A DNA stretch of 64,000 bases, taken from a virus. Taxonomy: Duplodnaviria; Heunggongvirae; Uroviricota; Caudoviricetes. The first letter of the stretch is position 1, and every line of letters begins with the position of its first letter. The notes beneath the pieces are model-generated. The model searched no databases. It saw only the letters and a list, made by a program, of their open reading frames with translations, and was not told where the DNA came from. Positions 1 to 64,000 of the stretch are shown here, piece after piece. The stretch is from the IMG/VR virus record IMGVR_UViG_3300025765_000001, one strand, 5' to 3'. Position numbers and translations under genes: made by a program.

Positions 1-16
1 CAGTCCAGGGGTTCCC

Positions 17-1147
17 CTAGCTCGCCTTGTCCATCTCCAGGTTTTGCTGAATGGCAACGATGTCGAAATTGGCGGCAACGGCGACCCGAAGCACTTCTTG
101 GACGAACTCTTCATAGATTCGCCGTTGTTCTGAGGACCGCCTCTTGGTGAGATCACGGACGATGTTGATGTGGCTGGTATTGAGCCGGTGGGACATTTGG
201 GCAATAATCTTGAAGACGCCGCTCTTGGTGGGTTGAACGTCTTGCAGGGCATGGAGGGCCTTGTCAAAAGCATCTTCACCAGTCACTTTCTCCAGCACCT
301 TTCTGGATTTCGGGTTCTGCAAAATGGGAATGAGTTGCCGGGCCTTGTGGTTGTTGGGAACTTTGTTTTCGGCGAAAGCCTGGATGAATCCCCGACGAAC
401 TTCCGGGTCGGCGTCTACGACTGCCTTGCTGGTTCCCGTTTTGAGGGCCTCGTAGATCGGACTGTACTTCGTCCGAACATCCACCTTCTTGCGGATAGGG
501 GAGCGTTGAATTTCGTCTACCATCTTGTGGTTGTAGATCGCCCGTTCGACTTCCTGTACTGAGATGCCCATCAAGGCGGCGACATCCTTGTTGTTGAGCT
601 TACGGGCGAGCATGGAGATGTACTTGGCCCGTTCATAGGCATTCCAGCCCTTCTTCCCCTGGCAGTGGATTTGGCCGATGAAAACCTCGACGGTCAATTC
701 ATCGATTTCATTGCCAAGGATGTAGACCGGGACAAGCTGTTTCGACCAGAACTCGCTCGTCTCCTTGTCCTCTCGCAGATTGCGGTAGCAGCACCAGCGG
801 CGGTTGCCCTCACGAACCACATACTTGCCATCCTTGCGGCGACGAACGAAGAGCGGCTCGATCAGGCCCTTGTTCTGGAGGATAGAGTTCCTTAGCATCT
901 TGGTGTCTTCGGCTTCATCGTTGGACCAGTAGTAGGCGTATACACCATCGGGGTCGAGACCCTTTAATTGACCGATGACCTGGAGATGGTAAGAATGCCT
1001 GGGGTTGGTTGGGTCGGGGACCAAATCCTCGAATTTGAGATTGGTGAGCGGCAAGTTGTATTCTTGACCCAGGATTGTGACGGCGATTCCACAATCCGTT
1101 TCACGCATTGACGCCGTTCCCTTCGCTTTCAGTGTTTTGCTGGACAT
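17..1147 (-). CDS. ParB/Srx N-terminal domain protein with HTH-like segment
   Basis: Motifs DPTNPR and GLIEPLFVRR...YVVREGNRR, then helix-turn-helix-like NKDVAALMGISVQEV. Start moved to ATG 1147, which is preceded by AAGGAG. Confidence 0.7.
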   Translation of the reverse strand: MSSKTLKAKGTASMRETDCGIAVTILGQEYNLPLTNLKFEDLVPDPTNPRHSYHLQVIGQLKGLDPDGVYAYYWSNDEAEDTKMLRNSILQNKGLIEPLFVRRRKDGKYVVREGNRRWCCYRNLREDKETSEFWSKQLVPVYILGNEIDELTVEVFIGQIHCQGKKGWNAYERAKYISMLARKLNNKDVAALMGISVQEVERAIYNHKMVDEIQRSPIRKKVDVRTKYSPIYEALKTGTSKAVVDADPEVRRGFIQAFAENKVPNNHKARQLIPILQNPKSRKVLEKVTGEDAFDKALHALQDVQPTKSGVFKIIAQMSHRLNTSHINIVRDLTKRRSSEQRRIYEEFVQEVLRVAVAANFDIVAIQQNLEMDKAS

Positions 1148-2195
1148 CGGATAACTCCTTAGGCGATTGACCTGATTCTGATAATCCATCCAACGCTGGA
1201 GGATTCGACTCAAAGCATTGTAATCTCTCGCCCGCCGGTGTCAATGCGATATTTTTGATTTCAGGGAAACCCCTGAAAAATATCGCCTCATTAGTGATCT
1301 GCACAGTTACTTGCTCCACATCACGGTTTCGCTCCAATTGCGTGAAATACACACGAATGTGCGGCCAATCTTCGTCTCGGATCGTGATAACCTTGTTACG
1401 GTAAAAGCTGACGTAGCGATCCCCTAAAGATGTTACCACGTTCTCTTCTTCGGCCCTTTTGGTCGCAATCACATGGTATTCAGGGGATAATTCAGCACCG
1501 CTAAAAATGCGGTCGAGCCGCTTTGCGGCGAGTGCGGTTGTGCCGGTTCCCATGAAAGGATCATACACTAAGTCGCCTTTATCTGAACACATGAGCAGTA
1601 TTCGCTCAAGCAGCGTGTAAGGTAGCTGGCAGGGGTGACTCAGAAAGCGATCCTTGTTGTGGTTCAGACGGAAAATGTCATTCCAACAATCGGAAGTAAG
1701 GGAACCAAACGGGTGCAAAGTGTCCTTCTTGCCTCCGTGGTCCTTCATGAGACGGTTACAAGACTTGGCCCGGCAACGTCGGTGCGGCCCTCGAACTTGA
1801 TAGAACGTGTTGGAAGAGGATTTAGAGAAATACAAAATTCCGTAATGGTTAGGGATTAGGGACTTTCCCATTGGCCCTGCTGGGGAGTCCCAAGCGATCC
1901 AATGACGGAAGTTAGCTCCGTATTTTTCTAGGAGGGGTGCGATCTTGATTAACCAGTAGGGTATGTGGTGGATAAATATAGAACCATCGTCAGCAGTAAT
2001 TCTGACTAGATGTGCTATCCATTTATCGCACCACTCTAGATACTCGGTTTCTACTACATTATCCTTAAAGCCAGCACTATACTTCTTCTTGAGGTTAAAA
2101 GGAGGGTCGGCGAAAGTTATCTTGGCTATACGATCTGGCACATTTTCTAGATGATCCAGGCAGTCACCAAGGTATATTTGATTGGTGATTTCCAT
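1101..2195 (-). CDS. Beta-class N4-C/N6-A DNA methyltransferase (BamHI/BstYI-like subfamily)
   Basis: GDCL, FADPPFN (motif IV), HPCQLP, DPFMGTGTT (motif I). The central C..C...KDHGGKK segment resembles M.BamHI as recalled from memory. Confidence 0.9.
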   Translation of the reverse strand: MEITNQIYLGDCLDHLENVPDRIAKITFADPPFNLKKKYSAGFKDNVVETEYLEWCDKWIAHLVRITADDGSIFIHHIPYWLIKIAPLLEKYGANFRHWIAWDSPAGPMGKSLIPNHYGILYFSKSSSNTFYQVRGPHRRCRAKSCNRLMKDHGGKKDTLHPFGSLTSDCWNDIFRLNHNKDRFLSHPCQLPYTLLERILLMCSDKGDLVYDPFMGTGTTALAAKRLDRIFSGAELSPEYHVIATKRAEEENVVTSLGDRYVSFYRNKVITIRDEDWPHIRVYFTQLERNRDVEQVTVQITNEAIFFRGFPEIKNIALTPAGERLQCFESNPPALDGLSESGQSPKELSDVQQNTESEGNGVNA

Positions 2196-2219
2196 ATTTT
2201 CTTCTCTTTTCCATGCCCG

Positions 2220-2248
2220 ACTGTAATAGAAAAGAGTGGAACAGTCAA
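2220..2248 (-). promoter_or_regulatory. Sigma70-like promoter upstream of the MTase
   Basis: TTGACT-17 nt-TACAGT on the minus strand. Confidence 0.45.
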
Positions 2249-2258
2249 TATCTACAGT

Positions 2259-3092
2259 ATGATCCGCACCTTTCTAGAATGGCTCGAAGCTAAGCTAGGT
2301 TCAAACGAACACGAAAGCGATGAAGAAAAGCTAACAGCTACAGAGCCGCCAGAAAAAGAAGTCCCTATCACTCAGCAGACTCCTTTGGTCATGACCAAAC
2401 GAGGCGGCATGGTAGGTGATGTGATCCCAGACGTGAGCAAAACCGGATTAGGCACCACGGCGATGGACTATAATACCAGAGTCGCTCGTGGCAAGGGCGT
2501 TGAAGAGAAGATTAAACAGGCTTTGAAGGACCAGCACGGTATAGAAATCAGGGATAGTAAGGTGGGAGAAGAGCGGACTTTGGATAAGAGAATCACCGAC
2601 GATGTAGATGACGGCATTGATGGGTATTGGAACGGCAGGGATTCTGTGCAGATCAAGTACAGAGATACCGGCAAAGACATCCTCTTCGAGCTAATCAAGC
2701 CCCATAAGGCAGAGATGCCGATTCTACCTCACTCCGACGAAAAGCCACTTGGTGGTCAGTCGCCAGGGCGTGATTATATTTCAAAAGCAATGTATCATGT
2801 CGTACTATTGCCAAATGCCCAAAGAACAGCCTATAGCGTCCTCAAGGTAAAGTCTAAACACGTCCGAGGTCTCATCAACCGGGCCATCAACGAATTAGGC
2901 GAGCCACGCAATGTGAGCAAGTATCCCAACGGAGTTCTATACAGGCCATTCACTTCAGCTATGGGTATAACTTTGAATCCAACGATGGATCGCAGGACCG
3001 GGACGGCGAAGGTAGTTGCTTTCGTACCGGTAGTGGCCCTGAAAGCGTTGGGTGAGGTTACGAAAGAGTACCCGGTTAATATAGCTGTCTAG
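2259..3092 (+). CDS. Putative PD-(D/E)xK-fold nuclease-like protein with N-terminal FxEWLE motif
   Basis: Start at ATG 2259 (MIRTFLEWLEA). G.GVEEKI ... DDGIDGYW..DSVQIKYR resembles an E..D..QxK restriction-fold active site. Confidence 0.45.
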   Translation: MIRTFLEWLEAKLGSNEHESDEEKLTATEPPEKEVPITQQTPLVMTKRGGMVGDVIPDVSKTGLGTTAMDYNTRVARGKGVEEKIKQALKDQHGIEIRDSKVGEERTLDKRITDDVDDGIDGYWNGRDSVQIKYRDTGKDILFELIKPHKAEMPILPHSDEKPLGGQSPGRDYISKAMYHVVLLPNAQRTAYSVLKVKSKHVRGLINRAINELGEPRNVSKYPNGVLYRPFTSAMGITLNPTMDRRTGTAKVVAFVPVVALKALGEVTKEYPVNIAV

Positions 3093-3448
3093 CAGGCTGC
3101 CTTGGCGATCACCATGCCCTTCGATTTCAGTTTCGCCGAGCCTCTTACGCAGCCATCTTCTGACTGGTCACAAACGATATCGCACGGCATTGGGCTGGTG
3201 CTGATAGTGTCGGCAGATAGTTTGAATCTGAAAACCATCCGGTCGGTGGGGGTCAGTGCCCTTTTCTTCTCCATGATGGTTCCGCAGTCGAAATCACGAA
3301 CGAGCAAGTCCAGGGTTGGACGCAGTTCGGGATCGGCCTCCAAGAAGTTCATGCCGTTGTCGATCATCATCTGGATGATCGCTTCGTGGTCAAGGATCAA
3401 CTCATAGGTTGTAACAAGTTTGTTGCTCTCTCTACTGCATATCGTCAT
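3089..3448 (-). CDS. Hypothetical protein
   Basis: 119-aa ORF with a CTACATA motif 8 nt upstream of the ATG. Confidence 0.55.
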   Translation of the reverse strand: MTICSRESNKLVTTYELILDHEAIIQMMIDNGMNFLEADPELRPTLDLLVRDFDCGTIMEKKRALTPTDRMVFRFKLSADTISTSPMPCDIVCDQSEDGCVRGSAKLKSKGMVIAKAAC

Positions 3449-3497
3449 GACAGTAGTATGTAGTCTGGCGGCGTCTCAATTTCTGACAGATATGGAA

Positions 3498-3839
3498 TCA
3501 CCCCCTTAGTTCTGCCAGCTTGAGATCATCGATAGGGAAGCAAACGAATTGCGTTTTGGCACACTCTTCGTGATACCGGTTTTCGGCTTCATCCGCAGAG
3601 ACGCCACGACCAGCCATTTCGATCTTCCACTCGTCCAGAGTGGAAACATATTGCGGCTCGTCAAACCAGACTACAACCACAGGTTTTTTGTGCCACTCAG
3701 GAGATCGCTCCCTCCAGAACTTGTCGGGGTCGTGCTTCATCACCAGTTGAGTGAACTTGGGATGGATCATGGCGATAACCGTGCCGTTGCCATTCACGGT
3801 CCCTTCAACAACCGTTGTCACTTGATCTCCGACGTTCAT
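3498..3839 (-). CDS. Hypothetical protein
   Basis: 113-aa ORF overlapping the upstream stop by 4 nt (ATGA coupling). Confidence 0.6.
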   Translation of the reverse strand: MNVGDQVTTVVEGTVNGNGTVIAMIHPKFTQLVMKHDPDKFWRERSPEWHKKPVVVVWFDEPQYVSTLDEWKIEMAGRGVSADEAENRYHEECAKTQFVCFPIDDLKLAELRG

Positions 3840-4687
3840 TGTTTCGCTCCTATAGTTTTCAGATATGACTCAGCCACGTCTCTCATGTAGGCGACGGCCT
3901 CCGATGCCTCCGGGTCGATGCTTAGCAGTGCGTTGATTGGCTCCATCAGAAGTTCGCTGCCTTTACACTTCTTCCACTGGTGTTTGTCAAACATCTGAAG
4001 TGGCTCGTAGTAGTGGATGAAGTGGTAACAGTACGCCGGGTCGCTCAGAATGCAGCAGTAGTCCTTCTTGGCTTCGATAGAGCAATTATACTCCATCATG
4101 GTTAAGTTGGTAGCGACCATTTCTGTAGGCCACCATCTAGTTCCTACAGCCTTGCCCTGTTCCACGATCAAATCGTGACACCATTCGATGACCCGCATTG
4201 GGAAGGTGTCTGGAATGTGCTGCATAACGTAAACCAAACCCACTGGCTTCCAGGCGTCTAGTTTGTTAATAGCTCTCAGGTGATGTTCGATGTGGCACTT
4301 GTTTTTGTTAATATGCTCCAGTGTCATCATGAAAGTCTCTTGTGCCGAGATATTAAGGTCGGCTGGTATAGGTACGATGGGTTTGACCATCACCATATCT
4401 GGGTCTATTAACACGAACTGTTCGTCGGGTTGTAGTCGCCCCGTCTTCATCGCCGTCCACACCGCCAGCCACTTGTTCATAGGCAAGTAGTTTAGTTCGT
4501 GGCCGAGGTTGCGGTGCATCATGACTTCGACGCTGAACATGTTAATAGGGAAGACGTGCGGATTCTCCGTGTCGGCCAAGCCGATGATGAGGTTGGACTG
4601 CTGGCTGTGCCTCTTGAAGCTCTCGACCATGAGTTCTAGCTGCCAATAGAAGTAAGGTTTGTTCTCAGCACTTACTATGTACTTCAT
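3836..4687 (-). CDS. Glycosyltransferase, HPAT/SGT1 (GT95/GT96)-like
   Basis: VSAENKPYFYWQ...SF, YLPMNK, FVLIDPDMV (DxD), W.TEM, FIHYY: motif order as in plant hydroxyproline arabinosyl- and serine galactosyl-transferases. Confidence 0.65.
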   Translation of the reverse strand: MKYIVSAENKPYFYWQLELMVESFKRHSQQSNLIIGLADTENPHVFPINMFSVEVMMHRNLGHELNYLPMNKWLAVWTAMKTGRLQPDEQFVLIDPDMVMVKPIVPIPADLNISAQETFMMTLEHINKNKCHIEHHLRAINKLDAWKPVGLVYVMQHIPDTFPMRVIEWCHDLIVEQGKAVGTRWWPTEMVATNLTMMEYNCSIEAKKDYCCILSDPAYCYHFIHYYEPLQMFDKHQWKKCKGSELLMEPINALLSIDPEASEAVAYMRDVAESYLKTIGAKQ

Positions 4688-4716
4688 GGAATTATTGCCT
4701 CCAAGGTAAATAGAGT

Positions 4717-5231
4717 ATGAACTTTTGTTTTAGAGAATGATTAGAAAGCTCCGAAATGCCAAAGGTAAAGATCGGAGACCTGGAAAAGAACCACGCCTAT
4801 TCTAACATCGACCTTGAGGACGATGAATTGCGGCAGCTTATAAATCACGTCTACGCAATTACAAAACAAGACCCTGATGCGTTGATGGAACTTAATATGG
4901 CTATGATGCAAGGTCTCGACCATGTTGCTGGAAAGAGGTTCCAAGCTTATGGTATGACCAAGGGTTCCCTTACTTTTCAACTGACTTCGATGATTAAGTT
5001 CGTCACTCAAGGGGTGCCAGCAGCCCCGCTCGAACTATCTCCGGAAGAAAAGAGAGCAGGGTCGGCTATGAGAACGGCTGGAGGCACCGTGCAGTGGACG
5101 TTACCCAGAGCAGGGATGGTAAATTTATCTTCGTGAAAAACAGATTGAATGGTAGCTCTGTCAACGTGGCGTTGACGGATACGCCGGATGTGGCAAAACA
5201 AAAGATCAAGAAGTTGTTTTCGCTTCTATAA
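4717..5231 (+). pseudogene. Decayed FxEWLE-motif protein gene (in-frame TGA plus -1 frameshift)
   Basis: ATG 4717 reads MNFCFRE*LESSE in frame with ORF 4756-5136. A natural-looking C-terminus (DGKFIFVKNRLNG...KLFSLL*) continues in the -1 frame to TAA 5231, just before a terminator. Confidence 0.55.
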
Positions 5232-5233
5232 CC

Positions 5234-5263
5234 AAAAGGGCCAGCGTTAGCTGGCCCTTTTTT
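5234..5263. terminator. Bidirectional intrinsic terminator
   Basis: AAAAGGGCCAGC-GTTA-GCTGGCCCTTTTTT between convergent genes. Confidence 0.8.
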
Positions 5264-5265
5264 GT

Positions 5266-5418
5266 TTACCTTGGAAGCGGACTAGTTCTTGGGTCCGCTT
5301 TCTGTTGATCCCGCTGATTATTGTCCTTCTTGAAGCCCTCAACCGGGTGACACCTATCGCAGCAGCCTGTCAAAGCAAAGACGACAAATAATAGTCCCAG
5401 AGACATGATATATCTCAT
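5266..5418 (-). CDS. Small lipoprotein
   Basis: MRYIMSLGLLFVVFALTG-C signal peptide with lipobox. Confidence 0.55.
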   Translation of the reverse strand: MRYIMSLGLLFVVFALTGCCDRCHPVEGFKKDNNQRDQQKADPRTSPLPR

Positions 5419-5423
5419 ACAAA

Positions 5424-6750
5424 CCTGCTTTCTAAAACCCATGAAAATCATGAGCCTCTAAAATCGCCCTCTTTCAAGGGCTAAACCTTGCTCCCTGCGA
5501 GCAGTTCTTGCAGGGAGACTTCGCCTCGGAGTTTTTCGCTCCGACACCAGATGTTGCCAACAAACTCTTTTAGGTCTGCCAGACGAACCTGTAATCCTGT
5601 GAGGACGACTTCAACATTGTCGTTCAGATGCTTCCACATTGACCATGAATGTACTTTGCGATTTCGGTACTTTTCTGCAAGAGTTCCCAAAACCAGTTCT
5701 TTCACTTTCTTTGCGTCAGCCTTATAGAATGACAACTTCTCGTTGTACCCAAGACCACGCCGACCTATCACGAAGGCGGCTGACTCATGGATACTTGTCT
5801 TGTGCATCCACCTGTACTTGTACTTGCCAATGATACTGGTGAACGCTGGATTTACTTTCTCGTACTGGATGCCGTTCTCCACACACTTGCGTTCCAGCAA
5901 AGTGATGAACTTCTTCCAGACAAAGTTGCTCTGCTTTCTCTTCCTCTTCTTGCTACCAACCTTGTCCTTGTCAAACTTCAAGTCCTCAAAAACGATCCCC
6001 TTGCCACGCTCCAGAGCGTAGCCGATGACCTTCTTGACCAAACAGCCAATGTCGTAGTTCCGCTTCTCCCTGCTGCCGTAAAGGATACGGTTGTTGATGA
6101 ATGTCTCGGTAGCGACCAAGTTACCGTCTGCGGCTACATCAGCCACGGCGATACGATCAGGGTTCGTATCCACGCCGATGACGCCGTTCTTGAAGGTCGT
6201 GGTGACTGGCGGCTCATCCACCTGAAAGTCAATAATGACCTTGAAGTGCGTCTCATCCTTCCTTTTGAGCCTGACGTTGTACGCCTGCCCACTCGCCAGC
6301 ATGATCTTCAACTCCTGCTGGTATTTGTCCGGCACAAACAACTTAAACGTCGCCCACTTCCTCGTCCCAACGGTGATGCGGAGCGTATCGTCTACGATCC
6401 TGATGTTGAGGTTGCCCTTCTGCGTCTTGTCGCCACGACAATAGATTTGGCTGTCTCGCCTCTTCAACCACTCGTCTTTCGTGATCGCACCGGCTTTCAT
6501 GTCTTCCCATGCTTTACGACCACCGAAAACTACTTTTTTGCCTTTGAGTCGGGTGTTGTACGCTTGAGCCTGAACTACGGCGTCGGATACCTGTCTGGTG
6601 TTCAACATCTGGTACTTGGCTTTTGCAGCCTTCCGCACGTCGTTGAACTCAAGTTTATTCTTTGAGAACCGACAGTACGAGAAGCGGACGCAGGACTGGA
6701 AATCTCTGATGAGTTGATCCAGTTCCGTGAATAGCCGCTTGAGTGAATAA
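5424..6750 (-). mobile_element. 5'-truncated IS200/IS605/IS607-family element (tnpB plus structured right end / omega-RNA region)
   Basis: TnpB ORF. A hairpin series overlaps the 3' end and ends ...GGGTTTTAGAAAGCAGG. No transposase and no recognisable left end; boundaries approximate. Confidence 0.7.
5481..6638 (-). CDS. tnpB: TnpB-family RNA-guided nuclease (N-terminally truncated)
   Basis: RuvC-I GVDTN, RuvC-II VFEDL, VNPAFTS, HESAAFVIGRRG. TnpB-like sequence (ELDQLIRDFQSCVRFSYCRF) continues in frame upstream to about 6730 with no start codon. Confidence 0.85.
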   Translation of the reverse strand: MRKAAKAKYQMLNTRQVSDAVVQAQAYNTRLKGKKVVFGGRKAWEDMKAGAITKDEWLKRRDSQIYCRGDKTQKGNLNIRIVDDTLRITVGTRKWATFKLFVPDKYQQELKIMLASGQAYNVRLKRKDETHFKVIIDFQVDEPPVTTTFKNGVIGVDTNPDRIAVADVAADGNLVATETFINNRILYGSREKRNYDIGCLVKKVIGYALERGKGIVFEDLKFDKDKVGSKKRKRKQSNFVWKKFITLLERKCVENGIQYEKVNPAFTSIIGKYKYRWMHKTSIHESAAFVIGRRGLGYNEKLSFYKADAKKVKELVLGTLAEKYRNRKVHSWSMWKHLNDNVEVVLTGLQVRLADLKEFVGNIWCRSEKLRGEVSLQELLAGSKV

Positions 6751-6874
6751 CGTCGGCGTTCCGCTTCTTGACCGTTCCGCCGCCCTGCTCATCCGCCCAC
6801 GCCTTTGCCGCCTCAAACGTATCAAAATACTTGGCACGATGGAGTTTTGGGTCAAAGTGCTTGTTATGTGCCAA
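6602..6874 (-). CDS. Small phage protein whose 3' end runs into the TnpB element
   Basis: N-terminal ~45 aa look natural (KYFDTFEAAKAWADEQGG). The rest is an out-of-frame read of tnpB. Confidence 0.4.
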   Translation of the reverse strand: MAHNKHFDPKLHRAKYFDTFEAAKAWADEQGGGTVKKRNADVIHSSGYSRNWINSSEISSPASASRTVGSQRINLSSTTCGRLQKPSTRC

Positions 6875-7093
6875 GTAGGGTGTAAGGTATATAATGGACC
6901 TTCAAGTAGAATTTAGACTAATAAAGCACGCCGCAGATTAACAGGCAACGGCGAACGTAGTGAGCCGTTGCAAGGCTTCTTGATTGAATTTCAGAGACTC
7001 AATTAGGTCTATTTCGTGATTCTTGCAAGCGGTATACCATATCTTGCAAATGCGTTGCAGTTTGGTTTTCTTATCTTCTCTCTTCGCATTGCA

Positions 7094-7443
7094 TCATCCA
7101 TTTTGAGCGGATGAAATTGTCCTCCAAAGAGATGATTCTGAGATATCAACAGATGGGATGCCGGTAGGATTCTTTTCCAAGAACTCGGTAATTCTAGGCT
7201 TAGCCCAAGTCCACCACTCTTCTTTGGTCATTTTGAGTTCAACGTTTTTATACCCATGTTCGTTACCGCTGGTACGCCGTCTCATTCCATTCCATTCCAT
7301 ATTCTGCGAGTATATCCTTCTACGTTTCTTTCATAGCTGCGTTTTTTAGCACGGCAGGCATCACATGTGCCATAGATTTTGCCAGTTCGAGGGTTTACCG
7401 AGAAGGCTTCGAGGTTGGTTTCTTTGCAAGAATGACACTTCAT
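7094..7443 (-). pseudogene. HNH homing-endonuclease remnant
   Basis: MKCHSCK..CDACR zinc motifs and ELKMTKEEWWTW...PSVD. Broken by frameshifts (A-run near 7378, GGAAT triplication near 7285-7299), and the HNH core is missing. Confidence 0.55.
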
Positions 7444-7489
7444 GGCTAGATTTTAATAAAGCGAATCTAGCAAATGCAAGCGAGGCGTA

Positions 7490-7782
7490 CTAGTTCCTGT
7501 TATGCCTACGAATACGCCGTTGTCCTTTACGACGTTCACGGCCCAGGATAGCTCGCATGATCTTGCGAAGTGCCCGCCACTGCATGTCGGTCATAGCGAA
7601 GTGGAAATCGCAGCCGCCGTGTCCACCGCCACTGTTGACTTCTATATTGAAACCTTTGCCGTTTCCCCAGCGGGTTGCAGAGACGTGTCCGTAGTCATCG
7701 AGATGATCAGAATAGGTAGCACTGACGATGAGTAGCTTTTTTGTTCGAGACTGTTGACGCCGAATTCTTTTTTCTTGCTCAT
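7490..7782 (-). pseudogene. Frameshifted small phage protein
   Basis: ATG 7782 to TAG 7490 is 293 nt. One extra A in either A6 run gives a continuous ~97-aa ORF (...VSATRWGNGKGFNIEV...QWRALRKIM). Confidence 0.45.
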
Positions 7783-7861
7783 TGTTTCCTAGGATCGGGC
7801 CAGAAGATGAGTAGAGCTAGGCAGCCTACTATAGCCATCCAGATGGCTTCGCTTTATAAGC

Positions 7862-8134
7862 TCAAACATCTCTGAACTCCAATCCCATCAATTCCCTAAA
7901 TACGTCCCACATATCGATGAAACTGTCAAACTGGTCGCTGAAGACATCGGCAGTTTCACCCACGCTATCAGTTCTCTCCCAATCTAGCTGATAGCGTTTA
8001 TCCTGTGTGCGAGTGATTGTGAAGTCGGCCCAACCGTCTTCTACCTCCCCACTTTCGCTATATGGTTTTCCTCCTGCCTTTAGCAGTTTTTTGAGGAGGG
8101 CGTTTTTTAGCCCCATCTCTTGTTCTTGGTTCAT
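7862..8134 (-). CDS. Hypothetical protein
   Basis: 90-aa ORF with GAGG RBS. Confidence 0.6.
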   Translation of the reverse strand: MNQEQEMGLKNALLKKLLKAGGKPYSESGEVEDGWADFTITRTQDKRYQLDWERTDSVGETADVFSDQFDSFIDMWDVFRELMGLEFRDV

Positions 8135-8169
8135 TCTTCAACCTCAAGCTGACAATGATTACCTTATTC

Positions 8170-8348
8170 ATTGACTTTACTGCCGCCTCCTGATCGCTTC
8201 AGCGTGCGTACTTGAACAGGAGTTCTATCACAGGCCAGATGAGCGTGGATGCTGGGCGGTTAGGCACAGCCATCTTCTTCCCGCCGAACCCTCCGATGCC
8301 AAGGATAGTTCAGCCATCGGCATCGCAGTGACCGATCTCTCGCAGTGT
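8170..8348 (-). ncRNA. Candidate structured small RNA
   Basis: Intergenic, follows a CTATATA motif. Three stems (CGATGCCGA/TTGGCATCG, AGATG/CATCT, CTCCTG/CAGGAG) closed by ACTGC/GCAGT. Confidence 0.3.
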
Positions 8349-8400
8349 GATATATAGTCGGTTCGTCTACTTGATCTCGGTGCCAGTAATCTCAACTACT

Positions 8401-8703
8401 TCATTTTCCCTGGCAGTTTTCGTCTTCGTCTTTCCCACGGCATGTCTCCCTGATGGTAGAGTTCCACAGTTCATCCATCGACAGGCCATGTTCCTCGCAC
8501 ATGACCTGCATACGAAAATGAACAACCTCTCGAACGGCTGGGTCCGCCGCTTCTGGCGTGCGACGTGCAAACCATTTGTACCATTGGAGGAAGTTGAAAG
8601 CGGACGGGATGGACTGGCGAGGAATCAATTTTCCGTGATTTTGGTTTCCTTCGTCCGTGAACATCCCCCACTGTCCAGCTTTAAGATAGTGAAAGTGTCC
8701 CAT
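8401..8703 (-). CDS. Hypothetical protein
   Basis: 100-aa ORF co-oriented with neighbours (WGMFTDEGN...EAADPAVRE). Confidence 0.6.
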   Translation of the reverse strand: MGHFHYLKAGQWGMFTDEGNQNHGKLIPRQSIPSAFNFLQWYKWFARRTPEAADPAVREVVHFRMQVMCEEHGLSMDELWNSTIRETCRGKDEDENCQGK

Positions 8704-8706
8704 AAC

Positions 8707-9261
8707 TCAATCCCGAATAATTGCGATTTTGCGTTCTGGCCTCATTCCGATAGTGTACCGTTCGGAGCATACATGATCGCAGTGAGCGAAGAGCTTCACC
8801 GTGAACTTAATTATATCAGGATGGGGTTGGTCATTGATAGAGAGAATTCTACCGATCAAGTGTATGCCTCGTTCGGCTTCTTCGTTGTGAATGGCAATCG
8901 TGATGATGTCGTTGACCAGGGTATTCGCCGCCATATCAATCAGTATTTTCATCAGCATCTCCTTCCGTGAGTACCCTTTTCCTGATGAGATGGGCCGTAG
9001 TTCAACACCGTGCCCAGGATCGGGCCGTTTGATAGTGCGTGGCTTGGGAAGGGGTTCGGGCTGGGTGACTTTTCTATAGCCGAGACTCACCAGAACTTCA
9101 AAGATTTCACTCCAGGTGGGGAAGGATCGGCGGTTGTTCTCCTTGTATTGTTGCATGGCGTTCATGAATACCAATTCTTCGTCTGTGTATTCCGGCTCGC
9201 CTGTAGCAGGATGGGGTTTTTGCGGTCCATTGCATCTCCTCCGAGAGAAGTGATCTCGCAT
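8707..9261 (-). CDS. Protein with Planctomycete-type conserved N-terminal domain
   Basis: EYTDEELVFMNAMQQYKENNRRSFPTWSEIFEVLVSLGYRKV matches a small domain I recognise from Planctomycetota proteins. Confidence 0.65.
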   Translation of the reverse strand: MRDHFSRRRCNGPQKPHPATGEPEYTDEELVFMNAMQQYKENNRRSFPTWSEIFEVLVSLGYRKVTQPEPLPKPRTIKRPDPGHGVELRPISSGKGYSRKEMLMKILIDMAANTLVNDIITIAIHNEEAERGIHLIGRILSINDQPHPDIIKFTVKLFAHCDHVCSERYTIGMRPERKIAIIRD

Positions 9262-9301
9262 AGATTATATCAAGACATGCACATAATTGTACTCCAGAAA
9301 T

Positions 9302-9339
9302 GAAAAAGGCCCCGACCTCTCTAACCTAGAGGCCGGGGC
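9302..9339 (-). terminator. Intrinsic terminator ending the ncRNA locus
   Basis: Minus strand GCCCCGGCCTCT..AGAGGTCGGGGC followed by CTTTTT. Confidence 0.7.
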
Positions 9340-9344
9340 GGTAT

Positions 9345-9537
9345 TGGGCAGGCGTTATGCGAGGCTGCAAGCATTCTCCGTTTAATCCGCACTGTGAGTC
9401 TGACATCGCCAGTGTGTTACCATTACACCACCCCCTCAGTAGTAGTAGTTGGGCGAAAGTGAGGGAGATCGAAATTGAATCGACATCCCGGCGAGCTTTG
9501 TTTTTAAGTGCGAACCTCGATTTCGCAGCCCTGCCCT
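9345..9537 (-). ncRNA. YrlA/Y-RNA-like RNA with permuted tRNA-like domain
   Basis: T arm GTCGA-TTCAATT-TCGAT (9484-9468); acceptor-like stem CTCCCTCA/TGAGGGGG closed by a loop; D arm GTGT-AATGGTA-ACAC; anticodon-like stem TCGCCGG/CTGGCGA; outer stems CGCACT/AGTGCG, GGCTGCGA/TTGCAGCC, GGGCAGG/CCTGCCC. Confidence 0.75.
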
Positions 9538-9585
9538 GAGTTTAACCTAGAGTGATAGCTTGACACTGCGTTTCCAGTGAGATGT

Positions 9586-9922
9586 AACGAGGCTTATGAC
9601 GCCCCGTTGCCTTCCAATCAGCCACCCCACGATAAGGGTTGAGGGAACAATCCGTGTTCCACAGCACCGTTCAGAGTGCCAGTCTATATCATTAGACGCT
9701 CAACCTTTCGAGACTATCCTAGTCTCTGCGGCCTTCCGTGGTTGCCATCCGTAGACTTCACCATCCTTGGTATGAGCATCCTCGCTCATTTGGGTTTGTG
9801 CCTGTCCTGGCCGAGCCATCCAACGCTCGCCGTTGAGCAATACCTTCCTTGGAAACGGTGGCCTTCCTAGCTCTACAAACCCTGCTCTCCAAAGCAGTCG
9901 TGGGGGCAGGAATCGAACCTGC
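9586..9922 (-). ncRNA. Circularly permuted tRNA-Met(CAT)-like RNA with 266-nt structured insert
   Basis: 3' half first: GCAGG-TTCGATT-CCTGC-CCCCACG-A (9922-9898). 5' half later: CGTGGGG-TG-GCT-GATTGGAA-GGC-A-ACGGGGC-GTCATAA-GCCTCGT (9631-9587). Confidence 0.7.
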
Positions 9923-10158
9923 ATATTCACCACACCAAAATGAAACTAAGCCTAAGCCTGTCACTCAATACACACTTGTCAGTGTGCTTCCCTAAAATAT
10001 CGTCCTTCGCCGAACTGTCTATAGTAATTTGCCAAGATCGGCGAATTGTTGTTTTGTTAGGGCTGGCGGCTGCCGCCGCCAGCCCCAGAGTCTAAGAATC
10101 CAAAGGCCCGTCCTCCCTCAGATTCTTCGACTCACAGATACGTCCAGGCCCACTCGAC

Positions 10159-10899
10159 CTAGACGGCTGTTCTTGTGATGAAGTCCCAGATTTCACGACC
10201 GATCTTGACCGGCGTGACATTCAGTTGGTTCGCCTCCTCACGAGCGGACTTCACCGCCTCGATCAGTTGACGAACACGAGCCAACATCAGGTTTTTCTTT
10301 TGTACGGGAATCGCCCCGCTGAACTTGATCGTGGTCCATTCGCCGATCTTCACGTCTTCCGTGAAGACCTCGACCTGGGCTGGATGCTTGTCGGTCGCCT
10401 CGGCCTTGACGTGGTTCTTCATCACCTTCTTGGTCTTGTTGGAGGTCGAAGGCTCCGACTTGAAACACGCCGCCGCTTCATCCCACTTCCAGGTCTCGGC
10501 GAGGTCCAGCGTTGGTAGATGCGAAAGGAAGGTCTGGATGTCCACCAACTGCTTCTCAAGGAACATCAAATGCGTCACCGGCACCTGTTCCTTGATGACC
10601 TTGCCATCTACCTTGATGTCCGCCTTGGCTTCGCAGTTGGCATAATCCTGCGTAGCCGTGCAGTCAAGTAGATCGGTCATCACTTCCGAGAAGGCGTCGA
10701 TGGCCTCCTTGAGGCTATATTGAATGTTTTTCTTCTCTGGCGGAAACGTCTCGCCGTCCTCGTTCAAAGGACGATACGTGCGGGTCAGGCCGTCGAACAG
10801 CGAGGCCTTCTGGATTTGCTTGTAGATCAAGTCCCGCTCCTTCTTCAAGCGAGACTTCTTCCCCGTCGTCACGGCTACTATCTGGCACAGCTTCGCCAT
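10159..10899 (-). CDS. Conserved uncharacterised protein (family MAKLxQIxAV...KFSGA; recalled as DUF7873-like, unverified)
   Basis: RTYRPLNEDGETFPPE, VPVTHLMFLEKQL, AEATDKHPAQVEV, WTTIKFSGA, VKSAREEAN: motifs of a family seen in Actinobacteria, Planctomycetes and phages. Confidence 0.8.
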   Translation of the reverse strand: MAKLCQIVAVTTGKKSRLKKERDLIYKQIQKASLFDGLTRTYRPLNEDGETFPPEKKNIQYSLKEAIDAFSEVMTDLLDCTATQDYANCEAKADIKVDGKVIKEQVPVTHLMFLEKQLVDIQTFLSHLPTLDLAETWKWDEAAACFKSEPSTSNKTKKVMKNHVKAEATDKHPAQVEVFTEDVKIGEWTTIKFSGAIPVQKKNLMLARVRQLIEAVKSAREEANQLNVTPVKIGREIWDFITRTAV

Positions 10900-10950
10900 T
10901 GTTCTACTCCGTTCAAGTCAAATGAGTCCTTCGCTCGATTACGAGAGCCA

Positions 10951-10978
10951 AGTCTACCTGATTGAAAATCGGCGTCAA
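10951..10978 (-). promoter_or_regulatory. Sigma70-like promoter for the protein + ncRNA unit
   Basis: TTGACG-16 nt-TAGACT. Confidence 0.45.
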
Positions 10979-11009
10979 TAGCTTTTCCACCGAAACCAGA
11001 AATCAGAAA

Positions 11010-11501
11010 TCAATCTTTTCCAAATGGCACAGGCCCAGGTGCATCATATATCTCTGGAACCAAACGCCACTGATCTTCACCGATACGTCGATATACTAAA
11101 ACCCCACCGTTTCTAATAGTCGGGGCCGAGTCTGACAAAAATTCGTGTTCGTATACGCTCTTCGCCTTCACACGAAACATGTTCGGCAAACTCTCCCCCA
11201 TCGCCTGCTCCAACACATTCCAACGAAACATGATTTCCTCTTCACCCAGGTTCTCCACCCGGTAATAGTAGACAAACTTGTTTTTCGTTTTGTCAAAACG
11301 CACACGATGCACCGCCTTCACATGCGACGTTCCTAGAGAATTGCTGATTTCGTAATGCGTCGGATACAGCAGTGGGGCCATAGGCTTCTCAGCCAAGAAT
11401 TGATAGTACATGACCGCACACACAAACGCAGCCGTCAATAGCCCGCAAATGGCAATTAGCATTTTCCACAATCTACGATTTGGCTTCTGATTCGCTTTCA
11501 T
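11010..11501 (-). CDS. Membrane-anchored hypothetical protein
   Basis: Start at ATG 11501 after AGGAGG; N-terminal hydrophobic helix. Confidence 0.6.
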   Translation of the reverse strand: MKANQKPNRRLWKMLIAICGLLTAAFVCAVMYYQFLAEKPMAPLLYPTHYEISNSLGTSHVKAVHRVRFDKTKNKFVYYYRVENLGEEEIMFRWNVLEQAMGESLPNMFRVKAKSVYEHEFLSDSAPTIRNGGVLVYRRIGEDQWRLVPEIYDAPGPVPFGKD

Positions 11502-11558
11502 CTCTTGCCCTCCTAGCGTATATAAAGCAACCCTATTTATCCAACAGAGGGAGAGATT

Positions 11559-11825
11559 ATGGCTATTACCGTACAGCAACACGGTGAATTCGTCCAAATT
11601 AACGAATCCAGAATTCGCCATCGAGACCTAATAAATTACATTGGCTCCGATAACGAAGGCTACGGCGGCAAAGGCCGCTATACCCTCAAAGTAGTCTACA
11701 AAGCTACCGGCAACGAACTCTACCAACTCAAAGTCCCTGCCGAGTCCAAAAACGACCTAGCCAATGCCCTCGATGCATTTGATGAAATCATGCGGAAAGT
11801 CTCCCAGCCTAACCCGCAGACTTAG
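11559..11825 (+). CDS. Hypothetical protein
   Basis: 88-aa ORF with GGAG RBS. Confidence 0.55.
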   Translation: MAITVQQHGEFVQINESRIRHRDLINYIGSDNEGYGGKGRYTLKVVYKATGNELYQLKVPAESKNDLANALDAFDEIMRKVSQPNPQT

Positions 11826-11830
11826 AATTT

Positions 11831-11860
11831 TTGAAACTTTTCTTGAACCGCAACTATAAT
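11831..11860 (+). promoter_or_regulatory. Sigma70-like promoter for hsp20
   Basis: TTGAAA-18 nt-TATAAT. Confidence 0.5.
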
Positions 11861-11951
11861 ATATCGTATAGTTTCTATAGAAGGGCTAGACCCCGGTGGG
11901 GCTAGCCAACGACTGGATGTATATCACAACAGTTACAGAAAGGAGAATAAC

Positions 11952-12428
11952 ATGACCAGTCTAATTCGTCGTAACGACAAATTGTCTACGCTCCGAGAAG
12001 ATATCTTCTGGCCGCTGGAGCAACATTTCAACAACTTCTTCAACGAATTCTTCAAAGGGTCCAGCCTTCTCGACGGCGTTAAAGCCAGTTCTGGCTATCC
12101 ACGCATGGATGTGCTGGTAGAGGACGACTATCTAACCGTTAAAATTGCTGTGCCGGGACTCAGCAGAGATAATCTCAAGGTCGAAGTTCTTCCCGACCGC
12201 ATTCTACGAATCAGCGGCCAAATGTCCGAAGAATACCACTCGTCCAAAGACGCCAAAATGTATGTACAAGAACTCCGTAAAGGCCAGTTCTCTAGACAAC
12301 TCGCTCTGCCTGATTGGGTAGAAGGCGATCCGCAAGCAAGTCTCAAAGACGGTATCTTGAAACTCCAATGGAAGGTACAAGAACCAGCCAAAGAAGAAAC
12401 GAAACTGATCGAAGTGAAGGCAGAATAA
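11952..12428 (+). CDS. Small heat shock protein (Hsp20/alpha-crystallin family)
   Basis: YPRMDV, VPGL, LRISG, FSRQLALP, ASLKDGILK; strong AAGGAG RBS. Confidence 0.92.
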   Translation: MTSLIRRNDKLSTLREDIFWPLEQHFNNFFNEFFKGSSLLDGVKASSGYPRMDVLVEDDYLTVKIAVPGLSRDNLKVEVLPDRILRISGQMSEEYHSSKDAKMYVQELRKGQFSRQLALPDWVEGDPQASLKDGILKLQWKVQEPAKEETKLIEVKAE

Positions 12429-12430
12429 CA

Positions 12431-12461
12431 AAAACGCCCGCCGCAAAGCGGCGGGCGTTTC
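12431..12461 (+). terminator. Intrinsic terminator
   Basis: AAACGCCCGCCGC-AAA-GCGGCGGGCGTTT. Confidence 0.75.
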
Positions 12462-12472
12462 TATATTACCCT

Positions 12473-12604
12473 ATGAAACAAGACCACTCCATCGACATCG
12501 GCCTCGCCATCGTCTTCCTGCTCCTCGTCACTACATACCTAATCATGGAAGCCATCGCCCCAAGTAGCGGCCCACTCTGCTGCGGATCGCCAATTTGTAG
12601 ATAA
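12473..12604 (+). CDS. Small membrane protein
   Basis: 43-aa ORF with one TM helix and a Cys-rich tail. Confidence 0.4.
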   Translation: MKQDHSIDIGLAIVFLLLVTTYLIMEAIAPSSGPLCCGSPICR

Positions 12605-12620
12605 CCCAACTACATATCTC

Positions 12621-13073
12621 ATGAACTTCAAACTGTGGCTCGAAGCTCGATCCAAATGGCTCCCCTTCGAGGAACTTAACCCAACACAACAAGCTGCCGT
12701 CCTCCAAAGCACCAAAGGACTCCTCCCCCTCCACTGGCTCTACGATACCGACCGCTGGCGGCAACATGTCACCGACTACGCCCAACAACCCCAAGCCACC
12801 TTCGAGTTCAACGTCCAAACTATACCAACCCAACAACTCATCGACCGCTTCGCCAAATGGGATTGGACCGAAGATGTCCTAGATAAAAAAGATTGGCAGC
12901 GTATCAAGAAAATCATGAAACTCCCCCGCTGGCCCTACGTCTCCTTCCTCGCCCCTAACTTCAAAAGTATCGAAGAACCATTCTTTCACGGCGATGGCTA
13001 TCACAGAGTTTGGGCTGCTTATTTTAATAAGGAGCCAAGCATAGAAATCATCTACATCAGGAAAAAGAAATGA
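12621..13073 (+). CDS. ParB/Srx-like domain protein with N-terminal FKLWLE motif
   Basis: FHGDGYHRVWAA motif; N-terminus MNFKLWLE. Confidence 0.55.
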   Translation: MNFKLWLEARSKWLPFEELNPTQQAAVLQSTKGLLPLHWLYDTDRWRQHVTDYAQQPQATFEFNVQTIPTQQLIDRFAKWDWTEDVLDKKDWQRIKKIMKLPRWPYVSFLAPNFKSIEEPFFHGDGYHRVWAAYFNKEPSIEIIYIRKKK

Positions 13074-13690
13074 ACGATAAAGTCAAACAACGCCACGAAC
13101 TACGCCCCGCCAGCCGCTACACCCCAGATGTCAAATCCTGCCGAGGCTCCATTCCCGGTATCGCTAACGGTTGGTGCCATACCCTCGATGCCGCCGAATA
13201 CCAACGCCTAGCTTCCCTAGTCTCTAACGGCAATATCATCGAAATCGGTTCCTACGAGGGCCTCTCCCTCTACCATATCAAAGATATCTGTAAAGCTAAT
13301 AACGCCAAACTCTATTGCGTCGATTTCATCGCTTGGCCCAAATTAGTAGAAAATTGCGAAGCCTGGGGCATCCCTTTTATTAACAAGCCCTCCGTGGATG
13401 CCGCCCTCGATTTCCCCGACGACTTCTTCGATCTAGTCTATATCGACGCCGATCATCATAAGTCGGAGTGTGCCTGGGATATCTGGGCTTGGCTGCCGAA
13501 ACTCAAAAAGACCGGAACCATCTGCGGCCACGATTTTGATAACAAGAATGTCCGCAGGGCACTCAAGTACGTCTTCGGCACCATAGAACCGGATGTGATA
13601 AACGTAGGAGGGTTCGTGTGGTCGGTCACTAATCCACACGAAAAAGTGAAATGCTGGCCCGAACAGGCCAAGTATAATGATGCAAAGTGA
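13070..13690 (+). CDS. Class I SAM-dependent methyltransferase (Methyltransf_24-like)
   Basis: IEIGSYEGLS, FDLVYIDADH, LKKTGTICGHDF. Confidence 0.85.
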   Translation: MNDKVKQRHELRPASRYTPDVKSCRGSIPGIANGWCHTLDAAEYQRLASLVSNGNIIEIGSYEGLSLYHIKDICKANNAKLYCVDFIAWPKLVENCEAWGIPFINKPSVDAALDFPDDFFDLVYIDADHHKSECAWDIWAWLPKLKKTGTICGHDFDNKNVRRALKYVFGTIEPDVINVGGFVWSVTNPHEKVKCWPEQAKYNDAK

Positions 13691-13696
13691 AATGCA

Positions 13697-13726
13697 GACG
13701 CCCCGCCGCAAAGCGGCGGGGCGTCC
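13697..13726. terminator. GC-rich hairpin between convergent genes
   Basis: GACGCCCCGCCGC-AAA-GCGGCGGGGCGTC, near-identical to the hairpin at 12431. Confidence 0.6.
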
Positions 13727-13730
13727 TTCC

Positions 13731-14163
13731 TTAGTCCAATACTAGTTTGTAGAAGGCGACTCCTATCACACAAACCACCGCCAAAGCAACCAACCCGCCA
13801 ACCAGTCCCACGGCCATTGCCCTCGTCGGCAAATCCGGCTTGTATTGTACCTGCCGGGGTGGTAACGGCGGTTGATAGTTGGAATAGTTCCGAGAATCGT
13901 CCTGCCGCCAGCGTTCGTGAACTACCACTACCCTAAAGGGTAGCGTCAGCCGACTGATAGTTCAGCCGGATCGTATCTGAGTCCGTGGGTTTTGCGGATG
14001 GTGTTTTGTCCTATTTGACCAAGTGTTACTCTGCTTCAAAAGGACTGAGTTTTTCGAGGCGATCTTTAGTCCATCGCCTTCATCCCCTCCCCTAAAGGGC
14101 TTTTGGCTCCGAAGAATGGTAAAGTTGCTCCCGTTCTTCCCAGATCGTCATCTGACCCTTCAT
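13731..14163 (-). pseudogene. Small membrane-protein gene interrupted by an IS605-type mini-element
   Basis: Removing 13917-14118 joins MKGQMTIWEEREQLY to ERWRQDD...KLVLD* in frame (76 aa). Confidence 0.75.
13917..14118 (-). mobile_element. 202-bp non-autonomous IS200/IS605-family element (PATE/MITE-like)
   Basis: Inserted 3' of TTAC (14122-14119), ends in TTCAC, subterminal CCCTAAAGGG hairpins at both ends, no target duplication. Confidence 0.8.
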
Positions 14164-14330
14164 TGGTGTTGCTAGGACAAGCACGCCGCCGTAGGCGGCG
14201 TGCTATTTCAGTGTGCGATAGCTCGTGCTATTTGATCATCATCTGACCCTTCATTGATGTTGCTAGGACAAGCACGCCGCCTACGGCGGCGTGCTATTTC
14301 AGTGTGCGATAGCTCGTGCTATTTGATCGT
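14143..14330. repeat. 91-bp tandem duplication containing a palindromic terminator
   Basis: Copies start at 14143 and 14234; hairpin loop reads GTA in one copy and TAC in the other. Confidence 0.85.
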
Positions 14331-14586
14331 AGCTCCAGTTCTCCATGACGGCCTGTAGAAATAGGTCAGGATGCTCCCGAATAGCGTTGACCCACGCCAA
14401 AGCGAAGAAACACTTGTGTGCTTCTACCCGTTCATGCGTAGCGAACTGAGACACAGTGCCGCCACGCTTCACGAATGTTAGCACCCTGTGACCGCCTTCT
14501 AGCAAAATGTCCGCTACAGTCGCTTCATATGCTTGTGAGCATTGAACAGGAGTTTTGTCGCCAATGGCTTTGACGTTGCCTAGCAT
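14299..14586 (-). CDS. Hypothetical protein
   Basis: 95-aa ORF with GGAG RBS. Confidence 0.55.
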   Translation of the reverse strand: MLGNVKAIGDKTPVQCSQAYEATVADILLEGGHRVLTFVKRGGTVSQFATHERVEAHKCFFALAWVNAIREHPDLFLQAVMENWSYDQIARAIAH

Positions 14587-14589
14587 GGT

Positions 14590-15705
14590 TTATCTCCATA
14601 GGAAAAGTTGCGGGTAGGTCTTAGCAAATATGTAGAACCCGTAGAGAATTCCAGCAAGGCCCAGCATGGACCAAGCCCAGCCAGCACTCTTCCAGGGAAT
14701 TTCGTAATACCTTTCCAGCAGCCAGATGTAGAAGAACGTCCCGGCTACACCCAGCAGCGTTGGCAACTGGAAAACTGAGCCGAGATAGATGGCAGCAATG
14801 CCGGAAAGTATGGCTAATAGCGTTGTAGCAATGTAAGCGGAATCGTTTTGGTAACAGTACCATTTGTTGGCAACGATCAGCAGACCCAAGAAGTAGATGA
14901 AACAACCGATAAATACGAAGCTCGCCTTGAACGTCTGGTAGTGCGGAAAAGCGAAGTTACCGATCTCCATCACAAGGTAAACTACCAGCATTGTGAGAGC
15001 GGCAAACATGGTTCGTGGGATATAAGCATCCTTCTCGAAGCCGATGCCTATACAACCTGGGATCATGAAAGCTGAAAACCCCAGATAGACCATCAAAGCG
15101 AGAACGCTGATGAAGCCGAGTACTTGACTGCCATAGAAAATGGCGGCGGCTGCCCAGGCCACGGCGATAGTCAAAAAGGAGACGCTGCTGGTCAGTTCTA
15201 GTTCACGGCGAGTGATGGAGTAAGCGAGAACGCCGTAAAGTGCCAGACACGCTGGGAATGCGACAAGCATTTGCCAGTCTTCACCCATGAAGAACTTCGG
15301 CAAAATTATTCCGGCTGCCACACCAGCGTACATAAGAAATTCGAGGATCGGGGGCGGAATTGCCAAGACAAGTTCGAGTATGTAGATGCCGAAAAGCCAG
15401 CAGATGGCGATTGTCATAAAGATGCCAGCCGTGACCCAAAGGATGTTGGCGAAAGTGACAAAGCCGACGAGCTTATCCCACATGCTGGGTGGGGTTTCGC
15501 TCAGTTGCATGAACTCATCGACCGTGACTTTTTTGCCGATGATCTCTTGTGCTCTTTTTTCGAGGGGAGCTATAGTTTCGGGTGGGATATAGCCACGCTG
15601 TTCTAGCCTGCGGAATGCTTCAACGTCTTTGCGAATCTCCTGCATCTCAGGCGAGGGTGTTTGCCCTATGAGTGCGGCGGTCAGCAATAATGCGGTTGCG
15701 TTCAT
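14590..15705 (-). CDS. Multi-pass membrane protein with signal peptide
   Basis: MNATALLLTAALIGQ signal peptide; about 10 hydrophobic helices. Confidence 0.75.
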   Translation of the reverse strand: MNATALLLTAALIGQTPSPEMQEIRKDVEAFRRLEQRGYIPPETIAPLEKRAQEIIGKKVTVDEFMQLSETPPSMWDKLVGFVTFANILWVTAGIFMTIAICWLFGIYILELVLAIPPPILEFLMYAGVAAGIILPKFFMGEDWQMLVAFPACLALYGVLAYSITRRELELTSSVSFLTIAVAWAAAAIFYGSQVLGFISVLALMVYLGFSAFMIPGCIGIGFEKDAYIPRTMFAALTMLVVYLVMEIGNFAFPHYQTFKASFVFIGCFIYFLGLLIVANKWYCYQNDSAYIATTLLAILSGIAAIYLGSVFQLPTLLGVAGTFFYIWLLERYYEIPWKSAGWAWSMLGLAGILYGFYIFAKTYPQLFLWR

Positions 15706-15760
15706 GGCGTGTCTCTTAAATGGTGTGAATCAAAGGAGTCTACGTTTTATTCTTCCTAAA

Positions 15761-16471
15761 TCATTGCATGTTCTCCAAAAAGCATCGTATGTTGTCACGA
15801 GCCTTAGCCTCGAAGTTCTCACGGAAATACGGTGTGCGGTAGATGGTTGGCTTGTCAGCCATTTTCTTTATGAAGACCGCACGGCCCTTCTTGAAGTCTT
15901 TATCGGAAATGTGGGCAAATTCCTGGCGAACTAACTCGCCCATGCACAGGAACGTGTCGTAGTCGGCTGAGAAACTCCAGATGTCCAAATCTAGAATTTG
16001 CTCATCTGTGCTGGGGTAGGGCATGGCTGAGTCGTGAAACGCCGTCGCCATGATAAACCGACGTACTTCTAGAGCGGACTCACTTTTCAACCAGGGTGTC
16101 AGCAATGCGGCAGCGAAATCCGCACTCTGCGTTTCGTTAAAGCCGAACGGTGCATTGGGCAAGTAGATGGCGTCGTGAAACCACAGAGCTAGATGCTGCG
16201 TGTTGCTCAGGGGCGGTGGGTTGTCGGCATTCTGATAGAATTGATGAATGCCCAGGATATGAACGGGCGTGTGATAGTGCAAGCTGCTATCGCCCATGCG
16301 GAATAGCAGACTGAAGGCGATGGCCTCTGCGGTACTGAGTGGAACATCAAACGATTCGCAGAGCAACCCCACTAGGTTGTTCACAAAATCGTCTTGTGTC
16401 GCATTACGTTCGTACTGCGAGGCAGTAGCCAGATCGAAGCATGTTGTGTAAGAGAGGTTGAAATCGTACAT
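15761..16471 (-). CDS. HD-superfamily metal-dependent phosphohydrolase (COG4339-like)
   Basis: HYHTPVHI, ALWFHDAIY, IMATAFH, DLDI, VRQEF, ARDNI; start moved to ATG 16471. Confidence 0.85.
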   Translation of the reverse strand: MYDFNLSYTTCFDLATASQYERNATQDDFVNNLVGLLCESFDVPLSTAEAIAFSLLFRMGDSSLHYHTPVHILGIHQFYQNADNPPPLSNTQHLALWFHDAIYLPNAPFGFNETQSADFAAALLTPWLKSESALEVRRFIMATAFHDSAMPYPSTDEQILDLDIWSFSADYDTFLCMGELVRQEFAHISDKDFKKGRAVFIKKMADKPTIYRTPYFRENFEAKARDNIRCFLENMQ

Positions 16472-16472
16472 A

Positions 16473-16637
16473 TTACATCGGCTGTGACCAGTCCCATAAT
16501 TGTTCTTTTTGCTCCCGGTCGCACTTGCTACAGTGCGTGCTCTCCAGAGGCTCGTCACACCTTGGGCATTTGCGGATTTCCTTGGGTATCCTAACCTCTT
16601 TCGGCTTCTTGTCAAGGTATTCTATTAGCCGTTCCAT
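16473..16637 (-). CDS. Small zinc-ribbon protein (not in ORF track)
   Basis: 54 aa: MERLIEYLDKKPKEVRIPKEIRKCPRCDEPLESTHCSKCD...; fills the gap between neighbours. Confidence 0.6.
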   Translation of the reverse strand: MERLIEYLDKKPKEVRIPKEIRKCPRCDEPLESTHCSKCDREQKEQLWDWSQPM

Positions 16638-16664
16638 AGTCCGTTACCCCTTTAGGAAACTACG

Positions 16665-17120
16665 TTAGTTAGGCACCTTTGGGTAGACCGGGTAGGCAAA
16701 CTGTTTCCAATAGTTTCGGCTTCTGACATCAACTTCTTTTTCGGCTTCTAGCCAGAAGTTCTTGCCGTCGCCTTCTGGTCTACCGGCTTGTTCCCATTTT
16801 TGATAGGCAAGTTCTCTGATTTCTGCCTCCTTGCACGCTTTCAGTTCCAGCGTGGGCTGGCAGAGGTTTAGAGGCGGCAATGGTGGAAGGACTATGTTTT
16901 CCGGTATCTTGATCTTACAGGGAATGTCTGGGGGCACTGGAAGACTAAAAACTTCAGGCACAGGCTCCGGTATTTTATCAAGGATGATCTGCGGCATTCC
17001 TTCCGGAGGCAGCGTAATAGGAATCTGTTGAGGCGGATCGACCTTTTTCTCTTTCTTGCCGAAAAGTAGTTTGTTGAGGGCACAAATGCTGTTGGCTAGT
17101 TCCCTGGTTAAATCACCCAT
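16665..17120 (-). CDS. DUF2934-domain protein with Pro-rich N-terminus
   Basis: IRELAYQKWEQAGRPEGDGKNFWLEAEKE. Confidence 0.75.
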   Translation of the reverse strand: MGDLTRELANSICALNKLLFGKKEKKVDPPQQIPITLPPEGMPQIILDKIPEPVPEVFSLPVPPDIPCKIKIPENIVLPPLPPLNLCQPTLELKACKEAEIRELAYQKWEQAGRPEGDGKNFWLEAEKEVDVRSRNYWKQFAYPVYPKVPN

Positions 17121-18187
17121 AGTATTTCCTCTCTTGCTCTAGATGCTGCCGTATAGGTCCAGCGTTTGTGGTCCCATTTCGAGCAAAATTGCTCAAATAC
17201 CATGATCCTGTTCCACTCATCTCCCTGTGATTTGTGGCAGGTAATGGCATCAGCGAAGTCAAACGGGTCCGGGTCATCATGGTTCGGTGAGAAGTCGTAC
17301 TTCTCTTTGTTGAACTGCGAGGGATCGTAGAACACCTGATAGGCGTTACCATCCGACAGGAACTCCATTTTAGGAGACCCGAATCTAGAATTGGCAACCC
17401 ATTCAACCGTGCCCTGCATCCCGTTGAAGAGGCCCTTCATGCGGTTGTTCCGCAGACACATGACCTTATCACCGACTTGCGGCTCGTCGCCTTTGAATCC
17501 CTTGACCTCTCGAACCTGGAAGTTCAACCCAACCCTGGTTTTGTTGAATGCACAGATGATTTGGTCCACCGACGCCATATGGGGTATTGCTTGGCGGTTC
17601 GTTAGGAATTTTATCTTGCCCTCGTACTCCGGTTGCTTCTTGAAATCGAGGGTGGGTTTCCCCATTCGCAACCACTCGGCAAAGTGAGCGATCTCGCCAG
17701 CGTTTCGGTGAATCTGCTCTAACTTATAGTCAGGATTTTGCATCAGGAATACGTCCTGACCCACCGGCTCTAGTTGGCCGTGATCGCCGACGAAAATGAT
17801 CGGTCTACAGAAAGAGAGTAGGTCTTGGTGGATTTCCTTTGAGACCATTGAAGCTTCATCCACGATGAAGCCTTCGCAGAGTAGATCGCTGGGATGCTTG
17901 AGTACCCAAACGGTCCTGCCGCCGTAATCGACGGCCTTGTAGATTAGGCTATGTATAGTTTGAGCGGAGGGGAGGCCCTTCTTGCGAAGGATATTGGCCG
18001 CTTTACCGGTAAAAGCACAGACGGCGAAATTGGGCAGCAACCTTGATAGATGACTGATAACAGTCGTCTTACCGGTGCCTGCATAACCGCCGAGTGTCTG
18101 CACTCGCTTGTTGAACTTCAGAAGCGAGTGGAGAACCTGTTTTTGTTCGCCGGTCAATTCTACAGAGACACTATCAAGGGTATCCAT
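17108..18187 (-). CDS. RecD/Dda-like SF1 DNA helicase
   Basis: GYAGTGKT, TGKAA, TIHS, VDEASM, GDHGQL, TCHKSQG, YTAASRA. Confidence 0.92.
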   Translation of the reverse strand: MDTLDSVSVELTGEQKQVLHSLLKFNKRVQTLGGYAGTGKTTVISHLSRLLPNFAVCAFTGKAANILRKKGLPSAQTIHSLIYKAVDYGGRTVWVLKHPSDLLCEGFIVDEASMVSKEIHQDLLSFCRPIIFVGDHGQLEPVGQDVFLMQNPDYKLEQIHRNAGEIAHFAEWLRMGKPTLDFKKQPEYEGKIKFLTNRQAIPHMASVDQIICAFNKTRVGLNFQVREVKGFKGDEPQVGDKVMCLRNNRMKGLFNGMQGTVEWVANSRFGSPKMEFLSDGNAYQVFYDPSQFNKEKYDFSPNHDDPDPFDFADAITCHKSQGDEWNRIMVFEQFCSKWDHKRWTYTAASRAREEILWVI

Positions 18188-18217
18188 CAGCTTCCTCTCT
18201 ATTCAAGAGGGTCTACC

Positions 18218-18841
18218 TTAACCGAAACCAAAAGTCATGTCTACTGTAATTTTGGTCGTGAAGAATGGAACCTTAATGTGATTTGCTAGTTTATGCTTCT
18301 TGACTTCGGCGGCTGGCAAGAACCAGTCAGCGTGTTTCTTGCTATCAACTATCTTTAAGAAGTAGTCTGAGTCTTGATGGCCGCAGTTCTTCGCCATCTT
18401 GTGAAAGATATACGTGTTGAGACGATCTGCTTCCTTGGTCCTAGCCTTCATTTCCTCGATTTTGCCAAATTCCATCGAGCTTACTTCATGGATCATCACT
18501 GTGGCGTTGGCATCGATGTAACGATGTCCTTCGGTGCCACAGGAGAAGAGGACTGATCCGCAACTCATAGCTTTGCCAACTGCTATAGTTGCTACAGGTA
18601 ATTTGGCGTTTTCTATATCTGCAATCATGGCAAGCAAACTGTAGACTTGCCCGCCATAGGAATCGATGACTACAGGAATAATTGGCTGTCCTGTGTTGTG
18701 GGCTTTTGCCATAGCAACGGAAAACTCTTCTGCCGCCTTCTCGTTAAACTCCTTTACACGAACGACAACTGGCTCAGCTATAAGCTCTTCATGCTTCGAC
18801 CGTATTTTGGGGTCTACCTTTAGGTGATGTTTCATTATCAT
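18218..18841 (-). CDS. clpP: ClpP-family serine protease
   Basis: IDSYGG, GKAMSCG (catalytic Ser), VMIHE (His), DWFL (Asp). Confidence 0.85.
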   Translation of the reverse strand: MIMKHHLKVDPKIRSKHEELIAEPVVVRVKEFNEKAAEEFSVAMAKAHNTGQPIIPVVIDSYGGQVYSLLAMIADIENAKLPVATIAVGKAMSCGSVLFSCGTEGHRYIDANATVMIHEVSSMEFGKIEEMKARTKEADRLNTYIFHKMAKNCGHQDSDYFLKIVDSKKHADWFLPAAEVKKHKLANHIKVPFFTTKITVDMTFGFG

Positions 18842-19487
18842 AGCCTTTATCGCACACGAAGTCGTGCCTCCCCATCCATATCAATTTAGGTCCATCTAGA
18901 TAAGTCACACTGGTCTTTGGAAGGTAGTGCTTCCATTCTGGATGTTTCTCTACGTCGCAACCGTAGCACGCACGTACTAGATTTGCGATTAGATTGCAGT
19001 GTGACACGATTATACTCCTACTAAACAGATTCCTCAAGACAGATTTCACCCGATTGAGGAAATCGTGTTCCGACTCATCGGGCACGACATCCATCAAGTC
19101 GTAGTTTACCTCGAAATCTATGTTAAGGAACTTTGAAAACACTTCGGCAGTTTCTACACACCGTCTAGCTGGACTACAAACACCTTGGAAGGTATTTATT
19201 TCTCGAATCTGTTGTTTAATGAAAAAGGCCGCACGTTCTGAATGTATGCGGCCTTCGTCGTTGATTCCTGGGTCTTCTTCGTTGTCAATCTCGGAGTGCC
19301 TGAAGCAGATCAGCTTCTTGGCATAGAACTCGATTTCGTCTGACATGAACTTACCAGTGATAGGGTCGAGGAATCCAGAGATCAACTCGTTGCGTTCGGT
19401 GTCAGACAGTTTGCCAAACGCTTCACCGTGATGAATCCCTGTTACCACTCTACCCGCTGCTGTGTAGAGAGCGGCAACGTACTGCAT
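18789..19487 (-). CDS. Histidine phosphatase (PGM-like) family protein
   Basis: LICFRHSE, CSPARRCVETA, IIVSHCN. Confidence 0.75.
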   Translation of the reverse strand: MQYVAALYTAAGRVVTGIHHGEAFGKLSDTERNELISGFLDPITGKFMSDEIEFYAKKLICFRHSEIDNEEDPGINDEGRIHSERAAFFIKQQIREINTFQGVCSPARRCVETAEVFSKFLNIDFEVNYDLMDVVPDESEHDFLNRVKSVLRNLFSRSIIVSHCNLIANLVRACYGCDVEKHPEWKHYLPKTSVTYLDGPKLIWMGRHDFVCDKGYDNETSPKGRPQNTVEA

Positions 19488-19530
19488 GATTCCCTCCTTT
19501 TGTTACTATAGATTCTTACTAGTAACAAAA

Positions 19531-20376
19531 TCAATCGTGCTTCTTATAGGAACGCACGACTTTTTGTACAAAGTCCGTGTTTGAAGTCGGATTTTGTTCT
19601 AGCAGTGCCTCCATTGGGTCGTCATTACCGATGGTGAAAATTGTACCCTGGTAGTCATAGGCGAAATATTTCTTATGAAAAACTGGCGGTAGTCCGAATT
19701 TGTAGTGGATGAAGTTGATTTCGGGGGTGTCGTGTAATAGTGAGGTCTCCATCTTCTTAGCCATACCGCTAATCCTCGCAAGATAATCATACATTGTCAA
19801 TATCCAGGCCCCACGCTCCGCCCACTTCTCAGGGCCATATTCATCTAGCAGCTTTTCCATGCGGACGCCAACTCGATAGAAGAAAGCCGTAGGTATGTCC
19901 TTCAAGAAAGCTATAACATCGCCCAAAGGAATCCAGGGCACGGAATCTTTTGATAGTCCTATGTCACTCTTGATTCGCAGAATTTCCGATTCTAGTTTGT
20001 CCTTGAGATTCTCGTCTTCCGAGTAGTCGAAGATGAGGTTATGTGTAGTATCTTCTTTGAAGTCCAGCGGATTCTGCAAAATCATATCCGGGTGAATCAT
20101 TGCGAAAGGCTGCTTTAGCAAACCATTCTCTAGTGCAATGATGACGGCGAAGGTCTTGTTGAGCGGCAGGTATTTTCTGTCACGACCTACATTCTCATGT
20201 AGAAACTTGTTCTTGTGGGCCGTGATATTCTTGGACCAGATTCCCCTAGAATCGTCATTCTTGGCAACCCCAATGACCAACTGATCTTCTAGTTTTTGCA
20301 TCTTGAAACTTTCGATCAACAACTCAACCTGCCAATGGTGGTATGGAGTGTTCTCTATGCTTACGAAGTATTGCAT
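19531..20376 (-). CDS. Second HPAT/SGT1-like glycosyltransferase paralog
   Basis: VSIENTPYHHWQVELLIESFK, YLPLNK, MIHPDMIL (DxD changed to HxD), FIHYK; paralog of 3836-4687. Confidence 0.6.
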   Translation of the reverse strand: MQYFVSIENTPYHHWQVELLIESFKMQKLEDQLVIGVAKNDDSRGIWSKNITAHKNKFLHENVGRDRKYLPLNKTFAVIIALENGLLKQPFAMIHPDMILQNPLDFKEDTTHNLIFDYSEDENLKDKLESEILRIKSDIGLSKDSVPWIPLGDVIAFLKDIPTAFFYRVGVRMEKLLDEYGPEKWAERGAWILTMYDYLARISGMAKKMETSLLHDTPEINFIHYKFGLPPVFHKKYFAYDYQGTIFTIGNDDPMEALLEQNPTSNTDFVQKVVRSYKKHD

Positions 20377-20413
20377 GTTCACCTTTCTTGATTCTTCCCT
20401 TGAAGGAATAGAG

Positions 20414-20746
20414 TTATTCAATGCAAAACTTTTGCTCAAAGATGCAGTACACTTCAGAATAAGCTACACCCCAAGCAGCGTCATGCACCTTTTCGCTAAA
20501 TTCGTTTGCATCCATTGAATCATGGAGATGGTTCCAGGCACGAGCATGTGCCCATTCGTGTAGGAGGGCGTCGATGGCTCGATGCTCATCGACTATTTTT
20601 CTATTTATGCGGATATAGAACTTATTCTTGTGCTTGCTGCAATCACCGTCATCACCGTCCGCCATCCGAACCCTCCTAACCGTCACCGGGTACGCACAAG
20701 GACATTCTCTTTTCAAGAAATAGATCAGTCTACGAAAGTTGGTCAT
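20414..20746 (-). CDS. Small HExxH metalloprotease-like (SprT-like) protein
   Basis: LLHEWAHARAW...HDAAWG. Confidence 0.6.
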   Translation of the reverse strand: MTNFRRLIYFLKRECPCAYPVTVRRVRMADGDDGDCSKHKNKFYIRINRKIVDEHRAIDALLHEWAHARAWNHLHDSMDANEFSEKVHDAAWGVAYSEVYCIFEQKFCIE

Positions 20747-20792
20747 GTCAAACCTCCCAAGACATCCATACTATATCTGACAGGAGGTTGGT

Positions 20793-21729
20793 ATGAAAAG
20801 TGATACAATTCTAAGGCTAGTTTGCTGTAGCTTGCCGTTTCTATTAACTTTCGCCCTGCTCTACAAACTACACCTGAAATCACGGTTAGCCCCGCCGCTG
20901 GTAGAGAGGCCCAATCCGTTTGTACATCCTCATATCCAGCCGCCAGCAGACCCGCCCAAGCCACCTAAAGTCCTACCGCCACAGAAGATAGAGCCAGAAT
21001 GGACGAACTACCCCCCCGCTCAGGAATGTAACTGACGCTAGGTTAGGCAGGGTGTTGGCGGACATCGAATCACACATGCCCGCTGGTCATATCTATAAGG
21101 ACAACGATTTAATTACTTGGGGTCATGAAACCACCCACGGTATCAATAGTCATCTTCGCATGAAATTCCAGCGGGGAGGTTACGGCTGGGATGGCAAGCA
21201 ATGGCTAATCACTCAACAGGCCAGAATCAATGGATTTTACGTTCTAGAGAATCGGGCTGCAATCATTAACGAGCCAAACACCACTATTAGGGCAGCCGCC
21301 GCCCTGGTGCCGAGAACGCTACGTAGCGGGGTCTATAACCTCTACATGGTACAACAAGCCGGTCAATGGAATGATACCCCTCTCTATGTGTTCGATGAGT
21401 GGGTAGCTTATACAAATGGATCGGCTGTGAGACTTAACCTCAAGATCACCAGCAGAGGGGAAACAGTTCTCTACATGCTAGAGTTCAACAACTACGCCAT
21501 TGCTGTAGCAATGGCTTGTAAGACCGAGAATCAGCAGTTCAAGAAGTTCCTTATGTGGCACTTGGAGAGGACGATGGAGTTGTACCGCCAGAATTTGTTG
21601 CTTGGCGACGTTTCTCAGGCCACAGCCTACTTAGAAAAGACGAAGACTTCGCCGGACGCTGAGGAGCTTCGGGCGTTTGCTCGCCAGTATTTTGGGACAG
21701 AGTGGACGCAGCGAGTGTTGGGATACTAG
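20793..21729 (+). pseudogene. Membrane-anchored HExxH protein split by a +1 frameshift in a C7 tract
   Basis: Deleting one C at 21011-21017 fuses ORF 20793 (TM helix, Pro linker) to ORF 21052 (WGHETTHG). Confidence 0.6.
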
Positions 21730-22852
21730 GTTGTGGGTGGGCCACGGTCTGCGGAAGCAGTTTCAATATCTTCCTGGCGAACTCGCCGTGTTCCGGGTGG
21801 TCCTTCATATTCTCTGCCCACTGGCCCATGTAAAAGTAACCATAGGAAACAGCCTTCGCTAGACCGGCAGCTATAGCTTCGCCAATGCCCGGAGCAATCG
21901 CAGCCCCTACTAGCATGGCTAGAGGTATAGTCGCACCACTATAGACGCTTAGCTTGCCTACTTCGGACATCCAATGAAGGAGATTTTCACGATTGCCTCT
22001 ATCTAGCGGGTTCTTCATAAATTTGGCTAGAGCAAACACAAACATAATTTTGGCATAGATTGCTTTGGGCAACGTGGCAAGAAACTTCTTCAACCCAACC
22101 CATTTATCTACTTTGCCAATGAGTCCAAAGAATCTACTAACTGCATTCTCAACATTTTGTGCGACCTCTGGATCGACCACGGCTACACCGAACTCGATAG
22201 CTCCCTGGGTAAACATTTCTTGAATGAATGTCACATCTTGCTCTAGTTCCATCCACTCCTTGAAGTTCAATGGTGCAACTGGAATTGGAGGATTCGTTGA
22301 TTGGTTGTTGATAGGTGGAACATGTTCTTTGGCTGGCGGGTGTCCCGGTTTGTTAGATGTCCACGGCGAGTCATCCGCTGCCAGTGTGTATTTCAGCGTG
22401 ATCTTACCAAACATCCTGTTGAGTTCATTTGTTTTAATAGACTGGTCAGGTCCGATGATCTTCTGAATGATATCATCGGCACGTTGACCATAGCCTCTCA
22501 AGAAGAGTTCGGCTTTATTGTCGATAATGAGATTGGGTCTACTGTCTGGCCTGTGAGTCCAAAACTCCTCTTTCTCCCCCGGCATGGTATTTGATTTTAT
22601 AGTGGTGAAATGCTGATTGATGATCGGGTCGATGTCCATATTGATGAATTTTCGACCAGCCTCCCTATCCATTTTCCACCTAGACTGAAGGAACAGGTAA
22701 TCGCCAGGATACGGCTGTGCGTATTGCCAATCAAATGCGTCGGTAGGGTAAAGATAGCTGCCGAAGAACCAGTCCGAGCCGCTATCGTCAAATCCGGCCT
22801 CAGACAGTACCTTCTCCTTCTTTGCCAGCCACTCTTTGAAACTCATCCCCAT
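21551..22852 (-). CDS. Hypothetical protein with two FKEW motifs and hydrophobic C-terminal segment
   Basis: MGMSFKEWLAKKE and internal LNFKEWMELE. The 3' end overlaps the opposite gene by 179 nt, so the true stop is uncertain. Confidence 0.6.
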   Translation of the reverse strand: MGMSFKEWLAKKEKVLSEAGFDDSGSDWFFGSYLYPTDAFDWQYAQPYPGDYLFLQSRWKMDREAGRKFINMDIDPIINQHFTTIKSNTMPGEKEEFWTHRPDSRPNLIIDNKAELFLRGYGQRADDIIQKIIGPDQSIKTNELNRMFGKITLKYTLAADDSPWTSNKPGHPPAKEHVPPINNQSTNPPIPVAPLNFKEWMELEQDVTFIQEMFTQGAIEFGVAVVDPEVAQNVENAVSRFFGLIGKVDKWVGLKKFLATLPKAIYAKIMFVFALAKFMKNPLDRGNRENLLHWMSEVGKLSVYSGATIPLAMLVGAAIAPGIGEAIAAGLAKAVSYGYFYMGQWAENMKDHPEHGEFARKILKLLPQTVAHPQPSIPTLAASTLSQNTGEQTPEAPQRPAKSSSFLSRLWPEKRRQATNSGGTTPSSSPSAT

Positions 22853-22855
22853 GCG

Positions 22856-23485
22856 TTATTTAGGTGGGTTGCGAGGAATTATCATAGTTCTAGGGTAAAC
22901 GTCGATGCTGAAAAGGAGCTTGTACAGCATCTCGTTCTCGCATCTGTTTCCATTCATGTCGTGCGTGAACCTCCAAGCGTTGTCGAGTGTCTCTATGTCT
23001 ATCTGGTATTTGGTCCCGCTCGCCGGGTCTGCGATAGTGAATTGCTTCTCGTTGAAGCCGATAACTACAACAAAATGCCACGTCGTCTCACTGCTCCTCA
23101 GCAAAACAATGACGGGCCTGTCGTCAGAAATGAAGTGCTTTATGTTCGTTGTGCTACCCCACCTGAGTTGAGCCGGAACGCCTAGATCGTTCATGGCTTT
23201 CTTGACCATAGATGGAGCGGTCATGCCTACGGGGGTTCCCTTCCAGGTGAACCATTCTGTTTTGGCGGCTTTCTCCACTTCCTTTATGGTCACGTCTTTA
23301 CCATAATACTGTAGAACCATCGCACAGCTAGTTGGGCCACATGTTATATTATTTGGCTGTACTAGCAGTTTGTCGAAACCATCTAACTCTTTTTCAGGTA
23401 GATGTGTTTCAAAGTGAGCATGGTATAAACCCAGCCCAATGAAACCGGCAACGCAAATAGCTAACAAAATAAAGGTCTTTCTCAT
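22856..23485 (-). CDS. C39-like cysteine peptidase with N-terminal membrane anchor
   Basis: QPNNITCGPTSCAMVL, WHFVVVIG, IADP. Confidence 0.85.
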   Translation of the reverse strand: MRKTFILLAICVAGFIGLGLYHAHFETHLPEKELDGFDKLLVQPNNITCGPTSCAMVLQYYGKDVTIKEVEKAAKTEWFTWKGTPVGMTAPSMVKKAMNDLGVPAQLRWGSTTNIKHFISDDRPVIVLLRSSETTWHFVVVIGFNEKQFTIADPASGTKYQIDIETLDNAWRFTHDMNGNRCENEMLYKLLFSIDVYPRTMIIPRNPPK

Positions 23486-24152
23486 GAGATTAGTCGTTTA
23501 CGATTTCGATGGCACCCTTGCCACTGTACCAACCAAGCCAGACAAGGCTACTGCCAAACAGATCGGCTGGGATGGTAAAGATTGGTGGGGCAGCGAAGCA
23601 TCGCTAGTCCTCGAAAGTATAGTACCCAACGAAGAAGTAATCTCTGCGATGAAAGCAGACAAGCTAGACTCTAGTACCAAAGTTATTTTGGCAACGGGTC
23701 GTCGTGGGGTAGTAGCCCACCTTGTCAGAGCCTTCTTGCGGAGCCAGGGACTCTACGGAAAAAGGATGATTCCAGAAAGCAACAAGGATGCTCTTCGCAG
23801 GTTTCAACAGAGACTAGAGGCTGGCAAAGACTTGATCCATCCAGAAGAGACCCACCTGGAATACTTCTGTGGAGATTTCGGGACCGAGGATGATTTCCCG
23901 AAGGGGAAGAAGGGCAAGCCCATTAGCGATACCATAGTCCACAAAAAGTATGTGATTGCCAAACACCTGCCGGTCAAGAAACTAGAGTTCTGGGAGGATC
24001 GAGACGACCACGTTCCGTTCTTCATTCGGATGGGACTCGACTGGCTTAAAAAGGGACTAGCAGAGGAGGTCTTGCTACACAAGGTCTTCGAGGTTCCTGA
24101 GAACCAGCCATACGTTCAACACATCCCGATCAAAGACGGGATGAAGAAATGA
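23484..24152 (+). CDS. HAD-superfamily phosphatase (RNA-repair/PNKP-type)
   Basis: VVYDFDGTL, LATGR, conserved K, FWEDRDDH. Confidence 0.75.
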   Translation: MRLVVYDFDGTLATVPTKPDKATAKQIGWDGKDWWGSEASLVLESIVPNEEVISAMKADKLDSSTKVILATGRRGVVAHLVRAFLRSQGLYGKRMIPESNKDALRRFQQRLEAGKDLIHPEETHLEYFCGDFGTEDDFPKGKKGKPISDTIVHKKYVIAKHLPVKKLEFWEDRDDHVPFFIRMGLDWLKKGLAEEVLLHKVFEVPENQPYVQHIPIKDGMKK

Positions 24153-24183
24153 AAAAACGCCCGGCTTCGCCGGGCGTTTTTTC
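24152..24183. terminator. Bidirectional terminator
   Basis: AAAAAACGCCCGGC-TTC-GCCGGGCGTTTTTT. Confidence 0.85.
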
Positions 24184-24322
24184 ATTTCTTCAAGGCTTTT
24201 GCTTTCAGTGCCGCCTGCTGCCTCTGTTGTAGTTGTTGCAACGTAATCAGTGGCACAAGGGCATTGGTTTTTCTAGGTGGGGCAGCGTTGTTTCTACTCC
24301 CACAGCCTCTACAGCATCCCAT
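24182..24322 (-). CDS. Small basic protein (MGCCRGCGS..., 46 aa; not in ORF track)
   Basis: Fills the gap between the CCA-like gene and the terminator. Confidence 0.45.
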   Translation of the reverse strand: MGCCRGCGSRNNAAPPRKTNALVPLITLQQLQQRQQAALKAKALKK

Positions 24323-24345
24323 AGGATTTACCCCGCAACAAGTCA

Positions 24346-25815
24346 TTAGTCGTCTTTCATGAACTTTTCGACTTCCATATCGTCCACGATCTTGTTCTTC
24401 TTGAACTCGTCCTCATCGCCCTTGGCTTTACCAGATTTTACGGCGTCATCGAACTTCGTGGTCTTTCTCCAACCGGCAAACTTCTTGACGTGTTTAGCCC
24501 ACCAAGGTCTCCGGTTTCTCTCTGTGCCTTTGATCTTGAACATATCTACCCAATCTTCGATCTGTTGTTTGGATAGACCGGTTCCTTCTCGCTGAGCCAT
24601 CATCTTCGGCAGATGTTCTGGTGCGAATTCCTTAAGCTTCAACAGGAAGCAAACGGCATTCTTTTCGTCGTCGCCCCAGCCCGACTTTTTTATCTGGCCG
24701 TTGTCGTCTTCGTAATCACCAGCTAGAGCCTTCTCGACGGCTTCGACAGGATTGTGTTGGAGCAACCATGCCAAGGCAAGGGCTTTGTCCTTCTTGTCGG
24801 AAATCTCAACCGGGACGCCCGAAGGCGGATCGAACTTGAGTCCTGGGAAGACCTTTTTGAGTAGATCGGTCTTCTTGTACATGTTGATATAGCACTTTGG
24901 ATCGATATCTGGGTGTAGCAGACCCTTGAGAAACTCTTCTTTCACCTGATCCCCTGGCACGCCGTCTAGGTCACGGAATCTGCCGATAGCTTTCTCGATC
25001 TTCTCGTCCATTGGACCCTTACCATAGCGGCAATGCAGTCTCACGGCACGCATGACACGAATCTTGTCTTCCTTGAATTTCTGCTCTGGGTCGCCGATTG
25101 TCTTGATAACACCTTGCATTGTGTCGTAGTGCCCAGTCTCGGTTGGATCGTATAACTTAGTGTTGGGGCCGTCCGATTTACTCAACTCGATGTAATTTGC
25201 GTTCATGGTCAAGTCACGGCCTTGGGCGTCATCCTTGGGGTTATCGGTGAAATCGGCGTTAGCCGAGCCAAACGAAACCTTGGGGTCACGTCTCATGGTA
25301 TTGATGTCAAACTCCTCGCCCTCGACCGTGGCCTTGATAGAGTATGCCTTCTTCTCCTTGCTATTGTCTTTGGCTCCGCAGTTCCAGATGAGCTTGTCAC
25401 CTTCCTTTGCCACTTCTGGCTTAAAGGTGAGTTTGAGGTTTTCAGTCGGACAATCCCCAGCCATCTTGAAGCCAGCGGAGTGTAAAATCTGTGCGGTTTG
25501 TTCAGGAGTGGCGTTTGTTACCAAGCTGTATTTTCTAACAGACTTGCCACGGAGGAAGTCACGCACAGAGCCTCCGGTGAGGAAGAGACTCTTCTTAGGC
25601 ATCGTCATTTCCTTAGTGGTGTCGCCCATGATCTTTACTTCGGCACTCTTCACGAATGCATCAATAATCGGACGTAGTTTCGGGGGTGGAACGAAACCTG
25701 GATCAATCTGGGTGAACTTCTTCTTCCAGTCTTTGTCGGCTCCACTTTCGCCACTTCCAGAAGGGTTGTCGCCTTCCTTCAGCAACACATAGTCTTTGAA
25801 TGATTTGAAACTCAT
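24346..25815 (-). CDS. CCA-adding enzyme/poly(A) polymerase homolog, catalytic DxD lost
   Basis: LFLTGGSVRD, TNATPEQ, RDLTMNA, LYDP, EDKIRVMRAVR; the DxD position reads KYS. Confidence 0.8.
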   Translation of the reverse strand: MSFKSFKDYVLLKEGDNPSGSGESGADKDWKKKFTQIDPGFVPPPKLRPIIDAFVKSAEVKIMGDTTKEMTMPKKSLFLTGGSVRDFLRGKSVRKYSLVTNATPEQTAQILHSAGFKMAGDCPTENLKLTFKPEVAKEGDKLIWNCGAKDNSKEKKAYSIKATVEGEEFDINTMRRDPKVSFGSANADFTDNPKDDAQGRDLTMNANYIELSKSDGPNTKLYDPTETGHYDTMQGVIKTIGDPEQKFKEDKIRVMRAVRLHCRYGKGPMDEKIEKAIGRFRDLDGVPGDQVKEEFLKGLLHPDIDPKCYINMYKKTDLLKKVFPGLKFDPPSGVPVEISDKKDKALALAWLLQHNPVEAVEKALAGDYEDDNGQIKKSGWGDDEKNAVCFLLKLKEFAPEHLPKMMAQREGTGLSKQQIEDWVDMFKIKGTERNRRPWWAKHVKKFAGWRKTTKFDDAVKSGKAKGDEDEFKKNKIVDDMEVEKFMKDD

Positions 25816-25853
25816 ATCTGCTCCTGTGCTATTTAGAACGCCGCCTGCTAGTT

Positions 25854-26555
25854 TTAGAACCTATTGGCACCTATATTTCTCCTTTGACCTGCCGTGTCCT
25901 GAGATTGGGCACCAACCTTGTCGAAGTTCAAGGCATCGCTCAATTGATTGCCGTAGAAGATGTCGTCTCTCGGCCAACGGTATTGTCCGTATGCCACGAT
26001 TTTCCACTGCCCGTTCCCTAAGTCCTGTTCATCGCCGTACTCGTTATGGTGTGGCGGCTTGTGTGCCAACAACACGGCTGCATTGGGCTGAACTGGTTTG
26101 TACTCACCTTCTTTCCAGAAAGCGGGTTTACCACCGCTGCCGGAAAAGTTGCCCAGGTATTGATCTCGCATGAAGTCATTCATCTTTCGATGCAACTCCA
26201 ATCTCATCTGCTTGGCTTCGTTGACATCCCTGGCCTGAACGGTCTCTTCTTTTTCTAGAGTAAAGTAGTTCTGACTTCGGCTGGATTGTAGCTCATAATC
26301 GCTGAAGAAAGGCTGGAACATCCCAGAGTTAGGCACTTCCGTACTGCCGCCACGAGCTTTATCAATAGCACCGAATAAAGCACCGGTTGCAATGTTCATG
26401 GTGTCTAGGCCGGGACGAATTCTCTGTCTATTACGCCAGTAGTCGTAGGCATCACCGCCTTGTCCTTGGCTCCAGAGGGTACTGCCTCTCACTTTGTAGC
26501 CGTGCTCCGGTGCTTCTTCTTGTTCCCGAAGCCAATCCTTGAATGAAATGTTCAT
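25854..26555 (-). CDS. Hypothetical protein with FKDWLRE motif
   Basis: Start at ATG 26555 (MNISFKDWLREQEE), 5 nt after ATAAATA. Confidence 0.6.
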   Translation of the reverse strand: MNISFKDWLREQEEAPEHGYKVRGSTLWSQGQGGDAYDYWRNRQRIRPGLDTMNIATGALFGAIDKARGGSTEVPNSGMFQPFFSDYELQSSRSQNYFTLEKEETVQARDVNEAKQMRLELHRKMNDFMRDQYLGNFSGSGGKPAFWKEGEYKPVQPNAAVLLAHKPPHHNEYGDEQDLGNGQWKIVAYGQYRWPRDDIFYGNQLSDALNFDKVGAQSQDTAGQRRNIGANRF

Positions 26556-26631
26556 GTTGGTATTTATGATCTGCTTGGGGAAAACCACTTTACGCAGAGC
26601 CTTTTTGCACTAGAATGGAGATGGAGGTTAT

Positions 26632-26892
26632 ATGGCTACGTTTCAAGCAGTCCGGTGTTCGGTTTGCGGGCTAACAGTTCGGCCCGGCAATTACGGCGAC
26701 CAGAAACAGGCGATTCCTGGCCCTCACTGGCCTGTTACGAACGAAGATACGTTTATGGCGTACCAATCGGACTATTGGGGCGATGCCGACTTCAGCACGT
26801 TCTGCCAGGGGAGTGACAAACCGGGGCCAGTTGTGAATTGTGAGTTGCTCTCGCCGCCCGAATCGTTCATCCCTTTCTTGGATGAGAATTAG
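26632..26892 (+). CDS. Small putative zinc-binding protein
   Basis: CSVCG..H..C; GGAGGT RBS. Confidence 0.5.
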   Translation: MATFQAVRCSVCGLTVRPGNYGDQKQAIPGPHWPVTNEDTFMAYQSDYWGDADFSTFCQGSDKPGPVVNCELLSPPESFIPFLDEN

Positions 26893-27296
26893 GGTACTGC
26901 TGGTGCCTGAAGCCCCAACTTGAACAGCAAGTAAGCCGCCAGCAAGACCCAAAGAATCTGCAAAACGAACCCGCCTATAGTCTTCCACCGGTTCTCGGAA
27001 GCGGCGGTAGATTTCTCTACACCCGCCATCTTCAGTTCCATCTGATGGAACGATTCTTTCATCTTCTCTACATCGTTCTGCATGGCAGCACCATTCCGTG
27101 ACTCCAACATCGTCACTCGGATTGCCAAGGCATTGATCTCTTTCAGTTGTGCATCGATCTTATCCTCTAGGTCTTCTTGTTTCTTCATCATGAGTTGAAC
27201 CCTTTCATCAACCCTCGTAGTCAACTCGAAGATAGATTGGATGGATTCTTGCACTTGTGAGTAATACGAGGCTTCATTTTGATTCGGCATTGCCAC
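26889..27296 (-). CDS. Coiled-coil protein with C-terminal TM helix (holin/haemolysin-like topology)
   Basis: Heptad-rich N-terminus, one C-terminal hydrophobic helix. Confidence 0.55.
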   Translation of the reverse strand: MAMPNQNEASYYSQVQESIQSIFELTTRVDERVQLMMKKQEDLEDKIDAQLKEINALAIRVTMLESRNGAAMQNDVEKMKESFHQMELKMAGVEKSTAASENRWKTIGGFVLQILWVLLAAYLLFKLGLQAPAVP

Positions 27297-27340
27297 TCCA
27301 CAAGGTTAAGATTCCTAGTTGTCACCGTATATATCATGTT

Positions 27341-27829
27341 ATGACTAAAGAAGACCGAGCAGAAACCAAAATTGAGGAGAAGACACCACTTTCGACGCCG
27401 GAATTAGAAAAACTACTTCCAACTATGAATGTGGGCATGGTCCCGCAGAAACAAGAAGAGGGTGGCGAACTATCTCGCCTCATCAGCGACGACGCTCTTC
27501 TAGGGGTCTATGCAGAGATCATGGGCAACCTTCGTGACGACCGCAAAGAGCTAGATGAATACATATCAACTTTCGCCAACATGGTCCTGAATGACGGTGA
27601 TGCTACTACATCAAGTAAAGAGGCGTTGGTGAATCTGGTGAAGATCAAGAGTGACATCCCAGACAAGATGGCGAAGGTCGCCGATCTGATGACCAGGATC
27701 AAGCTGAAAGAGCGTGATACTTTCCCAAGATATTTGGCGGCACACCAGAACAACACCATCAACATAGGCGAAGGCGGCTCCAAGCGAGCCTTGTTAGAAG
27801 CCATCGAACAAGCGAAGAAGGGCAAGTAA
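27341..27829 (+). CDS. Hypothetical phage protein
   Basis: Start at ATG 27341 after GTATATA; first gene of the long + strand cluster. Confidence 0.6.
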   Translation: MTKEDRAETKIEEKTPLSTPELEKLLPTMNVGMVPQKQEEGGELSRLISDDALLGVYAEIMGNLRDDRKELDEYISTFANMVLNDGDATTSSKEALVNLVKIKSDIPDKMAKVADLMTRIKLKERDTFPRYLAAHQNNTINIGEGGSKRALLEAIEQAKKGK

Positions 27830-29140
27830 ATGAGAGACTATATCATTCAGGACTGGCTTAAAACTCTAAAGGAGGCTGACATACCCGCTGCCGGTGGTCA
27901 ACCTGATCCTGCCGCTGGTGGACCGCCCGCTAGCGATTCAGGGCTAGCCAATGCCGGAAACCCGATGCCCGGCGATCCCAATGTAGCGGCTCAACCCGCA
28001 CCCGACATGGGCCAGGGTGGACCGGCACCTGTAGATGTAAACCAAGACCCGGCTACGCCAGATATGCCCGACGAGGAGCCACAGGCCAAAGACTTTGAGG
28101 TATGGAAGAAGAACTACCTCAAGGAGTCAGTTAAGGGTGATGTAAACATACTGAAGAGTCTGTTGAGTCAGGTTCGTGACAAAGAACTAGATGCTTACCA
28201 AACCAAGTTTGTTGAAGATAATTGGAGCGTCCAGTTGATCCGTGAGAACGCCAATGTGCTGAAGTGTTCCAAAGAAGTACGTTCAATGTTGAAGGATCAA
28301 CTTGATAGAAACAATCCAGCTACTTCTTTGGTAAACCACATCACCACGTCGCTAGAAACGGTGCCGATGCTGTCCACCATCTTCTTAAAGCTCGCTGGTT
28401 ACGGAGCGTTGAAGGGCGATTTACACCGCAAGTTTGTCTGTGCCTTGATGGGCGGCGTTCAAGTCGGCAGTGGAGCCAATCTGGAAGACCTTATCTACAA
28501 CGAGAAAGACTTCGCTATCCTTATCTCCACTCGATTCAATTCTCAGTGGGGCGACGTAATGTTGGGAGACTGGTCCCTGAAAGAAGACGACCCCAAGAAG
28601 TACCTGTCGGCCCCGGAACTAAAAAAGCTCACGTCCGGCAGCCCAGAAGAGAAAGATGTCCTTCGACGCCGTGTGGTGGTCGAATCGATAGCGAAGCAGT
28701 TCGAGACCAGAGCATTCATCATCAGCGTTGTTGACGAAGACGGGACAATCTACTGGTTTGGTTGGGATATAGCCAACTCTCTGAGGACGGCCTACTCCGA
28801 TGGCAAACTGGTGGTCAGAACTAAGGCTTCCGACAACAGCGAGGCCATGATAAACGGCAAGGGTGAGATAATTCCTCTGCTTGGTCTAAGTCTGCATTAT
28901 GTCAAGAAGACCGGACGGCAGGGCGAGGACGGCTTACCTGAGAAAGAAGAGTTGGAGTTCCTAGAGAGGAAGCAGGGCACTTTGTTCCTGTCGGCTAGTC
29001 TACAGACACTCAAAGAGGCTTCGATGTCTTTGGCCGGGGCTGTGTTCAAGGGAGTGCCCTACAACGGCAATCCGAGTGATTTGAAAGTGCTGAAGAGATG
29101 CGTTTACTCGGCACACGACCTAATTATGAGGCAGTGCTAA
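27830..29140 (+). CDS. Putative virion protein with Pro/Gly/Asp-rich N-terminal linker
   Basis: 436 aa, N-terminal IQDWLKTLKEA motif; lies in the morphogenesis cluster. Confidence 0.55.
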   Translation: MRDYIIQDWLKTLKEADIPAAGGQPDPAAGGPPASDSGLANAGNPMPGDPNVAAQPAPDMGQGGPAPVDVNQDPATPDMPDEEPQAKDFEVWKKNYLKESVKGDVNILKSLLSQVRDKELDAYQTKFVEDNWSVQLIRENANVLKCSKEVRSMLKDQLDRNNPATSLVNHITTSLETVPMLSTIFLKLAGYGALKGDLHRKFVCALMGGVQVGSGANLEDLIYNEKDFAILISTRFNSQWGDVMLGDWSLKEDDPKKYLSAPELKKLTSGSPEEKDVLRRRVVVESIAKQFETRAFIISVVDEDGTIYWFGWDIANSLRTAYSDGKLVVRTKASDNSEAMINGKGEIIPLLGLSLHYVKKTGRQGEDGLPEKEELEFLERKQGTLFLSASLQTLKEASMSLAGAVFKGVPYNGNPSDLKVLKRCVYSAHDLIMRQC

Positions 29141-29664
29141 TGACTCACAAGAAAAAGAAGACCTTCAGGGAGTTCATTGACAAGAAGACCAGAGAAACCA
29201 AACGGCAACTCGGTATCGTGCAAAAGATACTAGAGCAGCATGGTTTTGTTGTTACTGATTACTTGAAAGAGTCCGATCCATACATCTTCGTTAGGTCTTC
29301 TGAGAAACGTCTATCTTTTGACGGCGTTAGAGTCTACAAGGTCGGAAAGTGCATGGCTTTTCGTGTGCAGAAGGAGTCTCAGACTCATCCTTACGGGGAG
29401 CCGTATTCGTTAGACGTAGAAGAAATGTACAACGACCTTATCTCCGAAGATAAGTACGACGAGGAACGGGCAGGCAAGGCTGTAATTAAGGCAGTGGTTG
29501 CCGAGATCAAGAATTTCTTTGCCAAGAGTGCCGAAGCCGAAAAAGAAAACGACGCCGATAAAGCCGATGGTGTGGATGATCCGCTAAGTAGAGTGGCTCT
29601 CAAGGTTACAGGAACCGATTACGCTACCCAGGTAAGCTCGAAGGCGTTCTCTAGGATACCGTAA
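29140..29664 (+). CDS. Hypothetical protein (KTFREF motif)
   Basis: TAATG coupling with the upstream stop. Confidence 0.6.
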   Translation: MTHKKKKTFREFIDKKTRETKRQLGIVQKILEQHGFVVTDYLKESDPYIFVRSSEKRLSFDGVRVYKVGKCMAFRVQKESQTHPYGEPYSLDVEEMYNDLISEDKYDEERAGKAVIKAVVAEIKNFFAKSAEAEKENDADKADGVDDPLSRVALKVTGTDYATQVSSKAFSRIP

Positions 29665-29673
29665 TGGAGATAG

Positions 29674-30315
29674 ATGCCACCACTACCGCAGCCACAAACG
29701 CCGCAGGCCCCGAACTCTCAAACCGCTGCGGTGGGACAACTCTTTACACCGGCCAGTCGCCAGACGCCTCTTAACAACACGGTGCGTCGTGGGGCGATCA
29801 TAATGTTCACCTACCAAAACTGGATGCACGATCCTTCTCCTATGGTTTTGGTAACTGATGTACAACCTGGGAACCGGGTTCGTGGCGTCAATTTGCACTA
29901 CTTGACGTTTCCAGTCATCAAGCAACTGTTGAACACTGCTAAGATGTCACTTGGGGGTATTTCATACCGAAATATCACAGGACAGCAATATATAGTAAGT
30001 GCATTTCGCAGCTATAAATGGCAGTCAATTCGACAGCTAAAAGTCCTAGACGTTAATTACGTCCTCAATGCTCTCGCCACGGTCAGAAGTTTTGATCCCG
30101 CCGAAGTGGAAAAGATGAGGAGAGTAATCCAAGAGCAGCTTAGGAGACAGGTAAATCCACGAGCCGAAGGCCCAGAGCCGGAAGCCGAGGGCATAAATAC
30201 CCAGCAGCCTCAGATTGAATCAGCAGGCACTAATTTAGTTCCAACTGCTGCACCTAATGTACCAACAGTTGGTACGGTCCCTGTCGTCGGACAGCCACAG
30301 CAGGGCATCGAGTAA
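29674..30315 (+). CDS. T4 gp2-like DNA end protector homolog
   Basis: GAIIMFTY...DPSPMVLV...RGVNLHYL...FRSY resembles the gp2 core. Confidence 0.55.
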   Translation: MPPLPQPQTPQAPNSQTAAVGQLFTPASRQTPLNNTVRRGAIIMFTYQNWMHDPSPMVLVTDVQPGNRVRGVNLHYLTFPVIKQLLNTAKMSLGGISYRNITGQQYIVSAFRSYKWQSIRQLKVLDVNYVLNALATVRSFDPAEVEKMRRVIQEQLRRQVNPRAEGPEPEAEGINTQQPQIESAGTNLVPTAAPNVPTVGTVPVVGQPQQGIE

Positions 30316-30324
30316 CGGAGAAAA

Positions 30325-33300
30325 ATGGCACAAATTGAAGACCTATTAGGAAGGGTAGTAGAGAACACGCAGCCTATTGCAGAAATGCGAGAGTTCCTGC
30401 GTTCGTTGCTCAAAGCTCCTGCCCCGAACAAGACGGTCATGCCAGAAACGAAAGGACCGGAAGAAGAGACTCCGACCGATGCGAGACGAAATGAAATCTT
30501 GGGCGACATTCAGAAGATTCTTGAAAGGTCCGAAGAGAACTTCAAAGAGCAAATGAAAGAAGGCCAGAAGGCCGTAGATGACACTAAGGCACTTCTAGAA
30601 GAGATCGCAGCAGCCAAAGCAGCCCAGGGTGGAGATAAGCCCTCAACAACTAACGTGACGGTAGTTGTGCCCGCTGCCCAGCCAATCGAAGCAGGTGCAA
30701 GCGGTCTGACCGACAAACTCTTGGCTGGTCTTCTGGATATTCAGAAAAACATGCTCAGGTCTACATTGGACCTGAATGCTACTAGTAGATCAGTCGAGAA
30801 AACGCTGGCCTTCCTAACCAAAGAAGCAACTACACAGGGGTCAATTTGGGTCAAGGGCACAGTCACCGTCCTTTCTCCAACTATAGAAAGTGGCATAAGG
30901 AGTGTAACCGAAGCCATTAAAAGTGTCAAGACAGCAATGGCCTCTTCTCCAGTGGCTATGCCGGTGCCGCCTGTAGCTACCCCTGTGCCCACTCCACCAG
31001 CCCCAGCAGCGGCAACCAAACCAGTTACATCACTCCTTGGCAAACTCAAGGCGATGATCCCGGCAATGATCCGGCCAAAGGCACCTGCTCCACCCGCACC
31101 ACCGAAGCCGCCTGCTCCACCAGGAGGAGTGGCCCCAGAAGGAGGCGGTGGTAAACCGGTGAAGGTAGGCGTAGACCTTCCGGACGAGAAGAAAGGTAAG
31201 AAAGCTGCCGATGATATCGGTGCAGGTTTTTCCAAGGGGATCGACGATTGGCGGGCTGAATGGAAGAAGATGCTCCTAGACCCCTTCAACATCATGGCTA
31301 AGTCATGGATGGAGGTTCAAAAAGCAATCTTCGGAGGCATCGAAGAGGAACTAGAGTACCAAAAGCAAATTAGAGCTATAGCTTTCCAGACCCAAGGGGT
31401 GACAAGAGCCACAGAAGACCTGCAAAGACAGTTTGTTGATCTAGGAAAAACTGTTGGTGAAACCGGCCAAAATCTGACCGCCATGCAGCAAGAATATCTA
31501 AAGAACCTCCGTAAAGGCAACATGAGTCGGAAGCAAGCTCTGACTATGACCAAAATTGGTCTTAACCTAGAAACCATGATTGGTGCGGAAGGGCAGGGCG
31601 TCTCCGAGACCCTGTACGATTGGAGTTTGCATCTTAGGCTCTCTGTGAACCAATCAGCACAAATCAGCAGAGAAGTTCAAGACGTTGCTCGGTGGACTGG
31701 AATAACCGGGGATAAACTAGCAGGTGCCGTCAAGAAGGCAACTGAACTGGCAAAGGTTCTAGACCACGCCGGTACAGCAACAGCACAGTCCGTAGCCAAC
31801 CTCATTAGGTTGAATGCCATCGCCGAAAAATTCAACGTCGGTGATGCGGTGAATGACCTTAACTCTGCTCTTACTAGTAGCCACACACTGTTCATGAAGG
31901 CAAGCCCACAGGTCCAAAACCTGCTATTCGGGGCAACAGCCGCCGTTGGCAAACTAGGGCAATTGAAGCAAGGCATCATCCTTCAAAGCCGTGAAGGTAT
32001 GAGGGATATGGCCCAGGGTATGGAAATGATGCTGAGTAGGTTCGGCGTCACCTTGGAGGAAATTGAAAATCTAGACCCAGAGAGATTGATGAGACTCAAC
32101 CTGCAACTAGGTGAAGCCTATGGTATGCAGGCCAATGAGATCAAGAAGGTCATCGAAACCTATCGTGAGGCCAGCAAGGGGTTCGGCGATCGAATGTGGG
32201 ATATCAATAAGGAGCTTGAGAATGGCAACCTCACAGCACAAGAAAGACTGAAACTGGAAAGAGATCGTCAGCAGTTGGTGATGGGCGAGGGCTTCAGATT
32301 CCTCACCATGTTTGATGAGGCTGCCAAGAAGGGCGGTGATATGGCGTCGGTCATGGCGAACATGACCGGCAAGATGTCTACTGATATAAGGAAAGACCTA
32401 GAACAAATGGGCGTCTCTGTGACCGGCGATGCCAAAATGATGGGTCAAATCTTCAACCTAACCACCAAAAAACTCAAGGAAGCAGGAAGTAAGGTAGATT
32501 TTACTCCTCAGATCGAGGAGGCAATGGCATCGGGCAATGTCATCAAGATGCGTGAAGTCCTCGAAAAGATGAACGAGGAACAAAGGAAGTTGGGTGTCGA
32601 GACCGCCAAGAAGCTCGACCCGATGGCCGAGATAGCACACACCCTCAATAAGATCAACGAGTACACTAGAACCCTGGGCGGCAAGATGATAATGGGCATT
32701 GCCGCTCTCATGGGGCCTTTGGGCATCATTGCCTTCCACACAGGCGTAATGGCTGCCGCTATGATGCCAAGTGGTTTGTTTACTAGCTTGTTTGGAAAAC
32801 TAGGAGGAATGTTCAAGGGTGGGGCAGGAGCCGCCGCCACTGGAGCAGGTAAGGCCGCTGCAAATGTCGGTGATGGTGCCATCGCACTGGCACCCGCTGC
32901 CGCTCAACAGGCCATCAAAAGCACCGCCCCGACGATAGCAAAAACCATCACTCCAGCGGTCACAAATGCCGCCACTCAAAATGCATCTGCCGCCATCACA
33001 CAATCTACAATTGCTGCTTCTAGTACCGTTGCCGCCAAAGCCGCTCCTGCTGCTGCCGAACAAATGAGCCAAGCACTCGGCAAGGCTCCTAAAGGCTTTA
33101 AGTTCCCAGCAATGAACATCAAGGGCATGGGCAGTTTCGCTGCACAACTAGCTCTTGGTGCGTTGGCACTAACCGCAGTAGCCGTGGGCTTGGTTGCTAT
33201 GGCTTTGGTCATCATCAAAGTCACCGACGCAATACTAGGCATCGGTGGAATGGATGCCGAGAAGGCTGCGAAGGCCGCACTAAACATCGCAGCCCTCATG

Positions 33301-36300
33301 GGTGCAATGGCTGTGTTGATGGGTGCCGTCACGGTCAACGCCGCACTCATGACCGGCGTTGGGTATGCTTTGACACAAGTAGAGTTCATTGCACCGGCCT
33401 TGATAGCTGGTGCCCTGGCTCTAGCCGTTCTAACCCCTGCAATGATTTTGATGGCTGTCGCCATCATCAAAATAGCTGACGCCTGTGCCGGTCTCGGCGT
33501 AGACTTCAAGACCGGCCTAGAAGTGGCACGTAAAGTCGGCGAATTGATCGGTGTTGCAGCACTTATCTCCGGTGCTGTTGTGGCAGCCGCCGCTGGTCTA
33601 ACCGGCGTTGGTATGCTGTACCCGTATGTTGGCTATATGCTTCTGGGTGCCGCTACCCTTCTATTGTTGACACCTGCCATCATCAAACTAGCTCTTGCCA
33701 TCATAAATTTAGCAAATGGTCTGAGCAAAGGATTTGATCCTAAATACGGAGCAGTGGTTGGAAAACAAGTTGCCGACATTCTCATAGCTGCTGGGAAGAT
33801 AACAGGAGCTATTTTGCTTGCCGGTGGTGCTTTGGTCGGTATTAGCCTGTTGTCCATACTAACGCCATTCATGTATATCGGTGCCGTGGTTCTATATGGC
33901 ATGACAGATGGCATCATTAGATTAGCCCAAGCCATCATAAATCTGTCCGACAAGCTCATCAAAAAACTCAAGATGGACCCGGCTGCCGTCGCAAAGACGG
34001 CAAAACAGGTAGCGGTCATATTTGAAGCAGTTGGGCAAATTACCAGTGCTGTAACCTCTTATGCGGGCAAACTGATTGGCCTTGGCTCTATGGGTCTACT
34101 TGGCCAGATCATGAGCCTGGGGGCAAGTCAACTGGAAAGTATCATCCCGAAGATGAAAAAGTTGGCTATTGCTGTAGCCACAATGGGAGCGGAGCTTCGT
34201 GAAGCGACTGGAGAGATGAGCGGCGAGGATATAGTCAAGAGCGTGCAACAGATGCAGAAGGTCTTAATGGCCGTAACAGCGGTCATGAGCGACTTGATCG
34301 ATAATGTTGCACCTATGGCCCAGAGTTTCCTCTGGTGGGATTCGCCACTAGAAGACCTAGAAGAATCTATCGATCCATTCGTTGCCAGCTTTAAGAACGT
34401 CGGCAAGATGTTCAGAAAGTTGATCGAAGTAATACAGAGCGACTTTGGAACGATCAGGGACATGGCAGACCTTGTGCCGCAAATTCAGGGTGCGGGCAAA
34501 GTGCTTATGACTGTTACTGCCGTCATGCAAGATATGATCGATAAAGTAACTCCTATGGCAGATAGTTTCTTGTGGTTTGATTCGCCGCTAGAAGACTTGG
34601 ACGAGGCCATGCCTTCATTCTTGTCGAGCTTCAAGAAGGTCGGCACCCTATTCAAAGAATTGCTCAAGGTAGTGCAGTCGAGCTTCGGACCAATTGAATC
34701 GGTGAAAGAGATAGTGCCTGTAATTGAGGGTGCAGGCAAAATTCTTATGACTATAACTGCGGTCATGACCGACATGATCGAGAAAGTAGCCCATCTTGCA
34801 GACAGTTACCTCTGGTTTGATTCGCCACTAGAAGACCTAGATAAAGCCGTGGGTCCATTTCTTGCGAGCTTTGAGAAGGTCGGCGGTCTTTTCAAAGACA
34901 TCATGATGGTTGTCAGGGAAAACTTCGCCGCCGCCGAGAATGCCAAGGAGATAGTTCCTATTGTACAAGGGGCCGCTCAGATTCTATCTGCAACCGCAGC
35001 TATGGTTACAGAGTTGGCCGATGTCATTCCTGCGTTGACTGATGGTTTCTTGTGGTTCTATTCTCCAGTAGAAGACCTTGTAGAAGGTATGCCTGCTTTC
35101 CTCGACGCCTTCGAGCAAGTAGGTACATTCTTCAGCGGCATCATCGAAGTGGTACAACAGAACTTTACCGCTGGTGAGGCAGTCAAAGAAATTCTCCCCA
35201 TCATACAAGGGGCCGCACAAATCATCGCCGCCACTACCTCAATGGTCACTACGCTGGCGGATGTGATCCCCGGCTTGACCAATGGCTTCTTGTGGTTCGG
35301 CTCACCGGTAAAAGACTTGAAAGAAGGTATGCCCATCTTCCTAGCAGCCTTCAGGGAAGTGGGTACGTTCTTCACCAACTTAGTTGCAGTAGTGCAAGAG
35401 AACTTTGGTGCTGGCGAGGCTGCTAAAGAAATCTTGCCGGTCATCCAGGGAGCAGCTTCAATCATTGCTGCTACGACCAACATCATCACCCAGCTAACTC
35501 AAACTATACCTCCTCTCACCAAGAGCTTCTTGTGGTCTGACTCGCCAATAGAAGACATGAAAGAAGGTATGCCGGTATTCCTCGATGCCTTCGAGGAGGT
35601 CGGTACATTCTTTACCAATCTCGTAGACGTGGTACAACAGAGTTTCGGTGCGGGCGAAGCCGTTAAAGAGATCGTACCCATGATTCAGGGTGTGTCTCAA
35701 ATTCTAACCGCTGTCACCGATGTCATGAATGTAATGACGAGTGCCATCGTGCCGCTCACCCAGGGCAGTTGGTTTACTGACTCGCCAGTAGAAAATATCC
35801 GTGAGGCCATTAACGAGTTTGGCAACTTCTTCTGGGCTGTGGGCAATTTTATCAGCACTGGCATCGTGAAACCTATTGCTTCTACATTCGGCGATGCCGC
35901 AGGCTTGAAGCAAGTGGCCGAGAGTGCAAAAGCAATGTCTGTTGTGTTGACCAGCATTAGCGATGTTATGGACACAATGCTATACGCCATCGTGCCACTA
36001 ACCGAGGGAAGTTGGTTCAGCGACTCGCCAGCAGAAAGAATACTGGAGGCAAAAGATGAGTTCGGTGATTTCTTCTGGTCGGTGTCTTCGTTCATTGCCT
36101 CTGGCATCATAGAACCAATTGCACATAGCTTTGGAGAGGCCAAAGACCTAGCTCCTGTAGCTGAAACTGCAAAGGCTATGGGTGTAGTTCTACAATCCGT
36201 AGCCGCCATGATGGATGTGTTGACCTACTCGATCATCCCGTTGGTAAGCGGTGGTTGGTGGTTCAGTGCAGCACCAGCAGACAAGATCAAAGAATACCTG

Positions 36301-39300
36301 CCGAAATTCGCCGCATTCTTCTGGGCTACTTCAGGCTTACTGAGAGATGGTATTGTACTGCCGATCATGATGAATTTCGGTGAGGCTAAGAATCTAGAGC
36401 CTGCTGCGGCGACGGCAAACGCAATGGCAACGGTCCTGACTTCGGTAGCAACCGTAATGGATACGCTAACCAAGTCCATTATCCCATTGACGAGAGAAGG
36501 TTGGTGGTTCAAGAAGTCGCCGGTCGAGAAAATATACGAAGGCGTCATCAAGTTCAGTAGTTTCTTCCAGGCCATCGCTTGGTTCTTGAGAATGGGTATC
36601 GTAAACCCGATCCAGGCATATTTCGGTGATGCCAAGGAACTTGAGTCGGCTGCCGCATCCGCACAGGCTATGGCTAAGGTTATCCAGGCCATTCCGCCAA
36701 TGATGGATGCTATGACCCCAACACTATCGGTTATGACTAACAAAAGTTGGTGGAGCAAGAAGACACCGGCTGATAAGATTCGAGAAGCCATCCCATTGTT
36801 TGAACCGTTCTTCCTAGAACTGTCTAGGTTCCTGCGTGATGGTATCATTACCCCAATTCGTGCCTACCTGCCTAACGATCAAGAGGTCACGAGCGTTGCA
36901 CAGTCCGTAGTAGCGATGGCTACTATATTGACCGAGATTCCAAAGATGTTCGCAGCTTTGGACCCGGTGCTAAGGACGGTAACACACAGAGACTTCTGGA
37001 GCCGAATGACGCCTGCTGAAAGAATGCAGAAGGCTATGCCGCCGTTCAAAGATTTCTTCTTCGGTCTAGCTCAGTTTTTGCGTGACGGAGTTATCACACC
37101 GATCCGTGCCTACCTGCCTAACGATCAGGAGGTCACAAATGTTGCACAGTCCGTAGTCGCCATGTCTACCATTTTGACTGAAATCCCAAAGATGATGGCG
37201 GCGTTGGACCCTGTTCTATCAGACATCTCCGATAGAGGCTCGTGGTGGTTCCCGCAAAGAAAGAAGTCCGAACGTATTCTAAAAGCTGCCAAGGAATATC
37301 AACCATTCTTCCTAAGCCTCTCACAGTTCATGCGTGATGGCATCGTTACTCCGATCCGTGCCTACCTGCCAAATGATCAAGAAGTCACCAGCGTAGCCGC
37401 CTCTGTAGTGGCTATGGCGAAGATTCTACAAGAAATCCCGAAGATGATGACAGCCTTGGAGGGCACCTTGTCTGTTGTCAGCGACAGAGGAACTCGTTGG
37501 TTCCCGAAGCCAGCCAAGTCCAAAAGACTGTTAGCCGCTGCCGATGAGTTTCAACCATTCTTCTTCAACCTAGCTCAGTTCTTGAGAGACGGGGTGATAA
37601 CTCCGATCCGTGCTTACCTGCCCAACGACCAGGAAGTAACGAGCGTTGCTGAATCCGTAGTGGCAATGGCGAAGATTCTAGAAGCTCTACCAAAAGTCTT
37701 TGATAGTATCATGACCGGCCTCATCCCACTTATGCAGGCCGATAGATGGACTGGTCAGGTTCCGGCTCACAGAATCAGTGCGATGATGCCTGTGTTCAAC
37801 AAGTGGTTCATGAACATCTCAATGTTGTTGAGAGACGGCGTTATCACTCCGATTAGGGCCTTCTTCCCGAACCCGCAGGAAATACAGACGGTTGCCCAGC
37901 AAATTGCTGAAATGGCTACGATCATTGAGAACCTCAGCAAGTTCCTCAACTACGTCAGCACTAAGTTGATGATTATGTTAACCGGTTGGTGGTGGGGCGA
38001 GTCCTCCATTGTCCAAACGGCAAGCAGAGTATCTGAGTTCTCCGCATACTTCACTGGTATAGCGAAAGGTCTGGGCGAGGGTATTATTATCCCGATTCGC
38101 ACAACCTTCCCGCAACCAGGCGAGTTAATGACCATCATCCAGCAGCTTGATGGTATGCTGCAAGTTCTAGACATTCTACCAGTCTTCCTAAATCTGCTGT
38201 CTGAAAGAATGAAACAGATCAACGAAGGTTGGTGGTGGGGCCTACAGTTCCAGGTTGGCTCGTTCTCAACTTTCTTCTCCGACATAGCAACTGCTCTTGG
38301 AATGGGCATCATAGAGCCGATCAGACAATTCCCACCGGCTGAGGAGATCAACACCATTGTTGAGACGTTAGACGCCGTAAGCAATGTGTTGATGGCTTTG
38401 CCGGGGTTCCTTGCTAATTTGGCAACCACCATGCAACAAATCAACCAGGGTTGGTGGTGGGGTATGAGATGGGACACGGCGGTTGTAACTTATTGGTTCG
38501 GTGGTCTAGTCACCACGATCAATACCGGCATCATCCAGCCGATTATACCGCTACCATCCGCAGAAGACATTACGGCTCAGGTAAGCAAGCTAGAAGCCCT
38601 ACAGAATGTACTGACACTTCTGCCAACTGTTTTGGACACACTCGCCAAGGCAATGGAGAGAATGAATCGTGGCTGGTGGTGGGATCAGCGTTGGGAAGTC
38701 CGTCGGTTCGGTTATTGGTTTAGAGGAATGGCAGAAGCCATTGGTGGTGGAATTCTAACACCGATCAGAGATGGTCTGCCTAAGACCGAGGAAGTACAAG
38801 CCGCAGCCGACAAGATGCAAGTCCTTGCCGATGTCATGGATAACTTGGTCCATGTCTTCGAGACACTCGCCGAGGTAATGGAGAGATTCAAGAGTGGCGA
38901 GTTTGAAGGTATCAAGGGCATGGCAGACGCCATCAATCCAATGCTCGAAGAGGTTAAGGCTCTTAACCTTGGTGCATTCGATTTGAACCTGCCAAAAGAG
39001 GCTATGGCTATTGGCACGGAACTAAAGGTTGCCAAGACTGCCTTTGATGCATCCCTCGAAGAAGGCGATCAAGTAACAGCGGCAGCCGCAGAGGGTCTCA
39101 AGAAGATCGGAGTAACTGCATCTGGTGTAGGCGGTGAAACCGCCATCAAGGAGGCCACGGTAGCGGGTGCAGCGGAAGCAGCAGACATGAGTGCTGTTGA
39201 GGAGGCCGAGAAAATGGCCCTCGAACTCATGGAAGTTGAAAAGCTCAAGGTCGAAGAAATCGTAGCCGAAAAGCTTAAGATTGAGAATGTAGAAGCAACT

Positions 39301-42300
39301 GCACCTGCTACTGCGGCGGTTCAAACTATACCGGTTGCTGGATCGGGCGTAGTTCCTGGCAGCGTCTATATGCAAACGCCTAGTATTCAGGGTGTAATCC
39401 CTCCAGGCCCAATGGCGGCACAACGAGCGGTCCAGACTGCCCCGGCACCAACCGGTCCACTTTCTCAAGCTCTACAACAGAGGGACATGATACCGCAGGC
39501 TGTTACACCTGCCCCGCAGCAGGCGGTTCAGGCTCCACAGCAAGTAGTTCAGACCCCGGCTGGACCGATGACACAGGCTCTACAACAACGAGGCATGATG
39601 CCTACGGCTGTAGCAGCCCCGGCACAGGTTCAACAGAATGTTGTTGTGCCTGCCCCGGCACCCGCTGCCCAGGCCGCAACTGCTCCGACCGTTCCTGGTG
39701 TGTATGGTGCTACTACGTCCGCCGTAGAGTTTGCTCCAGCGACTTCGGTTAGACTGCCAGTTTTGGCCGCTCCGACAGCAGTTTCGAGGGCAGCAGCTAG
39801 CACTCAGACCAATCAGTACGAACAACTGATTGCCGGGCAACACGCTAGAAACGATCAGGCTGTAGTCAATCTACAAGCCGGGACTGTTCAGAGAACAGCG
39901 GCCATGTTGGGACAGCCAGTTCCACCAGCACAACAAATGGCGGGTACTACACCGGCACCTGCCCCGGTGAGAACTTGGAATGATGTAGCTGCAATGCAGG
40001 CCACTCAGGATCAGGGAATCCTATTGAGTCAAATTTCGGCCAACATGGTTCCATCAACCGCCACTCGTGGTTTCGCTCCGCAACAGGGCCAGCCTGTAAG
40101 CACCCAGACGAGTGCTTATGAACAGATGATCGCCAACCACAGGGCGGCTAAAAATCAAGCTGTAGCCAATCTACAAGCTGGAACCGCACAGAGAACGGCT
40201 GCTATGTTAGGCCAACCGCTTCCAGCGGCTACACCTGCCGCAGCAACTACTCCAGCGGTGCCAACGCCTCCAGCTATGCCAATGGCTTCTGCTGCTACTT
40301 TGGCTAACCTCCAATTCCAGAGACCGGGCACGGTCAACCCAGGTACCCAGCTTTACAACGCTGGCACACCAACGGCAGTACCGACGTCAACTGGAGGACA
40401 GCCGCCGCTATCTAACATGTTGAACCCTCTGGCACAAGCACAGAGAAACATGCAAGTTCAGCAGGATGTAAACAACAGGGCACGGTTCGATGCGGCCATG
40501 ACATCTGCACGGCAACAAGCGGCTCTTGCGGCCAGCACTCAGACAAATGCATATGAGCAGATGATTGCTAACCAGCACACGGCTAACAATCAGGCTGTGA
40601 CTAACCTACAAAATGCTACAGCACAAAAGACTGCTGGCATCTTGAATCAGCCTCTACCTGTGACTGCGGCTCAGGCTGTGCCTCCTGCCGCTGTTCAGCA
40701 GGCCGGAAACGTCACCGGCCAGTTGACGGCTTCTCTGCAAGGCCCGAATTCACCTACCCGGCAAATAGTTTCTCAAGCTGCCAGTACCGTTGCAACCTCG
40801 TTGGTCAATCAGGCCAGCAACATGCAAAGTATGGATAGTGTTGTTACAGCCCAGAGAGAAGTTGAGAGAACTGCCAGAGAAACCGAACAGCTAGGTGCCA
40901 AGGCTAATAGCAAGTTGGCCCAGACTGTTACCAACATCAGTAAGAATGCCAGGACTGGAGCATTCGACTCCAATCATGTTGTCACTGACAACATGAAAAT
41001 CACGAAAACTAGGTCCGAGAGCTTTATTACCAGACTATGGGATACGCTGACTGGTATTTCTACACAAAGTAACCAGTTGGCAGAGCAGGCAAACCAGACA
41101 GGTCAAGCCGTACAACAAGCTCAGCAGGCCCAGCAGAACCTACAGCAACAGGTCCAGCAGGCCACGCAGCAACAGCAGGTTTTACAGCAACAGCAACAGC
41201 AACAGGCGTTGAATCAAACGCTACAACAGACCATTCAGCAGGGTGGGGATGCACAGTATGCACAATTGGCACAGCAAGGCGGTCAGGCCAACCAAACCCC
41301 AATGTCGGCTGGCGAGGAAGCGATCAGGCAGGCAGGTGCGAGTTATAACTATCGTCCGCAGGCAAATGTAGATGAAGCTACCAGACAAGCCCTGCTACAG
41401 AAGGGTTATACCGAAGATGGCATTCTAGCTCAATTAGGTCATGCTCAAGGTCCGCAGGCGACCGCTCCGTTGGCAAGTCAACTAAATCCTTTGGCTCAAG
41501 CTCAAAGGGACATACAAGTTCAGACCGATGTGAATAACAGGGCTGCCTTTGACACTGCTATAGCACAAGCACAAGCACAAGCTAACATGGCACGTCCTGC
41601 TGGGCCTGTCGCACCTACTGCTTATGAACAGATAATCGCCAACCACAGGGCGGCTAAAAATCAAGCTGTAGCCAACCAGAGGGCGGCTAACGATCAAGCT
41701 GTAGCCAATCTACAAGCTAGAACGGCTCAAAAAACAGCGGCCATGCTTGGACAGGCTCCGACTACCACCTTTCCAATTCCTGCTCATGCTGAAGGTGGTG
41801 AATTCCTAGTCAACAACCCAAGACTAATCATGGTCGGCGAGAAGGGTCCAGAGCGTGTAAATATAGTTCCGCAACAGATGGCGGCTGCCGCTACCGGTCA
41901 GCCTCTATCGTCTGGTGCGGCTGTAGCCAAGGAGAAGAGCGAGCGTGCTGCTCTAACTGCTCAAACTACATCCGCCATAGCTGATGCTACTAACATGACT
42001 GCCGACGTACAAGGCAGTGTGTGTGCTATACCCCCTGCAATCACCCAGGTAAGTCAATCGGTTTCGGCTATTCCGGCTATCATCCAAGACATAGCTACTC
42101 AGATCACCGAACAGATCGCCGCTATCCCTGTTCAGGCAGAAGCTCCTGAAGCCCAAGTACAGAATCAAGCCGGACAAGCTGCTGCGGCTGAAACGGCCCA
42201 GACAATGGGTGCCGAGCAACAAGCGGCAAATGCAGCTATGGCCGATCAGAGGGCAACACAACAAGCAACTGGCAGGACGAGAGTAAATATACCTCTCGCT

Positions 42301-42753
42301 CCAGTAGAGGTTACCCCAGAGGAACCGGCACTGTTCGGACCACGCAACGTGCCAGCAGCAGGTGCGGTTGTGACTGGTCAACCAGTCAACCCGCAACTTT
42401 CAGAGCCGGTACAGGCAAGGGCAACCTCGCTTGTAGATGAACATGAAAGGATGCAGGAACAGTATGCAAGCGAACAGGCTGGTGCCGATGTTAGCGGTGG
42501 TAACAAAGATTTGGCGGTCATAGCTAATCTAAATGAGCGACAACTTGAGATGTTGTCCACCATCCACGACGATCTGCAAGAGCTTGTTGCTCTATTCCAG
42601 CCAAGCGAGGCATCCGGCGATACTGGCAATATGATGGCTGGTTCTACTAGAACACAAACCCTATCGCCAAAGAACCCATCTGATTACGGCAATTGGCAGT
42701 TCGGTAGATACAACGGTAACGCCAACAAGAACGTATTGAACCCAGGCACATAA
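30325..42753 (+). CDS. Tape measure protein (4142 aa)
   Basis: Very long Ala/Gly-rich helical ORF upstream of the baseplate genes; hydrophobic middle; ~80-aa Trp-containing repeats; AEGG...MVGEKGPE motif. Confidence 0.88.
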   Translation: MAQIEDLLGRVVENTQPIAEMREFLRSLLKAPAPNKTVMPETKGPEEETPTDARRNEILGDIQKILERSEENFKEQMKEGQKAVDDTKALLEEIAAAKAAQGGDKPSTTNVTVVVPAAQPIEAGASGLTDKLLAGLLDIQKNMLRSTLDLNATSRSVEKTLAFLTKEATTQGSIWVKGTVTVLSPTIESGIRSVTEAIKSVKTAMASSPVAMPVPPVATPVPTPPAPAAATKPVTSLLGKLKAMIPAMIRPKAPAPPAPPKPPAPPGGVAPEGGGGKPVKVGVDLPDEKKGKKAADDIGAGFSKGIDDWRAEWKKMLLDPFNIMAKSWMEVQKAIFGGIEEELEYQKQIRAIAFQTQGVTRATEDLQRQFVDLGKTVGETGQNLTAMQQEYLKNLRKGNMSRKQALTMTKIGLNLETMIGAEGQGVSETLYDWSLHLRLSVNQSAQISREVQDVARWTGITGDKLAGAVKKATELAKVLDHAGTATAQSVANLIRLNAIAEKFNVGDAVNDLNSALTSSHTLFMKASPQVQNLLFGATAAVGKLGQLKQGIILQSREGMRDMAQGMEMMLSRFGVTLEEIENLDPERLMRLNLQLGEAYGMQANEIKKVIETYREASKGFGDRMWDINKELENGNLTAQERLKLERDRQQLVMGEGFRFLTMFDEAAKKGGDMASVMANMTGKMSTDIRKDLEQMGVSVTGDAKMMGQIFNLTTKKLKEAGSKVDFTPQIEEAMASGNVIKMREVLEKMNEEQRKLGVETAKKLDPMAEIAHTLNKINEYTRTLGGKMIMGIAALMGPLGIIAFHTGVMAAAMMPSGLFTSLFGKLGGMFKGGAGAAATGAGKAAANVGDGAIALAPAAAQQAIKSTAPTIAKTITPAVTNAATQNASAAITQSTIAASSTVAAKAAPAAAEQMSQALGKAPKGFKFPAMNIKGMGSFAAQLALGALALTAVAVGLVAMALVIIKVTDAILGIGGMDAEKAAKAALNIAALMGAMAVLMGAVTVNAALMTGVGYALTQVEFIAPALIAGALALAVLTPAMILMAVAIIKIADACAGLGVDFKTGLEVARKVGELIGVAALISGAVVAAAAGLTGVGMLYPYVGYMLLGAATLLLLTPAIIKLALAIINLANGLSKGFDPKYGAVVGKQVADILIAAGKITGAILLAGGALVGISLLSILTPFMYIGAVVLYGMTDGIIRLAQAIINLSDKLIKKLKMDPAAVAKTAKQVAVIFEAVGQITSAVTSYAGKLIGLGSMGLLGQIMSLGASQLESIIPKMKKLAIAVATMGAELREATGEMSGEDIVKSVQQMQKVLMAVTAVMSDLIDNVAPMAQSFLWWDSPLEDLEESIDPFVASFKNVGKMFRKLIEVIQSDFGTIRDMADLVPQIQGAGKVLMTVTAVMQDMIDKVTPMADSFLWFDSPLEDLDEAMPSFLSSFKKVGTLFKELLKVVQSSFGPIESVKEIVPVIEGAGKILMTITAVMTDMIEKVAHLADSYLWFDSPLEDLDKAVGPFLASFEKVGGLFKDIMMVVRENFAAAENAKEIVPIVQGAAQILSATAAMVTELADVIPALTDGFLWFYSPVEDLVEGMPAFLDAFEQVGTFFSGIIEVVQQNFTAGEAVKEILPIIQGAAQIIAATTSMVTTLADVIPGLTNGFLWFGSPVKDLKEGMPIFLAAFREVGTFFTNLVAVVQENFGAGEAAKEILPVIQGAASIIAATTNIITQLTQTIPPLTKSFLWSDSPIEDMKEGMPVFLDAFEEVGTFFTNLVDVVQQSFGAGEAVKEIVPMIQGVSQILTAVTDVMNVMTSAIVPLTQGSWFTDSPVENIREAINEFGNFFWAVGNFISTGIVKPIASTFGDAAGLKQVAESAKAMSVVLTSISDVMDTMLYAIVPLTEGSWFSDSPAERILEAKDEFGDFFWSVSSFIASGIIEPIAHSFGEAKDLAPVAETAKAMGVVLQSVAAMMDVLTYSIIPLVSGGWWFSAAPADKIKEYLPKFAAFFWATSGLLRDGIVLPIMMNFGEAKNLEPAAATANAMATVLTSVATVMDTLTKSIIPLTREGWWFKKSPVEKIYEGVIKFSSFFQAIAWFLRMGIVNPIQAYFGDAKELESAAASAQAMAKVIQAIPPMMDAMTPTLSVMTNKSWWSKKTPADKIREAIPLFEPFFLELSRFLRDGIITPIRAYLPNDQEVTSVAQSVVAMATILTEIPKMFAALDPVLRTVTHRDFWSRMTPAERMQKAMPPFKDFFFGLAQFLRDGVITPIRAYLPNDQEVTNVAQSVVAMSTILTEIPKMMAALDPVLSDISDRGSWWFPQRKKSERILKAAKEYQPFFLSLSQFMRDGIVTPIRAYLPNDQEVTSVAASVVAMAKILQEIPKMMTALEGTLSVVSDRGTRWFPKPAKSKRLLAAADEFQPFFFNLAQFLRDGVITPIRAYLPNDQEVTSVAESVVAMAKILEALPKVFDSIMTGLIPLMQADRWTGQVPAHRISAMMPVFNKWFMNISMLLRDGVITPIRAFFPNPQEIQTVAQQIAEMATIIENLSKFLNYVSTKLMIMLTGWWWGESSIVQTASRVSEFSAYFTGIAKGLGEGIIIPIRTTFPQPGELMTIIQQLDGMLQVLDILPVFLNLLSERMKQINEGWWWGLQFQVGSFSTFFSDIATALGMGIIEPIRQFPPAEEINTIVETLDAVSNVLMALPGFLANLATTMQQINQGWWWGMRWDTAVVTYWFGGLVTTINTGIIQPIIPLPSAEDITAQVSKLEALQNVLTLLPTVLDTLAKAMERMNRGWWWDQRWEVRRFGYWFRGMAEAIGGGILTPIRDGLPKTEEVQAAADKMQVLADVMDNLVHVFETLAEVMERFKSGEFEGIKGMADAINPMLEEVKALNLGAFDLNLPKEAMAIGTELKVAKTAFDASLEEGDQVTAAAAEGLKKIGVTASGVGGETAIKEATVAGAAEAADMSAVEEAEKMALELMEVEKLKVEEIVAEKLKIENVEATAPATAAVQTIPVAGSGVVPGSVYMQTPSIQGVIPPGPMAAQRAVQTAPAPTGPLSQALQQRDMIPQAVTPAPQQAVQAPQQVVQTPAGPMTQALQQRGMMPTAVAAPAQVQQNVVVPAPAPAAQAATAPTVPGVYGATTSAVEFAPATSVRLPVLAAPTAVSRAAASTQTNQYEQLIAGQHARNDQAVVNLQAGTVQRTAAMLGQPVPPAQQMAGTTPAPAPVRTWNDVAAMQATQDQGILLSQISANMVPSTATRGFAPQQGQPVSTQTSAYEQMIANHRAAKNQAVANLQAGTAQRTAAMLGQPLPAATPAAATTPAVPTPPAMPMASAATLANLQFQRPGTVNPGTQLYNAGTPTAVPTSTGGQPPLSNMLNPLAQAQRNMQVQQDVNNRARFDAAMTSARQQAALAASTQTNAYEQMIANQHTANNQAVTNLQNATAQKTAGILNQPLPVTAAQAVPPAAVQQAGNVTGQLTASLQGPNSPTRQIVSQAASTVATSLVNQASNMQSMDSVVTAQREVERTARETEQLGAKANSKLAQTVTNISKNARTGAFDSNHVVTDNMKITKTRSESFITRLWDTLTGISTQSNQLAEQANQTGQAVQQAQQAQQNLQQQVQQATQQQQVLQQQQQQQALNQTLQQTIQQGGDAQYAQLAQQGGQANQTPMSAGEEAIRQAGASYNYRPQANVDEATRQALLQKGYTEDGILAQLGHAQGPQATAPLASQLNPLAQAQRDIQVQTDVNNRAAFDTAIAQAQAQANMARPAGPVAPTAYEQIIANHRAAKNQAVANQRAANDQAVANLQARTAQKTAAMLGQAPTTTFPIPAHAEGGEFLVNNPRLIMVGEKGPERVNIVPQQMAAAATGQPLSSGAAVAKEKSERAALTAQTTSAIADATNMTADVQGSVCAIPPAITQVSQSVSAIPAIIQDIATQITEQIAAIPVQAEAPEAQVQNQAGQAAAAETAQTMGAEQQAANAAMADQRATQQATGRTRVNIPLAPVEVTPEEPALFGPRNVPAAGAVVTGQPVNPQLSEPVQARATSLVDEHERMQEQYASEQAGADVSGGNKDLAVIANLNERQLEMLSTIHDDLQELVALFQPSEASGDTGNMMAGSTRTQTLSPKNPSDYGNWQFGRYNGNANKNVLNPGT
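34300..38720 (+). repeat. About 19 degenerate ~240-nt (80-aa) repeats within the tape measure gene
   Basis: FLWFDSP/GSWF/GWWW motifs recur at 34327, 34567, 34807, 35047, 35287, 35527, 35767 ... 38674. Confidence 0.8.
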
Positions 42754-42768
42754 GGAGTGTGATTAGAA

Positions 42769-43302
42769 ATGCCCAAGGCAACAATTCCTGGCGGTGGGTT
42801 AATCAATATCCCGCAATGTTACGTTTTCGTACCAGGATATGGCAACATAATCATAAATAATCTACCCGACATTAGTGATTCAAAGAGTGCGTTGTACAAC
42901 GACGAAACTATTATCGGTAGGTCTTTTCCTATGAAGACTTACTCGCACTCTGAGAACCGGTCTATATCGGTTCAGTTTCACTTCTTCATCGTAGACCAAT
43001 TCGACGCCGCCGAGAACCTACAGAAATTAAGGGCTTTGGCTAGTGCTTGCTATCCAAGAAACGGAGCAGCCGGTGTGCCTTATTTACCTCCTCCTATCTG
43101 TAGGATCAAATGCGGCAGGTTGCTTGCTGACGACGAGTTGTGTGTAATTCTGAAACAATACTCAGTTAAGTTTCCGACCGATGTACCGTGGGACGAAAAC
43201 CTATTTACCCCGTACAAGTTCGATGTGGATACGACGTGGGAAGTAGTCTACACGAGTTTCGATCTACCTGGACAAAACAGAATCTTGAGAACTGGAGGAT
43301 AG
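42769..43302 (+). CDS. Baseplate / tail-tube initiator-like protein
   Basis: IIGRSFPMKTYSHSENRSIS, YLPPPICRIKCG; directly after the tape measure. Confidence 0.6.
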   Translation: MPKATIPGGGLINIPQCYVFVPGYGNIIINNLPDISDSKSALYNDETIIGRSFPMKTYSHSENRSISVQFHFFIVDQFDAAENLQKLRALASACYPRNGAAGVPYLPPPICRIKCGRLLADDELCVILKQYSVKFPTDVPWDENLFTPYKFDVDTTWEVVYTSFDLPGQNRILRTGG

Positions 43303-43303
43303 T

Positions 43304-43636
43304 ATGGCGAACAAAATACTGCTGAGTGATATAAGAACCAGGGATTTGGTCACAGTAACCAGTCGGTATGCCGACTCTAGTGTGATTTACTATGGCGACC
43401 AACACAAAACCACCTTCAAAACCTACAAGAAGAAGGTGCTTAGGGACTCTGCTGCCGATAAGTACATGGAGATCACGGCTGGCTACGAGTATCGTCCAGA
43501 CAAGGTATCACAACTGGCATATGGCACAGTTGATTTTTGGTGGTTGATTATGGAGGCCAACAATATCAAGGATATCTTTGATTTCAAGGTCGGTATCACC
43601 GTTAAAGTTCCCTCGACTATGTTTAGCTTTGGATAA
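43304..43636 (+). CDS. Baseplate wedge gp53/LysM-like protein
   Basis: YEYRPDKVSQLAYGTVDFWWLIMEANNI. Confidence 0.75.
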   Translation: MANKILLSDIRTRDLVTVTSRYADSSVIYYGDQHKTTFKTYKKKVLRDSAADKYMEITAGYEYRPDKVSQLAYGTVDFWWLIMEANNIKDIFDFKVGITVKVPSTMFSFG

Positions 43637-43644
43637 AGGAGACC

Positions 43645-45144
43645 ATGCCACTATTAGCTGGATGTGCTGCAAACTTTGAATGTGAACCCGTCAACTTTCC
43701 GGTTAATGGGCACGTAGTAGGTCCGTGGGTGGTAGTCAGATTTGCAAGCAACGATGGCATGATGATAACTGTAGGCAATCAGTCATTTCCTGGTAGCCCG
43801 CACACAGCTATTGTCAAGAGTTTCGAGTATGGTACATCGAATGGTCACAAAGCAACCATCGAAATAGTAGACGAGGAAGGTGGTGCCTTCAACAAGTTCG
43901 TGGACAAGATCAACAAATGTATCGAACGCACCACCGCCGACACCATTCTTCAATGCCAATGGGGATGGATCAAGGACTTTTGTAGAGGGGGTCCACAGGT
44001 CTATCCTTCTCCTATCGTTACATTGTTACCACTTAACATCGACGTAGCTTTCTCTTCCGGCATTGTAAAGTACACGATCACGGCTGTTGACGGTATGCAA
44101 ACGGTATTCACTGCTAGAGAGGATGAAACTGTTGGTACAGATAGCAACCCGATGCCGTTGAAGCAGGCCATACAAAGTTTTATGAACGATAGAGAGCCTC
44201 GTTTCATCACCGAATTCTTCCGCAAGAACCCAGACGGTTCACTCAGCACATGGGAGTTCCAGCCCAACCCAAGTCAGGCTTGGAAGTGCGACAACCAGAA
44301 CAAGCTCGCATGTGTCCAAAAGTGGATCGAACCTTTCAAAACGGATGGCAACAAAGGAATCATGCCGACTATAGACAACACGGCGAACGCAGGTTTGTTA
44401 CTATTTGGGGCATCTGGATATACGCCAACCGTTATCTTTTGGGAAGACTTAATGCCGGGATGCAATGAAAGCAAAGCATGTGCCCACACGCTAGGCACTT
44501 TCATTGTGAACGGTGGTAGATTTAGCAACGTCATTAGTTTCAACCCAAACATCAACTGGCCTGCTGCCTTCGGCAAGATGTCTCGTGGCGGTAACTCCGG
44601 TGCTGCTGTAACAGGTAGAACCCAAGCTCAAGTACGTAGATGCAATGTACAAGGCGGGCCAACAAGTACAGCCGGTATCCAGCAAAGTATTGCAGTCACC
44701 GATCAGGCTAGAAACACCTTCGGTGAGGATGCCGCTGCTCAACAGGCACAAGGACAAAACGCACACGACAGGGCTAATTCTGTGAACACAGAGGGCCTTC
44801 AACCCATCAATGCAGAACTCAAGATACAAGGCAACCCATATCAGTCATTTGTTGATTTGAAGCTGATTGTAGGAACCACCTGTGCTATCGTGGTCATTAA
44901 CCCTTTCCGTCTAGTAGGTGGAGGCACCGCAGGATTTTGCGAGTGGCTTGCCGAACCTCAATGCAATGAGGTATTGAGTAATAAATCATGGATGGTCAAA
45001 GGAGTGAGCCACTCTATTAAAGAGGGTTCCTACGTCACAACACTGAATCTATTCCTGGCAACTCCAGGCGTGGATATAGACGCTGGACTTCGTTTGGGCG
45101 GTCCTGGCTCTGGAAGTACATTCCAACTCAACAATACATGCTAA
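43645..45144 (+). CDS. Baseplate hub (gp27/VgrG-N-like) protein
   Basis: AELKIQGNP, WMVKGVSHSIKEGSYVTTL; gene position. Confidence 0.65.
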   Translation: MPLLAGCAANFECEPVNFPVNGHVVGPWVVVRFASNDGMMITVGNQSFPGSPHTAIVKSFEYGTSNGHKATIEIVDEEGGAFNKFVDKINKCIERTTADTILQCQWGWIKDFCRGGPQVYPSPIVTLLPLNIDVAFSSGIVKYTITAVDGMQTVFTAREDETVGTDSNPMPLKQAIQSFMNDREPRFITEFFRKNPDGSLSTWEFQPNPSQAWKCDNQNKLACVQKWIEPFKTDGNKGIMPTIDNTANAGLLLFGASGYTPTVIFWEDLMPGCNESKACAHTLGTFIVNGGRFSNVISFNPNINWPAAFGKMSRGGNSGAAVTGRTQAQVRRCNVQGGPTSTAGIQQSIAVTDQARNTFGEDAAAQQAQGQNAHDRANSVNTEGLQPINAELKIQGNPYQSFVDLKLIVGTTCAIVVINPFRLVGGGTAGFCEWLAEPQCNEVLSNKSWMVKGVSHSIKEGSYVTTLNLFLATPGVDIDAGLRLGGPGSGSTFQLNNTC

Positions 45145-45154
45145 GGATAACAAT

Positions 45155-47128
45155 ATGGCTGATAGTATACTTGACCAAGTTGCAGAACTGAATGAGCGTC
45201 TCATGGTCATAGAAGAAAGGTTTGCCGAACTCGGCTATGACATGAGAAAGATGGTGGTATCTGAAACCAATAAGCGGTGGAAGATACAACCCCAGGCTGA
45301 GACCCAATTTGGCTTGTTCACGGCCCTATGCATCGACACTATAGACCCCTGGAAGCAAAACCGGGTCCGATTCTTCAGCCCGTTATTCCACACTAAGGAT
45401 ACGCCCATCAAGGCATTGCCTTGGTGTGATGCCATTTCTGTTCTTGGCGGTTTCGATGACAGCGGCTCGAATTGGGTTCCGCCTGCCGGTTCTACTTTGT
45501 GCATCCTGTTCGAGAACGGCTCTCGTGCAACCCCATTCTATGTTGGGACCACTTGGCATAGAAATAGAGGACCAGACGGGGATCACAATTGGGGTTACCC
45601 CATTCAAGAATACTACGAACTTCATGAAGGCAGAAGGAAGGGTTATCTGGTTGGTCCAAATGACGGCTCTCAGGTGTTACCGCAATGGAATACCGAAAAC
45701 TACAACGGTTTTGACATCACTTCGATAGCCGATTTCGAGGATGACCCAGATGCCCAGGACAAGATCACCAACCCCCACATCTATGGTTTTAAGACCGTAG
45801 GTAAGCACCACTTCAAATTGGTAGATGGCGATCCGAAGTGCAAACACCGATGGGCCAGAGGAGAATGGCAATCGGCGACCGGCAATATCATCATCATGAA
45901 AGACGACCACCTGCGGCCTTGTGGTCAGTGGGCACACCCTCAGTGTGCTTGTGGTGGGGGCGATCTAAGCAAGTGCCCTGAGAAGGACGAAGAAGCTGAT
46001 AAATGCGAACAAGGAGTTTGCGAGAAGCCGAAGTGTGCCAATCCCTACTTCAAGCACGAGAACGAGTGCAGGCTTTATAGAGGCCCGCAAACGCCACAGA
46101 ACAACAAATGCGAACTCTGCCAAAGCGGTATTCAGTTCATGTCTGTTTCAGGCCACACTTTCTGGATGGACGATTCGGTAGAAGAGCCGAAGGGCGAACC
46201 AGATTGGATGAGGGCTATGAGGCCGTTCGATTTTGGCTGCACCGATTTATTCCTTGGAAAAACCGCTTGGGTTTCGGCAACCGGGCACCGTATAGAAATG
46301 AATGACAAGGAGGAAAGGACTCAACTTCGTGGCGAAGAAAACTACATCAGGATCATCAGTGCCAACGGCAACAAGATCGAACTAAATGACCACACAGTAG
46401 GCATCGAGGACTGCCCTGGTTGCCCGCCGAACGTCGCTGGCGAAAAGCGTGGCATCCACCTACAGAGTACCAGCAACCACACGATTGACATGGTTGACGA
46501 AGAGAACGAACAGTGTGCCCCTTGCCGTAGAGAAGGCGGTTTACCGATCAATAAGGCCAAGAAGGGTTACGTTCGCATCAGGACTGGTTACGGTCTAATG
46601 ATAACTATGCAAGATGACTTCAACCAACAGAACACCGAGCAACAGCACATAATGATATTCTGTCCTCACTATGATAATGAAGAACGTGGACCGCACATTA
46701 TGCGGTTCCAAGAAGTGCCAACCGGTCCAGGGTACGTATTTTTGAAGGTGGGTGGAGACTACATATGCATGACATACGACAACCACTTTACTATAGTTGG
46801 CGACCTGGAACAGAACCCGTCGAACAAAATAGTATATGTGACAGACAGTTACTTCGAGATCACGGAACAGATTTACGTCAACATGGCTAAGAATCATATG
46901 TTCATTGCCGACGAAATCATAGCCCTGATCGCTGGAACGGAGCTTGACCCTAGATGTAAAACACCCACTGGCGGCTGTTCCGCCTGCGTGTGGCCTGTGC
47001 TGTGTTTGTCGCCAAAAGGCATCACAATTAGCGATAGAGTATTCGTAAGTGCCTCGCCGGATTCGGCATGTGCAAGCATTATGCAGCTAATTCCGTTCCA
47101 CAAGTGTCCGCCAATGCCAGCTTGCTAA
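45155..47128 (+). CDS. Baseplate spike (gp5/VgrG OB-fold), Cys-rich
   Basis: DPWKQNRVR, WVPPAGS...FENG...PFYVG, repeated SGHT/TGHR/NGNK beta-helix motifs. Confidence 0.75.
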   Translation: MADSILDQVAELNERLMVIEERFAELGYDMRKMVVSETNKRWKIQPQAETQFGLFTALCIDTIDPWKQNRVRFFSPLFHTKDTPIKALPWCDAISVLGGFDDSGSNWVPPAGSTLCILFENGSRATPFYVGTTWHRNRGPDGDHNWGYPIQEYYELHEGRRKGYLVGPNDGSQVLPQWNTENYNGFDITSIADFEDDPDAQDKITNPHIYGFKTVGKHHFKLVDGDPKCKHRWARGEWQSATGNIIIMKDDHLRPCGQWAHPQCACGGGDLSKCPEKDEEADKCEQGVCEKPKCANPYFKHENECRLYRGPQTPQNNKCELCQSGIQFMSVSGHTFWMDDSVEEPKGEPDWMRAMRPFDFGCTDLFLGKTAWVSATGHRIEMNDKEERTQLRGEENYIRIISANGNKIELNDHTVGIEDCPGCPPNVAGEKRGIHLQSTSNHTIDMVDEENEQCAPCRREGGLPINKAKKGYVRIRTGYGLMITMQDDFNQQNTEQQHIMIFCPHYDNEERGPHIMRFQEVPTGPGYVFLKVGGDYICMTYDNHFTIVGDLEQNPSNKIVYVTDSYFEITEQIYVNMAKNHMFIADEIIALIAGTELDPRCKTPTGGCSACVWPVLCLSPKGITISDRVFVSASPDSACASIMQLIPFHKCPPMPAC

Positions 47129-47136
47129 GGATATAG

Positions 47137-47598
47137 ATGAAGGAAAAATTCTTTGGATGTCCATATCCGATTGTTAGAGACCCAAGGGGTCTTCTGAGGA
47201 CTCAGAACGGAGTCCAACAGATCAAATCCGATCTACTGGTGTTGTTGCTGACAAACCCAGGCGAACGGGTAATGCTTCCTGGGTTCGGTACTCCCCTCAG
47301 AAAACTCATGTTCGAGCAGAACGACGAGACGTTAATTGGACTGGCAAGGCAGATGATTATCGACTCTATCAGAACATGGGAACCGAGGGTAACGGTCCAA
47401 CAACTAGAGGTCGGATTTGCCGATGACGATGATGATCTAAATCCGAATGAAGAGGGTGCCAAAGAACACATCCTGTTCATCAAGATACAGTTTGTGGACC
47501 CTGAAAACATAAAGGAAGTGCAGGTTCTAACACTTGAAGTACCATTGGCCGGTAACATCAACCTATCAATCGATCAATCTGCACCGGTCGGAGGTTAA
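47137..47598 (+). CDS. Baseplate wedge gp25/GPW-like protein
   Basis: LLLTNPGERVMLPGFGTPLRKLMFE, WEPRV. Confidence 0.92.
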   Translation: MKEKFFGCPYPIVRDPRGLLRTQNGVQQIKSDLLVLLLTNPGERVMLPGFGTPLRKLMFEQNDETLIGLARQMIIDSIRTWEPRVTVQQLEVGFADDDDDLNPNEEGAKEHILFIKIQFVDPENIKEVQVLTLEVPLAGNINLSIDQSAPVGG

Positions 47599-47600
47599 TA

Positions 47601-49175
47601 ATGCCAGAAAATTGTCCTATTGAGATAACACCATATGCAAAGGCGGAACTACCGCCTGCACAGAAAGTATTCAACCTTAACTACACGAATCAGGATTTCT
47701 GGTCGTTGAAGAGTAGACTGGTTGATTTTACCAAGGAACGGTTCGGCCCAACTGGTACTATCATACCAAACACATTCAACGATCTCGTGGAGTCTTCGAT
47801 TGCTGTGATGCTCATAGAGAATTGGGCATTTCTGGCCGATACTCTATCGTTCAAAATGGACCAGATTGTAAACGAGTTGTTCATCGATACTGTCACCGAG
47901 GTAGAGAATGCCTTTAGACTAGCAAGACTAGTTGGCTTCAGCCCGCAACCGCCGATTGCTGGCAGATCAATGTGGACCGCTATCATTACCAATCCTCAAA
48001 ACACGGATTTGGTGATAGAGACGCCAGTTGTAATTGACATAGTTTCCGAACAAACGGCCACGGCCATAGAACTGTTCCCAGCGGATTCAGAAAACCAACC
48101 GAGATTCGGCGAAGACATCATCCTTCCTGCTGGGGCCTCCATCAATCAAAGTATCATCGGCCTGGAGGGTCGCACCTTCCTTGATACTTTCACAGGATCG
48201 GGAGCGGTCAGTCAGACAATTCAGCTATCGAAAATGCCGGTTATTTGGGACTCGGTGAAAGTACAAGTAGATGGCATCATGTGGGACAAGGTTGATTACT
48301 TCACCGACAGCCAGCCGAGAAGGGAGTTTCGCATAGAGTTTGATTCAGAATGGCGGGCTTTCGTGATCTTTGGTAACAATCGGGCCGGTCTAATCCCGGC
48401 ACCAGGGTCCAGAATCCAAGTGCAATATAGAGTCGGCGGTGGTACTCTTGGCAATATCGTTACCGGCTTTATCGAAACGCAAAGACAGGTAGAAGTCCCT
48501 GGAAAGAAGTTCTCCATCCCTGTGACTTTTAGGAACTATACCAGAGGCGAATTCGGCTACGACGGCGATAACATCGAAGATATCAGAAGGAAACTACCAC
48601 TTTGGTTGAGAACCCAAAACAGGGCTGTGTCAGGAGGAGATTACAAGACCTTGGCGGACCAATTTGCTACGCCGTACAGCGGGCAAATCGGCAAGTCAAC
48701 GGCTGTGTTGAGAAATCATGGCTGTGCAGGCAACATAGTAGACATCTATATTTTAGCAAGAGAAGGTGCTGACAAATTGGCAAGAGCATCCAACGAACTC
48801 AAAATAAAGCTCAACGAAGAGTTGGACAAAAAAAAGATGCTAACAGATTTCATCTGTATCAGAGACGGCGTGGTGTTAGAAGTAGATGTTATGGTAGATT
48901 TGACCCTGGACAAGTTCTACAGGAAATTTGAACTTGAATATCGAGAGAACATCTTGAGGAGAATCAATAGATTTTTCTCGCTGAACAATTGGGAATACAA
49001 TCAGGACTTGAAAAACACCAACTTGATAAAAGAGATATCCGACATCAAGGAAATCAACTCGGTCGAGACAACTTTTGTTACCAGTAACCCAGATAATTCA
49101 GGGGATGTGGTAACAACTAGATTCTACGAAATCATCAGGCCGGGCGATGTCACAATATCCTTCCTGTACGTGTAA
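47601..49175 (+). CDS. Baseplate J / gp6-like wedge protein
   Basis: YTNQDFWSLK, FGNNRAG, YRVGGGTLGN, QNRAVSGGDY. Confidence 0.88.
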   Translation: MPENCPIEITPYAKAELPPAQKVFNLNYTNQDFWSLKSRLVDFTKERFGPTGTIIPNTFNDLVESSIAVMLIENWAFLADTLSFKMDQIVNELFIDTVTEVENAFRLARLVGFSPQPPIAGRSMWTAIITNPQNTDLVIETPVVIDIVSEQTATAIELFPADSENQPRFGEDIILPAGASINQSIIGLEGRTFLDTFTGSGAVSQTIQLSKMPVIWDSVKVQVDGIMWDKVDYFTDSQPRREFRIEFDSEWRAFVIFGNNRAGLIPAPGSRIQVQYRVGGGTLGNIVTGFIETQRQVEVPGKKFSIPVTFRNYTRGEFGYDGDNIEDIRRKLPLWLRTQNRAVSGGDYKTLADQFATPYSGQIGKSTAVLRNHGCAGNIVDIYILAREGADKLARASNELKIKLNEELDKKKMLTDFICIRDGVVLEVDVMVDLTLDKFYRKFELEYRENILRRINRFFSLNNWEYNQDLKNTNLIKEISDIKEINSVETTFVTSNPDNSGDVVTTRFYEIIRPGDVTISFLYV

Positions 49176-49184
49176 AGGAAAACG

Positions 49185-52100
49185 ATGGGAATTAAGAGAC
49201 TAGACGAGTCGCCAACTATAGCCGATAAGGTTGTCATAGATGTGCTGACTCCAGACGAGGATGGATGCTTTCTTGCCAACCCCTATAAGGTTGACAAGGT
49301 GCAGATATTCTACGTAGCAAGAAGTTTCTTTACCAACAACCAATTCTCTTACATCGAACGAATAGAAGATAGCGAACTGGTCGAGAAACTAGAGAAGGCA
49401 AAAAAAGAATACTGCGACGATCCAACAGCGGAAAATTTGGCCGAGGTTGAGTTGATCCAAAAAGAAATCGATGCCTCTGTAAAGACAACGGATTTCAACT
49501 ATAGCGATGCTAGAGCAGTGGCAACCTTTGGAGCCGATGATTTCCCAGCTTGGCTTTCCACAGACATACCGAATGCCCTGATAACAAACATACCAGAAGA
49601 TGCTGATGGAAATCCTCAATACGGAGTCTTCGAGCTTGAGTGGAATCCGGTCGGGATGCGAGAGGGAGACTATTTCGTTTGCTGGACATGGACGCCGCTA
49701 GTAGGAGGACAGAAACTCTCGGCCCACCGACGCTTCATGCTCTTCGGTAGCACGCAGCTAACAACCAGTATCCCCACCCATTACACGAATCCAAAAAAGT
49801 ATCCAACACTACAAGAAAGATACCTGCCGGAAATGTTCAAGAACTACATTTCCGACAACGATTTAACACCAGAGGTACTACAGGAACTCAATTTGTCCGT
49901 AGCCAAAGGCTTCACGTTTGTGGAGGACATGGCAAATCAAATGCAGGATTTGCTAGATGCCAACTCCACACACGAGTCATTGATACCATTTCTAAGCAAC
50001 CTCTTCGGCCTAAAATTGCGATCTAGCGACCCTACTTTGTGGAGGAGGCAAATAAAGAGGGCCGTGCCTCTCTTCAAAAAAAAGGGCACACTAGATGGTT
50101 TGAAGGAGGCTATGGCTCAAGCCGGTATGGTCTTGACCAAATTTGTTCGCTTGTGGCAATTGGTGTCTCCTTATACTTACCAGGAACACTTCACAGTCGA
50201 AGACAGTGGTGAATTTATTCTGTCCAAGACACCAATACTTCCAATCGATGTCAACAACTTCGAGCTTTACTACAGGGGCATAGATGATGAAAACTGGCAA
50301 CAACTAACCAGTGATTATGTCAGCATTGCTATGGTGAGCGGTGTGCCAACTATGACGTGGGTTGGAGACCAACTCTCAATTGACCCCATAGAGCTTGAAG
50401 AAGGCGATGGCATCAGGGTGGTGTACGAAATAATCAATGTACCAAGTGCCCCTGAGCAACAAAAAGAAGATTATATCAGGGCGTTGCCGCTGATGGATCA
50501 ACGGGACGAGCGAGAGATAGCCTATCCATTGAAGAATTGGAATGTAAGGGTAATCGAGGAAGACGACCCGATGTTCGATACCCTTGTACCAGATCGACAC
50601 CCTCACTACGACCCTATTATCTACGGCAAGATAAGGACCGAGTTCCCGTACTCCGAGAATGTTTACAACATGGAAGAGTACAACGGCAGTAAACGAGACT
50701 CTTATAATCCCTGCGACATCGACCGAGATTTCTTGGACGCATGTAGTGCCTGCCTTAGTAGCAAGTACAACGTCGTCATTGAAATCAGCGAACTATCCAA
50801 CGATAGGCTGTTGGAGGCTATGGAAATACTTGAAGAATTCACTCCATTCCATGCCGTATTACACACAATCACGTTCCAAGGCGGTTTCCACGATTTCATC
50901 CAGTCGCCGGTCGAACAGATAGAGGCGTACATTAAGTATCACCAGGAAGACCTTACCATTTCTGGCAATGCACAAATGATATTCAATAGAGACATGGCGT
51001 TCCATGATGACCCATCGCTAATTAAGAGAAATGCCCTGGCTAACAGCACAACTGCGGTGTCCTCAGCAAGTGGCACGGCCAAAAACGATTCTATAGTCCT
51101 GTTTTCGCCCGATGTAAAACTGAGCCACATAGCCATCGACAAGAGCAATCCTAGTCTTACTTTCCTTGAAATACTAGGGGCACATCCTCACGCTGGCGAG
51201 TATTCTATAAAGAACGTGAAACTGCATCACGCCGACATAATCGGCTCTGTTTCCGAGCCAATCAACCAAACATCCTTTAACTTCAGGCTCTCTAATGAAA
51301 AGTTAAAGAAGGTGTCGGCTAGTGTCACTAGAGACAACATAGCCAAACTCTCAGATGAGGAGGTCAATTTTGGTTTGCTTGGCACCAAATCACAATGGGA
51401 TATCGACAACGGCGGCTACTCAGGTGGTCCTTGGAAGATAGATTTCATTTCTCCGATTACAGGCACTTATGATATTCTGGATGTCCTGCCGGACGGTAGC
51501 GTTTCGCTATACGATCCGTCGAACACTTTGCCCACCAGCAACATGAGCGACCTTGAGTATGAATTGCTCGATAACGCCGCCACTCCTTCGGTTCAGGCGA
51601 GTAGCACCACTGGCAAGCTAACCATACACAAGCGTGGCCGAGTAGAGATTGCCAACCCAATACTAGTCAGAGGGGCATCATCGACGGTGGGCGACATACG
51701 CAATCTAATGGAGCCTGGGTATTACGCTCTCATTGGGACGCCTATTGACCAACAATATAAGGTAAGCGGATTTGTAGAAAGTGAGACCGATCAATTTTAC
51801 ATCGACGCCTACGATGGCCCTACTAGTGGCGGTATCACCGTGACGGTCTATCAGCGGGTTGTAGACAATCAGATAGGCTATTTGCACTACAAGGGCCTTA
51901 CCTTGTTAACTGTTGCTAACCATGAAACCGGCCTGCCTATAGTCAATGGACAGAATCCTCCAGCGACACCGCTAGAGAATGACAGGTTCAAAGAAAACTA
52001 CCTTGTGGTGATAGACACCGACTATTTCGCCATCGAGGACATAGATGGCACTACGATCACCTTATCTGGTCCACAAAAGTATTGGACGGTTGCTGGAACG

Positions 52101-52358
52101 GCTGTAACCTACAGCATCCTACACTTTGAAAAATTAGGAGCAACCATACCTGAGCGAGAATCTCCATATACGCCAGGACACACTTTTGAATTCATAGATA
52201 GAAGAGGCAACGATGTGATTGAGGTCGTTACCGAAACTGGCATGTCAATGATGGCAATGGCATCTACCCTTAACGCCGCAAACAACGACCAGTTTGTAGA
52301 CAACATAGGGCAGAAGGAATCCATCACATTCTCGATTAACTGGAAGGAAGAGAAATGA
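49185..52358 (+). CDS. Baseplate wedge (gp7 / P2 gpI-like) protein
   Basis: LIPFLSNLFG...WRRQIKRAVPLFKKKGTLDGL, FTPFH. Confidence 0.7.
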   Translation: MGIKRLDESPTIADKVVIDVLTPDEDGCFLANPYKVDKVQIFYVARSFFTNNQFSYIERIEDSELVEKLEKAKKEYCDDPTAENLAEVELIQKEIDASVKTTDFNYSDARAVATFGADDFPAWLSTDIPNALITNIPEDADGNPQYGVFELEWNPVGMREGDYFVCWTWTPLVGGQKLSAHRRFMLFGSTQLTTSIPTHYTNPKKYPTLQERYLPEMFKNYISDNDLTPEVLQELNLSVAKGFTFVEDMANQMQDLLDANSTHESLIPFLSNLFGLKLRSSDPTLWRRQIKRAVPLFKKKGTLDGLKEAMAQAGMVLTKFVRLWQLVSPYTYQEHFTVEDSGEFILSKTPILPIDVNNFELYYRGIDDENWQQLTSDYVSIAMVSGVPTMTWVGDQLSIDPIELEEGDGIRVVYEIINVPSAPEQQKEDYIRALPLMDQRDEREIAYPLKNWNVRVIEEDDPMFDTLVPDRHPHYDPIIYGKIRTEFPYSENVYNMEEYNGSKRDSYNPCDIDRDFLDACSACLSSKYNVVIEISELSNDRLLEAMEILEEFTPFHAVLHTITFQGGFHDFIQSPVEQIEAYIKYHQEDLTISGNAQMIFNRDMAFHDDPSLIKRNALANSTTAVSSASGTAKNDSIVLFSPDVKLSHIAIDKSNPSLTFLEILGAHPHAGEYSIKNVKLHHADIIGSVSEPINQTSFNFRLSNEKLKKVSASVTRDNIAKLSDEEVNFGLLGTKSQWDIDNGGYSGGPWKIDFISPITGTYDILDVLPDGSVSLYDPSNTLPTSNMSDLEYELLDNAATPSVQASSTTGKLTIHKRGRVEIANPILVRGASSTVGDIRNLMEPGYYALIGTPIDQQYKVSGFVESETDQFYIDAYDGPTSGGITVTVYQRVVDNQIGYLHYKGLTLLTVANHETGLPIVNGQNPPATPLENDRFKENYLVVIDTDYFAIEDIDGTTITLSGPQKYWTVAGTAVTYSILHFEKLGATIPERESPYTPGHTFEFIDRRGNDVIEVVTETGMSMMAMASTLNAANNDQFVDNIGQKESITFSINWKEEK

Positions 52359-52840
52359 ACAACGACAATATCAAAGAATGCTTGAAGCCGAGAGGCGATG
52401 TAGAGATAATCGTGAGGTACAAGGATGGTAGGGAGGAACGGTTCGAGTTCCACAACACGGTTCTAAAAACGGGATGTGAGGCCCTCGCAGCCAGTCTAGC
52501 CAACGAAATAGGCGATACTTACGATTTCTTCATCTGTAGAATGTTGTTTGGCAACAATGGCACTACTGGCGGCGTTCCCAAGTACGTGAACGCAGATAGA
52601 AGCGGCCTATTCGGTCCCACCATTCTAACAAAACCGGTGGTGTCCAATATAGACGCTCAGATACCATCACAGGTTGTGTTTACCTCCGTCATTGACTTCG
52701 ATGAGGTAAATGGGTTTGTCCTTAACGAAATAGCTTTGCAGATGTCCAATAACGATTTGTACAGCATGGCTACCTTCGCTGATCTCAACAAAACATCTCT
52801 CATGCAGATCACTTGGAATTGGAGGCTGAGTTTTGTCTAA
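52355..52840 (+). CDS. Baseplate / tail-fibre attachment protein
   Basis: NGFVLNEIAL...SMATFADLNKT...ITWNWRL, typical of myovirus collar/wedge proteins. Confidence 0.65.
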   Translation: MNNDNIKECLKPRGDVEIIVRYKDGREERFEFHNTVLKTGCEALAASLANEIGDTYDFFICRMLFGNNGTTGGVPKYVNADRSGLFGPTILTKPVVSNIDAQIPSQVVFTSVIDFDEVNGFVLNEIALQMSNNDLYSMATFADLNKTSLMQITWNWRLSFV

Positions 52841-52877
52841 CGGATTGATTGGTTAAAACAACAAAGGATTTAGAGAG

Positions 52878-53255
52878 ATGGGACCACTAGAAGGAATCAT
52901 GTGCCATCGTAAGTTTAGATGGTATTTCGATGCACACGACAAGTACGGTAAAGAAATCTGCCCGGCGATGCATGTCAAGTTCGAGGAGAGACCGTCAAAA
53001 GAAAGGAACATCATTTTATTCAAGATGTACTTTCTGAAGGACAACGAAGCCCAAACTTGCAAAGATAACTTCGCCTATGTCTGCGATGGTTATGCTACTG
53101 CTAGTCTCTACGATGGAACCGGCAATCTGCTTGAAACCTGGGACTTTGATCTAATTACAACAATCCATTCAAGAATTATGGTAGACGGCGATGCATATCT
53201 GATTGAAGTCGGTATGCAATACATCGATGTCTATCACACCATTAGGAAGATATGA
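52878..53255 (+). CDS. Divergent tail-tube (gp19)-like paralog
   Basis: RKFRWYF...LYDGTGNLLETWDF. Confidence 0.45.
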   Translation: MGPLEGIMCHRKFRWYFDAHDKYGKEICPAMHVKFEERPSKERNIILFKMYFLKDNEAQTCKDNFAYVCDGYATASLYDGTGNLLETWDFDLITTIHSRIMVDGDAYLIEVGMQYIDVYHTIRKI

Positions 53256-53505
53256 AAAGAGACAACATCAACTGGATGAGAAGTAGGCTACTCCATGTAG
53301 CTAACCGAGCCAAGGAGCGGCTGAATATAAAGCTCGATGTACATAGTTACTTCAGGCTTTGCGACATGATTAAGAATAGCAGGAGGAAATCCAAGCACGC
53401 TAAGCTGGTGAGAGAAGAGTCCTCGTGCAGACAAATATGGAAGGTTTACTTTAATAGTCTGTGGTTTTTGTCGTCTATGACAGAGACAACAACCTTCTGA
53501 TAACC
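53252..53505 (+). pseudogene. Small gene broken by a -1 frameshift and capped by a TnpB remnant
   Basis: ...RQIWKVYFNSLW continues as FVVYDRDNNLLIT in another frame across a T5 run at 53465. Confidence 0.45.
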
Positions 53506-53660
53506 TACAAGTGCGGCTGCGGTCTTGAGATGGATCGGGACTTGAATGCTGCGTGTAATTTGAGAAATACCGTCAGTTCGACGGCAGGTGGTCGTCGTAG
53601 AAATGAGAATCAAACGCAAAATCTATCACTGTTAGATTTTGGTAGGTTTTGAGGAACGGT
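53503..53660 (+). mobile_element. IS607/IS605-type right-end remnant (TnpB C-terminus plus omega-RNA end)
   Basis: TYKCGCGLEMDRDLNAACNL, followed by hairpin CAAAATCTA..TAGATTTTG and GTAGGTTTTGAGGAACGG. Confidence 0.75.
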
Positions 53661-53667
53661 AAGAAGA

Positions 53668-54300
53668 ATGAAGGCAAAGGTAGAGATCAAAGAGTACCAG
53701 ACCGAGGAAGGTACGGTCTGCAAAGCGATATGGGTAGACGATACACCGTTTGACTGGTACATCGACCCGTCCTACATCATAGGGGCTGCCGTTCGCAGCA
53801 ACCAAAGCGAGTTTGTGAAGAAGGGCGTGGAAGGCAGTCTGCAAAATCACTTCACCAAATCTTTTTCCGAGTTCATGGGAAGGGAGATTTCCCTGGGCGA
53901 AATAGTTTTGGCACTGAGGGATGGGCAGATAGAAAAACAGCCCTTCAGAAACCCTGTTGTCTCTGAAGATGACGGCAGGTTCTACACAAAAGACACTGGC
54001 GGTTTATTTGCAACCGCCGATCTCAAGGAGGGCGACTTCTTTGAGGTCGTGGGCACGCTCATCGGACGGGGCACCGCAGCCGATAAATGCACCAAGTCGG
54101 TTCGTCGTTTCACAACCAAGCCAGACAACACGTTTAAGTACCTCCTGATTCCGGCAGGCTGGGGAAACGTGATACGGGTAACTAAAAAAGGCCAAACACC
54201 CAACGCTCAAATTGTTTACGACGAAGAATCTAGTTCTTGTGCTGTTGCCATCATTCTACTACGAGACATCAAAAAAGATGAGGAAGTGCTTGTATCATGA
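53668..54300 (+). CDS. SET-domain-like protein, probably inactive, with extra N-terminal domain
   Basis: GGLFATADLKEGD, RDIKKDEEVL; lacks the NH motif and the terminal Tyr. Confidence 0.6.
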   Translation: MKAKVEIKEYQTEEGTVCKAIWVDDTPFDWYIDPSYIIGAAVRSNQSEFVKKGVEGSLQNHFTKSFSEFMGREISLGEIVLALRDGQIEKQPFRNPVVSEDDGRFYTKDTGGLFATADLKEGDFFEVVGTLIGRGTAADKCTKSVRRFTTKPDNTFKYLLIPAGWGNVIRVTKKGQTPNAQIVYDEESSSCAVAIILLRDIKKDEEVLVS

Positions 54301-54836
54301 TGCTGGTAGAAGAAACCGATACTAGGTTTTACATCAAGGAATCTACTATCCCGAACGCTGGTTCTGGCCTGTTCGCCAAGGAACCTCTCAAAAAAGACGA
54401 CTTTCTAGAAGTTATCGGCATCCAGGTTCCGAAGAACGGCGAGTCGGATAAGTGTACGCACTACGCAGGCAACTATAAGTTTGCCGCCCAGCAGAAACCC
54501 GGTTTCGATAGGTTGGTCATTCCCCTCGGATATGCAGGCATGATTAACCACACTGATGACAAGTCCAAGCAAAACGTCGAGATGACCAACATCAACCATT
54601 CTGTAAGAAACTCGGCTGGTTCCTCGCTTGTCTATCAATTCATGCGTGACATAGAAAAGGACGAAGAACTTCTGGGAAGTTACGGTGCGGAGTGGGCACA
54701 CATACTTGATTGGGCTGCCAAAAACTCCAAAACGGACGATCAGAAGGCGCAACTGGTGAAAACTGATTGGGAAACCTTGCTATCCTATGACCTATATAAC
54801 CTGAACGATCTCGTCAGAAGGATAAACAAGGAGTGA
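54297..54836 (+). CDS. SET-domain lysine methyltransferase
   Basis: STIPNAGSGLFA, GMINH, RDIEKDEELLGSYG. Confidence 0.85.
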   Translation: MMLVEETDTRFYIKESTIPNAGSGLFAKEPLKKDDFLEVIGIQVPKNGESDKCTHYAGNYKFAAQQKPGFDRLVIPLGYAGMINHTDDKSKQNVEMTNINHSVRNSAGSSLVYQFMRDIEKDEELLGSYGAEWAHILDWAAKNSKTDDQKAQLVKTDWETLLSYDLYNLNDLVRRINKE

Positions 54837-54837
54837 T

Positions 54838-55620
54838 ATGCCGCAAATAGAGCTAATACCAGAAGTTTTCTACCAGGGCCTTCAGCCTTACCATGTAGAA
54901 TACGACAACCTGCCGCTAAAGAACATCATCGATAGAACCGAGTTAATCAATGCGGCGGTTGACATAGCGTTGCAGATTCTAAAGGAATCTGTAGGAACAC
55001 AAGGAACACTGGCTAACAGACTTGCACAATCTATCGAGGATGATGGCGATCTGAAGGCCACAGCTATAGACGAAGCCGCTCACAACATCGGTGCCCATAC
55101 AGATGGCTTATACCTGGGAGTGGATTATGTGAGAATGCTTCAAAGCGAACGAGACAAGCTCTCGCTGATCTCGGACGAAGCCACGGCTTTGAGACTGACT
55201 GTAGATGCAGACCTTCCTTCCACGACCACGGTGAATTTTATTGATGAACAGGTTGAATTAGAACCTTCAGATACTATAAAATGGCAGTTCGTCAGTCCCA
55301 ATAAGGTGAGAGCGATAACAACATTCCCATCGACTGCCGCACACCAACATTTTTACGATGGCGATCCGGTTCTCGAAACTGACAGCACCTACAAGGTGAA
55401 CAGTATTGCCACACCCTACGTCGAAGGCACTCTTCGTGTCTACGTAAACGGCATACGCCTAAGCCAGACCGATTCGGTTTATGTTCCTCCACACACAGGA
55501 CCGGATGGCACTTGGATTCTGACGACCTATACCGAAGATGCTGCAAACGGCAGATTCACGGTTAATAGAACGCTCAACGCAGCCGACATTATCAAGGTGG
55601 ATTACGACAGGCTGTACTGA
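54838..55620 (+). CDS. Putative virion structural protein
   Basis: GTLRVYVNGIRL...IKVDY beta-rich C-terminus typical of tail-associated proteins. Confidence 0.55.
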   Translation: MPQIELIPEVFYQGLQPYHVEYDNLPLKNIIDRTELINAAVDIALQILKESVGTQGTLANRLAQSIEDDGDLKATAIDEAAHNIGAHTDGLYLGVDYVRMLQSERDKLSLISDEATALRLTVDADLPSTTTVNFIDEQVELEPSDTIKWQFVSPNKVRAITTFPSTAAHQHFYDGDPVLETDSTYKVNSIATPYVEGTLRVYVNGIRLSQTDSVYVPPHTGPDGTWILTTYTEDAANGRFTVNRTLNAADIIKVDYDRLY

Positions 55621-55633
55621 TAGGAAGTACAAA

Positions 55634-56188
55634 ATGCCAAATCTAGAACCCGACTTCGGGTTTGTGATTGTATCTCCAGATCACAACTTCGGGCTAATTC
55701 GCTCTACGGCTGCTGGTCTGAGAAATCATTACCCAACCAAACATGTTACGTGTGCGGTTCCTGACAAGACTGCCAAGATTGATATAGATGAAATCAAGAC
55801 GGTCTGCCCAAATGTAGTCAAGGGCAAAGCTACCGTAACCTCTCTTATTAACGTAGGCATCAAGAAAGGGTTCAAGGGGTGGAACATACTGCTCATGGAG
55901 GGAAGTCTGATACGGAAGGACATCCACAAGAAATTGATGTACTTCGTGAAAGGCGAAAAGGACATCCTTTTCCCAATCGTGACCGACTACGATTACCAGG
56001 GAAAACCAATTAGAATCTATGGCAATATTGTAGATAGTACGCTGAATGGGTTTACGATCCATCAGAAAACCTTCAAAGAGATTGGAGACTTCAGCGACAA
56101 CCCAATGGAAATCTCAAGACTGTTTTGGGCACTAAACGCAGTAGATAAGGGGTGTAACTTCAAAGGAATACTAGGTGCTAAGATATGA
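55634..56188 (+). CDS. Degenerate GT-A-fold (GT2-like) protein
   Basis: FGFVIVS, SLINVGIK, KTFKEIGDF pattern; no DxD. Confidence 0.45.
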   Translation: MPNLEPDFGFVIVSPDHNFGLIRSTAAGLRNHYPTKHVTCAVPDKTAKIDIDEIKTVCPNVVKGKATVTSLINVGIKKGFKGWNILLMEGSLIRKDIHKKLMYFVKGEKDILFPIVTDYDYQGKPIRIYGNIVDSTLNGFTIHQKTFKEIGDFSDNPMEISRLFWALNAVDKGCNFKGILGAKI

Positions 56189-56574
56189 TGTGGCCCATAG
56201 ACACTGCGACGGTTAAATGGTACTTCCGAGGCGAAACGCTACGTGGCAAAGAGATAATCAAGAACACACTGCTAACCCCAGAGATTATATTCGTGGAAGA
56301 GGACGGCTCCAAACACCTGAAACTGCTCTTTATCAGACCATCTGAAGACTTTACGAAGTCAATGGACCTATGTGAAGTCTGCTATCTTCAAGTATACGAC
56401 AGCAAGAAGAAACTATTAGAGGAATGGGAGTTTGTTGGGCTGAAGCTAGAGGCGGTCCAACACCCCGTCTATCTTCTACAGTTCGAGGACATGACCCTAG
56501 TGGGCGGCTCCTCACTGGAGAAGGCATTCAGAATGAAGGTGAACAACTTCTGGCTGGATTACACCAAGCCATAA
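56185..56574 (+). CDS. Divergent tail-tube-like paralog
   Basis: KWYF...LQVYDSKKKLLEEWEF, similar to 52878-53255. Confidence 0.35.
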   Translation: MMWPIDTATVKWYFRGETLRGKEIIKNTLLTPEIIFVEEDGSKHLKLLFIRPSEDFTKSMDLCEVCYLQVYDSKKKLLEEWEFVGLKLEAVQHPVYLLQFEDMTLVGGSSLEKAFRMKVNNFWLDYTKP

Positions 56575-57074
56575 ACGTAGTCCCATCGGTCGTATACACC
56601 CCGATATTTACCCGCATTCACATCCCACAGGTACGAAAACAGTTGTTCCCATGAGTCGAACATGGACTCATGAGGGATGAAACCGTAGTACCACAGCGGG
56701 ATGTATTCTTTCCCCTGCTCGCAAACCAGCAAAGTCGGCTTCTTAGCGTTACTGCTATTGATGATCTCGTGGTGCGTTCCGGTCGTCGGTACAGGATATG
56801 GTAGATTTGCGATGATAAAGTCGCTTCTATCAACCATACATAAGTCTTTACGGACGAAAGCCCTGGCGATCCTCGCCATCGTCTCGTAGTCCTTGCTCTC
56901 CCTGGCCTTGTATAGATCGGCAGCCCATTGCTGCTTGGGGTCGGCGAACGGGTCGAACAAATCTACCCCGAACTCTTCTACTAGCACTTTTCTAGGTAGA
57001 TCACGCCAGTTATGACCGGCCCCATGCTCAATAGGGCCAGATAGATAGCACCGCTTGCCTCGTAGAACAGACAT
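56559..57074 (-). CDS. Nucleoside 2-deoxyribosyltransferase-like protein
   Basis: CYLSGPIE, WR, DLCMVDRSDFIIA, TTGTHHEI. Confidence 0.8.
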   Translation of the reverse strand: MSVLRGKRCYLSGPIEHGAGHNWRDLPRKVLVEEFGVDLFDPFADPKQQWAADLYKARESKDYETMARIARAFVRKDLCMVDRSDFIIANLPYPVPTTGTHHEIINSSNAKKPTLLVCEQGKEYIPLWYYGFIPHESMFDSWEQLFSYLWDVNAGKYRGVYDRWDYVYGLV

Positions 57075-57128
57075 TTCAACCTCCTCTAACTCTACTAGGA
57101 TGCCGCATTATCTTTGAAAGGGAATAAA

Positions 57129-57893
57129 ATGTCAATCTCTGAAATAGTACCTGTTACCCCTGTAGTAGCCCTTCAGAAAATAGATGAAGTCCTCAAGCTA
57201 GACCCTGTGGATAGACACAGCTTCTTTCAACTCAAATACTTCGTCATTAACAAGGAGCCTACCCACCAATCCAAACTCTGGAGATGTGTTCGAGAAATAT
57301 CCTCTAGGAAAGATGCTATAGAAGCCATTTTGTTGGAATTAGACGAACAAAAGGACCAACTAGAACTGGCAGGAATTGAAGAAGCACGACTCCACGGCAA
57401 GCCTAGTGCTTTTGGAATAGAGCCGCCCGACGACGAACTATATCAGCGAGAAAAAGAAATCAAGTTACGTCAAGTCAATCGCAAGAAAGACTCGATACAG
57501 AAGAACATACATAATCTAGAAGTGCGGCTCAAGTATGCACAAGAGGAAGCATTGTTCTTCGTTGAGGCATTCAAATCCTTGGAGAAAAAGGAGGAAATCA
57601 AGCCCTTCGATGACCTGGAATCGCAGAAGGAATACTGGAACGAGAAGTTCAAACATAAGTTCAGGTTGAGCAGTATCTTGGGATTCCGCCCCGATCTTGA
57701 TTTGGTCGAAACCATTTTGACTCTCAACGATGATGCCCCTGTGAAGAGAGAAATCGTCGGAATGATAGCCGAAATTCAAAACAGGGCATTAACAGCAGCG
57801 AGGGAAAGGCCCCAACAACAGAAAGCTCTTACCCCGCTGCCGGAAGAGCCGCTGACCCTTAGTACGGTAGATAAGGAAAGAAATGCCAACTAG
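57129..57893 (+). CDS. Coiled-coil phage protein
   Basis: HSFFQLKYFV..EPT...KLWRCVRE; heptad-rich. Confidence 0.6.
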   Translation: MSISEIVPVTPVVALQKIDEVLKLDPVDRHSFFQLKYFVINKEPTHQSKLWRCVREISSRKDAIEAILLELDEQKDQLELAGIEEARLHGKPSAFGIEPPDDELYQREKEIKLRQVNRKKDSIQKNIHNLEVRLKYAQEEALFFVEAFKSLEKKEEIKPFDDLESQKEYWNEKFKHKFRLSSILGFRPDLDLVETILTLNDDAPVKREIVGMIAEIQNRALTAARERPQQQKALTPLPEEPLTLSTVDKERNAN

Positions 57894-58935
57894 AGTTTCA
57901 AGTCTAGACAGTGGGTATGTCGCTGGGGATTTGTCGATCTACCCGCAAACCCTTGATGACAAAGAGACGTTGTACGAAGCCCGCAACAATGCCGAAACCA
58001 CGCTCAAGCAGAGCATGACCTACAACGCCAAGAATATAGTTGTTGAAGATGCTTCTGGGTTTCCTCCCAACGGCCTTCTCCGTATTGGCCCCAAGAGCGG
58101 CGTCCCTGGAATGGCCGAGCTTGTGTACTACGGCAAGAAGGCTGGGAACGTATTCGGTGAATTGATTCGGGGCTTCGCTGGTTCTAGACAAAACTCGTGG
58201 CCTGCGGGGGGCTATGTAGCCAATTCTGTAATGGCAGAACACCATAATGCCTTGAAAGATGCATTGCTCAATATAGAACACAACATAGGGCTGAAGGATT
58301 TCCCAGACCCGCTATCCCTGAATGGCATGTTGAAAAATTTGGAAAGTAGATTCCTCGCACCAAAGCCTATTTTTCGTGGGTTCCCCTTGAAAGGACCGCC
58401 CGGCCTGAAGGTGAGATTCCAAAACTTCTCAGGAGGGGATGTCATTCGTTTTCTATGGGATTTTGGAGACGGCACAACCTCAATCGAGAGGAACCCAACT
58501 CATGCATACCCTCAAAAGGGTTTCTATACGATCAAGTTGAACATCATCACCAGCACTGGTGCCCAAGGGATAGCGGTGAAAAGCAACTATGTGAAGATTT
58601 CAGAAGATGAAAACATACCTTTCTTCTATGTGGAGAAAATTAGTGGCGACGAAGATTCGCAAGGGAGGGGCTATTCGGTAGAGTCGGCTATGGCCGAAGG
58701 CAAGCAGCCAGCGGTATACAGGTTCGTAGACCAAACCGATGGAGACATCTTCCAAAGGTATTGGGTGTTCGATGACGGCACCAACTTGAGTGTGACCGAC
58801 CCAAACATACACACCACTACCTACTCTTACCCAAGCCCTAATGTCAATGGGTACGAGCCATCGTTGCTGATCGTATTTGCGAACCAGCAGCTAAAGCGTG
58901 TGTTCTTAAACACCCCGCCAATCAAGGTCGTCTAG
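57883..58935 (+). CDS. PKD-domain virion protein
   Basis: FLWDFGDGTTSIERNPTHAY; second WVFDDG motif. Confidence 0.8.
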   Translation: MPTRVSSLDSGYVAGDLSIYPQTLDDKETLYEARNNAETTLKQSMTYNAKNIVVEDASGFPPNGLLRIGPKSGVPGMAELVYYGKKAGNVFGELIRGFAGSRQNSWPAGGYVANSVMAEHHNALKDALLNIEHNIGLKDFPDPLSLNGMLKNLESRFLAPKPIFRGFPLKGPPGLKVRFQNFSGGDVIRFLWDFGDGTTSIERNPTHAYPQKGFYTIKLNIITSTGAQGIAVKSNYVKISEDENIPFFYVEKISGDEDSQGRGYSVESAMAEGKQPAVYRFVDQTDGDIFQRYWVFDDGTNLSVTDPNIHTTTYSYPSPNVNGYEPSLLIVFANQQLKRVFLNTPPIKVV

Positions 58936-58942
58936 GAGAAAT

Positions 58943-61291
58943 ATGACTATACCCAAACCAAGTGAATTTCCAACCAAGTTTGATTCAGACGACAATCTAT
59001 TTCTCGTCCACGATTCGCTCCGGCTGGTACTGGCAGAAGACTACAACCCAGGAGATGCCAAGATAACGGTGGATGGCGATGCAGATGTTTTTCTGAAGTA
59101 CCCGCCTACTGGAATCATCACTCTCACCGAACAGTGTAGCCACATCGATCAGAGAGCGATCACGTTTTATTACGGAGCCAAAGGAGCGGTCAACACCTTT
59201 GAGAAACTAGAACTCTTGGTGGGCTTCCCAGATGTAGTAAAGCCAAAACGGGCTACAAATGTAACCCAGAACGTGATGGCCCAACACCATAACTATTTGA
59301 AGGATGCCGTCATAGCGATCCAGAAGTTTCTTGGCGTAAAAGGCACAGTAGACACAAAACCGCTTGGTGAAACCATCGAGGGCAGAATCAACTTCCTCCG
59401 CAAGCTGGTACTCACGCCAAAAGCGTGGTTCTCGGTCAACAAAAGAGTTGGCCTAATCCCATTAGAAGTTGAATTCACAGAGCAAGCATTCAGAACCGGC
59501 AATGGCTCTGATGTCACGTTCATCTGGGACTTCGAGGATCACACATGCTCTGCCATATCGATCATATCTACCGTCTCTGGGATTTCGATTATTTCGGGAG
59601 CATCGTGCATCTGCACGCTCTCAACCATATCAGTTACTAACGTAGTCCCAATCAGCGAAACCAATGTAAGCGTCATCGACATAGACGGAGGCACGTTAAA
59701 GAAGACTTATACCGTCCCAGGGAAGTACAGTGTAAAACTCACGGTGAGAAATCAATATGGTGAGGACTCCGTGCTATTTGAAGATTTGATTAACGCAAGG
59801 ATTCCAGCACCAGATGAGGCGGTAATCAACTTCATTTCTAGGTCGGGGCAGATAATTACTCCTGGCTCACCATCCGGTGGTCCCTACACAACGCCGCCTA
59901 GAATCAGGTCGGCAGCCAATGCATTCATCGACATGCGGGTGGGTGCCGAAGACCCAGAAGACAATTCCAGTTTCAATCCGGCTACAGGCAGATCGTATGG
60001 TGGTGAGTTACTGGAAGATTTCAGTTCGGTAGACCCCATTATCGAATATACTTGGAATCTCGCCGATGATCTAGAACACCAAAACCTGCCTACGGCGAGG
60101 GCCGGATACAGCATTGGTGGTATCTACGATCTGGTGTTGAGAGTGGATACGCAATTGGGTGCATACAGAATTACAACCTATGAAGACGCAATAGATGTCA
60201 TTGAACGCAACAACATGTGGTTGTGGCTCTATGGGTCTGATGCCTTGACCGTGACCTCTTACGAGTTTGGCCTGCTAAGTGAGACTTTCAAGAAGTCGGT
60301 AGCGGGATTGCCGGTGGTCAAAAGTAATGCATTCCTAACAGGAACACATAACGAGACAGCGGCAAAGAGGGAATTTGAGAGAAATACCGGCTTCACTCCC
60401 AGAGGCACTACACCTTCTGGCAGTGGCGGGTCAGCGTATTTGTTTTGGGCCAGTGGCGGCTCGCTTGCATCACAAACGATCAAGACGAGTGAGTACAACG
60501 GTTTTACAGACCTGTACTCCGATCCGGGCGACTTCCCTGTTACTATTACTCGCCCCTGGAATTGGGTATTCCTTAGTTCGGGCGAAAAGGCTTATTTTGT
60601 ACTAGGTTCTGATGATACTCCGACGCCGTTCACAAACGAATCCCTACAGAAAATCGGCAGACTAGATTTAGCATCTAATGTGTTCTCGACCGATCTCATT
60701 TCGCTAGCCTTCTACAAAAACGGTGCAAACGAGTTACAGAATCACCCGGTAGGGACGCTGGGATACGATGGGTCTGGCGAGCCATTGGCTGGCAGGTTTG
60801 CAGTCTATCGGTCGGCCTGGAAGGATAATGTAGGGTACTTCTTGAGAAACGACAATGTAGGCAGCTTCTTTAAGATCAAAAACTTCTACAGAACAGAGGG
60901 AACAACAGGTGATCCATTCTTAGCTTTGAAGAAGCTCCCAGATATGAGCGGTCCTGTAAGGGTGGAAGGACAGTTGATCCCGCTATCCAATGGCGTCTAC
61001 TTCTTCGGTAATTCTGGAAGCATATCTGCCTACAACGACTCCGCTGGTGTCTGGGAAACTGGTGGTCCTAGTTCAAATTCGGTCTCGTTCCGTTCGGTAC
61101 AGGACGTGACCACAAGTGGTTTTGATAACCCTGCTAACACGCTCCTGGGTACTTCAGACAGCGACAAGGTTGTATACCTGAGCTTTGACTATAGCCCCAA
61201 TGCTTTCGTGAAGTTCAACGCACAAGAATTAACTTTCACCAACATGGGCGGCAGACCTAGTGGAACTCAGTGGATAATGGGAGTCTTCTGA
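58943..61291 (+). CDS. PKD-domain virion protein, paralog of 57883-58935
   Basis: Shared N-terminal domain (DSDDNLFLV...VMAQHHN.LKDA); FIWDFED, YTVPGKYSVKLTV. Confidence 0.75.
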   Translation: MTIPKPSEFPTKFDSDDNLFLVHDSLRLVLAEDYNPGDAKITVDGDADVFLKYPPTGIITLTEQCSHIDQRAITFYYGAKGAVNTFEKLELLVGFPDVVKPKRATNVTQNVMAQHHNYLKDAVIAIQKFLGVKGTVDTKPLGETIEGRINFLRKLVLTPKAWFSVNKRVGLIPLEVEFTEQAFRTGNGSDVTFIWDFEDHTCSAISIISTVSGISIISGASCICTLSTISVTNVVPISETNVSVIDIDGGTLKKTYTVPGKYSVKLTVRNQYGEDSVLFEDLINARIPAPDEAVINFISRSGQIITPGSPSGGPYTTPPRIRSAANAFIDMRVGAEDPEDNSSFNPATGRSYGGELLEDFSSVDPIIEYTWNLADDLEHQNLPTARAGYSIGGIYDLVLRVDTQLGAYRITTYEDAIDVIERNNMWLWLYGSDALTVTSYEFGLLSETFKKSVAGLPVVKSNAFLTGTHNETAAKREFERNTGFTPRGTTPSGSGGSAYLFWASGGSLASQTIKTSEYNGFTDLYSDPGDFPVTITRPWNWVFLSSGEKAYFVLGSDDTPTPFTNESLQKIGRLDLASNVFSTDLISLAFYKNGANELQNHPVGTLGYDGSGEPLAGRFAVYRSAWKDNVGYFLRNDNVGSFFKIKNFYRTEGTTGDPFLALKKLPDMSGPVRVEGQLIPLSNGVYFFGNSGSISAYNDSAGVWETGGPSSNSVSFRSVQDVTTSGFDNPANTLLGTSDSDKVVYLSFDYSPNAFVKFNAQELTFTNMGGRPSGTQWIMGVF

Positions 61292-61341
61292 AATAGGTCA
61301 CAGGGAGGGTAAATAGAAAGTAACAGGTTAAGAGGAAAAGA

Positions 61342-64000
61342 ATGCCAATAGGTTATCCGCCGCTACCAGTATTTCCTTTAGCGTTGGACTCCGACAGAAC
61401 CCTATTTCTCGTTCACAACACAGCGGAGGCAGAACTAGCTGCCGACAATCAGCCGTGGGCCGAAGAAATTCAGGTTGTACCGGTGAACGCTGATGCTTCG
61501 GAGCAATGGGCGGACAACGGGTTTGCCAACCTAAACGGCGAACTATTCTACTATGATGCTGTAGAAAAAAATGGCTTTGGCAAGGTCTTTAAGCTCAAAC
61601 GGTGTGCTAGAAACCTGGGGGGCAAAAAGACACAATTCAACGCTGCTGGAAGGGGTAGTATCGTTAGAGGCTATGTTATAGCCGAACACCATAATCAAAT
61701 CGTTCAGGCGGTTTTGAACATCGAGGAGTTCGTTGGCAAGAACTTGTCAGAAGACCCGGAAACCATCGATTTCAAGATCAGGAACCTAGCTGACGAGCCG
61801 GATTGCATCGATGATCATGAGTGCCCAGATGTAACCTTTAACTTCCAGATAGTGGAAGAAGGAAGCGATAATTGCACAGGCACGCTGGCAAGGTACGATG
61901 TCGATGTACAGGGTAACTTCACTAGTTTTAGAATAGACTTCGGCGACGGCAACTTTACAACTTCGGAACAATCTGGAGAACACAGATACCCGCCTAATGC
62001 CACAATCGATCCCGTAGTAACCGTCTCGAACAACAAATGCGAGGTAGTTCAGACGCCTATCGAGCGAACCAACCCAGAGGAGCCGCCGAAAGCCGACAAG
62101 CCTGAGTTGTTCACGGTCCCGATTCCAGAGATTGTAATACCGCCGTTTGTGACACCGGACATTACAACCCCTGAAACGACGTTAACCACGCCGCCAATTG
62201 TGTTGCCCTGCATAAGTGGCACCACTGGTCAAACCGACATTACGATCCCGTCAATAATTCAGATCGACCCACCGATCCCCACAGTCATCAGTATAAGCAT
62301 AGTTTTGCCTACGCTTACTCCAATCAGTTTGGTTGTGCCAGAGATTACGCCAATCTCGGTAACGGGGCCTCAATTCAGCCCTATCACCATTGCTGGGCCA
62401 AGCTACAGTCCGTTTAGCATCAGTGGGCCAAGCTACAGTCCGTTCAGCATCAGTGGGCCAAGTTATAGTCCGTTCTCGATCACAGGACCGAGTTATTCTC
62501 CGTTCTCGATCACAGGACCGAGCTATTCTCCGTTCTCAATTACAGGGCCTACTTACACCCCGTTCTCGATCACAGGACCAGAATACAGTCCGTTCAGCAT
62601 TACAGGACCGAGTTATTCTCCGTTCTCGATCACAGGGCCGGAGTACAGTCCGATTAGCATCACAGGGCCGACGTATACTCCGTTCTCGATTACAGGACCA
62701 GAATACAGTCCATTCAGCATCACAGGGCCGGAGTACAGTCCGATTAGCATCACAGGGCCGACGTACACCCCGTTCTCGATCACAGGACCAGAATACAGTC
62801 CATTCAGCATCACAGGGCCGGAGTACAGTCCGATTAGCATCACAGGGCCGACGTATACTCCGTTCTCGATCACAGGACCAGAATACAGTCCATTCAGCAT
62901 CACAGGGCCGGAGTACAGTCCGATTAGCATCACAGGGCCGACGTACACCCCGTTCTCGATCACAGGACCGGAGTACAGCCCGTTCTCGATCACAGGGCCG
63001 GAGTACAGTCCGATTAGCATCACAGGGCCGACGTATACTCCGTTCTCGATCACAGGACCGGAGTACAGCCCATTCTCGATCACAGGGCCGGAGTACAGTC
63101 CGATTAGCATCACAGGGCCGACGTATACTCCGTTCTCGATCACAGGACCGGAGTACAGCCCGTTCTCGATCACAGGGCCGGAGTACAGTCCGATTAGCAT
63201 CACAGGGCCGACGTACACTCCGTTCTCGATCACAGGACCGGAGTACAGCCCATTCTCGATCACAGGACCGGAGTACAGCCCATTCTCGATCACAGGACCG
63301 GAGTACAGCCCATTCAGCATCACAGGACCGACGTATACTCCGTTCTCGATCACAGGACCGGAGTACAGCCCGTTCTCGATCACAGGGCCGGAGTACAGTC
63401 CGATTAGCATCACAGGGCCGACGTACACTCCGTTCTCGATCACAGGACCGGAGTACAGCCCATTCTCGATCACAGGACCGGAGTACAGCCCATTCTCGAT
63501 CACAGGACCGGAGTACAGCCCATTCAGCATCACAGGACCGACGTATACTCCGTTCTCGATCACAGGACCGGAGTACAGCCCGTTCTCGATCACAGGGCCG
63601 GAGTACAGTCCGATTAGCATCACAGGGCCGACGTACACTCCGTTCTCGATCACAGGACCGGAGTACAGCCCATTCTCGATCACAGGACCGGAGTACAGCC
63701 CATTCTCGATCACAGGACCGGAGTACAGCCCATTCAGCATCACAGGACCGACGTATACTCCGTTCTCGATCACAGGACCGGAGTACAGCCCGTTCTCGAT
63801 CACAGGGCCGGAGTACAGTCCGATTAGCATCACAGGGCCGACGTACACTCCGTTCTCGATCACAGGACCGGAGTACAGTCCATTCAGCATCACAGGACCA
63901 GAATACAGTCCATTCAGCATCACAGGACCGGAGTACAGCCCATTCTCGATCACAGGGCCGGAGTATGCCCCGTTTTCAATTACAGGACCGGCATACAGTC
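61342..64000 (+). CDS. Fibre-like virion protein with ([10 protein letters not shown])n repeats; runs off the window end (not in ORF track)
   Basis: ATG 61342 [26 protein letters not shown]; AEHHN motif; IDFGDG; open through 64000. Confidence 0.85.
62371..64000 (+). repeat. 30-bp coding tandem repeat, about 54 units, with 90-bp and 210-bp higher-order periods
   Basis: Consensus GAGTACAGYCCRTTCTCGATCACAGGRCCG; an ACGTA-starting unit recurs every 90 bp (62671-63211), and the ACGTATACTC variant every 210 bp (63121, 63331, 63541, 63751). Confidence 0.95.

What the first reader, a model, noticed from the sequence alone, without database searches (positions are those of the whole stretch)
9586..9922. 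Circularly permuted tRNA-Met(CAU)-like gene with a 266-nt multibranched insert between the acceptor strands
The 3' half (T arm GCAGG-TTCGATT-CCTGC, acceptor strand CCCCACG, discriminator A) lies upstream of the 5' half (CGTGGGG, D arm, 7-bp stem with loop GTCATAA: U33, anticodon CAT, A37). The 7-bp acceptor stem is perfect. The insert is densely structured: a GGGTTTGT/ACAAACCC domain, ATGAGC/GCTCAT, GAGACTA/TAGTCTC, and a four-way junction closed by GGTTGAG/CTCAACC with three hairpins. Permuted tRNA genes are known from red algae and a few archaea. Unlike YrlA, this one keeps an anticodon loop and is broken at the variable loop. Inference: RNase P and 3' processing could release a two-piece tRNA-Met mimic plus the insert as a separate RNA.
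Basis: partly seen in the sequence, partly recalled or inferred. Interest (0 to 1): 0.85.

Follow-up and report, generated by a model that had tools for sequence, protein, structure and literature searches.

The report
Phage tRNA-mimic RNA carrying CsrB-like array
The back-to-front tRNA shape is real, but it is one domain of a roughly 660-base non-coding RNA of a widespread, apparently undescribed family that follows the unknown gene DUF7873, and in this giant phage its acceptor loop has grown into a 266-base array of hairpins that look like binding sites for the regulator CsrA.

Summary
Observation confirmed on the minus strand at the stated coordinates. T arm 9922-9906, acceptor 3' strand 9905-9899, A9898, 266-nt insert 9897-9632, acceptor 5' strand 9631-9625, D arm 9622-9609, CAU hairpin 9607-9587. 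The rejoined halves score as tRNA-Met in ARAGORN. The stems covary in seven homologues.

It is not a tRNA gene. It is module 1 of a ~660-nt RNA (about 9966-9303) with a second permuted tRNA-like module (9494-9406) and a terminator. The RNA sits just downstream of a DUF7873 gene. The same gene-RNA pair occurs in Planctomycetota, Actinomycetota, Cyanobacteria, Chloroflexota and many phages. Earlier agents of this scan found the family on other DNA. I found nothing in print.

Two features are special here.
- The CAU hairpin is confined to a small sub-clade. CAU is invariant there, but U33 and R37 are not kept.
- The acceptor cap is 4-13 nt in most relatives. Here it is an array of GGA-loop hairpins whose density matches E. 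coli CsrB. It is the densest GGA[AU]G stretch in the 436-kb genome. The phage has two csrA genes, and five planctomycete genomes tested have 5-11 CsrA matches each.

CsrA binding and excision of the insert by RNase P are inferred, not shown.

The parts
10159..10899 (-). DUF7873 protein gene (246 aa), directly upstream of the RNA on the same strand
   Evidence: Pfam PF25283, 327 bits. 1575 homologues at 50-89% identity. AF2 model pLDDT 86.7, with no informative match to solved structures.
9994..10021 (-). Sigma-70-like promoter candidate (TAGACA, 16 nt, TATTTT). The 5' end of the RNA is not mapped.
   Evidence: Consensus scan only, 9 of 12 matches.
9962..9966 (-). P1 5' strand GAGUG. It pairs with CACUC at 9554-9550 and so encloses module 1.
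   Evidence: RNAalifold helix 1, 100% paired in 7 sequences, nearly invariant.
9928..9938 (-). P2 5' strand UUGGUGUGGUG. It pairs with 9584-9574.
   Evidence: Duplex predictions in all 7 sub-clade sequences, with different sequences in each. Between window and L018, U-G/U-G/G-U become C-G/C-G/G-C.
9906..9922 (-). Module 1 T arm GCAGG-UUCGAUU-CCUGC
   Evidence: The second stem pair is C-G in 4 sequences, U-A in 2 and G-C in 1.
9898..9905 (-). Module 1 acceptor 3' strand CCCCACG plus 'discriminator' A9898
   Evidence: 7 perfect pairs with 9631-9625. 3 of the 6 counted pairs change on both sides. A at this position in 56 of 67 family loci.
9632..9897 (-). 266-nt cap insert: an array of short hairpins with GGA in their loops
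   Evidence: GGA[AT]G occurs 7 times against 0.70 expected, and GGA[AT]GG 6 times against 0.16. It is the top window of the whole genome on both strands. GGA-loop hairpins: 5 of 9 here and 6 of 7 in L018, against about 1 in shuffles. Density is like E. coli CsrB. Caps elsewhere have a median of 9 nt.
9637..9705 (-). Four-way junction GGUUGAG/CUCAACC with three hairpins. It is the best conserved part of the insert.
   Evidence: Kept in L018, with G-C changed to A-U in the closing stem.
9625..9631 (-). Module 1 acceptor 5' strand CGUGGGG
9609..9622 (-). Module 1 D arm (GCU/GGC, loop GAUUGGAA)
   Evidence: RNAalifold helix 4, 90.5% paired.
9587..9607 (-). Hairpin H, 7 bp, loop GUCAUAA (the 'anticodon' CAU)
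   Evidence: Present only in the sub-clade. CAU is invariant in 7 of 7. 4 of 6 stem pairs change on both sides.
9574..9584 (-). P2 3' strand CAUCUCACUGG
9550..9554 (-). P1 3' strand CACUC, inside the conserved block CUAUCACUC
9406..9494 (-). Module 2, a second permuted tRNA-like module. Stem strand 9494-9488, T arm 9484-9468, acceptor 9467-9461 with 9437-9431, 23-nt cap, D arm 9428-9414, stem strand 9412-9406.
   Evidence: A covariance model built from 23 sequences outside the sub-clade hits 9498-9401 at 42.7 bits, E 1.2e-11. It is the only strong hit in the window. Helices 9-12 covary.
9303..9339 (-). Intrinsic terminator, 12-bp stem then UUUUU
   Evidence: helix 15, 5 pairs with changes on both sides.

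Best explanation
The feature is module 1 of a ~660-nt non-coding RNA on the minus strand, from about 9966 to 9303. The RNA belongs to the family of tandem tRNA-mimic RNAs encoded just downstream of DUF7873 genes.

Shown:
- The RNA folds into two circularly permuted tRNA-like modules. In each, the T arm comes first, then a 7-bp acceptor stem sealed by a cap loop, then the D arm.
- Each module is tied into the rest of the RNA by a long-range helix where a tRNA would have its anticodon stem.
- In a small sub-clade that includes this phage, module 1 carries an extra hairpin with an invariant CAU in its loop.
- In this phage lineage alone (window and L018), the cap of module 1 has expanded from a few bases to 179-266 nt. 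The expansion is an array of hairpins with A(N)GGA loops plus a conserved four-way junction.

Inferred:
- The RNA works as a protein-binding tRNA mimic, most likely with DUF7873. It presents tRNA elbows and sealed ACC-like acceptor ends.
- The phage has grafted a CsrB/RsmZ-like CsrA-binding array onto it. One abundant, stable transcript would then also titrate CsrA, either the host's many paralogues or the phage's own two.

It is not a gene for a decoding tRNA.
For: Family membership:
- DUF7873 lies directly upstream.
- The same two-module RNA follows DUF7873 in every sub-clade contig fetched.
- My pattern finds at least one capped module in 135 of 160 DUF7873 loci from genomes and viral contigs.
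- A module-2 covariance model built without the sub-clade hits the window at E 1.2e-11.

Structure:
- RNAalifold predicts 83 pairs, 42 of them with compensatory changes. 95.4% of cells are paired, against 83% in shuffles and 40% when partners are slid.
- P2 duplexes are predicted in all 7 sequences.
- Module 1 rejoined in silico scores as tRNA in ARAGORN for 7 of 7 sequences, as tRNA-Met in 5.

Insert:
- GGA[AT]G is enriched about 10-fold and GGA[AT]GG about 40-fold over the genome frequency.
- It is the densest such stretch in 436 kb on both strands, and the only dense one that is non-coding.
- GGA sits in the loops of 5 of 9 MFE hairpins in the window and 6 of 7 in L018. Shuffles give a mean near 1 and a maximum of 4 and 3.
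- Scored the same way, E. coli CsrB gives 6.0 GGA per 100 nt and 9 of 14 hairpins, against 4.5-5.1 per 100 nt here. The heptamers are the same kinds: NNGGAUG, GGAAG, GGACG.
- CsrA binds A(N)GGA in hairpins and is conserved in Planctomycetes (PMC10729762). CsrB and CsrC sequester CsrA through multiple sites (PMC4682653).
- The phage has two csrA genes. Five planctomycete genomes with DUF7873 have 5-11 CsrA matches each.
Against: - There are no expression, binding or processing data.
- The GGA array is known from only two related sequences.
- The repeat GGAWGGC also resembles the 3' half of the module's own D arm (UGGAAGGCA). The array could therefore have arisen by internal duplication and could bind something other than CsrA.
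- Rfam's Csr/Rsm models give only a sub-threshold CsrC hit (10.4 bits, E 3.2).
- The MFE z-score of the window insert is modest at -2.1. L018 gives -4.1.
- The DUF7873-RNA partnership rests on gene adjacency only. Some DUF7873 genes lack the RNA (L091, L108/L109, L191, L192).
- The fold of DUF7873 gives no hint of RNA binding.
Confidence: 0.55

Rival explanations
1. RNase P cuts 5' of C9631, and a 3' activity cuts after A9898. This releases the 266-nt insert as a separate RNA. What is left is a two-piece tRNA-Met(CAU) mimic held together by the acceptor stem and P2. It may receive CCA and even be charged.
For: - The 7-bp acceptor stem plus 5-bp T stem is the RNase P determinant.
- M. smegmatis YrlA, which has a 7-bp 'acceptor stem', is cut by RNase P RNA in vitro and is cleaved and given CCA in vivo (PMC4201824).
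- U lies at position -1 before the acceptor 5' strand in both window and L018.
- A is at the discriminator position in 56 of 67 module-1 copies. NCCA starts the cap in 11 of 67 (module 1) and 18 of 67 (module 2), against about 1 expected.
- CAU is invariant in the sub-clade, and 5 of 7 rejoined sequences score as tRNA-Met.
Against:
- U33 and purine-37 are not conserved, and two members have 8-nt loops.
- There is no initiator signature: 1-72 is paired, and the 31-39 pair is C-G.
- The phage already has two ordinary tRNA-Met genes.
- No CCA is encoded after A9898.
Confidence: 0.2
2. It is a classical Y RNA (YrlA type) that works with the phage's own Ro60/TROVE protein.
For: - It has the same topology as YrlA: T arm before D arm, with the acceptor stem capped.
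- The phage encodes a TROVE-domain ORF.
- 3 of 5 DUF7873-bearing planctomycete genomes have a TROVE match.
Against: - No match to any Rfam family, YrlA included if it is there as earlier notes state, even at E up to 10.
- The TROVE gene is about 228 kb away, whereas YrlA genes lie next to Ro60 (PMC4201824).
- The RNA's constant neighbour is DUF7873.
- No terminal Ro-binding stem formed by the 5' and 3' ends is evident.
- 2 of 5 carrier genomes show no TROVE match, though these genomes may be incomplete.
Confidence: 0.08
3. The GGA-loop hairpins are not CsrA sites. They are tandem duplications of a D-arm-like unit, or sites for another protein such as DUF7873 itself, or simply tolerated expansion in a permissive loop.
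For: - The repeat GGAWGGC resembles the module's D-loop/D-stem UGGAAGGCA.
- Caps are insertion hot spots with unrelated cargo in other lineages, for example L030 (68 nt, no GGA) and L089 (131 nt of other repeats).
Against: - Stems differ between window and L018 while the GGA loops are kept, which argues for selection on loop presentation.
- Motif, loop context and density match CsrB.
- csrA genes are present in both the phage and the tested planctomycete genomes.
Confidence: 0.2
4. It is a permuted (two-piece) tmRNA gene, or a true permuted tRNA gene of the red-alga/archaeal kind, or a broken tRNA pseudogene.
For: Permuted order with the T arm and acceptor 3' strand upstream, as in two-piece tmRNA genes. 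This comparison rests on my own knowledge.
Against: - ARAGORN and the tmRNA-clan Rfam models find nothing here, while the phage's real tmRNA is found elsewhere at 114.8 bits.
- No tag frame is conserved: there is a 2-nt indel in the only candidate.
- No bulge-helix-bulge motif is present at P2.
- Covariation across many loci excludes a pseudogene.
Confidence: 0.02

Closest known systems
YrlA (Y RNA-like A), the Ro60/Rsr-bound tRNA mimic of bacteria and phages (Chen et al. 2014, PMC4201824; structure preprint 10.1101/312249)
   Same: Both are circularly permuted tRNA-like domains with the T arm 5' of the D arm and an acceptor stem closed by a loop. Both join the rest of the RNA through a helix at the anticodon-stem position. 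Both occur in bacteria and phages. The 7-bp acceptor variant of YrlA is an RNase P substrate.
   Different: This RNA has two such modules in one ~400-660-nt transcript. Its constant neighbour is DUF7873, not Ro60. No Rfam match was found. No Ro-binding terminal stem was seen. This copy also has a CAU hairpin and a 266-nt cap insert.
CsrB/CsrC/RsmY/RsmZ-type CsrA-sequestering sRNAs
   Same: Both are arrays of short hairpins that present A(N)GGA, often GGAUG or GGAAG, in their loops at about 5 per 100 nt. E. coli CsrB scored the same way gives 6.0 per 100 nt.
   Different: This array is not a free-standing sRNA. It is embedded in the acceptor loop of a tRNA mimic. It is phage-borne and in a planctomycete setting. 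It has no sequence homology to the Rfam Csr/Rsm families. CsrA binding is untested.
The DUF7873-associated tandem tRNA-mimic RNA noted repeatedly by this scan on other genomes (for example e1-2703945, e1-3598349). I found it in no paper.
   Same: Same gene neighbour, same two-module architecture, same conserved blocks (CAGACU-type repeats, GGAUUAAACGG, terminator). The module-2 covariance model hits at E 1.2e-11.
Two-piece (permuted) tmRNA
   Same: Permuted gene order and a tRNA-like acceptor/T domain.
   Different: This RNA has no tag ORF, no pseudoknot series and no ARAGORN or Rfam hit. The phage has a standard tmRNA elsewhere.

Membership tests
DUF7873-associated tandem tRNA-mimic RNA (undescribed family) | Encoded directly downstream of a DUF7873 gene on the same strand | tested here: met
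   DUF7873 is at 10899-10159(-) and the RNA at about 9966-9303(-). 135 of 160 DUF7873 loci have a capped module downstream.
DUF7873-associated tandem tRNA-mimic RNA (undescribed family) | Two permuted tRNA-like modules (T arm, capped 7-bp acceptor, D arm) in one unit ending at a terminator | tested here: met
   The module-2 covariance model built from 23 other members scores 42.7 bits, E 1.2e-11.
YrlA / bacterial Y RNA | Match to the YrlA covariance model (Rfam) | tested here: not met
   cmscan of 8800-10700 at E up to 10 lists no YrlA or Y RNA hit. The gathering-threshold scan of the window found nothing. That Rfam holds YrlA as RF02553 comes from earlier notes, and I did not verify it.
YrlA / bacterial Y RNA | Gene adjacent to a Ro60/Rsr (TROVE) gene | tested here: not met
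   The phage's TROVE ORF is at about 153.3-154.2 kb, roughly 228 kb from the RNA. The neighbours here are DUF7873 and an unknown 184-aa ORF.
YrlA / bacterial Y RNA | Ro60-binding stem formed by the RNA's 5' and 3' ends | tested here: inconclusive
   The consensus fold shows no terminal 5'/3' stem. P1 closes module 1 only. The ends are not mapped.
YrlA / bacterial Y RNA | Binding to Ro60 in vivo | not testable with these tools
   Needs immunoprecipitation.
Genuine (permuted) tRNA gene, tRNA-Met | Cloverleaf that scores as tRNA when the halves are rejoined | tested here: met
   ARAGORN at default threshold calls tRNA-Met(CAT) for window, L018, L020, L190 and L021. L024 and L188 are called tRNA with odd loops.
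Genuine (permuted) tRNA gene, tRNA-Met | Canonical 7-nt anticodon loop with U33 and purine 37, conserved among homologues | tested here: not met
   The loops are GUCAUAA, AUCAUCU, AUCAUUU, AUCAUUC, ACCAUUU, GAUCAUCA and AAUCAUCA. Only the window's own loop is near-canonical.
Genuine (permuted) tRNA gene, tRNA-Met | Free, aminoacylatable CCA 3' end after processing | not testable with these tools
   No CCA is encoded after A9898. Processing is unknown.
CsrB/Rsm-type CsrA sponge | Multiple A(N)GGA motifs presented in hairpin loops | tested here: met
   The window insert has 12 GGA, and my A[N]?GGA scan counts 11 matches. 5 of 9 MFE hairpins have GGA loops (6 of 7 in L018), against about 1 in shuffles. 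Values are comparable to E. coli CsrB.
CsrB/Rsm-type CsrA sponge | Cognate CsrA present | tested here: met
   Two phage csrA genes. 5-11 CsrA matches in each of 5 planctomycete genomes.
CsrB/Rsm-type CsrA sponge | High-affinity binding and sequestration of CsrA | not testable with these tools
   Needs gel shift or co-purification.
Two-piece tmRNA | Tag reading frame with resume codon, and detection by ARAGORN or the tmRNA models | tested here: not met

The most novel reading that the evidence does not exclude
The phage uses a tRNA-shaped scaffold as a processing cassette. Host RNase P and a 3' tRNA-processing nuclease would excise the 266-nt GGA-hairpin array as a free CsrB-like sponge that rewires the planctomycete host's expanded CsrA network. 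The remaining two-piece module, with a CAU loop, A73 and an opened acceptor end, would act as a tRNA-Met/fMet decoy together with DUF7873. This would be the first Csr-type sponge in this phylum or in a phage, a new biogenesis route for one, and a first functional handle on the DUF7873 RNA family.
Probability: 0.12. Interest if true: 0.88.

Novelty: new variant of a known kind. Interest (0 to 1): 0.68.

Why it matters
tRNA mimicry by non-coding RNAs is known from tmRNA and the Ro60-bound YrlA. Here the same permuted design appears twice in one RNA. Its partner gene is different, strongly conserved and functionally unknown. The pair is spread over several bacterial phyla and many phages, and I found no description of it in print.

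This copy shows that the sealed acceptor loop can carry cargo. The cargo looks like a CsrA sponge in a phage that brings its own csrA genes, and the planctomycete genomes tested hold up to 11 CsrA matches. If that holds, it links two RNA-based control systems and gives a direct experimental entry to both. The questions would be whether CsrA binds, whether RNase P releases the array, and what DUF7873 does with the tRNA-like heads.

Tried and rejected
- ARAGORN and Rfam on the native sequence found nothing at gathering threshold. At E up to 10 there was only a partial tRNA hit driven by the T arm (20.4 bits) and a CsrC fragment (10.4 bits).
- Near and distant DNA searches in GenBank phages, and exact-pattern scans of viral contigs for the T arm/acceptor and for a conserved 21-mer, found nothing.
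- Single-protein locus searches with the two flanking ORFs in viral contigs found nothing. The profile search worked.
- A gapped pattern for the insert's four-way junction gave 21 metagenome hits and 1 viral hit. All lack the RNA context and are chance matches. The GGA-array variant is therefore known only from the window and L018.
- No paralogue of the RNA exists elsewhere in the 436-kb genome.
- The other GGA-dense stretches of the genome are coding.
- Coding reading of the 77-aa ORF 9700-9933(-): rejected, because L018 differs by indels that are not multiples of three.
- tmRNA reading: rejected (see rivals).
- DUF7873 fold: Foldseek against the PDB gave nothing at E <= 0.001. VIA-align gave a best Z of 9.3 on helical bundles only. 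The profile search against PDB sequences gave nothing. The ESM Atlas returned only DUF7873 itself.
- No YrlA-like hit lies next to the phage TROVE gene at E <= 0.01.
- Literature searches for DUF7873, permuted tRNA-like phage RNAs, and phage or planctomycete Csr sponges returned nothing relevant.

Full report
**What is there.** The window is the last 64 kb of a 436-kb IMG/VR virus record. The record carries 62 tRNA genes and a tmRNA. The finding lies on the minus strand in a gap free of convincing genes, between two minus-strand ORFs: DUF7873 (10899-10159) and an unknown 184-aa ORF (9261-8707).

- T arm 9922-9906
- acceptor 3' strand 9905-9899
- A9898
- 266-nt insert 9897-9632
- acceptor 5' strand 9631-9625
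- D arm 9622-9609
- a 7-bp hairpin with loop GUCAUAA at 9607-9587

ARAGORN and Rfam report nothing in the native sequence.

**Homologues.** The upstream protein matches Pfam DUF7873 at 327 bits. It has more than 1500 homologues, and the closest named ones come from Planctomycetota. A Logan contig encoding an 89%-identical DUF7873 (L018) carries the whole RNA downstream. The pairwise alignment already shows compensatory changes in three stems:
- T stem: C-G to U-A
- acceptor stem: G7-C66 to A-U
- CAU hairpin: G-C to A-U

Contigs for the next closest proteins (63-68% identity: L020, L190, L021, L024, L188) all have the same RNA directly after the gene, but with a cap of only 6-10 nt between the acceptor strands.

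Profile-based locus searches show the gene-RNA pair in Planctomycetota, Actinomycetota (Streptomyces, Nocardia, Nonomuraea), Cyanobacteria, Chloroflexota, Deinococcales and many viral contigs. A deliberately strict pattern finds at least one capped tRNA-like module downstream in 135 of 160 loci. Some DUF7873 genes lack it (L091, L108/L109, L191, L192).

**Architecture.** RNAalifold on the seven sub-clade sequences gives one consistent fold:
- P1 (GAGUG 9966-9962 with CACUC 9554-9550) encloses module 1.
- Module 1 has T arm, acceptor, D arm and hairpin H.
- Three nested long-range helices then lead to module 2: stem 9494-9488 with 9412-9406, T arm 9484-9468, 7-bp acceptor 9467-9461 with 9437-9431, 23-nt cap, D arm 9428-9414.
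- The fold ends with the block GGAUUAAACGG and a terminator (9339-9303).

Counting pairs gives 95.4% standard pairs, against 83.2% in shuffles and about 40% when partners are slid. 42 of 83 pairs change on both sides, with 0 of 500 shuffles reaching that. Seven related sequences can exceed shuffles without structure, but the slid controls and the per-helix pattern argue the same way.

A further helix, P2, joins the stretch just upstream of the module-1 T arm (9938-9928) to the stretch just after hairpin H (9584-9574). It is predicted in all seven sequences, with unrelated sequences in each.

A covariance model of module 2 built from 23 members outside the sub-clade hits the window at 9498-9401 with 42.7 bits, E 1.2e-11.

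**The CAU hairpin.** In most family members the strand after the module-1 D arm pairs straight back to the strand before the T arm. That is the YrlA-like topology with no anticodon loop. Only the sub-clade nearest this phage has hairpin H.

Its loop always contains CAU: GUCAUAA, AUCAUCU, AUCAUUU, AUCAUUC, ACCAUUU, GAUCAUCA, AAUCAUCA. Loop length, position 33 and position 37 are not kept. Other lineages have a hairpin at the same place with unrelated loops. The conserved CAU is therefore a real, selected loop motif. It does not behave like an anticodon loop under tRNA constraints, and the initiator signatures are absent.

Topologically, either H or P2 can be read as the anticodon arm and the other as a long variable arm. 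In family context, P2 is the counterpart of the family's anticodon-stem-like helix and H is an addition.

**The insert.** Cap loops have a median of 9 nt over 221 modules. The window's 266 nt and L018's 178-179 nt are the largest genuine ones. The insert is not random filler.
- GGA occurs 12 times (4.0 expected from the genome). GGA[AT]G occurs 7 times (0.70 expected). GGA[AT]GG occurs 6 times (0.16 expected).
- It is the densest GGA[AT]G window in the whole genome on either strand. The other dense stretches are coding.
- In the MFE folds, 5 of 9 hairpin loops (window) and 6 of 7 (L018) contain GGA. Dinucleotide shuffles give a mean near 1 and a maximum of 4 and 3.
- Between the two sequences the stems differ while the loops keep GGA. 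Only the 3' four-way junction (9705-9637) is conserved in sequence, with a G-C to A-U change in its closing stem.
- E. coli CsrB scored by the same script gives 6.0 GGA per 100 nt and 9 of 14 GGA-loop hairpins, with the same heptamer types. The inserts give 4.5 and 5.1 per 100 nt.

CsrA binds A(N)GGA in hairpins and is conserved in Planctomycetes (PMC10729762). CsrB and CsrC act by offering many such sites (PMC4682653). The phage encodes two CsrA proteins. Five DUF7873-bearing planctomycete genomes have 5-11 CsrA matches each. That the host of this phage is a planctomycete is itself inferred, from the closest DUF7873 relatives.

No other family member sampled carries GGA cargo in a cap. Pattern scans found no further relatives of this insert.

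**How it most likely works.**

Shown:
- a conserved, structured RNA with two permuted tRNA-like heads, genetically linked to DUF7873
- a lineage-specific CAU hairpin
- a lineage-specific array of GGA-loop hairpins in the module-1 cap

Inferred:
- The RNA acts as a protein-bound tRNA mimic, and DUF7873 is the obvious candidate partner. Its predicted fold is confident (pLDDT 86.7) but matches nothing informative.
- The sealed acceptor ends imitate a tRNA 3' end. At family level, the base after the module-1 acceptor strand is A in 56 of 67 loci. The cap starts with NCCA in 11 of 67 (module 1) and 18 of 67 (module 2), roughly ten times chance.
- The phage copy additionally binds CsrA through its insert.

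It is open whether the insert stays in place or is cut out. M. smegmatis YrlA, which like these modules has a 7-bp acceptor stem, is cleaved by RNase P and receives CCA (PMC4201824).

**Comparison with known systems.** The closest described relative in design is YrlA. Membership fails on the points I could test: there is no Rfam match, and the RNA is not adjacent to Ro60. The phage's TROVE ORF is about 228 kb away. TROVE is detectable in only 3 of 5 carrier genomes.

The insert works like, but is not homologous to, Csr/Rsm sponges. tmRNA, red-alga-type permuted tRNA genes and a pseudogene are rejected.

**Prior notes of this scan.** After I had found the DUF7873 link, the scan's notebook showed that earlier agents had reported the same DUF7873-linked tandem tRNA-mimic family on other genomes, with YrlA as closest known and no publication found. 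My results agree with them. The CAU hairpin sub-clade and the CsrB-like cap insert are not in the notes I saw.

**Verdict.** The object is a new variant of the tRNA-mimic RNA kind, with an unusual and testable chimeric addition.

Noticed in passing
window 5481-6638 (-): 385-aa ORF with a Cas12f1/TnpB-like TNB domain (25.5 bits, just under Pfam's 26.3 cut-off) and PHROG transposase hits. It may be a TnpB-type element in the phage. Its guide-RNA region was not examined.
   Followed up: no
window 10060-10086 (-): A GC-rich hairpin lies just after the DUF7873 stop codon and has no U tract. It is conserved in L018. It could be a processing or stabilising element between the gene and the RNA.
   Followed up: no
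window 9637-9705 (-): The four-way junction inside the insert is itself cloverleaf-shaped, with a 7-bp closing stem and three hairpins. It has no T-loop motif and no tRNA score.
   Followed up: partly
window 9950-9966, 9545-9565, 9395-9405 (-): A CAGACU/CAGGCUUAG-like motif recurs three times in the RNA: in the 5' leader, after P2, and after module 2. It recurs at the same places in bacterial homologues and may be a protein-binding repeat.
   Followed up: no
G000:C1:240884-241039 (+) and 249140-249295 (-), outside the window: Two phage csrA genes (90 and 54 bits).
   Followed up: partly
G000:C1:153323-154177 (+), outside the window: A TROVE/Ro60-like domain sits in a 654-aa open frame. No Y RNA was detected within about 1.5 kb at E <= 0.01.
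   Followed up: partly
G000:C1:191389-191459 and 219242-219319, outside the window: ARAGORN calls tRNAs with anticodons TCA and CTA, which would read UGA and UAG. This hints that the phage may recode stop codons. ORFs in the window look normal under table 11.
   Followed up: no
G000:C1:325378-325520 (-), outside the window: A second, short tmRNA-like match (143 nt, 55 bits) exists besides the full tmRNA at 100789-101150 (tag GETPAYRMAA).
   Followed up: no
L089:2490 onward (module 2 cap); L030 and L028 (module 1 caps): Other family members carry unrelated cargo in their caps. L089 has 131 nt of GUCUUGGGA-type repeats forming a long hairpin. L030 and L028 have 59-68-nt AT-rich inserts. The cap is a general insertion hot spot.
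   Followed up: partly
L019 versus L020: The NCBI MAG contig L019 lacks about 110 nt of module 2 that the otherwise identical Logan contig L020 has. This is either an assembly artefact or a natural deletion variant.
   Followed up: no
window 63235-63940 (+): This is one of the GGA-densest stretches of the genome on the plus strand (13-14 GGA per 266 nt). It lies at the very end of the contig. I did not check whether it is coding.
   Followed up: no
window 11952-12428 (+), 13070-13690 (+): Hsp20 and a Methyltransf_24 gene lie close to the DUF7873-RNA pair. The same methyltransferase neighbourhood is seen on contig L017, whose DUF7873 is 87% identical.
   Followed up: no
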